From Glycera tridactyla (Eukaryota), in the NCBI GenBank assembly GCA_965644265.1, contig OZ286465.1, positions 62,124,001-62,188,000 of the forward strand: 64,000 nucleotides of DNA, given 5' to 3'. The position numbers and the translations under genes are program-made. Below the pieces are notes generated by a model that saw nothing but the letters and a program-made list of their open reading frames with translations, made no database searches and was not told the DNA's origin. Below, in pieces: positions 1 through 64,000 of this stretch. Each line of letters begins with the position of its first letter. The first letter of the stretch is position 1.

Positions 1-349
1 CGCAAACATGTATAGAATAGGTATGATTAGTAGTCTGGTATTGCAGCTATATCTTTCATTATATTTTCAAATGTAATTCTCCATTGCAACGACTTTTCTT
101 GGATAGCCCCTGAATAGCCCCTTCCCTTCAGTCTAGTTCCAACCAGAATGCTGTGTTGACTGCAATATCTAGTGTATGGGAGTTCTACTACAAGTTCTAC
201 TGCAGCTGTTTACAGTAGTGGTGTTGCTAATTCTACTGTGATTCAATCTAAATCAATATATCAGGAGAATCTGTACAGATAAACATTCTCCTAGAAAGAT
301 GCAGTCATTACCAACTCATGGGGTATTCTGGAAGGTGCTCGTTGCTGTG

Positions 350-950
350 GTTTGAAGTAGATTTAGCTAGATGAGTAGCTGAGGATGGTACACCTTTGTA
401 AATATGTATTTATATGCATGTCAAAGTGCATGGACACCTTCATATACCATAGTCCCTCAAATTGTCACATGGTGGCAGTGTTCTAATGTAGCTCATATGT
501 CTGTAGTGGAGAAAGAGTGAACCATCATATAAAAACAATGGTTGTTTTTGAATTTGCATGAACACAATCTTATTCAGCTATGAACCATCAGTGATGCAAG
601 GAAGTTACACTTGGTCTGTTCACTTTGGATGGTTCACTTGAAGCAGTTCAACAAATATAAATGATCATTGTTTTTCGTGTACTTGCTGAAATAATTATGT
701 AACATAGTGAAATATGAATGAGTATGGATAGAGTTCGCTGCACAACCTATGGCTCATAGCTCTCCCATTTGAATGGTTGTGGAAAAATATAATCGTGTTG
801 ATAATAGGATGGTGTGTGGTATATGAAAACAATCATCTCTTGTATGTATCCCTTGCAGACACCCAAATGTGACCTCATTATTTGTGAAGAATTTAGGGTG
901 TACGAATGTGAATTTATATGACGTTTTGCATATTTTCAATGTATATCCAA
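350..950 (-). pseudogene. Highly degraded Gypsy integrase remnant
   Basis: Broken minus-strand frames give RSHLGVCK (about 853-881, H2C2-like), NYFSKY (696-679, DYFSKY-like), ITDGS (about 580-600, SDNG-like) and GVPSSA.HL (SPAQLL-like) in the expected order. Confidence 0.4.
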
Positions 951-3900
951 GAGAGGTGTCATTGTGAGAGAATAACTAGATCTATGTTAATGACAATGTT
1001 ATACATTCAAGAATTGTACAGACTATTATGGCTAATGAATTATGTCAGATTGTGAATTACAGTGAGCACATGATGATGCTTCATTGCCAGTTCAGCATTG
1101 GAATGGCGCAGAGTAGATATGCTTTCCAAGGTGAACTTGTCAGTGGAGCAGTGTTGTGTGCCTGCTGGAATATGTAGTTATTGTTAGTGGTGGAGGTCTG
1201 TAGAAGGAGGTGCAGCACCAATGTTGCATGCCTCTCATCTTCTCATCATGGTTGTTCTTTCTTTTAGTGTCAGGCAGGGGATGTGTGTTGTGAGACCTTT
1301 GTAAATCTACTCATGTCTTCAGATATATAAATACATACGTGTATTTGAATATATATATAATGTTATATATGTATATAAATACGTGTATGGTATGACTGTG
1401 TGGACTCATTCAGTTTACTGATTGTTACTCTCTGCAAGGGGACCATGACATGTAATTAGGACAGTTGGTGCACAATTTGCCCAATGTGGAATTCCTCCAG
1501 TAAATTGAATGTGTCCTTACATCTTTGTACAGTGTGCATACAGATACATCTGCAGTGCATGTGTTGATCTGGATGAATATGTAGTATTGATGAGTAGACA
1601 CCCATTTAGATGATTAACGATCTATTCCTTTGAACGCCGCCATCCTGGGCTGGGGCTATTCCTGTCTGGTTCCTTCCACAATCTTGAACAGTGGATATTT
1701 CATCATCCAGCGGTGGTGAAATAGCAACCTAAATTGATTCAAAAGCTGAGGAGGGTATTTCCTGACAGGAAAATATGTAGTCGCCGTAGAATGACAAGCT
1801 ATCTATAGCCTTTAATTCATGGGAAGGATTTGCCACCTGGTGGCTGAAGCGTTGGCAAAAATGTCCTCTTTAAGAAAGTAGATGCGAAGAATGTTCTTTT
1901 GACGGCTGTGGTTTTAGTTGTGAAACGACTGTGTGCAGTCCCCGTGCAGCGCCACTACACATGTTAAAATAAGAATAGCAAGAATAACATTGGGAATGAC
2001 CACTGATTACATCACCTTGTTATCGCTCCCGTCTTCTGTGTGGCCTCCGTAAAATCCAGAACCAGCGGGCACTTGGCTTGGTACCGAGCCTGTACTTGGC
2101 AGACACTGGAGTCCAGTCTCGACCATTGTACTGGTTCGTTATCCAATGTATACAATGCAAAGGCGACCTGTTCCTAATCTGCTAATCAACGTGCCCTCGT
2201 CTGCTTTCACTAAATTTCGTCTGCGTTGCTGACCGCTGTTGGTGGTTATGAGGCTTCCCACCAGGCAACAGTTTCACAGTTCCATGGTTTGCCGACACGG
2301 GGCGTTCAATCATGTTTATCCCGAGGTTGGTCATCTCGCGAAATGAAATTACTCTTAGTATACATTAGTATGCAACTGTGAATTGCATAAACAGTTAACA
2401 TTTCGAACTGTTGTGATGAGTACTGGTTGAAAATATTCACATAGCCACCCTTTGGTAAAACAGCGGTGGACATTGCTTCTCTTGTCGACGTGAAACTGCA
2501 ATCAGAAATAAATTAGCGGGCTTGCCTCCGTAATTCTCATGAATAACAGTGGGTCCTGTGCTAGAATACATGTATCGAGCGTGAAGCAGAGTTAAAACGA
2601 CGTGGCGATTGCGGGAGTGAGGTCTCTGAATCGCTGTTCCTTGTCGGAACTCATTAGTAATGGACAGAGCTACCCATCGTTCTTTGATGAATGCTGGAAT
2701 AGTTGGTATGAAGTCTGTATGCGTTAGCAGTGCATGCCATTTCAGAAGAAAATATCTCCCTCAATTCCACTTCCACTGTGACCTTTGCTTTGACAAAATT
2801 CGTTCAATTTATATCGGAAACTGTCATATGAATAACGCAGAAATTCAAATTGGTTTGAAATTGTGGAAAAGTTATTTCTGCGGGATATGGGGACAGGCTG
2901 ACCAAATCATGAATTGATCACATAAATTTGGAAAGTGATAATTGAAACTAGGCCCCATCGGTAAGTTGAAAGTCAGTAAATAGACAAGGTTCAGTACGGT
3001 TATTATTTGTCGTCAACGTGTGATTAAAGATTTAATCATATTCGGAGAATCTCTGGACTTGTAGCTTAAACGTGGACTGTTGACGCCTATCCCGCATCAC
3101 CCATAAGACCACTAAAAGTCAAACAAATCAATCAACGCGTCTCCCAATGTATGTTCTTGCTATTTCCCCACTTCCACTGTGAATGTATAAAACAAATGCT
3201 GTTGATCCGTGCTCTGTGTATGAGGTAATGTATTTGGTGTATGTAGTTACCATGAATTGTTATTTATTTCCTATTACTTGGGTTAACGCATCTGTTGATA
3301 AACAGCTGAACTACTGTAACGGGGGCGGTTGGGTTCGTTTTGTACAGATTATATACAGGCTAAGCAGAACAGGTTGAGCTCAATGTATTTGGTTGCTTTA
3401 TTTTCGAGAAGTAAAGTAAGACAGGATCAGTCACGCAAACACCTGGAACCAGTCTCACCAATCAACTTAGATGCAGATATTCAGATACAGTTATCCATTA
3501 TAGAAAATATCTGGTGAATAATAACAATGATTATGAGTGCATTTGTATTTGAGTAAAGCAACCACGAGAATCTTCCACAAAACATGTGCGAATGTTGAAT
3601 CCAATGACCGTCATCCGTTTTGAGTCTCTTAAAATCTCCCATGCGCATGGATCACAAGGTTCATTAATAAGCGTCCCTCAGGGGATTTCAGAGGCACCAG
3701 GTGGACGGCAAGAAAACTGAGATTGAAGAAGTTGAACGAATATTCGTAGACAAAGCCTTTCCTTTGTAGATAATCAGTCATCAAAGGGGGATGTACAGGT
3801 TACGTTGGCTGACCAGTCTGTTATGAACTGAGCCCATTTTGCATAGCTACTATACTACATTATTAAGAGGTATGCAATTTTCCAAACTCGTAAATGTGTA

Positions 3901-4249
3901 CGGTGAGATGTTGTCCCTTTATCAGGCGCGTAGGTAGCAATATTCTATATTTCGTAGGTGAGGGACTCCTTTTTTGTCCTTGCGTAGAACCCTAAAACAC
4001 TGATACATAGACAACATTGTATAGAAATATGGTTTTTACGAGCAGTTTTGATGTTTTCTTGAGTTTTCTGACGACTTTGTGTGTTGATGCTTTCAGAGGG
4101 GTCCGTGTTTGGGGTGCTGATGGGGAGGCATCATCTATTGTTTGTGTGTCTGGGGTGCTGATGGGGGAGACGCCATCTATTGTCTGTCATTTATCTCTTT
4201 TGGGGTTTTGAAGAAGGCTGCACTGGAGTGGCAGCAGTTGAAATCATAC

Positions 4250-4620
4250 GTTGCAACCGATATACTTCTTGCACGTAGAGAGAGCATTCATCTTTCGATG
4301 CTCTACGATACATGGCATACATAATCCCGTAGGCTGATGTATGGTGCTCATGATGCCACTTGAAATTTCCGTTTCCCATCCACGTATTATGTGGGATCAT
4401 CCTGGCCTTTTTCCAAATGAGCGTGAATGAATGCGAATATATCCCAATGGCTTTAGACATGGAATGAGTTACTGAAAGAATGGGATATGCAGACCACTTT
4501 CCCATGTCAATGATAAGTTGTACGTGGAATGCAGATTTGCATTCAAACGCCTGTGGATTTCTATGATCTGTATTGGTTGTTGAGCAAAGTATACATTTCA
4601 GTCGTATATTTGGGCGAGGT
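4250..4620 (-). pseudogene. Possible degraded LTR-retrotransposon reverse transcriptase remnant
   Basis: ECKSAFH (DLKSAFH-like) in frame upstream of ORF 4191-4505; YVDG in a shifted frame; KDECSLYVQEV (KC.f...eV-like). Same strand as the integrase remnant at 350-950. Confidence 0.3.
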
Positions 4621-4684
4621 TTAGTTTTATATCGCAGCCCAAAATATGTTTCATGGCAACTGACATTACTTTAAGAACCGTCAG

Positions 4685-4860
4685 CTACTTCCACTTGACA
4701 ACTTTTCAGGTTCCCCATCATCTTATGTTCAGTTTTTGTGAGACTGATGTGTGCAGGGGAGAGAACATCTAGCTTTCATTGACCAGGAACACATGACATA
4801 CATGATCCTGTGGGTTGATACATGCCGTTAAACCTCAAATAAACAAAAATACTGTCAGAA
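4685..4860 (+). repeat. Dispersed repeat family copy (others at about 8890-8965 +, 34100-34165 -, 42545-42740 -)
   Basis: Shared core ACCAGGAACACAYGRCATACATRAYCCT..GGGTTGATACATG..G.TAAACCTCAAA; 4685-4730 also matches the reverse complement of 42695-42740. Confidence 0.6.
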
Positions 4861-6832
4861 ATATCAATGAAAGTTATCATGAATTGTGAGATTCACGCAG
4901 ACTGCTCTTGTTATTGTGACTCGTGAATCCCTACACACATCCTGTCGTGTGATACATTTTCTGTATGTGTAGTGATAATCATGCATGAATGAACATTTTC
5001 CAACCTCCAAATCCAGACTTAGCATTCAAACGGTATCCTACCAGATCTAAATGATGATGACAAGATGGCGATACCCTCATAATGCTATTACATCTTATGG
5101 GGCAAACTATAAACAGTTCTGAAAAAAATGCATGCAGACACGCTGTGTAGAGATAGTAAGGTTAAAGGGGTTGGTGTACATATGAGACGATTCGCAGATT
5201 TGGGAGTGACATAACCGAGTCCTGCATTTTGACTTTCATGTAGCTAACTCTACTAGTCCAACCGCTTTCATTCTGTACAAAAACGCCACGCTTCAGTGGT
5301 TGCGGACTTCGCGTGCTTTGTCGATTTGTGGAAATGCCTCTTCCCCCCCCCCCAGGTGCGCTCTTTAGATAACCTGTCTGTTAAAATGAAGCAGTTATTG
5401 AGTATAATATTGGGCCTGTGTTGGAGCAGCCAAGTTTGACATGTGGGCTGTCTTGTCACCGTTGTCGACATATAGGTGTAAATTGGCATTTTCTATACAT
5501 AGGTGCAACTGTAAAATTCTGTACATTCGATGCACAATGTACAATACAAGATGATGACTTAGGTGTTATGCGCATATATGTATGAAATGTAATTTGCAAT
5601 GCCTAATTATGATGCTGTTGTTTCTTCAAACAGCTGATAATATATACATAAATATATAATAGAAATGTGTGTTGTAAGTGGCCTAGTTTGTGATACGTCA
5701 TGCAGTGGATGTGATGCACCTCTCTCTCTCCTTCGCCCTCACTCGCTCGTTCGCTCTCAAGTATCAAGAAATACGATTGATTCTTTCATGGCCGGGGCGA
5801 AGGTGCTCCCACAGAAAGTGTTGTGTATGGGAGATTATGCATGCTGAGTGGATCGTTGGTACATTACAAGGGTGCAATTGGCCACGAATCCACATCACTT
5901 AATTCAATCATGAGATGGGCGGGCCTACAATATCCTACATACATTGTATCATGTATTCATTACCTGAAGTCCTTGATCTCAACTAGTTGCAGCAAGTGAC
6001 AGCTCACTCAGTTTGTCATCGTAAGATTAGCAGAGACCAGTCATGTAAGCTGCTATGTAATTATATTGAAAGGAGGAAGGAAATCCACAATACCAATCTC
6101 CTTAGTTTAGTTTTATGGGGCCTTGATATCCAACTTTTACATCGTTTCAGATAACAAGATCATGTGTGAAATCTCAATTATCATTGATATGCATGATCTA
6201 GGTATACAGATTTGAGGTGTATATCTGTTTGCCGTATCGGTTAGAATTATTCTTCAATGTTTGAGTGGAAATTTGCTGCAAATTACTGCTTATCTCGATT
6301 ATTGATATCTAAGCTCGATGTCTGATTAGTTGGACTATTTAAACCTGTCATTGAATATAATCTGTGATTGGTTGAACGCTAACGAGCTAATTATTTTGTG
6401 CATGTATCAATTAATTACTTCAAGGCAGTCTGATCTTGATTGAATCCAGCTAGCCACAAACACACGTGAGAGTTTGAATTGCTGGTCCCAATTAGGCCTG
6501 ATACAGGCCTGAAACAAAAATCAAGACATTTTTTCAATATGAAAATATAACCCGTATCGTCAAATATCAGGTCGCATTGGTTAGGCATCATACTATTTAC
6601 GTGAACATTCGATAGCCATAGAGTACTGCATAAATTCAGTACTGATCTGGTAATAGATGTTAATTAGGTAGGGGAGCCTCCGGCTATGAAAGGGTGGATG
6701 GTGATAGTTATCCTAACGGAAGACATGGGTGCCCCAAACACGGAGATCATGCTTGTTGAACATAGCGTCTAAGTAGTTTAGCAGGACACGTTTGTTATAC
6801 TCTTTGTTACAATTTGCCAATGATCATCATTA

Positions 6833-6973
6833 TGTAGCGACCTCTCGTGGCGAAGGTTAGTCCTCTAGGTGGCGCCACTGTTGGGTGTCAACCCGGTACT
6901 AACAGGTATTGATCACTTTTGTGACTGACCAGCGTAATGTGACCTCTGTGAGTTACAATAAAGAAGGGTTACA
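6833..6973 (+). mobile_element. Possible short solo LTR
   Basis: TGTAG...GTTACA termini and AATAAA at 6957-6962; no TSD found. Confidence 0.25.
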
Positions 6974-7479
6974 GGTTTTTGAGTTCATTCCGTATTTTGG
7001 CCTGCGCAGGTAGTCGAAAAATACATGAGCAAGGGAACCACACTCAATATGTGTTTATATCATTGGTGCATCATTCAGGAGAACTGCGCTTATTTTATGA
7101 TCGTGGTGGCGAAATATGATGGAAGTCAGTTTGTATGTGTACAAATTCCCAAATGACAGATTAGGAAATGCTATTCACCGGAAGATGAGGTCGCTGCATC
7201 CAGTCATGAAGTTATCCACTGGTTGGTTTTACGTTTCATTGGGTGGAGTGCAACTGTCTCGCCTCCAAACCGTGGAACAGAGAACCAGCTTGTGTGCGTC
7301 CGGTTAGGGCTGTATGGCAGAGGATGAAGAGGACGACAGGCGAAATGCGGTGACCAACTGAGCAAGATCTACATGAATGATGATGATGCGACATGCAAGA
7401 AATGCTCAAGTTTACCGAACGTCTACCAACTCTCCAGTTCCCCGTGCAACACTGTGATCTCACGTCTCCACCACACCTC

Positions 7480-7600
7480 AGCGTGTTGTCTGTTTACAGG
7501 GATGATGGTGGTTTAGCATGCATCCTCAACTCCCGTGTCTCCCCTTCTGCCCTTTTTCTGGCAGTCCACAAAGTAGTGACGACCGAATTGTAGGCAGTTT
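7480..7600 (+). pseudogene. Possible Penelope-like RT fragment
   Basis: SVYRDDGGLACILN resembles the GLYRDDGLA motif of Penelope-like RTs; flanking motifs are not convincing. Confidence 0.25.
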
Positions 7601-9649
7601 AATGAATGAGCGTTTGCTGCATGTGCAGTCTAGAGTAGTCGTTGGTCTGCGAGCAGATGCGGTGGTATGATGCGCAATACTTGTTGCATATTATTATGTG
7701 TTGATATTTATTTCCATGACCTCGTAGTGAAATTAACTAATAGATGGGTAACTAGCTACAAAGGAAACTTGTTGCATAATTTCTTTCTATAGACTTGGCT
7801 GTCTTATTGGTTAGTACTCATGTTCGCTGCCCTCGAATAAAGGTTTAACTCAGTTTTTGGCTTGTCTGTGCAGACAGGTCTTTCTAATATGTATGTATAC
7901 ACCCTCATGAGGTAGAACACGTGTTTTCCAGATCAGGAAAAATAAAGCAAATTTGTCCACTTTAACCAAGGCCCCTGTTATGTCATTTTGCACCAGTCGG
8001 TTGATATGCATTTAGTATTGTTGTCTGAAGCGTCAATGGATGATTTACGATGGCTCAGAATTCATGGGGTCGGCCGTATCACTTTGATAAAATCAATTTG
8101 AGAAGAAAGTACGCTCAACCTAGATTTGGATATTTAGCAACTATGTGACGCCATCGTTTACACCATAATTCGTGACGTGGAGTACTGCTACTATATGACG
8201 TCACAGTCCTTTACTGTTGTTTGCATCGGGTGAATTGCGATTGATAGAGGATCCAATTCTATCACACAGCCGTGTGCTCAATACATCCTGCCTGGCATTA
8301 TTCAAACCTAATGCATTTTTGTTCCAAGTACTGCTTTTCGCTTGAGATGAAAGCATCGCTTTGCGGCTTGAGAGTCAGCTTCCAGTCAGCTACATAATCA
8401 GATATGCCATATATATTGATCAAGTATATGTGAGGATTGCAGAGGTGTGTCTGAACTGTCAGCTACTCCCACTTGTCAACCTATCAGGATCACATCCTGT
8501 ACTTAGGGCTTATGGGAGTGATGCCTGCATGGGATAGAGCATCTGGCTTTCATAGATCAGCAACACACTCATTCGAGCAAACATTCGAGCCTAAAGAAAT
8601 GTACTTAAACCCAGCAATGGCCTGTGTGCTCTATAAAACTCAACACGCACACATACGCACGCACATATTTGATATTGTATGATCTCGATGAAGAGATTGA
8701 TGCCGTCAATTTGGCTGATACGAACCCCGATCGAATGGCCATCAATCATCAACCATCTATCAATTATTAACATCATCAAGTTATTAAATGTAAGACCTTG
8801 AATTTGTCTTCTCTCGCTTATAAACTCCACATTTATTACTATTGATATCTTTATCATTATCATTGTCTGGGTTGATTACTAATACCACTTCGCTAAACCA
8901 GGAACACACGGCATACATAACCCTAGGGTTGATACATGTCGGTAAACCTCAAACAAACAGAAATCACTTCGCTATCTCCCTGACGACCAATACTCCTAAC
9001 TGACTAGGCTGAATTTGTCTGATAAACTAATATTCAGGAATTTCTAGGAACCATGGGTCGACCTTCAATGAATAACCATGGAGACGGAGTTGGTGATGGT
9101 CCCTGATAGTGATTTAGGAACATGTATATGAAACTCGGAATGTACAATTGCTACTGGGAAGTCTGGGTGTTGCGCCACGACCAACGACTACGAGGAAACA
9201 AACCAGTGGATCACTGGGAAAGCCCTGGATCTCACTTTGTGAGCAGTGACACATGTGGAAAAGTCCACCATTACTAGTTTTAAAGCCACGAACAGCAAAC
9301 AAGCCTTGCGATGTATTATGCATATTGATAATCCCAGTCAAATGCAGACATGTGGACCTCACCATTGCAGCCATTCTCGCACATTACACATAAATGACAC
9401 ACATGCACCCATGCGTGATCAGGTATTAACAGGATATTTGTGACACCATCAAACTGTGTAGCCGTGATTGCCCTTCTCCAGACTTTATTTTCATGCCTGG
9501 ACATGATGGTGCCCATTTGAAAGTAGACTCAGTCATGCCAATTATACTTTGGACATTCAAAAGTGATGAAAACTTTTTTCGGCCAGTTCTTATCACGATA
9601 CAAAGAACTGATATACTGCTATGGCATATCATTCATTCCCTAGATAACT

Positions 9650-10745
9650 CCGAATACACAGGCGTGGCCATCGATGATTTTAACATTTCTGTAAGAGAAG
9701 TTCATGCACTTTTAAGACCCAGGAGGTCATAGATAAAACTCATCATAAGGACGAACAGATCCCTAGTAAGTAGGAATACCTTTCCAAACTTCGTGCCTCC
9801 AGCCTAGGGCATATTCCACTAAAATAAGTCTGGAATCTGGATACTTAAAGTTATTCGTTGATATGCCGAAAACTACTGCCGCTCTACAGTTATCTATGGT
9901 GAAATGAAATGAGAAAAAGATATCAACACCAACTAGAATCGGACCTGCAACCCAGGAGCAACACGGGCTTCGTGAAGCAACGCCATTCATCTATTATGAG
10001 ACGTTGCCAGGTGGCTGAAACCTCAAGTAACATGGCTATAAGGACACGTAATATACGGTGGGTATCAGGTATGTTGGTGTGTACTCGTTGTGAGCACATT
10101 TTCAAACAGAGTAATTGGGTCATGAAAAAGCATGTATGAGATGTGGAGATAATGGTGACACCTACAGAATATCTGCTTATTAGGGATATAGACATCAACT
10201 GTCATTCAATAAGAGATGAATGGGATAATATCCTGTGGCAACTCAATAATATCGACAGCACTCCATATTCAATGTCCAAAAGTCAGAATTATCAAATCCA
10301 GTGCACTATATGGCACGCCAAATGATGCTCGAAATCTCATTCCTATCATTTCCAATCTTACCAGAGGGGTAGAAAGTAAAATGACCCACACTGTAAGAGA
10401 CACCTTGTGGTGATACGGAGCAATCCCCAGTCTGGGATGTTTGGATTTTAATCATGGTATCCTTCTTACTGAAATCACAAGAACGTTTGAAAGGTGTGGT
10501 GACCCAAGCTTATATCTTGCTATAAAATAGTGATCAGTAGGACATCAAAAGTGATGGGCTAGAAGACAGTGATAAGCTACAGGTGGGCAATGGTGTGCAA
10601 TTAGATAAAAGTAGAATTGCCACCAGTCTCAGAAACTTCACCAACGCTCACTGAATGTCCACAATCCAGACTGCAGAACATGCCTTGCTTGATGAAATCC
10701 ATTATCAGAAATAATTGGATGACAAGATACAACATGTCCAGACAT
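9650..10745 (+). mobile_element. Degraded non-LTR retrotransposon (CR1/L2-like) ORF2 remnant
   Basis: Ordered motifs across frameshifts: NISVREVHALL, SLESG, QEQHGLRE (QHGFR-like), IRWVSGML, IFNVQKS (FN..K), KIQHVQ (LE.VQ). Confidence 0.5.
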
Positions 10746-10907
10746 GTATTTGCCAATTAGACCCCCCCCCCCCCCAGCTAAAACGAGCAAGTAACCACTC
10801 ATCCCAGTCCCTAACCATCCTCATTGACACCTTGCAAGCCCTTGAAGTAGTGATGCCGATATTCGTGGAAGACGAGTTCAAATCTCAAATCCAAAACCAC
10901 TGATACA

Positions 10908-11030
10908 TGTGTCAATGTCGCTCATTGAGACCTCCCCCTCATTAGTATGCATGAAATACAGACTGCTCCCTGTGCTCTCGGGTCAACGAGAGGCAGCTCC
11001 AAAAGCTACTCTTCAAGATGTCTGCTTACC
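10908..11030 (+). mobile_element. 5' LTR (about 123 bp) of Mag-like Gypsy element
   Basis: Starts TGTG, ends GCTTAC(C); preceded by ATACA; about 14 differences by eye from the reverse complement of 16949-17073. Confidence 0.75.
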
Positions 11031-11045
11031 TGGTGGCGGCGAGGT
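11031..11045 (+). other. Primer-binding site, tRNA-Leu-like
   Basis: TGGTGGCGGCGAGGT directly after the LTR, resembling TGGTGGCAGCGG (complement of a tRNA-Leu 3' end). Confidence 0.55.
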
Positions 11046-11499
11046 TGACTCACTGGACCTGCTTACATGAAGATATCACCTCTACTTGTTTGCTCTCTCT
11101 CTCATCTGCACTGTACACCACATGTGTTGGATTGTGTTTGGACCCAAGGAAGCTTGATGAAGTGCTGCACATGGCTGGGAAGTACCCTGCTTGTCTGCTC
11201 TCTCCTGCTCTGCTGTCCACCTGCTGACATCAGCACTGATCCTGCTCATCTTGTGTCCATCTACCACTCCATGCTCTACATCTGTGTTTGTCTCTGCTGT
11301 GTGTGCACTGTAACTGATGCCTGCTGACCACATGCTGCTGGACTGTGCGATGTCTCAACCGTCTCCCTCAACTCCTGGATTCTGACCCAGATTCTGCTAA
11401 ACTCAGTGTTTCCATTGGTGTTTTCTGTCCAACAATTCAACATGACATCTGTCACTACTGCTGCAGTTGCTACTTCGCCCACTGTCTCTGTTAGTGTGG

Positions 11500-11735
11500 C
11501 CCAGTGTGTTTTGCCTGATGCATATGTTTCTGCATTGCTTCTGAACTGCATCGGGAAGGATGCTGTCCGTGTGTACAATGGTTCGAAATTTGATCCCACT
11601 CAAGGTGAAGACAAGGACAAACCAGCTCATATCATTAAAAAGCTTGATGAGCACATCCTGGGGGAAACTAAAGAATTCTTCGAGTGGTTCAAGTTCGATC
11701 AGCACAACCAAGAGAGTGGTGAAACTACTGAGAGA
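11500..11735 (+). pseudogene. Gypsy gag fragment (Mag/K02A2.6-like type)
   Basis: ALLLNCIGKDAVRVYNG...EDKDK..IIKKLDEHILGETKEFFEWFKF.Q.NQESGE; interrupted by a compound microsatellite at 11735. Confidence 0.75.
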
Positions 11736-12220
11736 CGATGACGATGACGACGACAATGACGACACCAGCAATGGCAACAGCAAGCACCACCACCTTCATA
11801 CCCACCACCACCTCCACCACCACCATCATCATGAAACAACACCACCACCACCTTCAGAGAGACTGAGAAAGAGAGAGAGGGAGAGAGAGAGACGACGACG
11901 ATGACGACGACGACGACGACGACACCAGCAATGGCAACAGCAAGCACCACCACCTTCATACCCACCACCACCACCACCACCATCACCATGCAACAACACG
12001 ACCAACACCACCACCTCAGAGAGACTGAGAGAGAGAGAGAGGGGGAGAGAGAGATAGAGAGAGAGGACGACGACAACAACGACAACGATGACAACGACAA
12101 CAACGACACCAGCAATGGCAACAGCAACCATCACCACGTTCATACCCACCACCACCACCACCATCACCATGAAACAACACCACCACCACCTCCAGAGAGA
12201 TTGAGAGAGGGGAGAGAGAG
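11735..12220. repeat. Compound microsatellite with about 3 higher-order units (GAC/CAC/GA blocks)
   Basis: The block GACACCAGCAATGGCAACAGCAA-(CAC)n-(GA)n recurs at about 11760, 11920 and 12105. Confidence 0.9.
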
Positions 12221-12500
12221 GCTGGTAGGTGTTCTGTCAAATCCATTTGTAGAGGCGTGAGATTAATCATGGACCAAGTGATATATTCGGCTGAATAAAC
12301 TTCGAATGGTGAAGCTTTAGGCCTTTTGCCCGAGTGCGGATCTCTGATTGGCTGGTTTTACGCATGCTATCTACAACCCCATTCATGAATCGGCGCAGTG
12401 ATCCATGAAACCTGGTAATGAGGTGCGAACAAGAAGCACTACTTTACACCCCCTATATACTATATCACATTTGTGTGCAGTTATACATCTCTGAGAGGTC

Positions 12501-12504
<4 letters not shown>

Positions 12505-12580
<76 letters not shown>
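12505..12580. repeat. (GA)38 microsatellite
   Basis: Uninterrupted GA run. Confidence 0.98.
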
Positions 12581-12583
<3 letters not shown>

Positions 12584-12974
12584 ATGATTTGGCGAAAGTA
12601 GTCCCGTTTCCAAACGTAATAAACATGTCAACATCTAAGTGAGCGTGCCCAAAGAGCTTTATTGACAGGCATTCACTACTTGTGAGTAGCTACACATCTC
12701 TGAGCGATCGTATCTGTGTGCTTCAGTGATCAGCCACAAAAACGAGTGTTGAGAGAATTTCGTATTACGGAATCACTACATTTTCTCAAATTGTCGTTCA
12801 TCAGATCAATAAATCATCCCAAAATTGTGTTAGATTAGATCATTCGATCCTTTTACACAGATCTGATTAAGATTCGTTTGATTATATTGACCTCGAGAGT
12901 CAGAATCGGCGAAGTTAGAGCATTTTGAGCAAAGAGGTGGTAGCATAGTGATCTCCAACGGAGATCACAAAAAC

Positions 12975-14466
12975 TGATCATGGATTGTATCCTGACAACA
13001 TCTGCGACCACGTTTGGCAGGTATTGCTGGACACGATTACCTTTTGGTCTAAAGGTCAGCAGTGAAATCTTTCAGAAGCGCCTTCATCGGGCTTTGGAGG
13101 GCCTCAGCAGTGTTCATTGTGTTGCTGATGATGTCATGATGAGCATGACATTTGAATGACCAGATTCTTGAAGCGTTTCTCTGAACTCAACATAAAGCTT
13201 AACAAGGATAAGTGTCAGTTGCGTGTACCTGAAATAAGCTTTCTTGGCCATGTAGTGGGTGAAGATGGCCTCAATTCAGATCCCGGTAAGGTTGAGGCCA
13301 TCTTGAAGATGGGTAGGCCTGAGAACAAGGAGGCTGCCGAGTGTCTAATGGGCATGGTCAGTTTTCTATCCAAATTTGTTCTGAAACTAACTGACATGGC
13401 ACGGTGTTTACTGGTGCTGGGGTCCTTTGCAGGAGAATGCTGAAAAAAGATGCTGACAGCGGCACCAGTTCTGGCTTTCTTCGACCTCAATAAGCCTCTT
13501 GTTGTACAGTGTGATGCTAGTGGAGGTGGTCTTGGGGCTGGCCGTCTTCAAGAAAACCACCCTCTTGCGTATGCTTGCCAAGCTTCGAGTGACACTGAAT
13601 CCCGATATTCGATCATAGAAAAGGAGATGCTGGCCATTGTCTTTGCTCTGAAGTGGCATCAATTCACTTATGGGCATCCCGATACTGTCCACACAGATCA
13701 CAAACCACTGGTCCGCAAACCACTAGACCGGGCACCAAAGCGTCCATAAGGCATGCTCCTTCGAGCTCTTGCATACAATATTGATGTCAACTATGTGGAG
13801 GGTAAGATGTTTCTTGCTGACACGTTGAGTTGTGCCTACCCACTTTGTGACATGAGTGATCTGAGTCAGTCTGAATTTGAGTCAGTGAATGCTATCTTAT
13901 ACCTGCCTATAAGGACTGATGAGCTGAAGAAGATTCATGTTGCCACTGAAAATCCGCAACCCCAAAGAAACTCTGATCAGTCATGAGTTACCTGCTAGAC
14001 CTTGGCAAAAAGTTGGGAGTCATTATATGACATTATATGACGAGGACTACCTCATTACCACAGATTATCGATCTAACTTCTGGGAAATCGATTTCCTTTC
14101 AGACATGTTGGTGAACTCTAATCAGCAAACTGAAGGCACGTTTCGCCAGATATGGGATTCCGGATTGTGTCGTCAGTGACAATGGGTCACAATTCGATTG
14201 CCAGGATTCCAGGCATTTTGCTGTGAAATATGGTTTTGAACACACCCCAAGTTTGCCACATTATAGTTACTTAAATGGCAAGGCTGAATCTTCAATTGAA
14301 TCAGCCAAACGTATGATCAGAAAGTGAAGAAAATCTGGTGATGACCAATACCTCATGCTATTGAGTATTAGAAACACCTCAACCCAGGGCGTGGATTCGA
14401 GTCCAGCTCAGCGCCTGTTTGGGAGATGTACTGAAACGACTGTGCCAATTGCGACAAGTTTGCTTG
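12975..14466 (+). pseudogene. Degraded Gypsy pol (RT, RNase H, integrase)
   Basis: TTFGRYCWTRLPFGLKVSSEIFQKR, CVADD, KLNKDKC..ISFLGHV; QCDAS.GGLG, RYSIIEKEMLAIVFA, TDHKPL; PWQKVG, SDNGSQF, NGKAES, SPAQRLFGR; multiple stops and frameshifts. Confidence 0.93.
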
Positions 14467-15556
14467 CACTGCATGAAATATGGCGTTTACTTTGTAAACT
14501 GGAGTACTTATACCCCATGTTGACATCATGTACCAAGTTTAAGTGAAGTTTAAGTCACATTTTACATGGAAGTTTAAGTGATTCAGTTTACATGATGTTT
14601 AGATGGAATTTAATTTCAAGTTTACTAAGTTTACATGATGTTTCATATATCTTCACTGTCAAACACAGTTTACTTCCATGTAAACTGATACACATTTTAC
14701 CCAGTTGACCCAAGACAAAGGTTCTCAGAAGATTTCAACCAATCATGATCGGTCTTTGTATGGACCCTATTTATCTCAGAATATAATCCTTTTTTTTCGT
14801 GAACCGGTGACATATGTGCAGAGACAATATTTCAGGGATATTTGACCATTTATACAGTCAATCCTGTCTTAAGAGATCACTCTTGTTTGCATCAAAAAGT
14901 GGTCTTTGTTGACAGGTGGTCTTTGAAGAGAGGTTGTTTACTGTTGGAAATAAAATCATGTTTGAGGGATAAGGTGGTCTTTGCAAGCAGGTGACCTTTG
15001 TATGGAGACAGTGTCTAGAGTGAGTTCAAATGTTTGTGAAGTACACCAGGGTAACAGAATCGATTGCATAAGAATTGGAATGTAGGTGAACTGTTTGACC
15101 TCTGGTTTTCCCCAGCTCAGTGCTCATGCCCTAGGGCCTGTTTCACCATAATAATGAGAACTGATTATTAGGACTGAATTCATAGGAATTGATATCGGGA
15201 TATTCTGATATACCATAGCAAGTAGGATTGCATGAGTTTGAGAGGTATTTCTACAAAATAGTGAAATGGGCCCTAGCCTTGACACCCTATCATAAACAGC
15301 TACCCCCAGACACTGTTCATTCATGAAAGTCAGTTGACCACCTACACCATCACTTCCATGGAGTACTTCAAGGATACAACTTCGAACTCTGATGGGAATA
15401 TCAAGTCCTTCAATTTTTTCATTGCTGTCTTTCTGCCTGCCTCTCTGTATTTTCTGTCTTCTCTGTCTGTCTTCTCTGTCTGTCTGTCTGTCTGTCTGAA
15501 TGATTTTGTCTATCAGTCTGCATTTCATATTTTCCCTTACCCTGTCAAACTTTCCT

Positions 15557-15595
<39 letters not shown>

Positions 15596-16760
15596 TGCTT
15601 TTCTTTTTTCTCNNNNNNNNNNNNNNNNNNNNNNNNNNNNNNNNNNNNNNNNNNNNNNNNNNNNNNNNNNNNNNNNNNNNNNNNNNNNNNNNNNNNNNNN
15701 NNNNNNNNNNNNNNNNNNNNNNNNNNNNNNNNNNNNNNNNNNNNNNNNNNNNNNNNNNNNNNNNNNNNNNNNNNNNNNNNNNNNNNNNNNNNNNNNNNNN
15801 NNNNNNNNNNNNNNNNNNNNNNNNNNNNNNNNNNNNNNNNNNNNNNNNNNNNNNNNNNNNNNNNNNNNNNNNNNNNNNNNNNNNNNNNNNNNNNNNNNNN
15901 TCTCTCCATCCATCTCTATCTATCTATGTCTATCTATCTAATCTTTCTTTTTTCTCATTCCTTTCTTTCCTCATATCTTCTTTNNNNNNNNNNNNNNNNN
16001 NNNNNNNNNNNNNNNNNNNNNNNNNNNNNNNNNNNNNNNNNNNNNNNNNNNNNNNNNNNNNNNNNNNNNNNNNNNNNNNNNNNNNNNNNNNNNNNNNNNN
16101 NNNNNNNNNNNNNNNNNNNNNNNNNNNNNNNNNNNNNNNNNNNNNNNNNNNNNNNNNNNNNNNNNNNNNNNNNNNNNNNNNNNNNNNNNNNNNNNNNNNN
16201 NNNNNNNNNNNNNNNNNNNNNNNNNNNNNNNNNNNNNCCCTCCATCTGTCTGTCACACTGCTAACCCTTCACAATGGAATTTACTGAATAAAATCAAATG
16301 AGGATACTTAATGTAAAATGTATATAATTATGTATACTGACTCAGTATACATCATGTATAAGTGGGTAAAAGTCGAAAGTTTCTCACAAAAAAGTATATT
16401 TCAACAAAAATTGTGCATGGTTACATCATTGACTGGCATCTGATATGCCTTTTGGAAGGGTCCTGAAAACTAGAAAATAGGTAAATTTAATTTTGTAAAC
16501 TGACAAGTTTACATCATGTAAACTTAAGATTTACTGCAAACAGTATACTCAGTATATATGATGTATACTTGATGTAAACTGTCATACTTATACCCAAGTA
16601 AATTTGGTCCTTTACTGACACAGTAAATCCCAAGTATACCCCAAGTAAACTCCATGTAAAAGTTGACCCAGTTTACATAATTTTACACCAGTTTACATCA
16701 TGTTTACTTGAGATTTAATTTGGGTTTACTGCACAAGTAAACCCCAAATTTCATGCAGTG
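14467..16760. mobile_element. Non-autonomous CACTA/EnSpm-like DNA transposon, copy 1, inserted in the Gypsy integrase
   Basis: TIR CACTGCATGAAAT...ATTTCATGCAGTG; 3-bp TSD TTG (14464-14466 / 16761-16763); subterminal GTTTACATGATG-type repeats; minus-strand EVKQFTYIPILMQSIL at about 15105-15055. Confidence 0.88.
15613..15900. other. Assembly gap (N run); others at 15984-16237, 22693-22961, 36695-36879, 37156-37328, 38348-38634
   Basis: N runs, mostly adjoining simple-repeat or repeat-element sequence. Confidence 0.99.
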
Positions 16761-16925
16761 TTGGTCATGAGTCTGTTCACCCCAAATTGGACACAGTACA
16801 CCGCAGAAACAGCAGCGACAAGCTAATTACTACAACTGAAGCGCACATGATCTTTCAGAACTGATGGCTGATGAGGTGGTGCACATGCAACCTTTCAAAC
16901 TGGGTGAGAAGTCTTGGCATAAATT
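16761..16925 (+). pseudogene. Integrase C-terminal continuation of the Gypsy pol after the CACTA insertion
   Basis: ADEVVHMQPFKLGEKSWHK resembles the GD.VRM.P..LG.K.W.K tail of this Gypsy group. Confidence 0.7.
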
Positions 16926-16948
16926 TCTTTTATGGTGAGTGTGTGTAT

Positions 16949-17086
16949 TGTAAGCAGACATCTTGAAGAGTAGCTCACGGAGCCGCCTCTCTATGATCCG
17001 AGAGCACAGGGAGCAGTCGGTATTTCATGCATACTAATGAGGGGGGGGGGACTCAGTGAGCGACATTGTCACATCCTCCCTCTTCC
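16949..17086 (-). mobile_element. Inverted 3' LTR (16949-17073) with PPT (17074-17086)
   Basis: Minus strand reads GGAAGAGGGAGGA|TGTGACAATG...GCTTACA|ATACA. Confidence 0.75.
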
Positions 17087-17399
17087 GAAGGGAGGCCATG
17101 TTGCCTGTATTATGTCCCTGCATGATCGCTTGGTTTCGCGACGGCATCAACTCTGTGGGGAATGTCCCTCATGTCCCACATGATGGTTCCAAATGACCCA
17201 ACAATCCATTGTCGCATTGTGTAGCCTCAATGTCCATGTATGCAACAACTATGAACAATGCTTATCCACAATATGTTCACTGATCATCCGACAACTATGA
17301 TAATTTGCATGATCCCTTCCATCGCACACATGGAATTACCTCCATTGTAAAAATCGAGGAGAAACATTAAAAAAAAATAAAGCCGGAATTAGTAGCAGG

Positions 17400-18110
17400 A
17401 AATGTCTTGTGATTGTCACATAAACATCAGGAAAGGGAAAACTTGCAGAGTCTGGAATGTCTAACACCCCTCTGATGGAGTAACTGAAGAACGAAACAAA
17501 ATGGCGAGTCTAAAATATGTACATTAATCACTGTTCACAGGGGACAGTCACTAGGGCATTGGTGCATTCACATTGACATCAGATAATCCCCAAACCTGCT
17601 GGGAAGCATCGTACTACGACTCTTTCAAGGGTTTGACTTGACCACCGACTGATGTTCTGTGGTCGATTTTGAGGCAGCCACGGATTTGTCATGAACACTG
17701 TGTCTCTGAACCAAAGCGTGAGCTGTGAATCGATGCTCCACGTTTGCTTTCTGATCAGGAAGTACCTCTGCAGGTAATGAGGTAGTCCTCGTAGTCTCCT
17801 CCCTGTTCAGATTAGCAAAAAGGAAGGTCTTAACTGAATATAACAGGTAATCATCCATGTACGACAAGCGCAAATCGACCTTACATAAAATGTACAACGA
17901 GAAGATACCATATATGCCCTAGCCATCAGAAATTGAGAACTGCAGCAATTAGCAAATGTCACTGATGGATTTGTCGACTCTTTCACACAAATGATTCACA
18001 TTTTGGCCAATGGAATCATATACACCAAAGAGTCCACCCCATCTATCCTACCAAAAGTAATGAAAGAGATTTGATAATGCACGACTTGGAAAGCAGAATA
18101 CACGTTTTCA
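17400..18110 (-). pseudogene. DIRS-like retroelement RT/RNase H remnant
   Basis: HYQISFITFG (YQF..LPFG-like), LRLSYMDDYLL, YDASQQVWG (TDAS..GWG), INV, CDN in order. Confidence 0.5.
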
Positions 18111-18188
18111 AATGTAACAGATTTACTCATTGGCTGAGTCAGTCAAGCTTAGAGCTGACATCCGGTCAAGCATCCACGCCGAGGCAGT

Positions 18189-20458
18189 TGTGAGGTCGTA
18201 TTCCTCACTTGGGGATCGAGTCAATCTCTGGATAGGCTATAGTGAGAGGTTAGATGAGATAGTGTCCATATATGAAGCACTGGTTATCCTGATGATACTT
18301 AGAATTCAATAAGGTATAACTCCAACAAGTAGTCCTGGCAACATCTTACTCCTTTATTGGTACATAGTAATGCATGGTATACAATAGCTATGCCCAATAC
18401 TGCTGGAGGCTGAGGGATGATGGAGAGAGGTGTGGATGCTCCTAGCCCCAGATCCCAAGTGTGCCCATCTCCAAAAAGGCTCCCATCTTATAGTGAGGTC
18501 CTACCCCCATCATCATCCATTGCTCACAGCAGTAATGGGCTTACCCAGATAGATTACTATAAGCTGACATGCTTTGATGACTGTTGATTAGAGTGGTGTC
18601 AGCCCTCAGATGTCAAGTGGATGACATTGCTCATTGAGCCGCTCAACGCCCCCCTGACACTGACATTGCTCATTGAACTGCTCGACAGCTCCGACAAGTT
18701 GTGATTGTTGTTGTTGTACGGTGTCTGTCAACGACTTTAATGAACGTTATAAGTCCATTCGGCGCTGAATGATGGGGTGGAGGTTGTTGTCTACATGAAG
18801 AATAGATGAATCCACTGGTGATGTCGGTTGTGATGCGCTAATCCTTGTGGCGATTTTGTTGATTTCTTCTAAAGTCTCTGCACCCACGAACCAGATTTGG
18901 TTCTGTATTGTCTTCGGGAAGCCTGGTCGCATGAACGATATGAGTGATTCTTCCTGTGATTCAGTCAAATGATCTGAAGCAGGCACTTGGAATGCGTCCA
19001 TGAAGAGTTGTGTGGCTCTTAACACGTAATCCTTGGTAGATTCTGTAGGTAATTGGCGAAGAAAGTTCAACTCTCTACGAGCAGACTCTAAATCTCTAGG
19101 AGAAAGGCCAAATTGTGACAGGAAGGCGTCACGTAGTGTATCAAGTGATTGTTTTTGTTCATTATGTAGGCGAATAGCCCATTTCTGAACTACTGGATCT
19201 TCCAAATGTCTACAGAATATGGGGAACACGTCATCTGGCTGTACACATTCTTCTTGGCAGGTTGCCTCGAAAATTTCCCACCAAGCTGTGGCATCTAATT
19301 TTCTAGTAAAAGACTTGACTTTTACCTTGTTGATTTTGGATTGTCTGGAAGTATCCGTATTCAGCTGCGTGGCTGCAGCAAGAGTCTCCAGCAGTTGTTT
19401 ATATAAAGCATCCATCTGGGTGTTGTTTGCTGATGTTGAAGCTGTTGGTTGGGTGTGTGGTCGATCATCCCCCATGGTGTTATCTGGGTTGTCGCCACTC
19501 CCGATGATGATATTGGCGTGCGTAACACAGCACTTCGAGATGTCCATGTGACTGTTGGTAATCCTGGCAGAAGCGTGGGCTGCCTTTCCGACAAGTGGCG
19601 TCATCTCAGTGTAGCCAGCAAAATCAGAGACTCCCTGTTCATGTATACCTGATGGCGTTATTCCCGGCGTGAGTGTCGGCGTTTATATAGATGTGCACTA
19701 AGATGATTTAAAACAGCAGCATTACGTGTGACAGCTGGTGATCTGGCAGAAGCGTAGGCCGATTATCTAATATGAAGAGCCGACAGCGTTACTCTCGGCA
19801 TGAGTATCACTGTGCTCCTTGACTTACGTATGACAGTTGGTAGTTCCGGCAAAAGCATAGGTATCCATTCCTAAGTTCGTAGTCTGTTTCTCACAAGAGA
19901 GTATGGTGACTCTCTGCTTATCAAGCCCGGATTCTAATCACCATTCATGTGTGAGGTCGTATTCCTCACTTAAGGATCAAGTCAATCTCTGGATAGACTA
20001 TAGTGAGAGATCAGATGAGATAGTGTCCATATATGAAGCACTGGTTATCCTGATGATACTTAGAATTCAATAAGGTATAACTCCAACAAGTAGTCCTGGC
20101 AACATCTTACTCCTTTATTGGTACATAGTAATGCATGGTATACAATAGCTATGCCCAATACTGCTGGAGGCTGGGGGATGATGGAGAGAGGTGTGGATGC
20201 TCCTAGCCCCAGATCCCAAGTGTGCCCATCTCCAAAAAGGCTCCCATCTTATAGTGAGGTCCTACCCCCATCATCATCCATTGCTCACAGCAGTAATGGG
20301 CTTACCCAGATAGATTACTATAAGCTGACATGCTTTGATGACTGTTGATTAGAGTGGTGTTCGCCCTCAGATGTCAAGTGGATGACATTGCTCATTGAGC
20401 CGCTCAACGCCCCCTGACACTGACATTGCTCATTGAGCCGCTCAATGCCCCCCTGACA
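18189..20458 (-). mobile_element. Internally deleted LTR retrotransposon (LTR 19950-20458, 5' UTR, gag half, LTR 18189-18676)
   Basis: Termini TGTCAGG...CCTCACA; flanks cagt/cagg (possible 4-bp TSD, 1 mismatch); 18674-20497 is a close direct copy of 32018-33802. Confidence 0.85.
18747..19604 (-). CDS. Gypsy gag N-terminal/capsid ORF (285 aa)
   Basis: WWEIFE, LRDAFLSQF, LNFLRQLPTESTKDYVLR are retrotransposon-gag-like motifs; nearly identical to the gag at 32090-32947. Confidence 0.8.
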   Translation of the reverse strand: MTPLVGKAAHASARITNSHMDISKCCVTHANIIIGSGDNPDNTMGDDRPHTQPTASTSANNTQMDALYKQLLETLAAATQLNTDTSRQSKINKVKVKSFTRKLDATAWWEIFEATCQEECVQPDDVFPIFCRHLEDPVVQKWAIRLHNEQKQSLDTLRDAFLSQFGLSPRDLESARRELNFLRQLPTESTKDYVLRATQLFMDAFQVPASDHLTESQEESLISFMRPGFPKTIQNQIWFVGAETLEEINKIATRISASQPTSPVDSSILHVDNNLHPIIQRRMDL

Positions 20459-21239
20459 CAGGTGGCAGGTGAGCAGCGATCACCAAATCCGCCGCTAATT
20501 GAGCACCGATGCGGGCGCTACTAGTGATCGCCATATCGGCGGTTTTTCGCGATCCGACATATATGGGTCCGTTTTACCAAAATTTGGACCCGAAATTGGA
20601 ATTTTTGGAAAAAATTTGGACTATAAAAATGTATGTACATTCAGATGTTGGAGAAACAATCTTGGAAGATCTATACATCCAGTCATGAAAATGTCGAGAT
20701 ACCAACACGACACTGAAAATCAAAAGTGACGGGAGGAAGTGAAAAAATTTGGAAGAAAAAATTATGGCAAAATTACTTTGAGGCTCAAAGTATACCTATT
20801 AATTACAATACCATACATGATGGGAGGTGCAGCACTCAAAAGGCAGACTTCTTATAGACAGTGTCATGTGGAGGTATGAAACCTCCTAAGCCTAGGATGT
20901 TTCTATGGACACAAGGTCGAAGTACAATGGTCTAGCATTTATCAAAATTTCACAATCGCACAGCAATACACAAAACACAAAAAAAGGCATAGGAAATCAT
21001 GAGATTTGAGCTGCTGAGGTTCTTCCAGCTCCGGAAGCTGTATCTATACAAACTCAGAATTCAAAACTACTAACAGAATGCTCGGTTCAATGTCAGGAAA
21101 ATAATTATATGAATAACATATATACAGGTAGTAATCCAATAACATATAGACAGGTGGTAATCTAGCTAAGCAGTAAATCTTCATTGTCCAACATGGATGT
21201 ATATCGACAAATCAGGAAATTACACCTCAAGATCACAAT

Positions 21240-22150
21240 GGGGTAGGAAGGTGGGTGGGTAGGTAGGTGGGTGGGTAAGTGGATGGATTGATAGCTTGGT
21301 AGCTGGGTGGGCAGGTGGGTGGGTGGGTGGGTAGACAAGTGGGTGGGTAGACAAGTGAGTGGGTAGATGGGTGCATAGGTGGGTGGGCGGAAGGGCAGGT
21401 AGGTGGGTGGGTAGGTCAGTGGGTGGGTAGGTAGGTGGGTGGTGGGTGGGTAGGTAGGTGGGTTGGTAGGTAGGTGGGTTGGTAGGTAGGTGGCTGGGTA
21501 GGTAGATGGATGGTTAGGTAGGTGCATGGGTAGGTGAGTGGGTGGGTAGTTGGGTGGGTAGGTGGGTGGGTAGGTGGGTGGGTAGGTGGGTGGGTAGGTG
21601 AGTGGGTGTGAAGGTGGGTGGATGGGTGGGAGGGTGGGTAAGGGGGCGGGTGGGTTGGTCAGGCAGCTGTGTGGCAGGTGGTAGGGTGTGTGGTGGGTGT
21701 GTGGTGGGTGGGCAGATGGTGGGTGGGGAGGTGGGTGGGTAGGTGGGTGGGTAGGAGAGTGAGTGAATAGGTAGGTTGGTGCAAGGGTGGGTGGGTAGGT
21801 TGGTGGGTGGGCAAGTTGGTGGTTGGGTGGCTTGGTGGGTAGGTGGGTGGGTGGGTGAGTGGGTAGGTAGGTAGGTGGGTGGGTTGGTAGGTGGGCTGGT
21901 GGGTGGGTAGGTAGCTGAGTGGGTGAGTAGGTGGTTGGGTAGTTGGGTGGGTAGCTGGGTGTGTGGGTAGCTGTGTGGGTGGGTGACTGGGTGGGTAGGT
22001 GGGTGGGTAGGAGGGCAGGTAAGGGGTGGTGGGTGGGTAGCTGGGTAGGTAGGTGGGTGGGTGGGTAGGTGGTTGAGTCAATAGGTGGTGGGTAGGTGGG
22101 TGGGTAGGTGGATGGGTGGGCAGGTGGGTGGGTAGACAGGCAGGCAGGCA
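21240..22150. repeat. G-rich (GGTG/GGTA)n simple repeat
   Basis: About 900 bp of GGTGGGTA-type units. Confidence 0.97.
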
Positions 22151-22164
22151 GGCACTCCCATCAA

Positions 22165-23090
22165 TTATGACCACCACCACCACCACCATCCCATCAACCA
22201 CCACCAACACCAACACCGTCACCACCATCCCATCACCACCATCCCATCACCACCACCTTCACCACCAACCACCACCCCATCAACCACCATTACCACCACC
22301 ACCATCCCATCAATCATTGCCGCCAATACCACCACCACCACCACCATCACCACCATCATCACCACTGCCACTTCCATCACCATCACCACCACCACCATCA
22401 CCATCACCAACACCTCCACCACCAACCACCATCCCATCAACCACCATTACCACCACCACCATCCCATCAATCATTGCCGCCAATACCACCACCACCACCA
22501 CCACCATCATCACCACTGCCACTTCCATCACCACCACCATCACCACCACTGCCTGCACCAGCACCACCACCGCCACCACCACGGTCACCACCACCGCCAC
22601 CACCACTGCCACCACCACCACCACTGCCACCACCACCGCCACCACCACCATAACCACCGCCACCACCGCCACCACCACCACCACCGTCACCCNNNNNNNN
22701 NNNNNNNNNNNNNNNNNNNNNNNNNNNNNNNNNNNNNNNNNNNNNNNNNNNNNNNNNNNNNNNNNNNNNNNNNNNNNNNNNNNNNNNNNNNNNNNNNNNN
22801 NNNNNNNNNNNNNNNNNNNNNNNNNNNNNNNNNNNNNNNNNNNNNNNNNNNNNNNNNNNNNNNNNNNNNNNNNNNNNNNNNNNNNNNNNNNNNNNNNNNN
22901 NNNNNNNNNNNNNNNNNNNNNNNNNNNNNNNNNNNNNNNNNNNNNNNNNNNNNNNNNNNNNCCGTACTCGTCGTCGTCCTCTTCGTCGTCGTCGTCGTTG
23001 TCATTGTCGTATTCGTCGTCGTGCTCCTCCTCCTCCTTCTCGTCGTCGTCGTTGTCGTCGTCATCGTTGTCGTCGTTGTTGTCTCTCTGT
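22165..23090. repeat. (CAC)n tract, gap, then (TCG)n tract
   Basis: Direct inspection. Confidence 0.95.
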
Positions 23091-24858
23091 CCCTCTTTCT
23101 CTTAAATGAAGGCAATGCATGCACGTGAGCGAACCCAACTGGGTCGTTGGCTGGAGGATCGGATATACAGAAATGAACACGGTGACCTCGCTAACCTGTA
23201 CTGACCAACACACAGGCATGCATGCCTGGCTATTCACGGTATTATAGACATTGTATACGAAGGCAAAGAGTGCTAATGGTAGCCTCGAATCCCAATTTGC
23301 TATAGTTTATTTCTTCTTTATTATTATTCCAAATGAAAATGCAATGCTAGCAACTATCTTTATGAACAGTGAACAATCACCATGAATGCCATCTCAAGAT
23401 TTGGTAGCCTGCTTCGGCTGTATAGATAGATAGTGCCAAGTGGTCAAGAGTTTCCAGCACTCTCCCTCTTCCATATCAGATTATGTGAGCCCACGAAAGT
23501 AAAAAATTTCTATACCTCTTTTCTGTATTATTGCATACAGGTGAAATAACATCCAATTCCGTTACCATGAATCAAGCAATATATTTTTTATCTATAGGAC
23601 CATACCCTACATGGTGCTCAAAATGCTGGCATTTGCCCCAACTCTGAGGACTCTTTCAATTCCAGAAAAAAATCACGGCCGTTTTGCAATCCCAGCCCCA
23701 CTACGCTCTGAATATGGAGCCGGCAAGAGCCGCCTACCATAAAAAGTGAGATCAAGAGTAACTGCCAATTCGTGATAAATTTGCACGGTGAAAACAAGCA
23801 TGGAGCCTATATAAATGCTCGACTGAGTGTTTTCAAAATGCTGACGTCAATCAGATGAGGGTTCGTTTGATAAGATGGTTGGGATGACCCACATTCTTAC
23901 CATTGAACTGTCAACCGGTCTGCGCACTGGCCGTGCATTACAGGCATTGACTGTTACACAGGCAGCGAATTTTGGTTCATCACTTCAGTTTGAAACCAAA
24001 ACCGTGTCTGATACTCTACTCTGATTAAGTGAATCGAGCTGTTACTGAACTGTGTGATTCCAGAGATACACATTACTATCAAACTGGGAGGTATTCCTCT
24101 TCTCCCGAACCTTGTGGGTTACTCTGCCAGTTGCCAGTGTGCATGGTCATTTTAGACTGTACAATGGTATCCTGAAACTTTGGTCACGTAGACACCTTGT
24201 GAGAAGAATATAAAACCGGCTTTCATGAATAAAAGCAAAGGGAAATGTACAGCATGTTACAGGACGCCGATATCACCATATGAAGTATTGCAAGAATCAG
24301 AAAAGCAATTGGAAAAAAAAGGAGACACATACATAGAATATCATGATCACAAGTAGTTATGTGTCTTGTAATTGAGACAACTTCAAATAATGTGGGTACG
24401 TGGTGACAATTGTGGACAGTGTCTGTGTGTGTTCATAGTGCGAGTGCATTGGTGGCGATATTCAACAAACATAATGTAGCCCAGATGTTTGATGTGTCAT
24501 TAGTACAATCGGCTAGATATATCATTGTAATTAGTGGTGGTGTTAGTTGTTCAGATAAGCTCTCAAGACGGTAGTTGGAATCTTATCTTCATAGAGCAAT
24601 TTTTCTTGTTTCTGATTGCGTATCTTACACCGATATTGGGTTCTTATTCCCATTTTGCGCGTTCTCAATATTCTCGTCACCAGTAAAGTTGGTTTCAATA
24701 AACGTGGTAGTTGTTTTTTTGTTGTTGGGGGTTCAACGTCACGTCAGTTCCATGCGGGCTATGTTGTGACGCCCCTGCAATGGGCATGGGTGGGATCATT
24801 CAAGACTCCTCCTTTTGGATCCCCAACAGAGACGAAAATTTATGAAATTCACAGACAC

Positions 24859-26470
24859 TCAAGGTGTCATTTCTAAACGCGGTAGCATTTTAACCTTCTG
24901 TGTTTGGGCATCTGGTGAGCGTATAGTGAACGTTTTAGGTGCAGCAGGTGGTGGTGGTGGTGGTATTTGTGGAGGCAGTGGTGGAAGTGTTGGTGGTGGT
25001 ATTTGGGGTGGTGGTGGTAGTGGTGGTGGTGACATTTGTGGTGGTGGTGGTGGTTGTGGCTGTGTAGCTGGTGTGTTGTCATCAACGGGGGGAAGAGGAG
25101 TGATGAGACCCAAGTCTCCCCAAGATTCCGCTGGTAGTTCGCAAATGTTAGATGTGTTGGGTGGATGGTATAGTCTCAGATTGTCGGCGTGACGTAATGA
25201 AGACAATATTTCAAACGTGTGCTCATTCAGCAGTTCGTATAGAACTTGATCAAAAATTCTTGTGATCCGGTATGGCCCCCAAAATTTCAGAGAAAATTTG
25301 TCTGTCAAGTGGCCTGGTCTGCGGAAATCTTTGATCAGAACTAAATCTCCTATCTCGTAGGAGGCGTTGCATGTCTTCATGCATTTGTCATATGCTTGCT
25401 TTTGCTTTGCGGCAGTGTTTTTCTAAGTTGTTCCTGGCCGCAGAGCGATAGATAGCTAATTCTGGCAATAATTCTTGAACTGCTTGAAGTGTGTCTGGCG
25501 GTATATTTTCTGGATTGGACCACATGTACGATTGCGGAAAGCGAGGTGGAACACCATAAAGGAGCTCAAATGGAGAGAACTGAGTGGCATTGCTTGGAGC
25601 AGACATGAATGAAAATCGGATCGAAGGCAGCATGTCAGGCCAGGACAGAGGGTGTTGCTGGGTGGTTGCTCTGATAGCATTTAGAATCTGCGAGTTGACT
25701 CGTTCGACCTGGCCGTTTGATTTTGGATTATTAGTAGAGATAGCTACCTTTTGTAGTCCTAAATATCAAGACAGCTCAGTCAGAAAAGGAGATATGAAAC
25801 TCGGATGTATATCCGTAGTTATCTGGATGGGTGTGAGGTATCTGCACACCCAATGGCGGAAAAATTGTCGTGCCAGTGTTGCTGCTGTCTCATCGATGCA
25901 GGGTATGAGTTCCACCACTTTAGAGAAGGCATCAATGATCACTAATAAGACTGTGAAGCCTTCTTGTGATTTTGGGAGATGTAAGCAATCCATGTGGATT
26001 CTGCCCAAAAAGGTAGGCGTTTCCCGTTGCTGTAAAGGGGCTTTTTGAGATGCCATGTTGCGTTTTGCCTTTTGGCAAGAGTCGCATGATTTCACATAGT
26101 GATATACATCACTGTAGAGTTTTGGCCAATAGTAACGCTCAAGAATTAAGGCTGCCAATTTGGGGGCACCTAGGTGGCTTCTCATCAAACTGTTGTGATA
26201 TGTATCTAGAATGGCTCTTCAAAAACGTGGAGAAAGGGCCAGTTGGAATTTGGTGTCATTTGGGTTGTTGGATCTGGGAGGTTTATGAATGCGTTTGAGC
26301 ATTCCTTCCTCATCCAAAAACCAGTTTTGCACATCAGCCAAGACTGATTTTGCTTCTCTCATTTTGTTTGGTAAATTACCTGTCAAAAGATAAGTACACA
26401 TTTTTGAGAATGACTTGTCTGTTCGTTGCTCGTCTATGAGTTCATAGCGGTGCTCTAAACAAGCTTCAAA
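24859..26470 (-). pseudogene. Integrase (H2C2, DDE core, GPY/F module, Pro-rich tail)
   Basis: SHLG..YYWP..CDSCQ; IHMD; IIDAFSK; TTD; SNGQVERVN; SPFELLYG; KFWGPYRI. Confidence 0.93.
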
Positions 26471-27095
26471 CAAATGTTCTTCCTCTTCAAAGAGGAATTC
26501 CATGGGCGTTGGCCCTGGTCTCGGTTCATGGTCGCGAACATCGGTATCTGGTGTGGTGGGTGTTGTGTTCAGTGGGTGAGGGAGAGGTGTGTTGATTGGT
26601 GTGTTTGGGTTTGTGTTTTCGGTGACTTGACAAACACGACTGGTAGGAATGTATGTACCACTAGGAGCGACCATATGAATGGTATCCAGGATTGTCTGTA
26701 ACCACTTAGGTTTGGTGGATGTGGGCGGGCTGTGTTGCGCTGGTGGTGGCTGTGTTGGTGGTGGAGGCACTTGTGTGTGTTAATGTGTCTGGAGGTGTCT
26801 CTGTTTGTGCGATATTGCTGACTTTACAAATTCCGGTGGCTGGCATGTACTTCCCTTTTGGAGCGACCATTTGAATGGTTTTCAGAAGAGACTGCAACCA
26901 AGCTGAAGATGTAGGTGCCTGTGTAGTGGGGTTTGTGTGTGTGAAGGTGTGTGATACCTGTCTGTTGTCAGAGTTGAACAAGTGAGCAATACATGGTAAT
27001 ACATCATTTTCAACATCCTGGCAACTCAAAATAACATCATGGCAACTCAAAATACCTTCGTCACGGTCATCAAATTCTGGTTCTTCATGTGAAGG

Positions 27096-28500
27096 TTACG
27101 AAGAGAGCATGATTCTACTCAGGCAATCTGCTACCTTCAATTGTGTGCCAGGCTTATGAACTATCTCAAATGGATACCTCTGGAGTTCCAGAGCCCAGCG
27201 CACAATCTTGGGGTTTGAGGAATGTTTGAGTTGCTGAACATACCGGGTTGTCAAGTTGTCACTATAACAGAATATGCAGCTACTTCCAAACAAGTGTCAA
27301 TTTTTGCGAAAGGCCATCATCAACGAAAATGTTTCCTTTTCATTGATGTGCCATTTGATTTGGTCTTTGTTGAGCTGTTGAGAAAAGAATGGAACAGGCC
27401 TGAGGACTTCCTGGTTGTCATACTGGGAAATGGTGTGTGATATTGTTTCTTTGGAGGCATCAGTAGTTATAATGAAAGGCTTGTTTAAGTTTGGGTGATG
27501 AAGAACAGCATTTTTAAATAATGTGTTTCTGATATTCTCCAAACTATCTGCCATTTCCTGGGTCCACTCAAACTTGACATTTTGTTTTAGAGCCTTGTAT
27601 AGAGGTGATGCCAATTTGGAAAATTGCGGCACAAATCACCTGTAGAAGTTTAACATTCCAAGTGCTCGTCTTAACTCTGAAACATTAGTGGGGCACGGGA
27701 ATTCTGTCATGGCTCTGACTTTTTCTGGGTCAGGTGCAACTCCTTTGTCGTTGATCTTGAAGCCCAGGAACTTGACTTCCTTTTTGGCAAAGTCACACTT
27801 GCTAGGGTTTACTGTAAATCCAAATAGATGCAGTTGAGTGAATACTGCTTGGAGATTGTCTAGATGAGAATTGAAGTCTTTTGATGCAATTATCAAATCG
27901 TCGAGGTAATTCCAGATTGGTTTATCTGATAGGGCACCTAGGGCAACTGCCATTGCTCTCGAGAATGTAAATGGGGCATGGGTCAAACCAAAGGGCAACC
28001 GACGCCATTGATAGCTACCCCTACCTGTATTGAAGGTGGTGAAATGGCGGCTGTTAGGGTGTACCATTAACTGGTAGTACCCTGATGTCAGGTCCATGAC
28101 TGAGAAGATTGTTGGTTTAGCTTCTGAAAGATTGTCTGCAAGTTGCTCAAATGTTGGTAATGGATGGAACTCAGGGAGTGTCTGTTTGTTTAATCTGCGG
28201 TAATCGCAAACTAGAAGATATTTGATTGGACTATTTGGGGTGATGCCCTTTTCCCTTACTAAGAAGGCAGGACAACACCAAGTACTTTCTATGCTGGGTT
28301 CTATAATGTTATCTCACAGTAATTGCTCTATTTGCCTGTCCATCTCTTTTTGACCATCCAGGTTGAGTCTGTAGGGCCTTTGGCGGAAGGGTACTGCATC
28401 AGGTACAACTTGAATCTTATTCTGCACATGATTAACAGTGCGCATTTCTTGTGTGGAAGTAGCAAAGCATTCTCTGTTTTCCACTAAGACCTCAATTAAC
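27096..28500 (-). pseudogene. Reverse transcriptase and RNase H
   Basis: CDYRRLN, DLTSGYYQL, RRLPFGLTHAPFTFSR, YLDD, KC.FAKKEVKFLGF; ITTDASK, EKETFS, RWALELQRYPFEIVHKPG..LKVADCLSR. Confidence 0.96.
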
Positions 28501-28547
28501 TGCTGCTTTTGAGATGCATCTAGAGGTGTGTCCTTGACTAAAGAAGG

Positions 28548-30416
28548 TCAATCTATGTGTGAATATTCAATGGGTGGTTGTGGTAAATTTTCAACCACGG
28601 CATGTTCAGTGAAAAAGGCCCCATGAGGTAACATGGGAGAAATTGTGACATCTGTTTGTGTAGAAGCATTTCCCAACTCTGGTATTTCATCTGGATATTT
28701 TGGCTGTGGATAATCAGGATTGTTATGATAGTCGTAATATTTATCATCTTCTGGAAAATGGCTGAGAGGGTTTGAATTTGGAAATTCATTTTCGGTTGGA
28801 AATGTTTCCCCATTATTTTCTTTTCCTGGTTGATACTGAACTTCAAAACTTTCTTGAGTATCAAATGGCTCGCAGTATGCGACAACCGAGTGGTTGTCTA
28901 AATACATGGGGTGCGATGATTTATTGATGACAGTGACTAAAGATGTTTCATCATAGAAAATGGTTTCCAAATCAAAAGGAGTTGCCAAAGGTGAAGAATG
29001 CCTATATTGGGGCTTGACAAAAGTTTGGATAGATTGGGTGTAGTCTGAATCCCATTCTGATTCTAGAAACAAATGTTCAACATACTTGTAAGCGTGTATA
29101 GCCTGAAATGTGCCAGGGGGTGGTGCTCTTACTGGAACTTTTGCAATGGTTTTTGGCGGGATTTTTACGCAATCAATTGGACTTAGAGGGAATCGATGAT
29201 TCCAGTTGCCATTAGGATGGAGTAAAGTGGCTATCATGCCCTGATGAAAAACGATCTTTCGTGTTTGGAAATCAATAGTAGCTTGGGTATCTTTGGGAAA
29301 TGATAATCCAAGAAAAAGGTCTCTGGGTAAACCAGAAATAACTTGGCAAGTGACATTTGTTTTCATGCTTTCGATACAGAGAGGAAGGGTAGTGGACCCT
29401 AAAACTGGCATGATATTTCCGGAAGTGTCTTTTAGGTGTCTGGCTTTGGATTGGTCAAGAAATAGATTTGCTACTGTTTGTAACTTTTGGAGTAATTGTT
29501 CAGAAATACAATTTGCCACAGCTCCGGTATCTACTAAAGCCCTGATGTGAACATTCTGAACATGTACATCAATCAAATTCTGAAATATTGGTACTTCTTC
29601 TGACTGAAGTATCGAAGCTAATAAATGATCATCATCTGAGGGAATTCTGTTATGGTCACTGTGGTTACTACATTCAGGTGTGTATGAACATACTAATATG
29701 GATGGCCATTTCACTGATTTTTGGTCAGTTAGTGTCTTTGATATCATGAAGTCAGAGCTTGGATTGCTAGCAAGTGAAGTATCTATGGATAGACATCGGC
29801 AAAGGGTGAAAAACTGTTCCCATATATTTGAGACATGTAAAAATTTCAATATGTGAAAATCGCTTTTGCTATCGACTGAGAAGGAGTACCTCAATTCAGA
29901 GACCACTTGTGAATCAGGAGTAAAATACCTGGTGTGCTCGTGAGAGCCATCTATATTAATTTGCTGTCCTGAGAAAAAGAGGAAACTATCTTTCATCGTG
30001 ATATATTGAGATGCTTGAAAAATGGGCGTCGTTTGTGTCGCCACATGTGTGCTGGCACTGCCCTTGGTTACATGGTCATTTGACGGAAATGCATTGGCGA
30101 TAGTTGTTGAACTATTTGCATTGTGGTCATTCACATGTGAGAAATCAATTGGCACTGGTTGTTTATCCGCAATTGCCAGAGGATTACATGCAGTAGGTCC
30201 AACAATTTCGGGTGTGTTTTCATCTAATATACATTCATCATATACAAAATTCTGGGTATCAATAGTTGTTTGCATCGCGCGATCAGATTGGTGGTTACAT
30301 GCAGAATTCATATCATCTGGTACACATACATGGGTATCAACAATGGGTGGCAATTCATGGTTGGATTGGTCACAAGATATAGGACAACATATCACATTCT
30401 CTACAGCATTACACAT
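28548..30416 (-). CDS. Pol N-terminal ORF (622 aa): long extension, aspartic protease, dUTPase-like region
   Basis: ALVDTGAVANCIS catalytic motif, DLFLGLSF flap-distal motif; VKIPPKTIAKVPV...VTVINKS...L after the protease. Confidence 0.88.
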   Translation of the reverse strand: MCNAVENVICCPISCDQSNHELPPIVDTHVCVPDDMNSACNHQSDRAMQTTIDTQNFVYDECILDENTPEIVGPTACNPLAIADKQPVPIDFSHVNDHNANSSTTIANAFPSNDHVTKGSASTHVATQTTPIFQASQYITMKDSFLFFSGQQINIDGSHEHTRYFTPDSQVVSELRYSFSVDSKSDFHILKFLHVSNIWEQFFTLCRCLSIDTSLASNPSSDFMISKTLTDQKSVKWPSILVCSYTPECSNHSDHNRIPSDDDHLLASILQSEEVPIFQNLIDVHVQNVHIRALVDTGAVANCISEQLLQKLQTVANLFLDQSKARHLKDTSGNIMPVLGSTTLPLCIESMKTNVTCQVISGLPRDLFLGLSFPKDTQATIDFQTRKIVFHQGMIATLLHPNGNWNHRFPLSPIDCVKIPPKTIAKVPVRAPPPGTFQAIHAYKYVEHLFLESEWDSDYTQSIQTFVKPQYRHSSPLATPFDLETIFYDETSLVTVINKSSHPMYLDNHSVVAYCEPFDTQESFEVQYQPGKENNGETFPTENEFPNSNPLSHFPEDDKYYDYHNNPDYPQPKYPDEIPELGNASTQTDVTISPMLPHGAFFTEHAVVENLPQPPIEYSHID

Positions 30417-31606
30417 AACATTTTCATGATCTAAAACACTTTGTATCGCCTGAGACTCATTCGAGTGATGGGGTGCTGCATCCTAACCTAAGTTTGGGCA
30501 GTTAGGGGCAGTTAGGGGCAGTTTCTACATAATTGGCATGTAGTTCTTGAATTGAATTGCATTGAATAAATCTTTATTTATACTCCAGCAAGGTAGGGTC
30601 CGAGGACTATATCTTACCCTTAGGAGTGCAAAATAACATGTAACATATATACATAGAACAGAGATACAATAATAGTAGTGGTCAATAACAGCAATGAACA
30701 AGTATTAAGTATACAGAGATTTGAAATGAAATATCCAGCTAGGGGTAAACAACTCCATAATAGAATAATCACATGTGAAATAGGAAACAAAAATAAGTGG
30801 GCCATAAAGGCACGGAGTTGAGGTTTTAGGTTGCATATAAGATCATTAAAAGAATTAGAATTATGCCGCTTCCGGGCAGTGAGATATCTAATATATCTAA
30901 TTCTACTAGATCAAAGTATAAACATAATCATAAGCACAAACATAGACATAATCTTTGCCGCCTCAAGGCAATGAATATTCCGCTGAATCTAGTAATAGAC
31001 ATAATTATGTCTCCCAGTCATAAACATAAATTCTGCATTCTAGTTATAATCATAGCCATAGACATAAACATGAAAATTCTGTAGCTTCCAGGCAGAGCAT
31101 TTTATGCGTTACCAAATAAAATATAGTTTGACATAGTCGAGCATTTGTCATTTTGGGCAGAAGCTAGGCTCATACGATATATAATAGCATTATATCAGGA
31201 TATCCTAAGCCGCTTATCTCTTGAATAGAATAAATTTAATCCTAGGCAAGAAAGGAAACATTGATAGAGGACCACATCAGCATGGGGCTGGAGTACTTCA
31301 TCACTCCTCACTAAGAGAAAGCCTCTGCATTTTCTACCTGTATATATGTTGCTTGATGTTATTACCCTGGCAATAGCCGGTTATCTTTTGGCTATTCAAT
31401 TTTAACCTTAACTCAATTATCATCTGCTTTAGTCTGTTCTGGAATATCCATGTATACACAACCTTGCTCTGTCAAATTACCTATATGTAATTCCCTGCCT
31501 AATTACCTATGTACAATACCTCTACCTAATCTGCCCTCATTCGCGGATCTCATATCACTGGGACTTCGTTGTTCCTATTTTGAAAACGTCAGTATGAGTC
31601 TCACTG

Positions 31607-32947
31607 CTATGTTCTGTTGGCATTAGCTGAATAGCAAGAACCTGCCTCATGACCGAAAGAATTACAAAGCTGACATTTAGGTCTCAAAATTTTGGCTGAC
31701 TCACCATTGCGTTTCTTTCTGCATTCTGCTATTCTATGACCCTGAATTCCACAATGATGGCAATTGCCGTCAAATTTGACCTGATAGGAAAAGGAGGAAG
31801 TACCCCTGCTATAATGATGACCTCCAGACTCTCTTTTGAAGGAGCGATCTCTGGAGTTGCTATATGAACTGTCTCTAGAGTTTCTATTGGATGAGCTGTC
31901 TCTGGACCTGCTAGTGTCTCTGGATCGATCTGAGGAATGAAAGGATCTATTACCTGAGTTGTAGCTCCAGGATAATTGTTTCTTCGTTGAAGGGCGCCCT
32001 CTGTCTTGTCGCGATGTGAACTGCTCGACAGCTCCAATAAGTTGTGATTGTTGTTGTTGTACGGTGTCTGTCAACGACTTTAATGAACGTTATAAGTCCA
32101 TTCGGCGCTGAATGATGGGGTGGAGGTTGTTGTCTACATGAAGAATAGATGAATCCACTGGTGATGTCGGTTGTGATGCGCTAATCCTGGTGGCGATTTT
32201 GTTGATTTCTTCTAAAGTCTCTGCACCCACGAACCAGATTTGGTTCTGTATTGTCTTTGGGAAGCCTGGTCGCATGAACGATATAAGTAATTCTTCCTGT
32301 GATTCAGTCAAATGATCTGAAGCAGGCACTTGGAATGCGTCCATGAAGAGTTGTGTGGCTCTTAACACGTAATCCTTGGTAGATTCTGTAGGTAATTGGC
32401 GAAGAAAGTTCAACTCTCTACGAGCAGACTCTAAATCTCTAGGAGAAAGGCCAAATTGTGACAGGAAGGCGTCACGTAGTGTATCAAGTGACTGTTTTTG
32501 TTCATTACGTAGGCGAATAGCCCATTTCTGAACTACTGGATCTTCCAAATGTCTACGGAATATAGGAAACACGTCATCTGGCTGTACACATTCTTCTTGG
32601 CAGGTTGCCTCGAAGATTTCCCACCAAGCTGTGACATCTAAGTTTCTAGTAAAAGACTTGACTTTTACCTTGTTGATTTTGGATTGTCTGGAATTGTCCG
32701 TATTCAGCTACGTGGCTGCAGTGAGAGTCTCCAGCAGTTGCTTATATAAAGCATCCATCTGGGTGTTGTTTGCTGATGTTGAAGCTGTTGGTTGGGTGTG
32801 TGGTCGATCATCCTCCATGGTGTTATCTGGGGTGTTGCTACTCCCGGTGATGATATTGGCGTGCGTAACGCAGCACTTCGAGATGTCCGTGTGACTGTTG
32901 GTAATCCCGGCAGAAGCATGGGCTGCCTTTCCGACAAGTGGCGTCGT
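31607..32947 (-). pseudogene. gag with two CCHC zinc knuckles and in-frame stops at 32708-32710 and 32090-32092
   Basis: CHHCGIQGHRIAEC and CQLCNSFGHEAGSC; ORFs 32090-32572 and 31607-32074 are in the same frame, separated by TAA plus 5 codons. Confidence 0.9.
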
Positions 32948-33292
32948 CTCAGTGTAGCCAGCAAAATCAGAGCCTCCCTGTTCATGTATACCTGATGGCG
33001 TTATTCCCGGCGTGAGTGTCGGCGTTTATATAGATGTGCACTAAGATGATTTAAAACAGCAGCATTACGTGCGACAGCTGGTGATCTGGCAGAAGCGTAG
33101 GCCGATTATCTAATATGAAGAGCCGACAGCGTTACTCTCGGCATGAGTATCACTGTGCTCCTTGACTTACGTATGACAGTTGGTAGTTCTGGCGAAAGTA
33201 TAGGTATCCATTCCTAAGTTCGTAGTCTGTTTCTCACAAGAGAGTATGGTGACTCTCTGCTTATCAAGCCCGGATTCTAATCACCATTCATG

Positions 33293-33763
33293 TGTGAGGT
33301 CGTATTCCTCACTTAAGGATCTAGTCAATCTCGGGATAGGCTATAGTGGGAGGTCAGATGAGATAGTGTCCATATATGAAGCACTGGTTATTCTGATGAT
33401 ACTTAGAATTCAATAAGGTATAACTCCAACAAGTAGTCCTGGCAACATCTTACTCCTTTATTGGTACATAGTAATGCATGGTATACAATAACTATGCCCA
33501 ATACTGCTGGAGGCTGGGGGATGATGGAGAGAGGTGTGGATGCTCCTAGCCCCAGATCCCAATTGTGCCCATCTCCAAAAAGGCTCCCATCTTATAGTGA
33601 GGTCCTACCCTCATCATCATCCATTGCTCACAGCAGTAATGGGCTTACCCAGATAGATTACTATAAGCTGACATGCTTTGATGACTGTTGATTAGAGTGG
33701 TGTCAGCTCTAAGATGTCAAGTGGATGACATTGCTCATTGAGCCGCTCAACGCCCGCCTGACA
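33293..33763 (-). mobile_element. 5' LTR
   Basis: TGTCAGG...CCTCACA; minus-strand TATAAG (33591-33596) and AATAAA (33457-33462); third copy of the repeat at 18189 and 19950. Confidence 0.85.
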
Positions 33764-34492
33764 CAGGTGGCAGGTGAGCTGCGATCACCAGATCTTCCGC
33801 TATTAGTGTTCAAGTATCAACTTCAATTTGGATGTCCCACGGCACGGAGGTCGTCCTTGGCGTGAACTTATCTCCAGAGCTTCCCGAAAAGCTTCGCACT
33901 CACTGGCTAGGCCAGTCAATGAATGAAACCTCCATCATCAGTGACAGTCCACTTTGGCTCACTGCGAGAAGTAGGTGGAATCACTGATTAATTGTCAGAA
34001 AATGTGGTACACCAAAACTACATTCCAATCTCTCGACTGTAAAGCAAAGTTTCTGCCGTACCACCCACCTCCTTGCTCTCAGATGGGGGATTGGTTTGGC
34101 TGAGGTTTAATGACATGTATCAACCCAGAGGATTGTGTATGCCGCATGATCCTGGTCTTCAAAAGCGAGTAGGCTTTGTCTCCTTCAGGTATCACACTCA
34201 CAAACCCTGGACTCAAGATAATGGGGGACCAGAAATGTAAAGTGGGACTAGTTGACACTTCAGACACGCCTTACCTGTCTAACATGAATAGGATAAACCT
34301 AACGATGGCATATCTAACTAGTAAACTGGCTGCTTTCATTTTGAGCAAAGGAGAAACAGTATGTTCAGATACACCTCCACCTGTCTAATATGAACATAGT
34401 GTACCTAATGATGTCATATCTGACTACATAATTGGCTGGTGGCTGATACTCAGATCTGATCGAAATGCTTTCATTTTGAGCAAAGTGCAGTA

Positions 34493-34566
34493 CAGTCGAA
34501 CCTGTCTATAAAGGCCGTCTTCGGTAGGATCGGAAAGTATTTGTATGTGGTCTTCATAGATAGGCC
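34493..34566. mobile_element. Truncated CAGT-terminal MITE fragment
   Basis: TA|CAGTCGAACCTGTCTATAAAGGCC matches the terminus of the complete MITEs in this window. Confidence 0.5.
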
Positions 34567-34579
34567 ATCTACTGCTGAA

Positions 34580-35065
34580 TACCAACCTTCACACTTCAGA
34601 CAGTGAGATGTCCACAGATATTGTGCCTATCACACTCAAGAAAGTGATATATGTATAGATGAAAGTGAGTCAGGAAGTGAGATATGTATGAATGTTGTAC
34701 CTCTCACTCTTCAGACAGTGAGATACTAATAGATGTTGAACCTCTCACAATTCAGACAGTAGAATACCTAGTGATGCTGTGCCCCTCACACTTCGGGCAG
34801 TGAGATACCCAACAGATGTTGTACACCTCACACTCCAGGCAGTAGCATACATAGAGATACTGTACTCCTCACACTCCAGACAGTGGGAATTCTATAGGTG
34901 TTGCACTTTTCACACTCCAGATAGTGGAACACCTATTGTTACTGTACACCTCACACTCCAGACATTGGGATACCTATAGATACTGTACACCTGATAATCC
35001 AGACAGATACTGTGCACCTCACTCTTCAGACAGTGGGATACCTATAGATACTATACCTGACACTT
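34580..35065. repeat. Minisatellite, about 41-bp unit, about 11 degenerate copies
   Basis: Consensus near CCTCACACTCCAGACAGTGGGATACCTATAGATACTGTACA. Confidence 0.88.
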
Positions 35066-36059
35066 CATTGCATGGGCATCACAATATAGCACATATGGCG
35101 CTGATGTGAAGTTGAACCAGAACCAACCAATCAACCATCCCTATCCTAATATATGCTGATGAACATCAACATGACCAATCCTGATGAAGGATTCAAAGTG
35201 GACTCAGGCCTATGGAGTCATTTGATGAAGGTGTCTCAGTATACTGTGGAACCAATCGATAGAGGTGTTGTGAAGTAAAGTTGTCTCACTATAGCTGAGT
35301 ATGTGGAGTCAATTGATAGAGGGGCCATATTATAGCGTGGTATGTGGGGTTAATATATCTCTTGTGGGAGTGTGCGCGTGTGGGGGTAGCAGGCCATAGC
35401 AACTGAGTAACCCTGGACAAGCGCACCTGTCAGCATGCATTGAAATTGATGGAGGGCAGACAACTATGAGGACATCGAATTCCTGATTTAATTCAATTCA
35501 ATTAACAAATGATAAAATATGATGTCAATGCTTGATGAGGCAAATGATTTACAAGAATGATGTCAAACCTGATGTGGTATATGATTGATGAATGATGGTC
35601 GGATCAAATAACCCTGATGAACAATACAATAAATCTCTGACAGAGACGTTTGTTTCTAAACCATTCTATTTTCCAAAAATCATTTGAAATGTTCTATCCA
35701 CATGTCATATGTTTCGTGGTATTTGATTATGCGGGAATCCCAGCCTCAAGCTGATCGATGAAGGAAACTCTTCAATGAAAAAGAAAGAGGGATGAGAGAG
35801 TGAGAGAGAGACACAAAGAGATAGAGAGAGAGAAAGAAGGCGAAAGAGGGGCTATGTAAATCACTGAAGCATCGTAGCTCGATGGAAAAGTACTTAGGGT
35901 GTCGTTCACACCTTCTGTACAGCTGTGGCTTCACACTTTCTATACTGCCGTGGCTTCACACACTTTCCGCAGCCGTAGCTTCTATCCACGTGTGTGGTCG
36001 CACGTGCTTCCATTGTCACATCAAACATGACTTGATGTGGAATATGTCGCCAAATTCTC

Positions 36060-36270
36060 CTCATCCCCTCCTCCTTCTCCTTCTCCTTCTCCTTCTCCTT
36101 CTCCTGCGCCTGCTCCTGCTCCTCCTCCTCTTCATGACAATAATGATAATGATAGTAATTATCGTTATCTTCATTATTGTTATCATTATTATTACTACCA
36201 TTAGTATCATCATCATTATCAATTTAATAACTATCAATATTCTTATTCTTATTCTTATCATTATCATTTC
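36060..36270. repeat. (CTT/CTC)n and (ATT/ATC)n microsatellites
   Basis: Direct inspection. Confidence 0.9.
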
Positions 36271-36879
36271 TAACTATTATTTGTGTGGTTATATATGTCA
36301 TTCCACCAGTCGATCAGTTAATCCATCCATCGTTCCATCCCTCAATCCCACCGTCAATCCATACATCCATCCACAAGTCTATTCATCAAGCCATCCCTAT
36401 TCACGGGATAAAGGTCGAAGCTTGGCAAGACACAATACTCTATCTGTAAGCAAATTTCATCATAGCGCCACCGCTGACCTAGGACCATTCTTTTCAGATC
36501 CCAGATATGCGACCAGCCTTGGTGGTGAGTAGCTCATGCCTTTTTCCATGTCTGTATTTGTTAGTGACGTGCATGGTTCGGCCATACTGGTAGATGCATC
36601 CTCACACCTGTAGTGTGGTCACCAATCCCACGACTAGCTGCAGCCATTGCAGTTTCACATTTGGGCCTAGTGTGTAAAAGTGGCACGCCACAATNNNNNN
36701 NNNNNNNNNNNNNNNNNNNNNNNNNNNNNNNNNNNNNNNNNNNNNNNNNNNNNNNNNNNNNNNNNNNNNNNNNNNNNNNNNNNNNNNNNNNNNNNNNNNN
36801 NNNNNNNNNNNNNNNNNNNNNNNNNNNNNNNNNNNNNNNNNNNNNNNNNNNNNNNNNNNNNNNNNNNNNNNNNNNNNNN

Positions 36880-37140
36880 TGGGTGGGCAGTTGGTTGGTG
36901 GGTGGTAGGGTGGGTAGGTGGGTGTGTGGGTAATCTGGTCGGTAAGTGGGCTGGTAGGAAGGTACATATGTAGGTGGATGGGTGAGTAGATGTGTGGATA
37001 AGTAGGTAGATGGGTGAGTAGGTCAGTGGATGGGCTGGTAAATGGATGGGTTCCTGGTTGGATGGGCAGGTTTTCGGGCAGGTGGATGAGTGGGCAGATA
37101 TGTGGTTGTGTGGGTAGATAAGACAGTGGGTAGGATTGCT
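36880..37140. repeat. Degenerate GGTG/GGAT simple repeat between two gaps
   Basis: Direct inspection. Confidence 0.8.
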
Positions 37141-37886
37141 TTATCACCTTGCCAGNNNNNNNNNNNNNNNNNNNNNNNNNNNNNNNNNNNNNNNNNNNNN
37201 NNNNNNNNNNNNNNNNNNNNNNNNNNNNNNNNNNNNNNNNNNNNNNNNNNNNNNNNNNNNNNNNNNNNNNNNNNNNNNNNNNNNNNNNNNNNNNNNNNNN
37301 NNNNNNNNNNNNNNNNNNNNNNNNNNNNCAGTGACAACCTGATCGGCAGCGACATCTAAGCAACAACTCCTGAATGGAACTCATTGAGATGTTCTAAAAC
37401 TTCAAAATAGCGAATTCTATCGATTTACCACTGTTAATATTTACCATAACATTCACTCATTCTACCACTCACATCATCCATCTTATCTCACGATCATTTG
37501 TATATATCCATCTCAATTTTATCATTGTATCGTATCTAATGTTTGTGAATATGTTGCTTTCGTCAATCTGGAGATGTGTACGTTTGTATGTAAGTGTACT
37601 GGCGAAATAAAAGAAATGTTCAACAATTCAATATTTATTGTTCATTCTGTTTTATGTGATAGAAACAGAAAGTAATGCATATGCACATTCTGTTTATTTA
37701 TCAGCAGATGTGTAGATCAGCAGTGCAGTAATGAAGGTTGTAGCCAGCAGTGTTTGGGTAGCTAGCCAGCTCATTCAAATTATCCAACGGAAGGAATCGG
37801 TAGGTGTCTGCTGGCTGCTCATAGCAGCTTGTTATCTGTTTCATAGCTGTTGGATAGCTGCTTGCTGGCTGTTGACTCAGGCTCCA

Positions 37887-39714
37887 CACTGCATGAAATT
37901 TGGGGTTTACTTGTGCAGTAAACCCAAAATAAATCCCAAGTAAACATGATGTAAACTGGTGTAAAATGATGTAAACTGCGTCAACTTTTACATGAAGTTT
38001 ACTTGGGGTATACCTGGGATTTACTGTGTCAGTAAAGGACCAAATTTACTTCAGTATAAGTATGACAGTTTACATCAAGTATACATCATAGATTCTGAGT
38101 ATACTGTTTGCAGTAAATCTTAAATTTACATGATGTAAACTTGTCAGTTTACATAATCAAATTTACCAATTTTCTAGCTTCCAGGACCTGTCCAAATGAT
38201 GTAACCATGCATAATTTATGTTGAAATATACCTTTTGTGATAAACTTTTGACTTTTACCCAATTATACATGATGTATACTGAGTCAGTATACACAATTAT
38301 ACACATTTTACATGAAGTATCCTCATTTGATTTTATTCAGTAAATGTNNNNNNNNNNNNNNNNNNNNNNNNNNNNNNNNNNNNNNNNNNNNNNNNNNNNN
38401 NNNNNNNNNNNNNNNNNNNNNNNNNNNNNNNNNNNNNNNNNNNNNNNNNNNNNNNNNNNNNNNNNNNNNNNNNNNNNNNNNNNNNNNNNNNNNNNNNNNN
38501 NNNNNNNNNNNNNNNNNNNNNNNNNNNNNNNNNNNNNNNNNNNNNNNNNNNNNNNNNNNNNNNNNNNNNNNNNNNNNNNNNNNNNNNNNNNNNNNNNNNN
38601 NNNNNNNNNNNNNNNNNNNNNNNNNNNNNNNNNNGACAGGGACAGTAAAGAAGGAAAGTTAAACAGGGTAAGGGAAAATATGAAATGTAGACTGATAGAC
38701 AGAATCATTCAGACAGACAGACAAACAGACAGACAGAAAAGACAGAAAATACAGCCAGGCAGGCAGACAGACAGCAATGAAACAATTGAAGGAATTGATA
38801 TTCCCATCAGAGTCCGAAGTTGTATCCTTGAGGTACTCCATGGAAGTGATGGTGTCAGTGGTCAACTGACTTTTGTGAATGAACAGTGTCTGGGGGTAGC
38901 TGTTTATGATAGGTCAAGGCTTTTCACTATCATGTAGAAATACCACTCAAACTCATGCAATCCCGCTTGCTATGGTATATCAGAATATCCTGATTATCAA
39001 CTCTCATGAATTCAGTCCTAAAAATCAGTTCTCATGGTGAAACAGGCCCAAGGTCATGTGCACTTAGAGCTGGGGAAAAACCAGAGGTCAAACAGTTCAC
39101 CTACAGTCCAATTCTTATGCAATCAATTCTGTTTCCCTGGTGTACTTCACAAACATTTGAACTTGCTCTAGACACTGCATCCATACAAAGGTCACCTCCT
39201 TGCAAAGACCACCTTATCCCTCAAACATGATTTCATTTCCAACAGTAAACAACCTCTCTTTAAAGACCACCTGTTTACAAACCACTTTTTGATGCAAACA
39301 AGAGTGATCTCTATAGACAGGATTGACTGTATAACTGGTCAAATATCCCTGAAATATTGTCTGCACATATGTCACCAGTTCACAAAAAGATGGATTATAT
39401 TCTGAAATAAATAGGGTCCATACAAAGACCAATCATGATCGGTTAAACTCTTCTGAGAACTTATGTCTTGGGTCAACTGGGTAAAATGTGTATCAGTTTA
39501 CATAGAAGTAAACTGTGTTTGACTGTGAACATATAGGAAACATCATGTAAACTTGGTAACCTTGAAATTAAATTTCATCTAAACATCATGTAAACTGAAT
39601 CACTTAAACTTCCACGTAAAATGTGACTTAAACTTCACTTAAACTTGGTACATGATGTCGACATGGGGTATAAGTACTCCAGTTTACAAAGTAAACGTCA
39701 TATTTCATGCAGTG
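37887..39714. mobile_element. Non-autonomous CACTA/EnSpm-like element, copy 2 (inverted relative to copy 1)
   Basis: Same TIRs; 3-bp TSD CCA (37884-37886 / 39715-39717); reverse-complement match to 14467-16760; EVKQFTYSPIL on the + strand. Confidence 0.88.
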
Positions 39715-40237
39715 CCATGGCTGCCTAAGACGTGCTTTCCACAGACGAGTGTGGCCAGGACTCTCATAGCTGTTAGCCAACAGATGCATTGCTGCTTGCT
39801 GGCTGTTCACACAGGCTCCATGGTTGCTGAAGATGAACTCATGTGCGGTCAGAACTCTCAAAATGACACTTCCCCTCAGCAAGCATGAATATCTCATGGG
39901 GGAAAATTCAATCAGAAGATGATTTGATTTATTAAGATATATCTTGCATTTCATTAGGCAATATTCGTAAGCAATAACACCGTGCCTGATTCCATCGCTC
40001 TCTGTTCATCTGAATTCCTTCTAGTCTTGAAGAGTATGTCTGGCATTGGTATTCACTTATTGGACGACGATCTCTGCACCTCTACACGTTACTAATCCCC
40101 TGCTCCACTCAGTCGATACACTACATTGAGATGTCGTCCCGATGGGGGCATTTTACTAGTATATCCCAGCTACATCCTTGGGATGACCTTAATTCATGTG
40201 AGAAATACATGGGATAATGGTAATAATAATGCTCATT

Positions 40238-40712
40238 ATAATAATAATAATGATAATAATAATAATAATAATGTGCATTTATATAGAGCTCAAGGGCGCT
40301 TCACATTGGCATGTACCTGGGAGAAAAACATAAATGGACATGCAGAGAGACCTTGGATCATATGGTCATGCTGGGAATGCGAGAGTGAAAAAGTGGGTCT
40401 TGAGTCTGGATTGAAAGTGCTGAGAGGGGGTGCAAGTTTTATTTCCAAAGGTGTAGGGTTGGAGCTGCATAGGAAAAGGCACGATTTCCCAGTTTTTGAT
40501 AGTGTTTTCAACTATGAGGAGGTGTTGCGATGAGGAGCGGAGAGAGTGGGAAGGGGTATAATGATGGAGGAGTTGTGACAAGTAGCCAGGGGCTAAGCCA
40601 TGGAGGGCTTTGTAGGTGAGGGACAGGATGTTAAATGTTATTCAGTGATCAACAGGGAGCCAGTGAAGGTTTTTCGGGATAGGGCTGATGTGATGATGGT
40701 GACTACAGGATA
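40238..40712 (-). mobile_element. L2 LINE 3' end with (ATT)n tail
   Basis: LHWLPV.H*ITFNILSLTYKALHGLAP; LL..YTPS.SLRSS; FQSRLKTHFF; GCGCCCTTGAG..TATATAAATG then (ATT)n. Confidence 0.88.
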
Positions 40713-41263
40713 CTGTCAATCAGATCCCATACTTCATCCATGCAAAGTCCGAAGACAAGATGATGGTGGGTCGGCCAGGATGTGAAGGTGGCTGTAAGCA
40801 GAAACTTTCCCTGCAAGAATTCCTTCGAAATTTTCGACACTTTATTGTTTGAAAAGAACAGAATGTCCAGGACTTGGATATGTGGCCAGATCAGCAAAAA
40901 AGCAGTATTTTCAGCAGTATTTTGCCCATAGATGATGAATCCGTCCAAGAATTTTCGAGTAAATTCGTAAAATGTGGACTTTCTTTGGTGATTCCTTCAT
41001 ATGTCATCCACACATTCGTGGATTTTCCTTTTCATTCCCTCTCACAATGTGCATAAATTTATGTATCATCAGATGGTAGAAGTAAAATCTCACCAGGCTG
41101 ATTTCCTTGCTGCAAATTGCCAACATCTCCACTCAATCGAGTATGAGGAGCTGATAGAGTCACTCTGCACTCACTGACCTTGAAATTCATGCTGGCAACC
41201 CCAGAATCAATAGGTGTCTTGCTAACGCCTGGGAGAGTCTTCACAAGTTTGAGAAGGCTAGTA

Positions 41264-42004
41264 CAGTCAAACCTCCTCTAACGACCACCTCCAGAGGGCG
41301 ACCACCTCCTTATAACGACCGCCTTTGACCGCGACCGACGTATTTTCCACTATAATTGTCTTCCATATAGCGACCACCTCCAACCTCCGACCAGCGACCG
41401 CCATGTTTGGCACAGGGACCTCCCAATAACGACCGCTCACGGCTGCCCGGCCGTACTTGAGACCGTGAAATCTGCTCAGATTCCGCTTACTCGCCTCTCA
41501 GATGAACTCACTTCCCCCCGCCTACAAGCTAGCAGCGGCCAGTCTCCCTCCTCCAGCGACCGCCCGGCCAAAGTCAACACCGTGAAATCTGCTCAGATCA
41601 GCTCACTTGCTCGCTGCTCATATCTGGCCGCCAACCCCTTCTAACGACCGCCCAGTGGCCGGCCGGAATTTGTCCGTACCTGAGACCGTGAAATCGTCTG
41701 TATCGAGCCCGGGATTTGTGCTCAGATCAGCTCACTTGCTCGCTGCCCTCAAATCGTTACCATTCTTAATTTCAAATCCCCTTTACAGATCGAAAGATAA
41801 CCTTCTAAAACCTCTAAAATCGTCTTTATGTTAAAAAAATTGCGAGTTTCATTCATACATCCGGGTATCTTGGCTCTTTGTGATGTTTACAGTAATGGCC
41901 GCCACCAACGTATTTTTCATCAGAACTTCTCTATAGCGACCACCTCCCAATAACGACCACTCTGACGTGCGACCGAGGGTGGTCGTTATAGGGAGGTTCG
42001 ACTG
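41264..42004. mobile_element. CAGT-terminal MITE (Tc1/mariner-pogo type), 741 bp
   Basis: TA|CAGTCAAACCTCC...GGAGGTTCGACTG|TA; internal ACGACCACCTC repeats. Confidence 0.88.
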
Positions 42005-42304
42005 TATTCGCGATGCATTAATAAGAAAAATCTTCATTTTGCTGAGTATCATCAGTCATATGTAAGAAGTTTTGTCTGAAAAAGTGTAGTTACAACTCCA
42101 AAATCATGGTGATTGGCATCTCTACACCGTTACACCTGGAATGGATGAGGTGATATAGCGGCTCCACTTGCAGGTCAACATGCTAAGTCTGCAGGCCTTG
42201 AAATAAAGAATCCCCCTCATAAATATCTATATGTTCTGGCTGACCTGTGAAAGCTATTTTCCCCTCATTGTGCATGCCAAGTTTGCCCATCAGATATTCA
42301 TATA

Positions 42305-42481
42305 CAGTCAAACCTGTCCTAAGCAGCCACCCTTCGGGAAGGCAAAAAGTGGCTGCTTAGGGCAGGTGGCTGCTTAGAGCAGGTTAATTATAGTGGAAAA
42401 AACCCCGATGGGAAATTCAAAAGTGGCTGCTTAGGGCAATTGGCTGCTTAGTGCAGTGGCTGCCTAGGACAGGTTAGACTG
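42305..42481. mobile_element. CAGT-terminal MITE, 177 bp
   Basis: TA|CAGTCAAACCTGTCCTAAGCAGCCAC...GTGGCTGCCTAGGACAGGTTAGACTG|TA; repeated GGCTGCTTAG motif. Confidence 0.9.
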
Positions 42482-42832
42482 TATATATATCAGTGATGAT
42501 AGACAATTTGTTGAAGGTATGGAGGCCACTCATATAGTTTCGTGGATTATGCAATGAATTTGGTTTGATTTGGTTGAAGTTTCACAGCATGTATCACCCC
42601 CGAGGATTATGAACGTCGTATCTTCCTGGTCAATGAAAGCTAGATGTTTTACCTCTGTAGGTATCACTTACACATATCTCTTGAACACATGATGATGGGA
42701 AACCTGTAAAGTTGTCAAGTTGAAGTAGCTGAAAGTTTAGATGTGCTTCTAAATATCTTTCATGAACATGGATAATTTCAAGAAATATGTCTGATATGAT
42801 CAAGGTGTATATTTAGCCCTACTCAATCAGGG

Positions 42833-44993
42833 ATGTGATAGGCTCACAACCAAAAACACTGAAAACCTGACAGGGAGCACTTATACAGAGATTTTGTCAA
42901 TCAACAAACCAAACTGGTGATGAAGGCTACTAGAACTCCATGCAAACATTGTGCTCTATCTCCACCCATACTGGTCCGATTTTCATGATCTAAAAGCCAC
43001 GGAGATCCGCGGAACAATCACATCCCTGATCAATCAATCAATCAATCAATGTGATATATGACATAATCCCGGCACTCAAGTACGAATGTATGAAGTGAGG
43101 GACTGATCATGGCTTCTTCGCTTTGAACATTTGAGGCAGTTAAGCCTAGTTTTATTGTTGAAGACAGAAATCTCAACTATCAAATGCAAACATTCATTAT
43201 AATATTTATTACAAAAATTACATATACAACATTATCATGAACAGTAATATGCTTTGAAAATGCATGTATACCATATATGGATACTATACCATGGGATATG
43301 TACATCATTTGCAGGGAAGTGATTGGCTCAAAACCCGAATCCAGGAACAAAAATCCGATGAACTGTTACTCGATGTCTACTATAACTCAATACAAACTCT
43401 GTGCTTTTTCTTTATTGATTCTGGTCAGATTGTCCTGATCTGCCAAAATAATCAGAATAGAATGCTCTTTTTTGTCATATGCAGGAAATCCATGGATCCG
43501 CAGAACAATCACATCCCTGCACATATGAATACCACACCATGGGATATGTAGATCATACATGAATATCCTACCAAATATTTTTGAACGATGAGGGTCTCCG
43601 CGAGCACGTCCACGCTGCACGACAGCAAGGTGAAAAGTGAATTTCAACCGACCGGCGGCTCCCGGGTAACCGGTTCACCTACGTCATCATGACGCGCCGG
43701 TTCCCCAGCGACGTCAAAACATTGCTATGCGATGTAAACAACTGATGACGTCACAGAAGGACATCTGTGGCGTCGATGACGTCACAATCAGTGTTAGCTA
43801 GCTAGAGTGCTATTATGGGATGCACAAGTTTTGTTGACATTGTGTATTGAGACAGAGGTTACCATGGTGGTGGGAATTGTGTATTGAGACAGAGGTTACC
43901 ATGGTGGTGGGAATATCCTACCAAAGGATATGTGTTAGGCTCACAACCAAAAACACTGAAAACCTGACAGGGAGCACTTATACAGAGATTTTGTCAATCA
44001 ACAAACCAAACTGGTGATGAAGGCTACTAGAACTCCATGCAAACATTGTGCTCTATCTCCACCCATACTGGTCCGATTTTCATGATCTAAAAGCCACGGA
44101 GATCCGCGGAACAATCACATCCCTGATCAATCAATCAATCAATCAATGTGATATATGACATAATCCCGGCACTCAAGTACGAATGTATGAAGTGAGGGAC
44201 TGATCATGGCTTCTTCGCTTTGAACATTTGAGGCAGTTAAGCCTAGTTTTATTGTTGAAGACAGAAATCTCAACTATCAAATGCAAACATTCATTATAAT
44301 ATTTATTACAAAAATCACATATACAACATTATCATGAACAGTAATATGCTTTGAAAATGCATGTATACCATATATGGATACTATACCATGGGATATGTAC
44401 ATCATTTGCAGGGAAGTGATTGGCTCAAAACCCGAATCCAGGAACAAAAATCCGATGAACTGTTACTCGATGTCTACTATAACTCAATACAAACTCTGTG
44501 CTTTTTCTTTATTGATTCTGGTCAGATTGTCCTGATCTGCCAAAATAATCAGAATAGAATGCTCTTTTTTGTCATATGCAGGAAATCCATGGATCCGCAG
44601 AACAATCACATCCCTGCACATATGAATACCACACCATGGGATATGTAGATCATACATGAATATCCTACCAAATATTTTTGAACGATGAGGGTCTCCGCGA
44701 GCACGTCCACGCTGCACGACAGCAAGGTGAAAAGTGAATTTCAACCGACCGGCGGCTCCCGGGTAACCGGTTCACCTACGTCATCATGACGCGCCGGTTC
44801 CCCAGCGACGTCAAAACATTGCTATGCAATGTAAACAACTGATGACGTCACAGAAGGACATCTGTGGCGTCGATGACGTCACAATCAGTGTTAGCTAGCT
44901 AGAGTGCTATTATGGGATGCACAAGTTTTGTTGACATTGTGTATTGAGACAGAGGTTACCATGGTGGTGGGAATATCCTACCAAAGGATATGT
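42833..44993. repeat. Near-identical tandem duplication, period 1097 bp
   Basis: Identical ORFs at 43264/44361 and 43387/44484; few base differences plus a ~36-bp internal duplication in unit 1. Confidence 0.97.
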
Positions 44994-45495
44994 AGATCAT
45001 ATATGAATACCGTACCATCATACATGTGATGAATCAACCCTCTCTTTTTCAAGATCACCTCTACTCAACCGTTAAATCCAGCTCTCAAGAGAGCCCACCT
45101 GTAGTTTGGAGGTCTATAAGATAACACTGATTGTTGATTCTATGTACTTCAAGTTATCAGCACAATTTTGAATCTGTTAATGCTGGAGTGACCCTGATAT
45201 ATGCCACACATACCCTACATGAGATTACAGAAAGTCATGAGACATAACGACCAAATGATAATCTGTCCGTTTTGTTGGTTGTCTGTCTTGTCAGCACCAC
45301 TGGGGGAGGGTTGCATCCAGAATTTTCAAAATTGGTGACAATTGCCTCTAAAGTCTGAGAAACGAGGGCATCTCATCATGGAATCGCTCCGAATGGATTC
45401 ACTCGATAGGAAATAAGTGCAATGCCCCTGCTGCTTTAGGGGGCATCCCAGGCCCTGGTTGCCTTGGAAAGGGGGTAATTGTTGTCTTCATGTGA

Positions 45496-45545
45496 TCATG
45501 TCGTATCCATCACAGCTGCTTCCTCTTCTTTCCCTTTTTCATCTT
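45496..45545 (-). CDS. THOC7: THO complex subunit 7, exon 8 (last)
   Basis: TTTTCTACAG acceptor; (E)DEKGKEEEAAVMDTT*. Confidence 0.85.
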
Positions 45546-46972
45546 CTGTAGAAAATAAAAATAAAATCATGTGATACTAAATCATGTGCAGCTTTTCTAT
45601 TTATAATCTTTTCTTACACCATTTTTGCAGTTTTCACTGTAAGACCCTGCTCTGTGTGTCAGTGTCAGTGTGTGTGTGTGTTTGTGTGTGTGTGTGGGGG
45701 GGGGGGGCATGTGCACCAGCTAGGAGTGCTGGCAGTGTGTTGCTAGCTGACTATTCCTCACTCAGAGGTCATGGGTTCAAACACCGCATGAAACCCGAAA
45801 ATTTGGAGCAAGCATTTGTCACATTTCAAAGACCTTTTGCCCTTTGGTTAAAGAAAAATCTAGGAAGAATTCGGCAATAGGTCAGTGTGCATTGATGAAA
45901 GTGACTCGCGACCAGATCTCCTGAAAAGCGCGTGAACCTGTTTCTGGGATTCACGAGCTATCGCACCACGCATTCGCGTCAAAAGGAATATCATGGAAAA
46001 TCATTGAATTTTATTGTAAATACCTATGTATTTCTTAGGTTTTTCACTACTCAGGGCTCCCAAGTTTGGGACAAATTAAATTCAAGGGCTTTTCAAGGGC
46101 TAAAATGCCCATTTTAAAAGTATTTTCTGAACAAGACTGCAGAACGTTGCAAAAAAGGCCACAAATGAGAAGAGCAGCCAGCCCTCCTGTGGAAATCCGG
46201 CACACTGGTGTGATTTATCCACGGTCCAACCTCGTATTTGATAGTACAGCAGTCCGGCCAAATATCATCTAGCAGAAGAGCTAGTGACAGTTCAATAAAT
46301 CGCCGAACCACAAGCTTCCCATCACGTTCTTTCTGCATGACAGCGAGTCAAAACGATACCAACATGGCGATAAACATGTGTATTTCACATCCCGAATGTA
46401 GGCATAGCGGAAATATAGTCTCTTTACCATCTAATTTAAGAACAATCGTACGTTGTTTCTACATTTTGGCTTCTCCGGGCGCCATTGTTATGCTCCACTG
46501 CGTAAGCACATTCTTGCCTCTGAAACAGATGCTGCTGCCGGTTTGAACGATCGCCGCACGTGTCTTAAACATGTCCAAAAATGAAATAAAAAGCGTCTGT
46601 CACGAAGGCAAGGCAAATCAGGCGCTTGTTCGTCTAATCGCAATTAGTATGGATTATCGGACAATCTAATGTTAATAAACACACTAGTCTTTATTTGTCA
46701 TCTTCCCCGGGGTGAGTAACAAGACGCCAGCCATTGCTCAAATGACTGGATTTGGTTTCGGATTACTCGCAAGTCGCAATCTTGCCGGATTTCTTCTCAC
46801 CTCCGGAGAATATTCTCGAAAATTGGCCATCTCCGGAATTCCACAAATCTCCGGAAGACTTTCATCACTGAGTATGGAGAAACAACAAAAATGAATGGCA
46901 TGGTTTTTGACTTGCCTCAAGTATTTGTCACATTTCAAGAACCTTTTGCATAAATTGTGTAAATTCAACTAC

Positions 46973-47042
46973 CTTCAAGAATGTGCTGCATTTCATGAAT
47001 TGCAGTGATGAGTACATGGAATTGCTTCCGTCGAAGATCCAG
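46973..47042 (-). CDS. THOC7: THOC7 exon 7
   Basis: LDLRRKQFHVLITAIHEMQHILE; 70 nt; CAG/GT sites. Confidence 0.96.
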
Positions 47043-47599
47043 CTGAAAAGAGAAAAAAACATTATATGTCTGTGATTGCTCTGAGATGCTTGTATATCTT
47101 ATCAAAGAAATTTCTCAAAATGGGTGCACTCAAAATGGAATAAACCCAACATGCAACCCACTCGCTGATTTATGGGGCATTCTGGCCCTTTATTCCCTCA
47201 AAAAGATGCCCACACTCAACAAAGTGTGTGAAATGCCTCAATGCGCCCTTCTGGATGCAACTCTGTCTATATACAGTGAAATCTTCTATGAGTCACCATC
47301 CAATGAGCAATCACCTCTCTGAACCAGAGCTCTTGGCTGCTGAAAAACATTTTTTTTTATATATTTTACCTCTTTTGTGTGACCCCTCTCCACCACCCTC
47401 AAAAGATAGACAACCCTGCTATGAATGATGATGAGTCAACTATTGGGGCCTGAATATAGCCCAAATGTAGGATCATCCTACTCCCCTGTCCCCAATTCTC
47501 AAAAGGATCAGATTTAACAGATGAGGAAATGTGGGGTTTAGTTGGGGAAGGAGGTGAGTAAGACTTATTGATGAGAATGGAGAAAGACAAATTTCCTAC

Positions 47600-47666
47600 C
47601 TTCTGTTCAAGAGACTCTCTCGCTTCCCTCAGTGAATGTAGCTCATTGTCCAAAGCTTCTATTCGT
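47600..47666 (-). CDS. THOC7: THOC7 exon 6
   Basis: RIEALDNELHSLREARESLEQK; 67 nt; CAG/GTAGGA. Confidence 0.94.
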
Positions 47667-48278
47667 CTGAAATGTCAAACATAAAAACTCTCATTTCACA
47701 ATAAGTAATAGTAGAACCCATGATGGCATACCCTCTGATAACCAAACAACTGGTATGGATCATTATACATAAGTCCCCTTTCCATTTAACTTACTTTATA
47801 ACAAGATAAACATAGTGATGGACGACCATTTTTGTTGTCATCTATGTTGATGAATTCATTCCAGGTTGAGATAGTAACTTACAAAGCACATCCGTACCCC
47901 TGCCTGAGCGAGTGGCTACTGCACTGAGCTCGTGTCAAGCTCCTGTTACCTAGGTACATGTAATACAGTTAGGTCAAATGTGTAGGATTTCCCCATATAT
48001 GGCAGGGAGAGGCTGGCGGCCCCGGTCCCTGTTCAAGTCTGGCTGGTAATGTGTAACGCTTCTGCTACTCCCCTTCTGAACCGATTGGATTCATGGTGTA
48101 GCACTTTCAGGTTTCATTGCTCTGCATCAGATCTTGACATAGAGCAAGATCACTATTAGGATTATGAAGCTACTTCACAATCTCTTAGCTTTAGTTTATC
48201 CATGGTGATGCCAACCAGGTGAGTAATTATTACTTCAAAATCGTGATGGTCTGCATCTCTGGAATTGGTCTCACTTAC

Positions 48279-48336
48279 TTTAGCGTGTCCTGTCTGTCTG
48301 GATGCTGTTGTATCACCTTCGCCAATGCATCATACT
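48279..48336 (-). CDS. THOC7: THOC7 exon 5
   Basis: (E)YDALAKVIQQHPDRQDTL(K); 58 nt; TAG/GTAAGT. Confidence 0.96.
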
Positions 48337-51300
48337 CTACAAGGATGGTACAAATGGAAACAGATTTTAAGAAAGTATATCTCTTTGATCAGTCCACATC
48401 ACAGTCTCAAGCTTGATCTCCTCCCCATGACTTCATTACTTGTTTCACCTGTACAGCAGAGATGCATCTAGGAATTCCAAATTAGGGTCCAATCGGCCCT
48501 TTTGATTGACAAATTGGTGCCATTGCAGGAGACCAACATAGTGAAAGTAGTAAGATTATCAAACAGGGGAGGGGGGGGGGGGGAATGGGGATCTGGCACA
48601 CTATCATTTTGAAAAGGGACTGAAGATGACAAATGTGTGTCAATTGGCCCACTCCCCTTCCAAGATGCAACACAGCTGTTCACAGTTTTTTGGGGAGGAG
48701 TACTTAGCAATGCATGATAAATGATGGGCATAATATGGGCCCCCGTTTGAGTGGGAGGGGATGGGCTTCTAAAATGATTGGGTTTTGTGACAAAACAAGC
48801 ATGCATATGCTACAAAGTTAAATTTTTGACTGATAAACGTCTCTCATACAAGGTTCATTTCACAAAGCGAGGCTCACCACATTAAACCTGCTTAACAGCC
48901 CACTTGTACTCACTGAAAATTCCAAGAGATGAAAGCTATAGTTTTTCATGCTACAAATGTAACGCCACGTTTTTGAACATGTGACGTTTGTTAGAATAAC
49001 ATGAACAATATAGGGATTTCTGGTAGCGGAATTCGCGGAATTCCTCTTTTGAGGCCCGCGGCACTAGTTTAACGCTACTAGATTGATAATTATTTCTTCC
49101 TACTCCTGAAGCATGAGATAGTTTCACTTCTATTAGTTGAGAAACAGTGGCAATCCTGTTAGTTTTCTAATATTTGTTGTTTCACCTATCTGGTTGTTGG
49201 TGTGGCAACTAGAGCTCGAGTTACACGCAGTGGAATCGCCGTTCGCGGTGGGTGCCCAGCTTGCAGTGTTTCTAGGGTGAAACAGTAGAAATGCGATATC
49301 TTCATGAATAATGGACGTAGGGAGACCATATTTTTACACGATACGTATCTGTATTAGGGCTAAAGATATCCCGAAGATGGGGATTGTATCTTTTGAGGCA
49401 AATTTGTTAGTCCGTGGGATAGGTTGTTTATCGGACGGTTTTTTGCCAACATAGTTGATCACACAGTATAGTGAACGACTCCCTGAGCAGGAGGAGCTCG
49501 GAGTCGCGCAGGAGGAAAGTGATCTGCAATGTACATGCAATGTACATGTTTTCTCAGAAAATCTTCTGTAATTGATCTAGAAAAGTCTCGAGCGAATACT
49601 TTCGAGGTAGCTGACTCGAGGAGCTTGACATCGCTTCTCCCGCTCTTTTTTCCCGCTCTTTGCTGGCTCTTCAGGACGGATACATAAAAGTATTCCAGAC
49701 AGGAGTTCTGGCACTTGGAAATTCTGTCCTGAAGAGTACGCACCGGAGCTGAGGGAGTCGGGAGCAGAGAACATCTTGCTTCTCCAGTATCGCTGCACTG
49801 GAATAGAATCAATGGACTCCACTACATCATCCTGAGCTCTACTACATCCAGTAAGTGTTCATGAGATTTAGAAACGTTTTAGGATCCTTTTAGGAGGCTT
49901 TATTAGGCGTCATTTTCCCCATTTGCCCAAATGGCCATTTTTAGTATCATGCCATTTCATGTCATCGGATCTTCCGTGTTTTGTATTGAATGTACCATCT
50001 TTCGAGCATACGTGGTCAAAATCTAGAATTTGCATGTTTTTGGATGATTTTGGATCATTTTGGATGATAGGATTTTGTTCCATAAATGCCGTCCTGATCC
50101 AAACAACTAGCTGATAATTCTCGCGGATATTGGTAGTTCTATCTGTTTCTGTAAATTCCCTGTGCTGTTCCGGTGATTTTGGAACAATTGGAACTGCGTG
50201 GAACTATGCCGTGTTCCTCCTGCGTTGTTCCCGGTGCAGTACGCCTGTTTGGGTGGAACAGGGCTATGCAGGAATTTGTGATATAGTATTTAACGCTTGG
50301 ACTCACTGAATCCTCCGGGTGAGAGAAGCTGTGTGTATGAACTGCTAACACGTCTCAATATAGCTCCTACCGATCAGATTCTGATCATTTGTGTAATATT
50401 TCGGATTTCTGTGTGAATTAGATGATTGAATCATTCAAAATTCAATTATATTCATGGGATTTCCCTATAGGAATAAAATAGTGAAAGGAATATTTCTGTA
50501 AGATCATTTTCAGTTGAAATATCAGCAGAGACGACTGTGTCTTTTCTCTCTGAATCTGTGTGTTTTTAGACCCGGCTACTCTACCAGTCCATGTGGGCTG
50601 AGTTGAAATGAACATGCCTATCTCGGTATGACAATGGCAGCTCGCTGTCATGTGTACTAACCAGGTCACCGCTGAGGTGAACTCTGCTGCTGGTTTCGTA
50701 AATAGCACACACAGCTGATCTGTTTTTCTTTAGCTTCCTTGCTCATATGAATAGAGATCCAGTCAATCTTTTCTTTTCCGAGTGAAATTCTTTATTGAAA
50801 AACGTATTTTCATTGAAACGGCTTGTTTTGAGAAGGTAATAATCTAACGTCGTTCATATGGTGTGAAAATCTGAAATTCTTTGACGGTTAACCGATCGAT
50901 TAATCGATTAATCGACCGATCAAATATGCTTCAATTTCAGTATTCTGAATTTATTTCGGCTTGCAAAAAGCTTGTTTATAAACGATCAAGTGCTAGTTTG
51001 ATGGTATTTCAATTTCCATGACCACAACTGTCGTATTTGTCAATTGAAGATCCGGTGGAATGTTTTTGGTGCTCGTACTTGTAATAGACACGAAGGGGAG
51101 ACGACAAACCGAGGCTTATTTTGTTTACACGTAGTGCCTGCTTGTGATTCATGTGCTCGGCTTGAATTTAGACTTTTTCGGAGAAGGTCCACTCTGATAA
51201 GCTTGATTTCTGTCCTAAGCGCCGTATATCCTAAGCACGGACCCGTCCTAAGCTTGCTTAGTCTTGTGTGATGTCCCTGAGTCCCGTGACCTACTTTTTT

Positions 51301-54300
51301 GAGGAAACCTCCATATTGAGACCAACCTGTCACATGTGACCACCGTGAGATTTTTGGTCTATATGATCTGCGACATCACGTTGGGCTGTATTTTCGAAGG
51401 AAAATTCTTTTGAATTGATTTTAGACCTTCAAACGGCTATATTTGTAATTGTTTTGCTCTCGTAATGAATAAGCTGCAATGCGCTGTCATTTGAGCTCCG
51501 AAACACTTTCTGAGCGATCTGGAATGAACAGCTGTCTCTGACTGATCGGTCAGATGTAAACAATCCGCCATTTTGGATTTCCATCCGCCACATGTATGAG
51601 CCTCACTTTGAGCCTCCGATCCACTTTACACTTTTCAACAAGTTTGAAACTTTATCACTTTTGGATAAAAGCTTTTAGATGCTTTAGAATTGATCGGAAC
51701 TGTTTCTCGTTATGTGCGGATTGCTTTTATAGAGCTTCAGTGTGCTGGCTTTAGCGCTATTTGTGATTTGACAGCGCGGACTTAGCGCGTTGACTAAAAC
51801 TCAGCACGGTGCTTACCGGACTTACTCATGGTCTTACCTAGTAAGCACATTTGTGTTTGAGGTTTGTGACATATGGGACTGCATGTAAATGCATTTCGCT
51901 CTTATATTTCTGGAATTACATGACTAATTTTGACTTTAGACATTACCAAATGGCTTGAAATGAGTTGAAATTGGGATTTGGTGAATTTTAGAATTCGAAC
52001 TTAGCACGGACTTGGTAGATCGGAACTTAGACCCCGCTGCTGTTGCAGCTGTGACTTAGTTCGTTCCGGTCTATGTTAGGTAGGTCATACTCACAGTGTA
52101 AGGGAGGGGGAACTTGGGTTGATTTCAGATCTTGCCTCTTGCTTCGGTGAGTGGTGACTTTATCTGATACTGTCTACAAAGACCACCTGTTCTGAATAGA
52201 TTAATTTCTCTATCTTGGATTCTTAACTTAGAATTTATTCAAATTTTTGAATTTGATTTGATGAGGACTTAACTATTTTTGATTTTGAAAAGCGTGCTAG
52301 CTCTTTTCATGCAGACAGTTGGACTTCAACTTTTTTCGCTGTATTGCTGTTGCATCATGATCCCAGCTGACTGAGAGAGGACTTGGTGTGATCGCCTTTC
52401 TAGTTCATTCCCCGTGAACTTAGCTCTCTCTGATTCAGCTGATGATATTTTAATGTCTTGTTCATTGATTGATTAACTTAGTTGGCTCAGTGCCTGCTCC
52501 GTTGATAATGGCTTAAGTGCATTGAGATTTCTTTTCAACGGTGATATTTGCTGATTGCTTTTGACAATCTATTCAACTGAATGTTGAAATATTTCTAGTA
52601 ACTCGATCATTGGTAACTTGTAAGTTAAATTCTTATGCTATTTAGTTAGTGGGGAATAGAGTGGGATCCTGCCTTCCCACTATAATAGATCTGGCAAACT
52701 GCAAGTAACTAAGTGCACGCAACAAACATAAATAAAAACTTAGAGTTGTTTTAAGATACTTTTTGAATTAAAACTTTTTCTTTATGATACTTGGACAAGT
52801 TGGTAGGAGACTTTTTTTATCTTCTTGCAGCGACCAACGCGTCTGAGATGTCGTAAAATCGAAGAGGTGCGTACTCTTCAGGCCACTCCATTCCCACGTC
52901 GCCCCCCAGGCTTATGGGAATCTACTAATATAGGCGGATATGCCTAGTCGTCGTCTACATATTCTTTAGTGTGTTTAACGCACTATACACATGGGAGATG
53001 TGTAGGACATGATCTCTTCACACGGTGAGATGCTGTTAGCTATCTTTACGAGATAAGCTACTTCACTCGAGAGGAATGATGTCTCCTCTTTACTTCTACT
53101 TCCATCAATGATACGCGTTCTATGTCAGCTACCATCATCTTCTAGCTGATATGGATATATAACCAAAGTTCGTCATCACATGTGCAACTAGGTGGCCACC
53201 ACTATATTAACTTTTAAAGTCGATCTTGCATCGTGGGTCTTTAACCCAAACTTTTAAAGTCATATATCTAAAGTGCACTAACTATCTAGACACAGTGTCT
53301 TTGACTTTGTTTATATTTCTAGCTAGCTGCCGTGGCCACTTCTCAAGCGCCCAAGTCAACGATGGAACAAGAAAGAAGATAGTACTATAAAAGGGTTTGA
53401 GCTCAATTTTGTGACTATTTGAGTGTGTACTTGTATAACTCATTGAGGTACCTCACTTTGTCATTCAGACATGAATATCCTGTGTACGTGTATGTCGTGA
53501 GTTGAATAATTCTGATATATCACCGGTATTTATGTAACACGAGTTCAGCCATACTTGTCATATATGTATATGATTCAGATCTGAATATTTGAATTGAATT
53601 TATTTATTGCATCATGAGTGTAACTGACTTTTTGTCTAATTGATACCGTGATAATCTATTTGGCTTCATTCAATTTATGATCTATCATTTACTACCTACC
53701 TACTATGTGAACTTATACAAATTAAAATATGTATCTACAACTCTATTTATGTGTCATCTTATACTTTTGAACCAACAATTGAGTTCCCTGTGTGATGAAA
53801 GAGATGTCTTTATAGATTATGGTTTCATTAGAGCTGGCAAACAATGGGATTCAACATGTAATACTGATCGCGCATTTTAACATCTTTTAGTACAACGTAA
53901 ATATTTTTGTGAACATCGATCCACAGGAGCAATGCCATTTATTTTGACATTGGGATAAATGGGGTAAAAGCCCGGTTAACCTTTACATTGCTTCCTGCTG
54001 TTCTTGATAATGGTAATTTAATCAGATATAAGCTTCTTGCCAAGGTTGCATCTTAAGGAAGAGGAGGGAATACTCCTACAAGCCTGTCGGATGACTGGTT
54101 CAATTCTATTGTCATATTGGAAGGATTACACAAACAAGAGGTAGTATTCTTTATTACTGGGAGGTGAAAATCAAACCCAGTTTGAAACCATGACCCCTCT
54201 CCATCCTTGTTACGGACTTTTATTTTTAATCAGCCGAAGACCCATCCCCCTTCAAACTGATGCAGACACACTATGTACTACATTTTCTTTGAAAGTGGAT

Positions 54301-54664
54301 ATGAGATTTTTAAAAGTTGCCTCCCTTTCCCGGTGAAAGTTTGCTCGATATGAATGCATCCATGAACAAATAAGAACCAACATATTTTTTTTTATACATA
54401 ATTTTCAAAAACTGAATAAATTCATCAAATTTCTAATGAATAACAGCAATTATTCATGCAAGTAGAGAGCACAGTCTTGTTTTATGCTGATGATTCTTAT
54501 TTAGTGGAATCCATGTAATTTCCCATGCAAAAGATTAGTGGGAATTTTTTGGGTGTATGTCATCAGATTTTTGCCTCAGTCACCTGAATTGGCAATCTTA
54601 TTTGATTCCCACAAGTTTTTTTTGGTGCCCTTGGAGCTGATTCCTGGTGACAGGTTTCAATGTA

Positions 54665-54845
54665 CAGTCAAACCTTCTTGAGATACCACCTCTCTATATA
54701 GATCACCTAACTATAAAAACCACCGAGCTGCGACTGTGAAAGTATTTCCAACAGTAAATGTTCTCTCTACAAAGACCTACTGCCTACAAAGACCACTATC
54801 TGATGCAACTAAAGGTGGCCTTCATAGACAGGTTTGACTTGACTA
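54665..54845. mobile_element. CAGT-terminal MITE in THOC7 intron 4
   Basis: TA|CAGTCAAACCT...AGACAGGTTTGACT; the right half matches the MITE fragment nested in the CACTA elements. Confidence 0.8.
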
Positions 54846-54881
54846 TATCAAACAAATGTCTCACTTTATCCACACACTCAC

Positions 54882-54968
54882 CTTGTCTATTTCGACGAAT
54901 GCGCTTTGCTTGCTTCAATTCATCCTTGCACTCATTTATTTTCTCATATGCTGAACTAAGACCATCCT
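54882..54968 (-). CDS. THOC7: THOC7 exon 4
   Basis: (K)DGLSSAYEKINECKDELKQAKRIRRNRQ; 87 nt; TTTCAG/GTGAGT. Confidence 0.97.
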
Positions 54969-55319
54969 CTGAAATAAAGTGAACATGCTTCATGCTACAG
55001 GCTTATCTTGCAAGCATATTTCCTGAGTGATGGACGTCATGGATGAACTTAACGGAGCGGGACATCTCAGTACTTCAGCTAGAAATAGGATGGTTCCTGA
55101 GTAGCAATACATATCTCCCAAACACGACCCACTCTCAACCGGGATAAGGGACGGCACATTCTCCCGCCAATTTACCGGGATATCCTAAACCAATCACATG
55201 ACAAGATACTAACAAAGCAGTCATGGGACAACGCTACTACTTCACATTTGCCAACAGCAGAGGAAAAGAGCTGGATGGCATCCTTGAAATCTTGTGATTA
55301 ACTTTCAACACTACACTAT

Positions 55320-55481
55320 CAGGGCTCCATATTAACTTTTTTCAGCTATCCTTCAGGCAGGTTAAGTACGATTTTTACCTGCCCTCCCTGCACATTGGGC
55401 AGGCAGATTGATAAAATCACCTGCCCTAACAGCAAATCTGCCTGCCTGTGCCAGTAGGGCAACCATTAGCGTGGAGCCTCG
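55320..55481. mobile_element. Possible hAT-like MITE in THOC7 intron 3
   Basis: CAGGGCTCCA...TGGAGCCTCG degenerate TIR, internal CCTGCC/GGCAGG repeats; no 8-bp TSD. Confidence 0.4.
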
Positions 55482-56231
55482 ACTGTGAGTACCGTGAAAA
55501 TTCTACATTAAGTAAATTGACCTACTTTGGAACAATTTGGCGAAATGATTCATGATGTTTTGACCATTCTCCTAGTAATCTTGGTCATGTGATGGATTGG
55601 TGAGTTTGGATCAGTGCCTAGGTGCAGGAGGTTGTAGACTGTGGCAGGTGGTATCCCTGGTCCCTGTTCATTGTTGGGTTGTGCTGGTGGATGTGCCTGG
55701 CTTCTTTCACTCTAAGTAAGGTCCAGTTTGCTTCAATGCAGATGATTTTTTACTTTGTGTAGTGGTCAGTGTTTTGGAAGTGTTCCCCTACTACGGCTGT
55801 AGGGATGTCCAGGTTGTTGTGTCCTTTGAACCTGGTGAACTCCTAATGTTACTCTCATTTCACCAATGTATTTTTGGGTCATATCATGGTTGCATTGGAT
55901 TTTGTAAATCACCCCACATTTGCCGACAGGCTACAACCTACTCCTGCAAATTGGGAGGATGAATAAACTCACTAATCGTTCCAAAGTAGGTTAGTTTACG
56001 TTCATCATAGATCCTCTAGGAACCAAGGAAGACATACATGTATTTGCAATTTTACAATTATAGTTCCAGGCTGGCCAGTTCAAGCTCCAACATTGGTTAA
56101 CTCCTCGAGGTGTTAACCCCCCCCCCCCTCCCAAAAGATGCCTTAACACTTTCTAGTAATTTTGCCATCTTGAAATATACAATTTAGAGACAGCAACAAG
56201 GAGCCTAAGTTGAATAGCCAAGCATACTTAC

Positions 56232-56359
56232 TGATTTCTTGGTTGAGTTTCTCATAGTTTTCCTGCTCCCCGAGATTCATGTTATACACTTCCAGAGACT
56301 TGTCTGTGGATTGTTCAATCTGTGCAAGCATTCCTACCAACCGCTGATAGGTGCTGTTA
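56232..56359 (-). CDS. THOC7: THOC7 exon 3
   Basis: (S)NSTYQRLVGMLAQIEQSTDKSLEVYNMNLGEQENYEKLNQEI; 128 nt; TTTACAG/GTAAGT. Confidence 0.96.
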
Positions 56360-57278
56360 CTGTAAAGCAAGAATATTTACAACATTTATGGATCAATTGG
56401 TTGGGGTTTTCTTCAACTACTCTCCCATCGAGAGATCAGACAAACAGAATCACTCTCCCAGAACCGTACAATTTAAAAAAGGAATACAAGCTGAAACCAG
56501 GCTGTCTTGGAGCAAGATGTCTGTTTGAATGAAGGGCATGAACTTCAACTCATCATGTGAGTGATATTTTATTGCAGTCAGAAAAGCACAGGTATATGCA
56601 AAGCCATCTCATCAGGAAAAGGGTGTGCTGCTGGTGGAGACAGAATCGTGGCATTCTGTCTCCAGTGAATATAGTACATCTTCATCAATTGAAAAAATTA
56701 CTCTCTTATTGGGAGAGTGAGATTGGTCTTTTCACACTCCCAAAATCAAAGTCACTCTCCCAGGATTCAGGCTTAACCCAAAGACTTATGTATCTATTTC
56801 TCAATAGATGAACTAAAGCTCAGTTAGTAAAATCAACATCTGCCCACCTGCCTGTGGCTTGTGAAATTGGAAAAAAAACTAAAGTAAATGACAAAGCACC
56901 ACTGAAAATTTGTCAACCTTACTGCTCATACACAAGAGTGAGCTTTCAAATGTGACAAACATACGATTTGTCTAGTGACAGGTTGATATGATATCTGAAT
57001 ACTGTAAATAGCTGTGATTCCGACATGAGTGTGTTTTTACAACTGATTACAATATCAGGGATGTTATAGTGGTTGGCCTCTCTGAACCACCTCCCAATAA
57101 TGACTTGCATGCTTGGCTGAAGACAGTTATAATTGGCAAGTTCAACAGTGCATGTGGGTGCAAAACATGAAATTCGAATGTACATCATGTTTAATTTGAT
57201 AGAATTGAACAGCATGATTCCAGTTGAATGGGATGAAGATGAAATGAGCAGGCACCAGTCCAGGGAAAGATACACTAC

Positions 57279-57399
57279 CTATCCTCTGGAGATTCACTTG
57301 AGTTGGACCACTTAATGAACATCTTGAGGGTGTTATTTATCCGCCGGTCATCCACACCACCATCCCCCTCCAACAACAATCGACGCTTAATAATATCAT
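57279..57399 (-). CDS. THOC7: THOC7 exon 2
   Basis: (D)DIIKRRLLLEGDGGVDDRRINNTLKMFIKWSNSSESPED closely matches the recalled THOC7 N-terminus (DDEVIRKRLLIDGDGAGDDRRIN..VKSFIKW); 121 nt. Confidence 0.97.
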
Positions 57400-57959
57400 C
57401 TGAAAGAAAAAATAAAGTATCTTGCAGGAATAGTGGCCAATAAGCACAGGAATCTATCATGTGGATAGTCCTTCAAGATTTCTTATTGTATACATTAACC
57501 CATGAACGCACCTGACTATCATTTGCCGTCAGAATACAAATGAGAGTGCACAAACTTTGTCAGTTTTTTAAACCAGTTTCTCTCAGTTTAATCCCACATC
57601 TGACACCCTTGTATAACTCAGTAGTGCCTGTTAATCGATGTCAAAATCAGTCAAAATCACCAACAGTTTGAATTATTCAGATACTGATTCTGGTTCAAAC
57701 AGGTGTGTTCGTTGTAAGTTCAAATATATGAGAGCAATTTTTTCTGATGGCAATTGGAATTCTGATGACAAAAAACGGACAGATGTTCACATGGCTTTAT
57801 GCAATATCGTGAATGTTATGTACTGTATGGTAGTTCACAAAACCTGGAGACAACCACATTCAACATTTCTTGGGCAGCGTATCCTATCGGATGAGTGGTC
57901 CAGGACCAACAAATCTCCTGAAGTGGGCAAACTCATTTTGAAGGATTCACAAACTTTCA

Positions 57960-58190
57960 CAGGGCATCAAGATGCCCTGTTAATACAGTGTATTAACAGT
58001 TCATCTTGATGCCCTGTAAAATAATTTCATAAAACAGGGTGAGAGGTTCTTACCGTTAATTAATGTTTTGACCACCATTGGCAGCATTCGTCATAACAAA
58101 TTCCCGATGGCTGCCAGTGGTGGTTGAAATATCAATAAACTGTAAGAACCTCTTACCCTGGTTGTGAAATATTAACAGTTCATCTTGAAG
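57960..58190. repeat. Two adjacent foldback (palindromic) elements in THOC7 intron 1
   Basis: 57960-58016: 27-bp arms (25/27) around a 3-nt loop; about 58018-58185: long imperfect arms including CAGGGTRAGAGGTTCTTAC. Confidence 0.85.
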
Positions 58191-59332
58191 ATGATTCCAA
58201 CCCGATGATACAGTAAATAAATGGAAATATCTGCTACAGATAGACTAAGCCTTCCACAGTCAGATTTTCTTCTGTTATGAGGCATAGGGCTAAAAATTCA
58301 TAAGCCATGAAAATGATTTCTCGATAAGTCAGAGGATCAAATATCCGATCCTGCACTAGGCTGTAGTTCAAGCATATGAGGTGTACAATGGAAATGTTGT
58401 ACTTCATTAGACACATATAGAATGGTCAAAATGAGTATCGTGTAACACAATTTTGTGCTAACAACCTGGAATTACATACCACATTCACACAGATTTCCAT
58501 AGTAGTGATAGACAGGAAGTGAAAGTCAGCAGAATGAAAGTGCCACCTTGTGCCAATAGAGTGAAATAGACTGGTGGAAATTTCTGGAATTATATGTTGT
58601 TATCCTATATTTTCACAATATCTTGCATCTGCCTGTATTTTTATCTTGTTTGATAATTGGAGGGAATGGATATAAGAACTCCAGGAAATTGCCAAACACT
58701 TTCATATGCTGCGGTGAAAGCAAATTTTGCATGAAGGAGACTGCCGCTATCGCTACCACAAGTCTGATGTTTACACCCCTACTCTTGCAAAACCTCAAGC
58801 GGGAACAGGCACTCCGGACGAGACAGGCTGACACTCCGATTACACTTATTGGCAAGATACCATGTGGGATATGCTGGATGACAGCGCTGAATATCCAGAT
58901 AACCTGCTAATGAATCTGAATCCGAGGGGATTCAGAGGTTTAAGCTTCCAAAAGTGACAAAGTTTATAAAAATTAGTAGATATTTATATTTCAGATCTTA
59001 ACTTCAGGCTCAACTGAATCAATATGTGAATCTGAATAAAGATATATTCGACGGCCAGTCATAATGCTTCCTGGTCCTCAGTTACTGACGAGCGCACGCG
59101 CGCGCGTGCATCATGCATGGCCAACCGGCCAACTCATCGTGCCAACTGTCACATCAATCTTAGTGCCTATGTAAACTCGTGATACAACCATTCAAATGAG
59201 TCATACTCCATACGATCTAGAGCAAAAGTACGGGCAAATTAACAGCGACAAATGGATTAGCAACTAAACGTGATCATTGGGCACGTTTACGGTCGGCAAA
59301 GCGTATAGTAAACACGCGTGGATTCGGCGTAC

Positions 59333-59348
59333 CATCTGAAACGGCCAT
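59333..59348 (-). CDS. THOC7: THOC7 exon 1 coding part
   Basis: CAAA-ATG GCC GTT TCA GAT G|GTACGC = MAVSD, phase-compatible with exon 2. The joined CDS is 597 nt, 198 aa, with no internal stop. Confidence 0.88.
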
Positions 59349-59638
59349 TTTGCACCGGCTACGTCCCATATAGCAACGAAGAAAAAAAAGGTTTTGGTCA
59401 TGAAACGTGAGAGATACATCGTTCTGAACATGTTTGAAACAATATTACAATAATGCCACTTCCCCATTTATTATGTGTGCAGCAGCGTTGCACATAAGTT
59501 GAAAAAAGAAACCGGCTAATATGGCAAATTCTTGATGCAGTAAGGGGCCTTCATTCAGACTGAGGCCAATCGGAAAATGTCGGTTCTGACGTCACGTTCG
59601 GCAAAGTTCGGTCAGAGTAAAGCAACAAGAAGTGCAAA
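59349..59638. promoter_or_regulatory. Bidirectional promoter between THOC7 and the ATXN7-like gene
   Basis: 290 nt between divergent ATGs, both in CAAAATGGC context; CCAAT 59566-59570; CRE TGACGTCA 59587-59594; CpG-enriched. Confidence 0.75.
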
Positions 59639-59726
59639 ATGGCGACCTTGGACGACAGTCCATCATTATATTTAGGCCAACCATGGCCAGTATGGGTGGA
59701 GAAGGTGGAAGGAAAGCTTAAACAAG
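59639..59726 (+). CDS. ATXN7: Ataxin-7 family gene, coding exon 1
   Basis: MATLDDSPSLYLGQPWPVWVEKVEG resembles the recalled ATXN7/ATXN7L1 segment [24 protein letters not shown]; in-frame TAA at 59618-59620 upstream; donor AAG|GTAAGA. Confidence 0.8.
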
Positions 59727-59889
59727 GTAAGATGAGATGTGCATGTATCATTAGATAATTTTTTGAGAAGCCCCCATGTGCTTATTTAGTCGATTACATC
59801 GAGCGAAATCATGCGACATGACTTCGCTTGCTGCATCAAACGACGTTGATTGGAGAAATTGTCACATTTTCTTTTTGTGTTTCTTGCAG

Positions 59890-59958
59890 GTTCAGGCAAT
59901 CGTGAAACCAGCCATCCACCGAAGGTTGATAGCGATGCCATGAAGCTTCGAAAAGCAG
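59890..59958 (+). CDS. ATXN7: Ataxin-7 family gene, coding exon 2
   Basis: TTTCTTGCAG acceptor, 69 nt phase 1-1, (G)SGNRETSHPPKVDSDAMKLRKA (compare EVMRLNKE|D); donor CAG|GTAGGA. The zinc-finger exon was not found in this window. Confidence 0.72.
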
Positions 59959-61648
59959 GTAGGACGAAAATTTCAATACCGTCCCTGCCTATTTATCAAC
60001 GCAAATAACACACCAGAATTTTGTGTTTGCACTGATTTGGGTTTGAATATCCCGTTTTGAAAATCGTTCACATGTCAACTGAAATACACACTGTTTATCA
60101 CAATATCACATATTTTTACATGTGCAAAACGTAGTTAGTGCACAGAAGGTGAATGATAGTGATGTTGTCAGGCTGATAAAAGGTGTGTTAGCCACACTTT
60201 TGCTGGGTAGTTGTTGGAATTGTGTTCAGAAATGTGCACACCCATCTCCAGTAACATGTTGTGTAGCTTCAGGATGTAACCCTCTCTTGTTGCTACACAT
60301 GGTTTCCCACATGACTCATTGTACATAGATCCTCAGTATATATGTATACCCATGCATTGTCATAAATACTCGCAATTAAGTGATGGGAGATCTTTGTTTA
60401 TGTCTTTTATGCATGTATTATGTATTGAATATCTTGCTGTATAGTGTCAGTTCACCACATGATAATCAGACTGATAATGATGTATGCAGTATAGATATTA
60501 TTGGACACCCCAATGCAACTACATCGATCAATACAGAGCACAGTATGGTGCTAATTGTATTGAATATTATGTTATTAGCATCATTAGATTACATCTCATC
60601 ATTTGGAGTCAACACTTAGCATGTATGTAACTGATATTTTGCTTACTTGTTTACAGGTTTTGTCACCCCTCTAAGACTGTTCAGAAAGGCCATGGCTTGG
60701 AGTCAAGTCACATTAATGTGAATGTTATTGGTTGTGCGCCTTGACCACCATCTCCATTGATTGGATTTTCCATGTTAGACTTTGGTTTCTTGCTTGGTAT
60801 TTTGCTCTTGAGCTGTTAACCCTGTTCCCATCATAATGTGATCATCCATCTTGAAAAAAAGGGATTCTAGTCTATGGATAACATCTATGTGATTAGAATT
60901 GGATTCAAATCAACACCATTGAATGCCAATTGACCACCAGACATTGTATTGAGAGAATTGTACAGATGATCAAAACATCTCTCCAGTTGGTGGTCCTGCT
61001 AAGATGTCATATTTGTGAGAATCTCAACAGTGAAACTCAGTGCATGCCGACTGAGATATCAAAGGCCGGCCATGTGTATAGTAGTCCATTGCCACATACC
61101 CTGAAAAGAACCAGTGCTGTCCTTTGCAAGGACTAGGGGATTGTCACTGACAGTGGTGCCTGTTTTCTTTAGCATTGACAGTCTGATATAGATTAATGAG
61201 GTTGAAAGGGCATTAAATCCAAACAAGCAACAATTATGCACAGTGGTGCCAATTTTCGGGAAAGTTGCTGAAACCTGGAAATTTGTCACAAAATTTTGAA
61301 TCCGAATTTTTTGAGAGTTGGACTGAAAGTCTGAAATCTGAAGCTTTTGGGAGTTGTTTCATGAAATTTAATTTGATCAGGTTTCTGGAAATTCTGTTGC
61401 AATTCAGTGGGGTCACCATGAACAGCAATGGTTTCATACATGAGATTTGTGTATGTGTGATTTCATGAAGATAATTGACAGTCACATGATATGCAGTATA
61501 GGTATTATGGTCGCTAGTCATGACTGAAGTGTGCATGTTCCAGGCTTGCACCACTTTTATCTCATTGGCAGTAATAAAATGGCTAGGCAAAAGTTGAAAA
61601 TATGACAAAGATTGGATTTCTTCATGGAGATTCTATGTATGGGATTAT

Positions 61649-61844
61649 AGTAAGACGACATTGCTGTGTGAGATCCGCGTTATTCCCAACGAGGTTGGCT
61701 GCGCGGCCGGAGGCACACGAGGCCGCAGGCCTCATGATTGTTATGATTGCCGTGTGAGATCCGCGTTATTCCCAACGAGGTTGGCCGCGCAGCCAACCTC
61801 TTTGGGAATAACAAGCGGATCTCACACGGCAATGTCGTCTTACT
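61649..61844. mobile_element. Palindromic MITE-like element with a duplicated arm
   Basis: About 60-bp inverted arms AGTAAGACGACATTGC.GTGTGAGATCCGC...; an extra direct copy of the left arm at about 61750-61790. Confidence 0.8.
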
Positions 61845-62065
61845 TTTCTCACATGACTATTTCTGATGTATTACAAGAAATGAACTTTATTCAACAAACG
61901 TTCGGTTTGATTACCTGACGCGCGCCCGCCGGCTGGCGCACTACTCTGTGGCTGACATTAGGCAGGGTAACTTCACCATAGCAACGATTGTATCAGCATG
62001 AGTGACGTGACGGCACAATGCACGGGACACACCGGCGGCCAGGATTGTGAGATTCATGTAATCGT

Positions 62066-62135
62066 CGTGTGTGTGTGTGTGTGTGTGTGTGCAGTGTGTG
62101 TGTGCAGTGTGTGTGTGTTTTTGAATGTGTGTGTG
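62066..62135. repeat. (GT)n microsatellite
   Basis: Direct inspection. Confidence 0.9.
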
Positions 62136-64000
62136 AAGCAGAATGCACCGGTGTCAGGGGACAAACGTTCGGTTTGTTTACCTGACGCGCGCCGTGCGTG
62201 CCGTGTGCAACGCCAGTGTTAGATTCAGGTAATCTCACACCCCCCTATCTCACACTCAAAATGACGCAGTCATGTGAGAATACTTTGGTTACCCAATGTA
62301 TGGAATGGGCCTGGAAAACTAAGCTCCACACACTCCTTTGATAGCGATATGCTCCTGGGAATGTGAATCTGGTTGTTGGACATGTGTAACTCTCCTCTTA
62401 CCCGCTGAAATGACGGGTGCAAAAAAAAGTTAGTGTTAAGCCCTGCATTCCTAAATGCAGTAGCTCCCAGGGAATCTCATGATTGTTATGATGGTTTTAT
62501 CATTCAAAGGTGGTGAGAACGGAGTCAAAGCTAATTCAGAATATAGAGATCAGGGGGTCTTTCAGAAGATTGGATCAGGGTGTAGGGGGGTAAAGAAAGA
62601 ATCAGAATGGGGGGGGGGGGGTAGGTGATCAATTTCGAGCCCTTGCATTTGGAATTCAGGCCTTATTCAAGAGAGAGGTGAAGAGTAGGCACTAACAGCC
62701 AAAAAAATGGGGAATGGAGTTAATCAAAATAGGCATAGGAGGTTGTTGTCCCAGTTTTAGGATGTCTAATAGAATTCAGGACATACCATATTAAAAATTT
62801 GGGAAGTAACAGATATGCCTGTATTCTGAATTTGTGATGGGAGCCCCAAGAACTTGAATCAAGAGGTAGGGATGCCAAATTTCGTCTGAATTTGGGCGGT
62901 AGCTGGTCAGAAATTCTTGCACATTAGGCCATGACGAATAGGAAGACAGCTTTGCAACATCCGCTGGGATCCCTCTAAGATGAAGGGCAGTTTGCAAATG
63001 ATTTAAGCAAAGTGAAATTCGGAAAGCACTCAGTAGACAATCAGAGAGCATTTCATTAGATCAATTCAGTGAAATGAAAAATCAATGGTATTCTTATGCC
63101 TCCAGGCAGGTCATCAGTGATTTTTGTTGTGAACCAATCAGATCCATGGATATCTCATTGCAAAGTTTTGTGCATTGGTACCCATTGTCTTGCAATAGTG
63201 TCATTTGATAGGGCTCGATGTTAAGGTCGTGCTGCTGTCTGGAGTAGGCAAAATTTGTGTACCATCGAGTGGATTACCCTGGCCTGCATGGCAAGTTTAA
63301 TGCAGGAATGTTTGTATACTTTGAATAGGTGTGGCTAAAACTTTTGCTGTTCAGACAAGTACAGTGTGTCTCGGTGACCATCCGTTTGATTGGCAGGTGA
63401 CCAGAGGATGCATTCTGCCTCGCCTACCTTCTCCGCTCAATCCACAGGCATTGATGCCAACCTCTATAATTCTGCAGCTGTGAATACTCATTTCAGGCTA
63501 GAATTTTTTTTTTTGGGGGGGGGGGGAGAAATGCCCCTCTCTCCGAAAAAGGGGGCATTTTCAGCGAAATGGCATTTTTGGAGACAGGAAGTCAGTGTCA
63601 TAATGTTTCAAATAGATTGATGAAATGAACTTGGTGGTGTGGCCAGGTGAAAACAACTACCCAGGAAACAGAAAAGTCAATGTAATTCAAATGCATTAGA
63701 CACTGCTGCTACTCTTGAAATTGGTGCCATTACTATTTTATTGCAAATACTGGTACTGGTACTCTTTTAAATTGGTCAGGGCGCGAAGAGATCGCCTCCC
63801 GAACGTCCCAGGCGTGCCAAAATCGCCATCGGGCGGGTGAATCTCAGTTACACGTCTTTTTCGGGCGACAGATATCTATCTCTGATTGACTGAATTGAGA
63901 ATTGGGGCGAAATTGACAAATCAGCGACCTGCCTTCATGGGGCTCACGGAGGTCGCCAGATGTCAACAATGTGCGCAGGAGACGATTTTCGAGCTTCTGC

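Follow-up and report, generated by a model that had tools for sequence, protein, structure and literature searches.

A THOC7 gene and an ATXN7-family gene in divergent orientation

In the window (the whole 64-kb stretch of Glycera tridactyla DNA that was analysed) we found the 5' ends of two genes lying head to head, a THOC7 gene on the minus strand and an ATXN7-family gene on the plus strand. The two start codons are divergent, with the A of the THOC7 ATG at 59348 and that of the ATXN7-family ATG at 59639, and exactly 290 bp lie between them, which bears out the arrangement and the spacing given by an earlier sequence-only reading of this DNA. THOC7 is a subunit of the THO/TREX complex and acts in mRNA export; ATXN7 is the anchor of the deubiquitinase module of SAGA and belongs to chromatin regulation. 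The features of the locus are collected in Table 1.

Table 1. Exons and promoter features of the THOC7/ATXN7 locus (positions are those of the window)
Feature	Position	Strand	Basis or remark
THOC7 exon 7, ends approximate	46974..47045	-	tblastn, residues about 159-182, up to 83% identity
THOC7 exon 6, ends approximate	47597..47671	-	tblastn, residues about 137-160
THOC7 exon 5, ends approximate	48278..48337	-	tblastn, residues about 118-136, up to 90% identity
THOC7 exon 4, ends approximate	54883..54969	-	tblastn, residues about 89-117, up to 65% identity
THOC7 exon 3	56232..56359	-	tblastn, residues about 47-88; joint 57279/56359, GT..AG
THOC7 exon 2	57279..57399	-	human THOC7 (7apk_G) residues 7-44; PF05615; X1 contig joints
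THOC7 coding exon 1, MAVSD + 1 nt	59333..59348	-	ATG 59348; GT donor 59332-31; contig joint 59333/57399
GTGCAAAATGGC spanning THOC7 ATG	59344..59355	-	inverted copy; YY1-like or Kozak-like
Candidate shared promoter, inter-ATG region	59349..59638	.	within CpG-rich island (about 58900-60200)
CCAAT box	59566..59570	+	present in Glycera gap; no CCAAT at that position in the other four invertebrates
CGGAAA, ETS-like GGAA core	59571..59576	+	putative role; word also in Lingula, Lineus and fish
Full palindromic CRE TGACGTCA	59587..59594	.	invariant in 5/5 invertebrates
Leader word CAACAAGA	59623..59630	+	at -16/-17 from ATG in 5/5 invertebrates
GTGCAAAATGGCGAC spanning ATXN7 ATG	59632..59646	+	opposite strand is YY1-like CGCCATTTT
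ATXN7-family coding exon 1 (MATLDDSPSLYLGQPWPVWVEKVEGKLKQ, phase 1)	59639..59726	+	opening peptide; tblastx with Owenia; contig joint
ATXN7-family coding exon 2	59890..59958	+	AG acceptor, GT donor; joint 59726/59890, GT..AG

Exon 2 of the minus-strand gene alone matched Pfam family PF05615 (29.4 bits, cut-off 28.7) and human THOC7 in the THO-UAP56 structure (E 1.1e-9). Homologues were collected by a phmmer search of this exon against a representative library of 1.84 billion proteins and were then compared with the window by tblastn. Six exons (exons 2-7) were found to be collinear with named THOC7 proteins, which are ~200 aa long, over residues about 6-182. Identity was 54-62% with spiralian and vertebrate orthologues and fell below this with those of insects, with about equal similarity to the nemertean, mollusc and annelid proteins. 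The last coding piece, an exon for the C-terminal tail, was not located by tblastn, and the layout as found reaches to about 46974. A credible THOC7 exon occurred at one locus only in the 2.04-Gb genome. By its sequence the minus-strand gene is THOC7.

One of the homologues, P0040, starts with exactly the N-terminus predicted for the spliced Glycera protein, MAVSDDDIIKR. This homologue (L016:10001-10606) is an intronless THOC7 of 201 aa on a 246-kb ENA metagenome contig, adjoins a Pao-type retrotransposon, and is probably a retrocopy carried by a genome of spiralian-like character. Another intronless THOC7, with the start context AAAATGGCGAC, is encoded on a Logan contig from a compact genome (L017:1-1045), where its start lies 56 bp from a divergent, unrelated ORF of 114 aa. 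P0040 and P0072 are intronless copies with other neighbours and were therefore unusable as synteny informants.

Exons of both genes were present in one public run, X1, whose sequences are kept as contigs and whose RNA nature is a guess. Its contigs skip both THOC7 stretches given as joints in Table 1, with GT..AG on the minus strand, and record 6 skips the ATXN7 stretch, likewise with GT..AG, as the sole ATXN7 joint in a contig. Since exactly these stretches are skipped, the first introns of THOC7 and ATXN7 are real. Positions 59333 and 59958 are true exon ends, the latter followed by a GT donor. Within THOC7 intron 1, the stretch 58244-58645 showed very high X1 contig depth with many loose ends, as in an expressed or high-copy repeat.

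The THOC7 contig (X1 record 1), the only one for this gene, extends about 496 nt further 5' than exon 1, with sequence that has no counterpart in 56100-60100. Allelic divergence, a chimera or a non-coding exon further upstream might account for it. If it were an exon, the two genes might overlap, with THOC7 starting at a non-coding exon beyond exons 1-2 of ATXN7 and splicing into 59353-59358, and a polypyrimidine tract with an AG does lie beside THOC7 exon 1 on the minus strand (59359-59391). However, the aligned piece of the contig stops at 59353 and not at this AG, the contig may be chimeric, and no sign of such an overlap was seen in the other species, whose annotations give the coding range only. 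We regard overlapping genes as decidedly unlikely.

For the plus-strand gene, exon 1 (29 aa) and exon 2 (22 aa), searched singly, gave no match in PDB or Pfam because they are too short. Their identity rests on tblastx and on the opening peptide of exon 1, with which the annotated SCA7-domain genes of Lingula, Saccostrea, Lineus and Owenia also start. All exons were searched individually, and those beyond exons 1-2 were assigned to the gene by reading phase and by collinearity with Owenia. Exon 3 (L011:3860-3965) lies 3.9 kb past the end of the window and continues the reading phase of exon 2. Family membership was judged by the three-domain scheme for ATXN7 (PMC10676324). Domain I was found in the zinc-finger exon (L011:3862-3963), which matched residues 133-165 of human ataxin-7 (E 7.1e-7), and domain II in two exons of the same strand with the SCA7 domain (Pfam PF08313, 37.4 and 31.6 bits, cut-off 23), 25.8 and 28.1 kb downstream of the ATXN7 ATG, the second of which also matched the NMR structure 2kkr (E 3e-4). 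For domain III, a candidate block at L013:6296-6424 matched human ataxin-7 residues 523-556 weakly (E 0.078) and was 71% identical to the collinear Owenia block. A large exon at L013:7120-8352 gave no PDB match. In a tblastx comparison with the whole annotated SCA7 gene of Owenia, the Glycera gene gave about fifteen collinear blocks, which begin at exon 1, reach the C-terminus and extend over about 37.6 kb.

We conclude from these matches that the plus-strand gene is the single gene of the ATXN7/ATXN7L1/L2 type, and that its exons probably make up one complete gene. The sequence-only reading had named both genes and had taken the plus-strand exons to lead into an ATXN7-family gene. Both identifications hold, that of THOC7 by Pfam, PDB and collinear exons and that of ATXN7 by the zinc finger, the SCA7 domain and the collinearity with Owenia, and the zinc-finger exon and both SCA7 exons were located downstream.

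Intron 2 of the ATXN7-family gene contains a second CpG-rich patch (61400-62200 of the window, observed/expected 0.8-1.1). Its repeated units, read in either orientation, translate to ...RSALFPTRLAA..., and a (TG/CA)n-rich tract comes after them. A tRNA was looked for in this patch and none was found; the patch is probably a repeat family.

The region between the start codons and its conserved bases

A high CpG observed/expected ratio is the usual sign of an unmethylated promoter in an otherwise methylated genome. The ratio was 1.3 at 59001-59600, compared with 0.1-0.4 on either side, and the region between the start codons thus belongs to a CpG island. Neither TATAAA nor TATATA was found within the 290 bp. 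The CCAAT box, the CRE and the mirrored words at the two starts, which had been described from the sequence, are all present, the last as CAAAATGGC at 59635-59643 with its reverse complement at 59344-52. The inverted word common to both start codons extends over 12 nt (GTGCAAAATGGC, 59632-43 and 59344-55), and each copy occurs only once in the 64-kb window. A scan for bacterial promoters and terminators gave chance-level counts only and is irrelevant to the Glycera locus.

We aligned the gaps of five invertebrates, namely Glycera, Owenia, Lingula, Saccostrea and Lineus. The 75 bp preceding the ATXN7 ATG align in all five, and the THOC7-side half does not. Within the 75 bp, the CRE TGACGTCA ends 43-50 bp before the ATXN7 ATG in every species and is followed in the alignment by a TTCGG / (T)CCG(G) pair. 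Further on, AAAGCAACAAGA-(N)-TGCAAAATGGCGA leads into the ATXN7 start codon, usually with C as the next base. The word AAAATGGCGA is invariant in all five, and AAAATGGCGAC stands at the ATXN7 start in four of them, the last base being A in Owenia. Only two 8-mers, TGACGTCA and CAACAAGA, are common to all five gaps, both at fixed positions, whereas 200 shuffles yielded no shared 8-mer. The ETS-like word CGGAAA lies about 10 bp 5' of the CRE and is aligned in Lingula, Lineus and the fish discussed below.

The earlier proposal of an ancient conserved promoter stands in part, the CRE and the leader being conserved in the five invertebrates, the CCAAT box and the CAAAATGGC copy on the THOC7 side not. 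CCAAT was rejected as a conserved element: 290 bp should contain one by chance, and the gaps of Owenia, Lingula, Saccostrea and Lineus have none where the Glycera box lies. We also rejected a longer palindrome, CCGAA..TTCGG, with the CRE inside it; it is clear in Owenia only, with 3-7 of 14 flank positions agreeing elsewhere. The word AAAATGGC is close to a common invertebrate start-codon context. At the THOC7 start it recurs only in Lingula, Ptychodera and L017 and is not general, and the THOC7-side copy may represent a favoured start context plus an Ala codon and no more.

The conserved 75 bp might function chiefly at the RNA level, within the 5' leader of ATXN7, by controlling translation or as an upstream ORF, with TGACGTCA transcribed. 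The conservation extends right to the ATXN7 ATG, and in the fish the block of CGGAAA, CRE and ATGGCGAC is exonic and follows a splice acceptor. Moreover, an out-of-frame upstream ATG in the worm (59577, plus strand) opens a 32-codon ORF that runs across the main start codon. The upstream ATGs are, however, not conserved; TGACGTCA is a perfect DNA palindrome and a typical bZIP site, and the element lies within a CpG island, as a promoter would. We assign a low probability to a mainly RNA-level role. The upstream ORF (59577-59675) would be relevant only if transcription began upstream of the CRE. The heptamer of its ATG, ATGTCGG, is the same as that opening the fish ATXN7 ORF.

Synteny across animals and the vertebrate N-terminal extension

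Synteny was read from the genomic places of named THOC7 orthologues, with distances taken from ATG to ATG. The upstream neighbour of THOC7 was a divergent SCA7-domain gene in the annelid Owenia (236 bp), the brachiopod Lingula (258 bp), the oyster Saccostrea (309 bp), the nemertean Lineus (291 bp) and the teleost Tautogolabrus (7.5 kb). ATXN7 was not the neighbour in the amphioxus Branchiostoma (a CCDC162-like gene), the starfish Asterias (a prefoldin gene) or the mayfly Cloeon (an unrelated gene on the same strand), and in the acorn worm Ptychodera nothing, and thus no ATXN7, lay within 10 kb upstream of THOC7. A tblastn search for ATXN7 exons within 10 kb upstream of THOC7 gave only noise in Ptychodera, Branchiostoma and Cloeon, and the CRE was absent from this stretch in these three species and in Asterias. 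Only stray AAAATGGCG words occurred upstream of THOC7, far from its start, in Branchiostoma and Cloeon. The prefoldin gene of Asterias and the CCDC162-like gene of amphioxus are themselves head to head with THOC7, at about 680 bp and about 3 kb (L026:5100-9324, L020:1-6913).

It is beyond reasonable doubt that the pair is inherited and was already present in the last ancestor shared by annelids, molluscs, brachiopods and nemerteans, if not earlier. Since THOC7 and ATXN7 are divergent in vertebrates too, the pair most probably goes back to the ancestor of all bilaterians. The human THOC7 and ATXN7 genes lie at 3p14. As the sequence-only reading had stated, they are divergent neighbours; a shared bidirectional promoter has been reported for them, and CRISPRi aimed at ATXN7 also silences THOC7 (PMC10053147). 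The same reading had called for a survey of the linkage across bilaterians, and its outcome is mixed: the linkage is kept in Owenia, Lingula, Saccostrea, Lineus and the teleost, but missing in amphioxus, the acorn worm, the starfish and the mayfly. Such absence from intermediate lineages was what the reading itself had named as speaking against its proposal. Since THOC7 has other neighbours in the sampled invertebrate deuterostomes and the mayfly, continuity of the linkage from spiralians to vertebrates can only be inferred. Inheritance from the bilaterian ancestor needs losses in Ambulacraria, amphioxus and insects and is still the economical reading. With the linkage missing beside THOC7 in amphioxus, Ptychodera, Asterias and Cloeon, several losses have to be assumed, and co-regulation of the two genes would therefore not be essential.

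Alternatively, the vertebrate adjacency of THOC7 and ATXN7 might have arisen independently of the spiralian one. Adjacency is missing in all three invertebrate deuterostomes sampled, and the two start codons of the fish are 7.5 kb apart, the CRE going with the ATXN7 exon and not with THOC7. On the other hand, a divergent adjacency of the same two genes by chance is, by our estimate, very improbable among roughly 20,000 genes, and losses through rearrangement are common, which makes convergence a very improbable explanation. Among the papers that we searched, none named the pair outside vertebrates.

The fish locus differs in a way that may bear on how the N-terminus of ataxin-7 arose. In Tautogolabrus the first coding exon of ATXN7 (L019:2290-2500, minus strand) follows a splice acceptor, lies in a CpG-rich spot of its own 7.5 kb from that of THOC7, and begins with MSERAEDDVR. 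Here TGACGTCA is found at +20 to +27 of the ATXN7 frame, where it supplies the codons of DDVR, and CGGAAA stands just before the ATG. The ancestral start ATGGCGAC (MATV) is found at codon 35, with a CAG-rich run between it and the CRE. The zinc finger begins at residue 133 in human ataxin-7 compared with residue 54 in the worm; the fish and human proteins therefore bear an N-terminal extension that is missing from the invertebrate proteins examined. According to a review, an alternative promoter of human ATXN7 lies beside the CAG repeat (PMC7760973).

We propose tentatively, and with more doubt than confidence, that the extension of vertebrates, which bears the disease-causing polyQ tract, might be the ancestral bilaterian promoter and leader, translated from an upstream ATG. 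The CRE would have become the DDVR codons and the old start an internal MAT, and the CAA/CAG run may stem from CAACAAGA. The human promoter beside the repeat would then be the ancestral one, now parted from THOC7. This proposal is drawn from one fish locus and the alignment. If true, it would explain the source of both the polyQ N-terminus of ataxin-7 and the repeat-adjacent promoter, and would bear on the control of ATXN7 expression around the SCA7 repeat.

Possible mechanism and comparison with known gene pairs

Overall, we think it likely that the locus is best explained as a genuine, intact and inherited THOC7/ATXN7 head-to-head pair driven from a compact, CpG-rich region of 290 bp. Bidirectional promoters are those of divergent genes with less than 1 kb between their 5' ends, and the spacing of the two start codons makes the region a candidate for one. 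The region would form one nucleosome-free, unmethylated CpG island holding two back-to-back core promoters, with transcription starts so placed that both leaders are very short. The ATXN7-proximal 75 bp would act as a fixed module consisting of the ETS-like CGGAAA, the CRE and the leader CAACAAGA-(N)-TGCAAAATGGCGAC, and the THOC7-proximal half would be free to evolve. Motif matches suggest that CREB/ATF-type bZIP dimers may bind the CRE 43-50 bp before the ATG, and that the complement of the leader may offer a YY1-type CGCCATTTT site overlapping the ATXN7 start codon. Because it is palindromic, the CRE could serve both directions, and in this way the two genes might be regulated together. The linkage has been lost repeatedly, and such coupling would therefore not be obligatory.

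The persistence of the pair could reflect joint control of SAGA and TREX components, or it could equally reflect how few breaks in a short gap between essential genes would be harmless. In its strict form the latter alternative holds that the two core promoters are independent and merely abut, that a gap of 250-300 bp between essential genes is a tiny target for harmless breakpoints, and that there is no joint SAGA/TREX control. Several observations would fit such passive retention: THOC7 stands head to head with unrelated genes in Asterias (prefoldin) and amphioxus (CCDC162-like), the linkage has been lost at least three times, and sequence is conserved on the ATXN7-side half only. It is less easily reconciled with a palindromic CRE inside the shared gap, with a gap that stays at 236-309 bp in five invertebrates of widely differing genome size, and with a human promoter that acts as one unit under CRISPRi (PMC10053147). 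We consider purely passive retention possible, but not the probable explanation.

If the gap is an inherited shared promoter, as we think likely, its 236-309 bp offer a compact model of how a bidirectional promoter can persist for more than half a billion years. The kept bases can be named, namely the CRE, whose distance is fixed, and a leader that runs into a YY1-like start, and are directly mutable. A pairing known from the side-effects of human CRISPRi would moreover be ancestral and not a vertebrate accident.

The worm pair is a conserved, putatively bidirectional gene pair of the ordinary kind, whose human counterpart has already been described. It resembles other head-to-head gene pairs and cases of metazoan microsynteny in its short, CpG-rich gap free of TATA hexamers, in joining two housekeeping genes, and in an order and orientation kept across phyla. 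The motifs of the worm gap are of classes (CRE/ATF, ETS, CCAAT and YY1) in which human bidirectional promoters are enriched. What sets the pair apart from the usual conserved pairs is that promoter and leader words are kept at fixed distances over four to five phyla, which is much rarer than the keeping of gene order. A further likeness is to promoters with YY1 sites over the start and short leaders, as a predicted CGCCATTTT site, read on the strand opposite AAAATGGCG, lies over the ATXN7 start codon in each of the five invertebrates; unlike in those promoters, however, the word also resembles the invertebrate start context plus an Ala codon, and this may suffice to explain the copy on the THOC7 side. 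Compared with vertebrates, the start codons of the worm are 290 bp apart and exon 1 of ATXN7 is coding, whereas the first coding exon of the fish lies 7.5 kb away and is N-terminally extended. In human the same two genes are divergent as in the worm, but exon 1 of the worm is without the polyQ tract of human ataxin-7.
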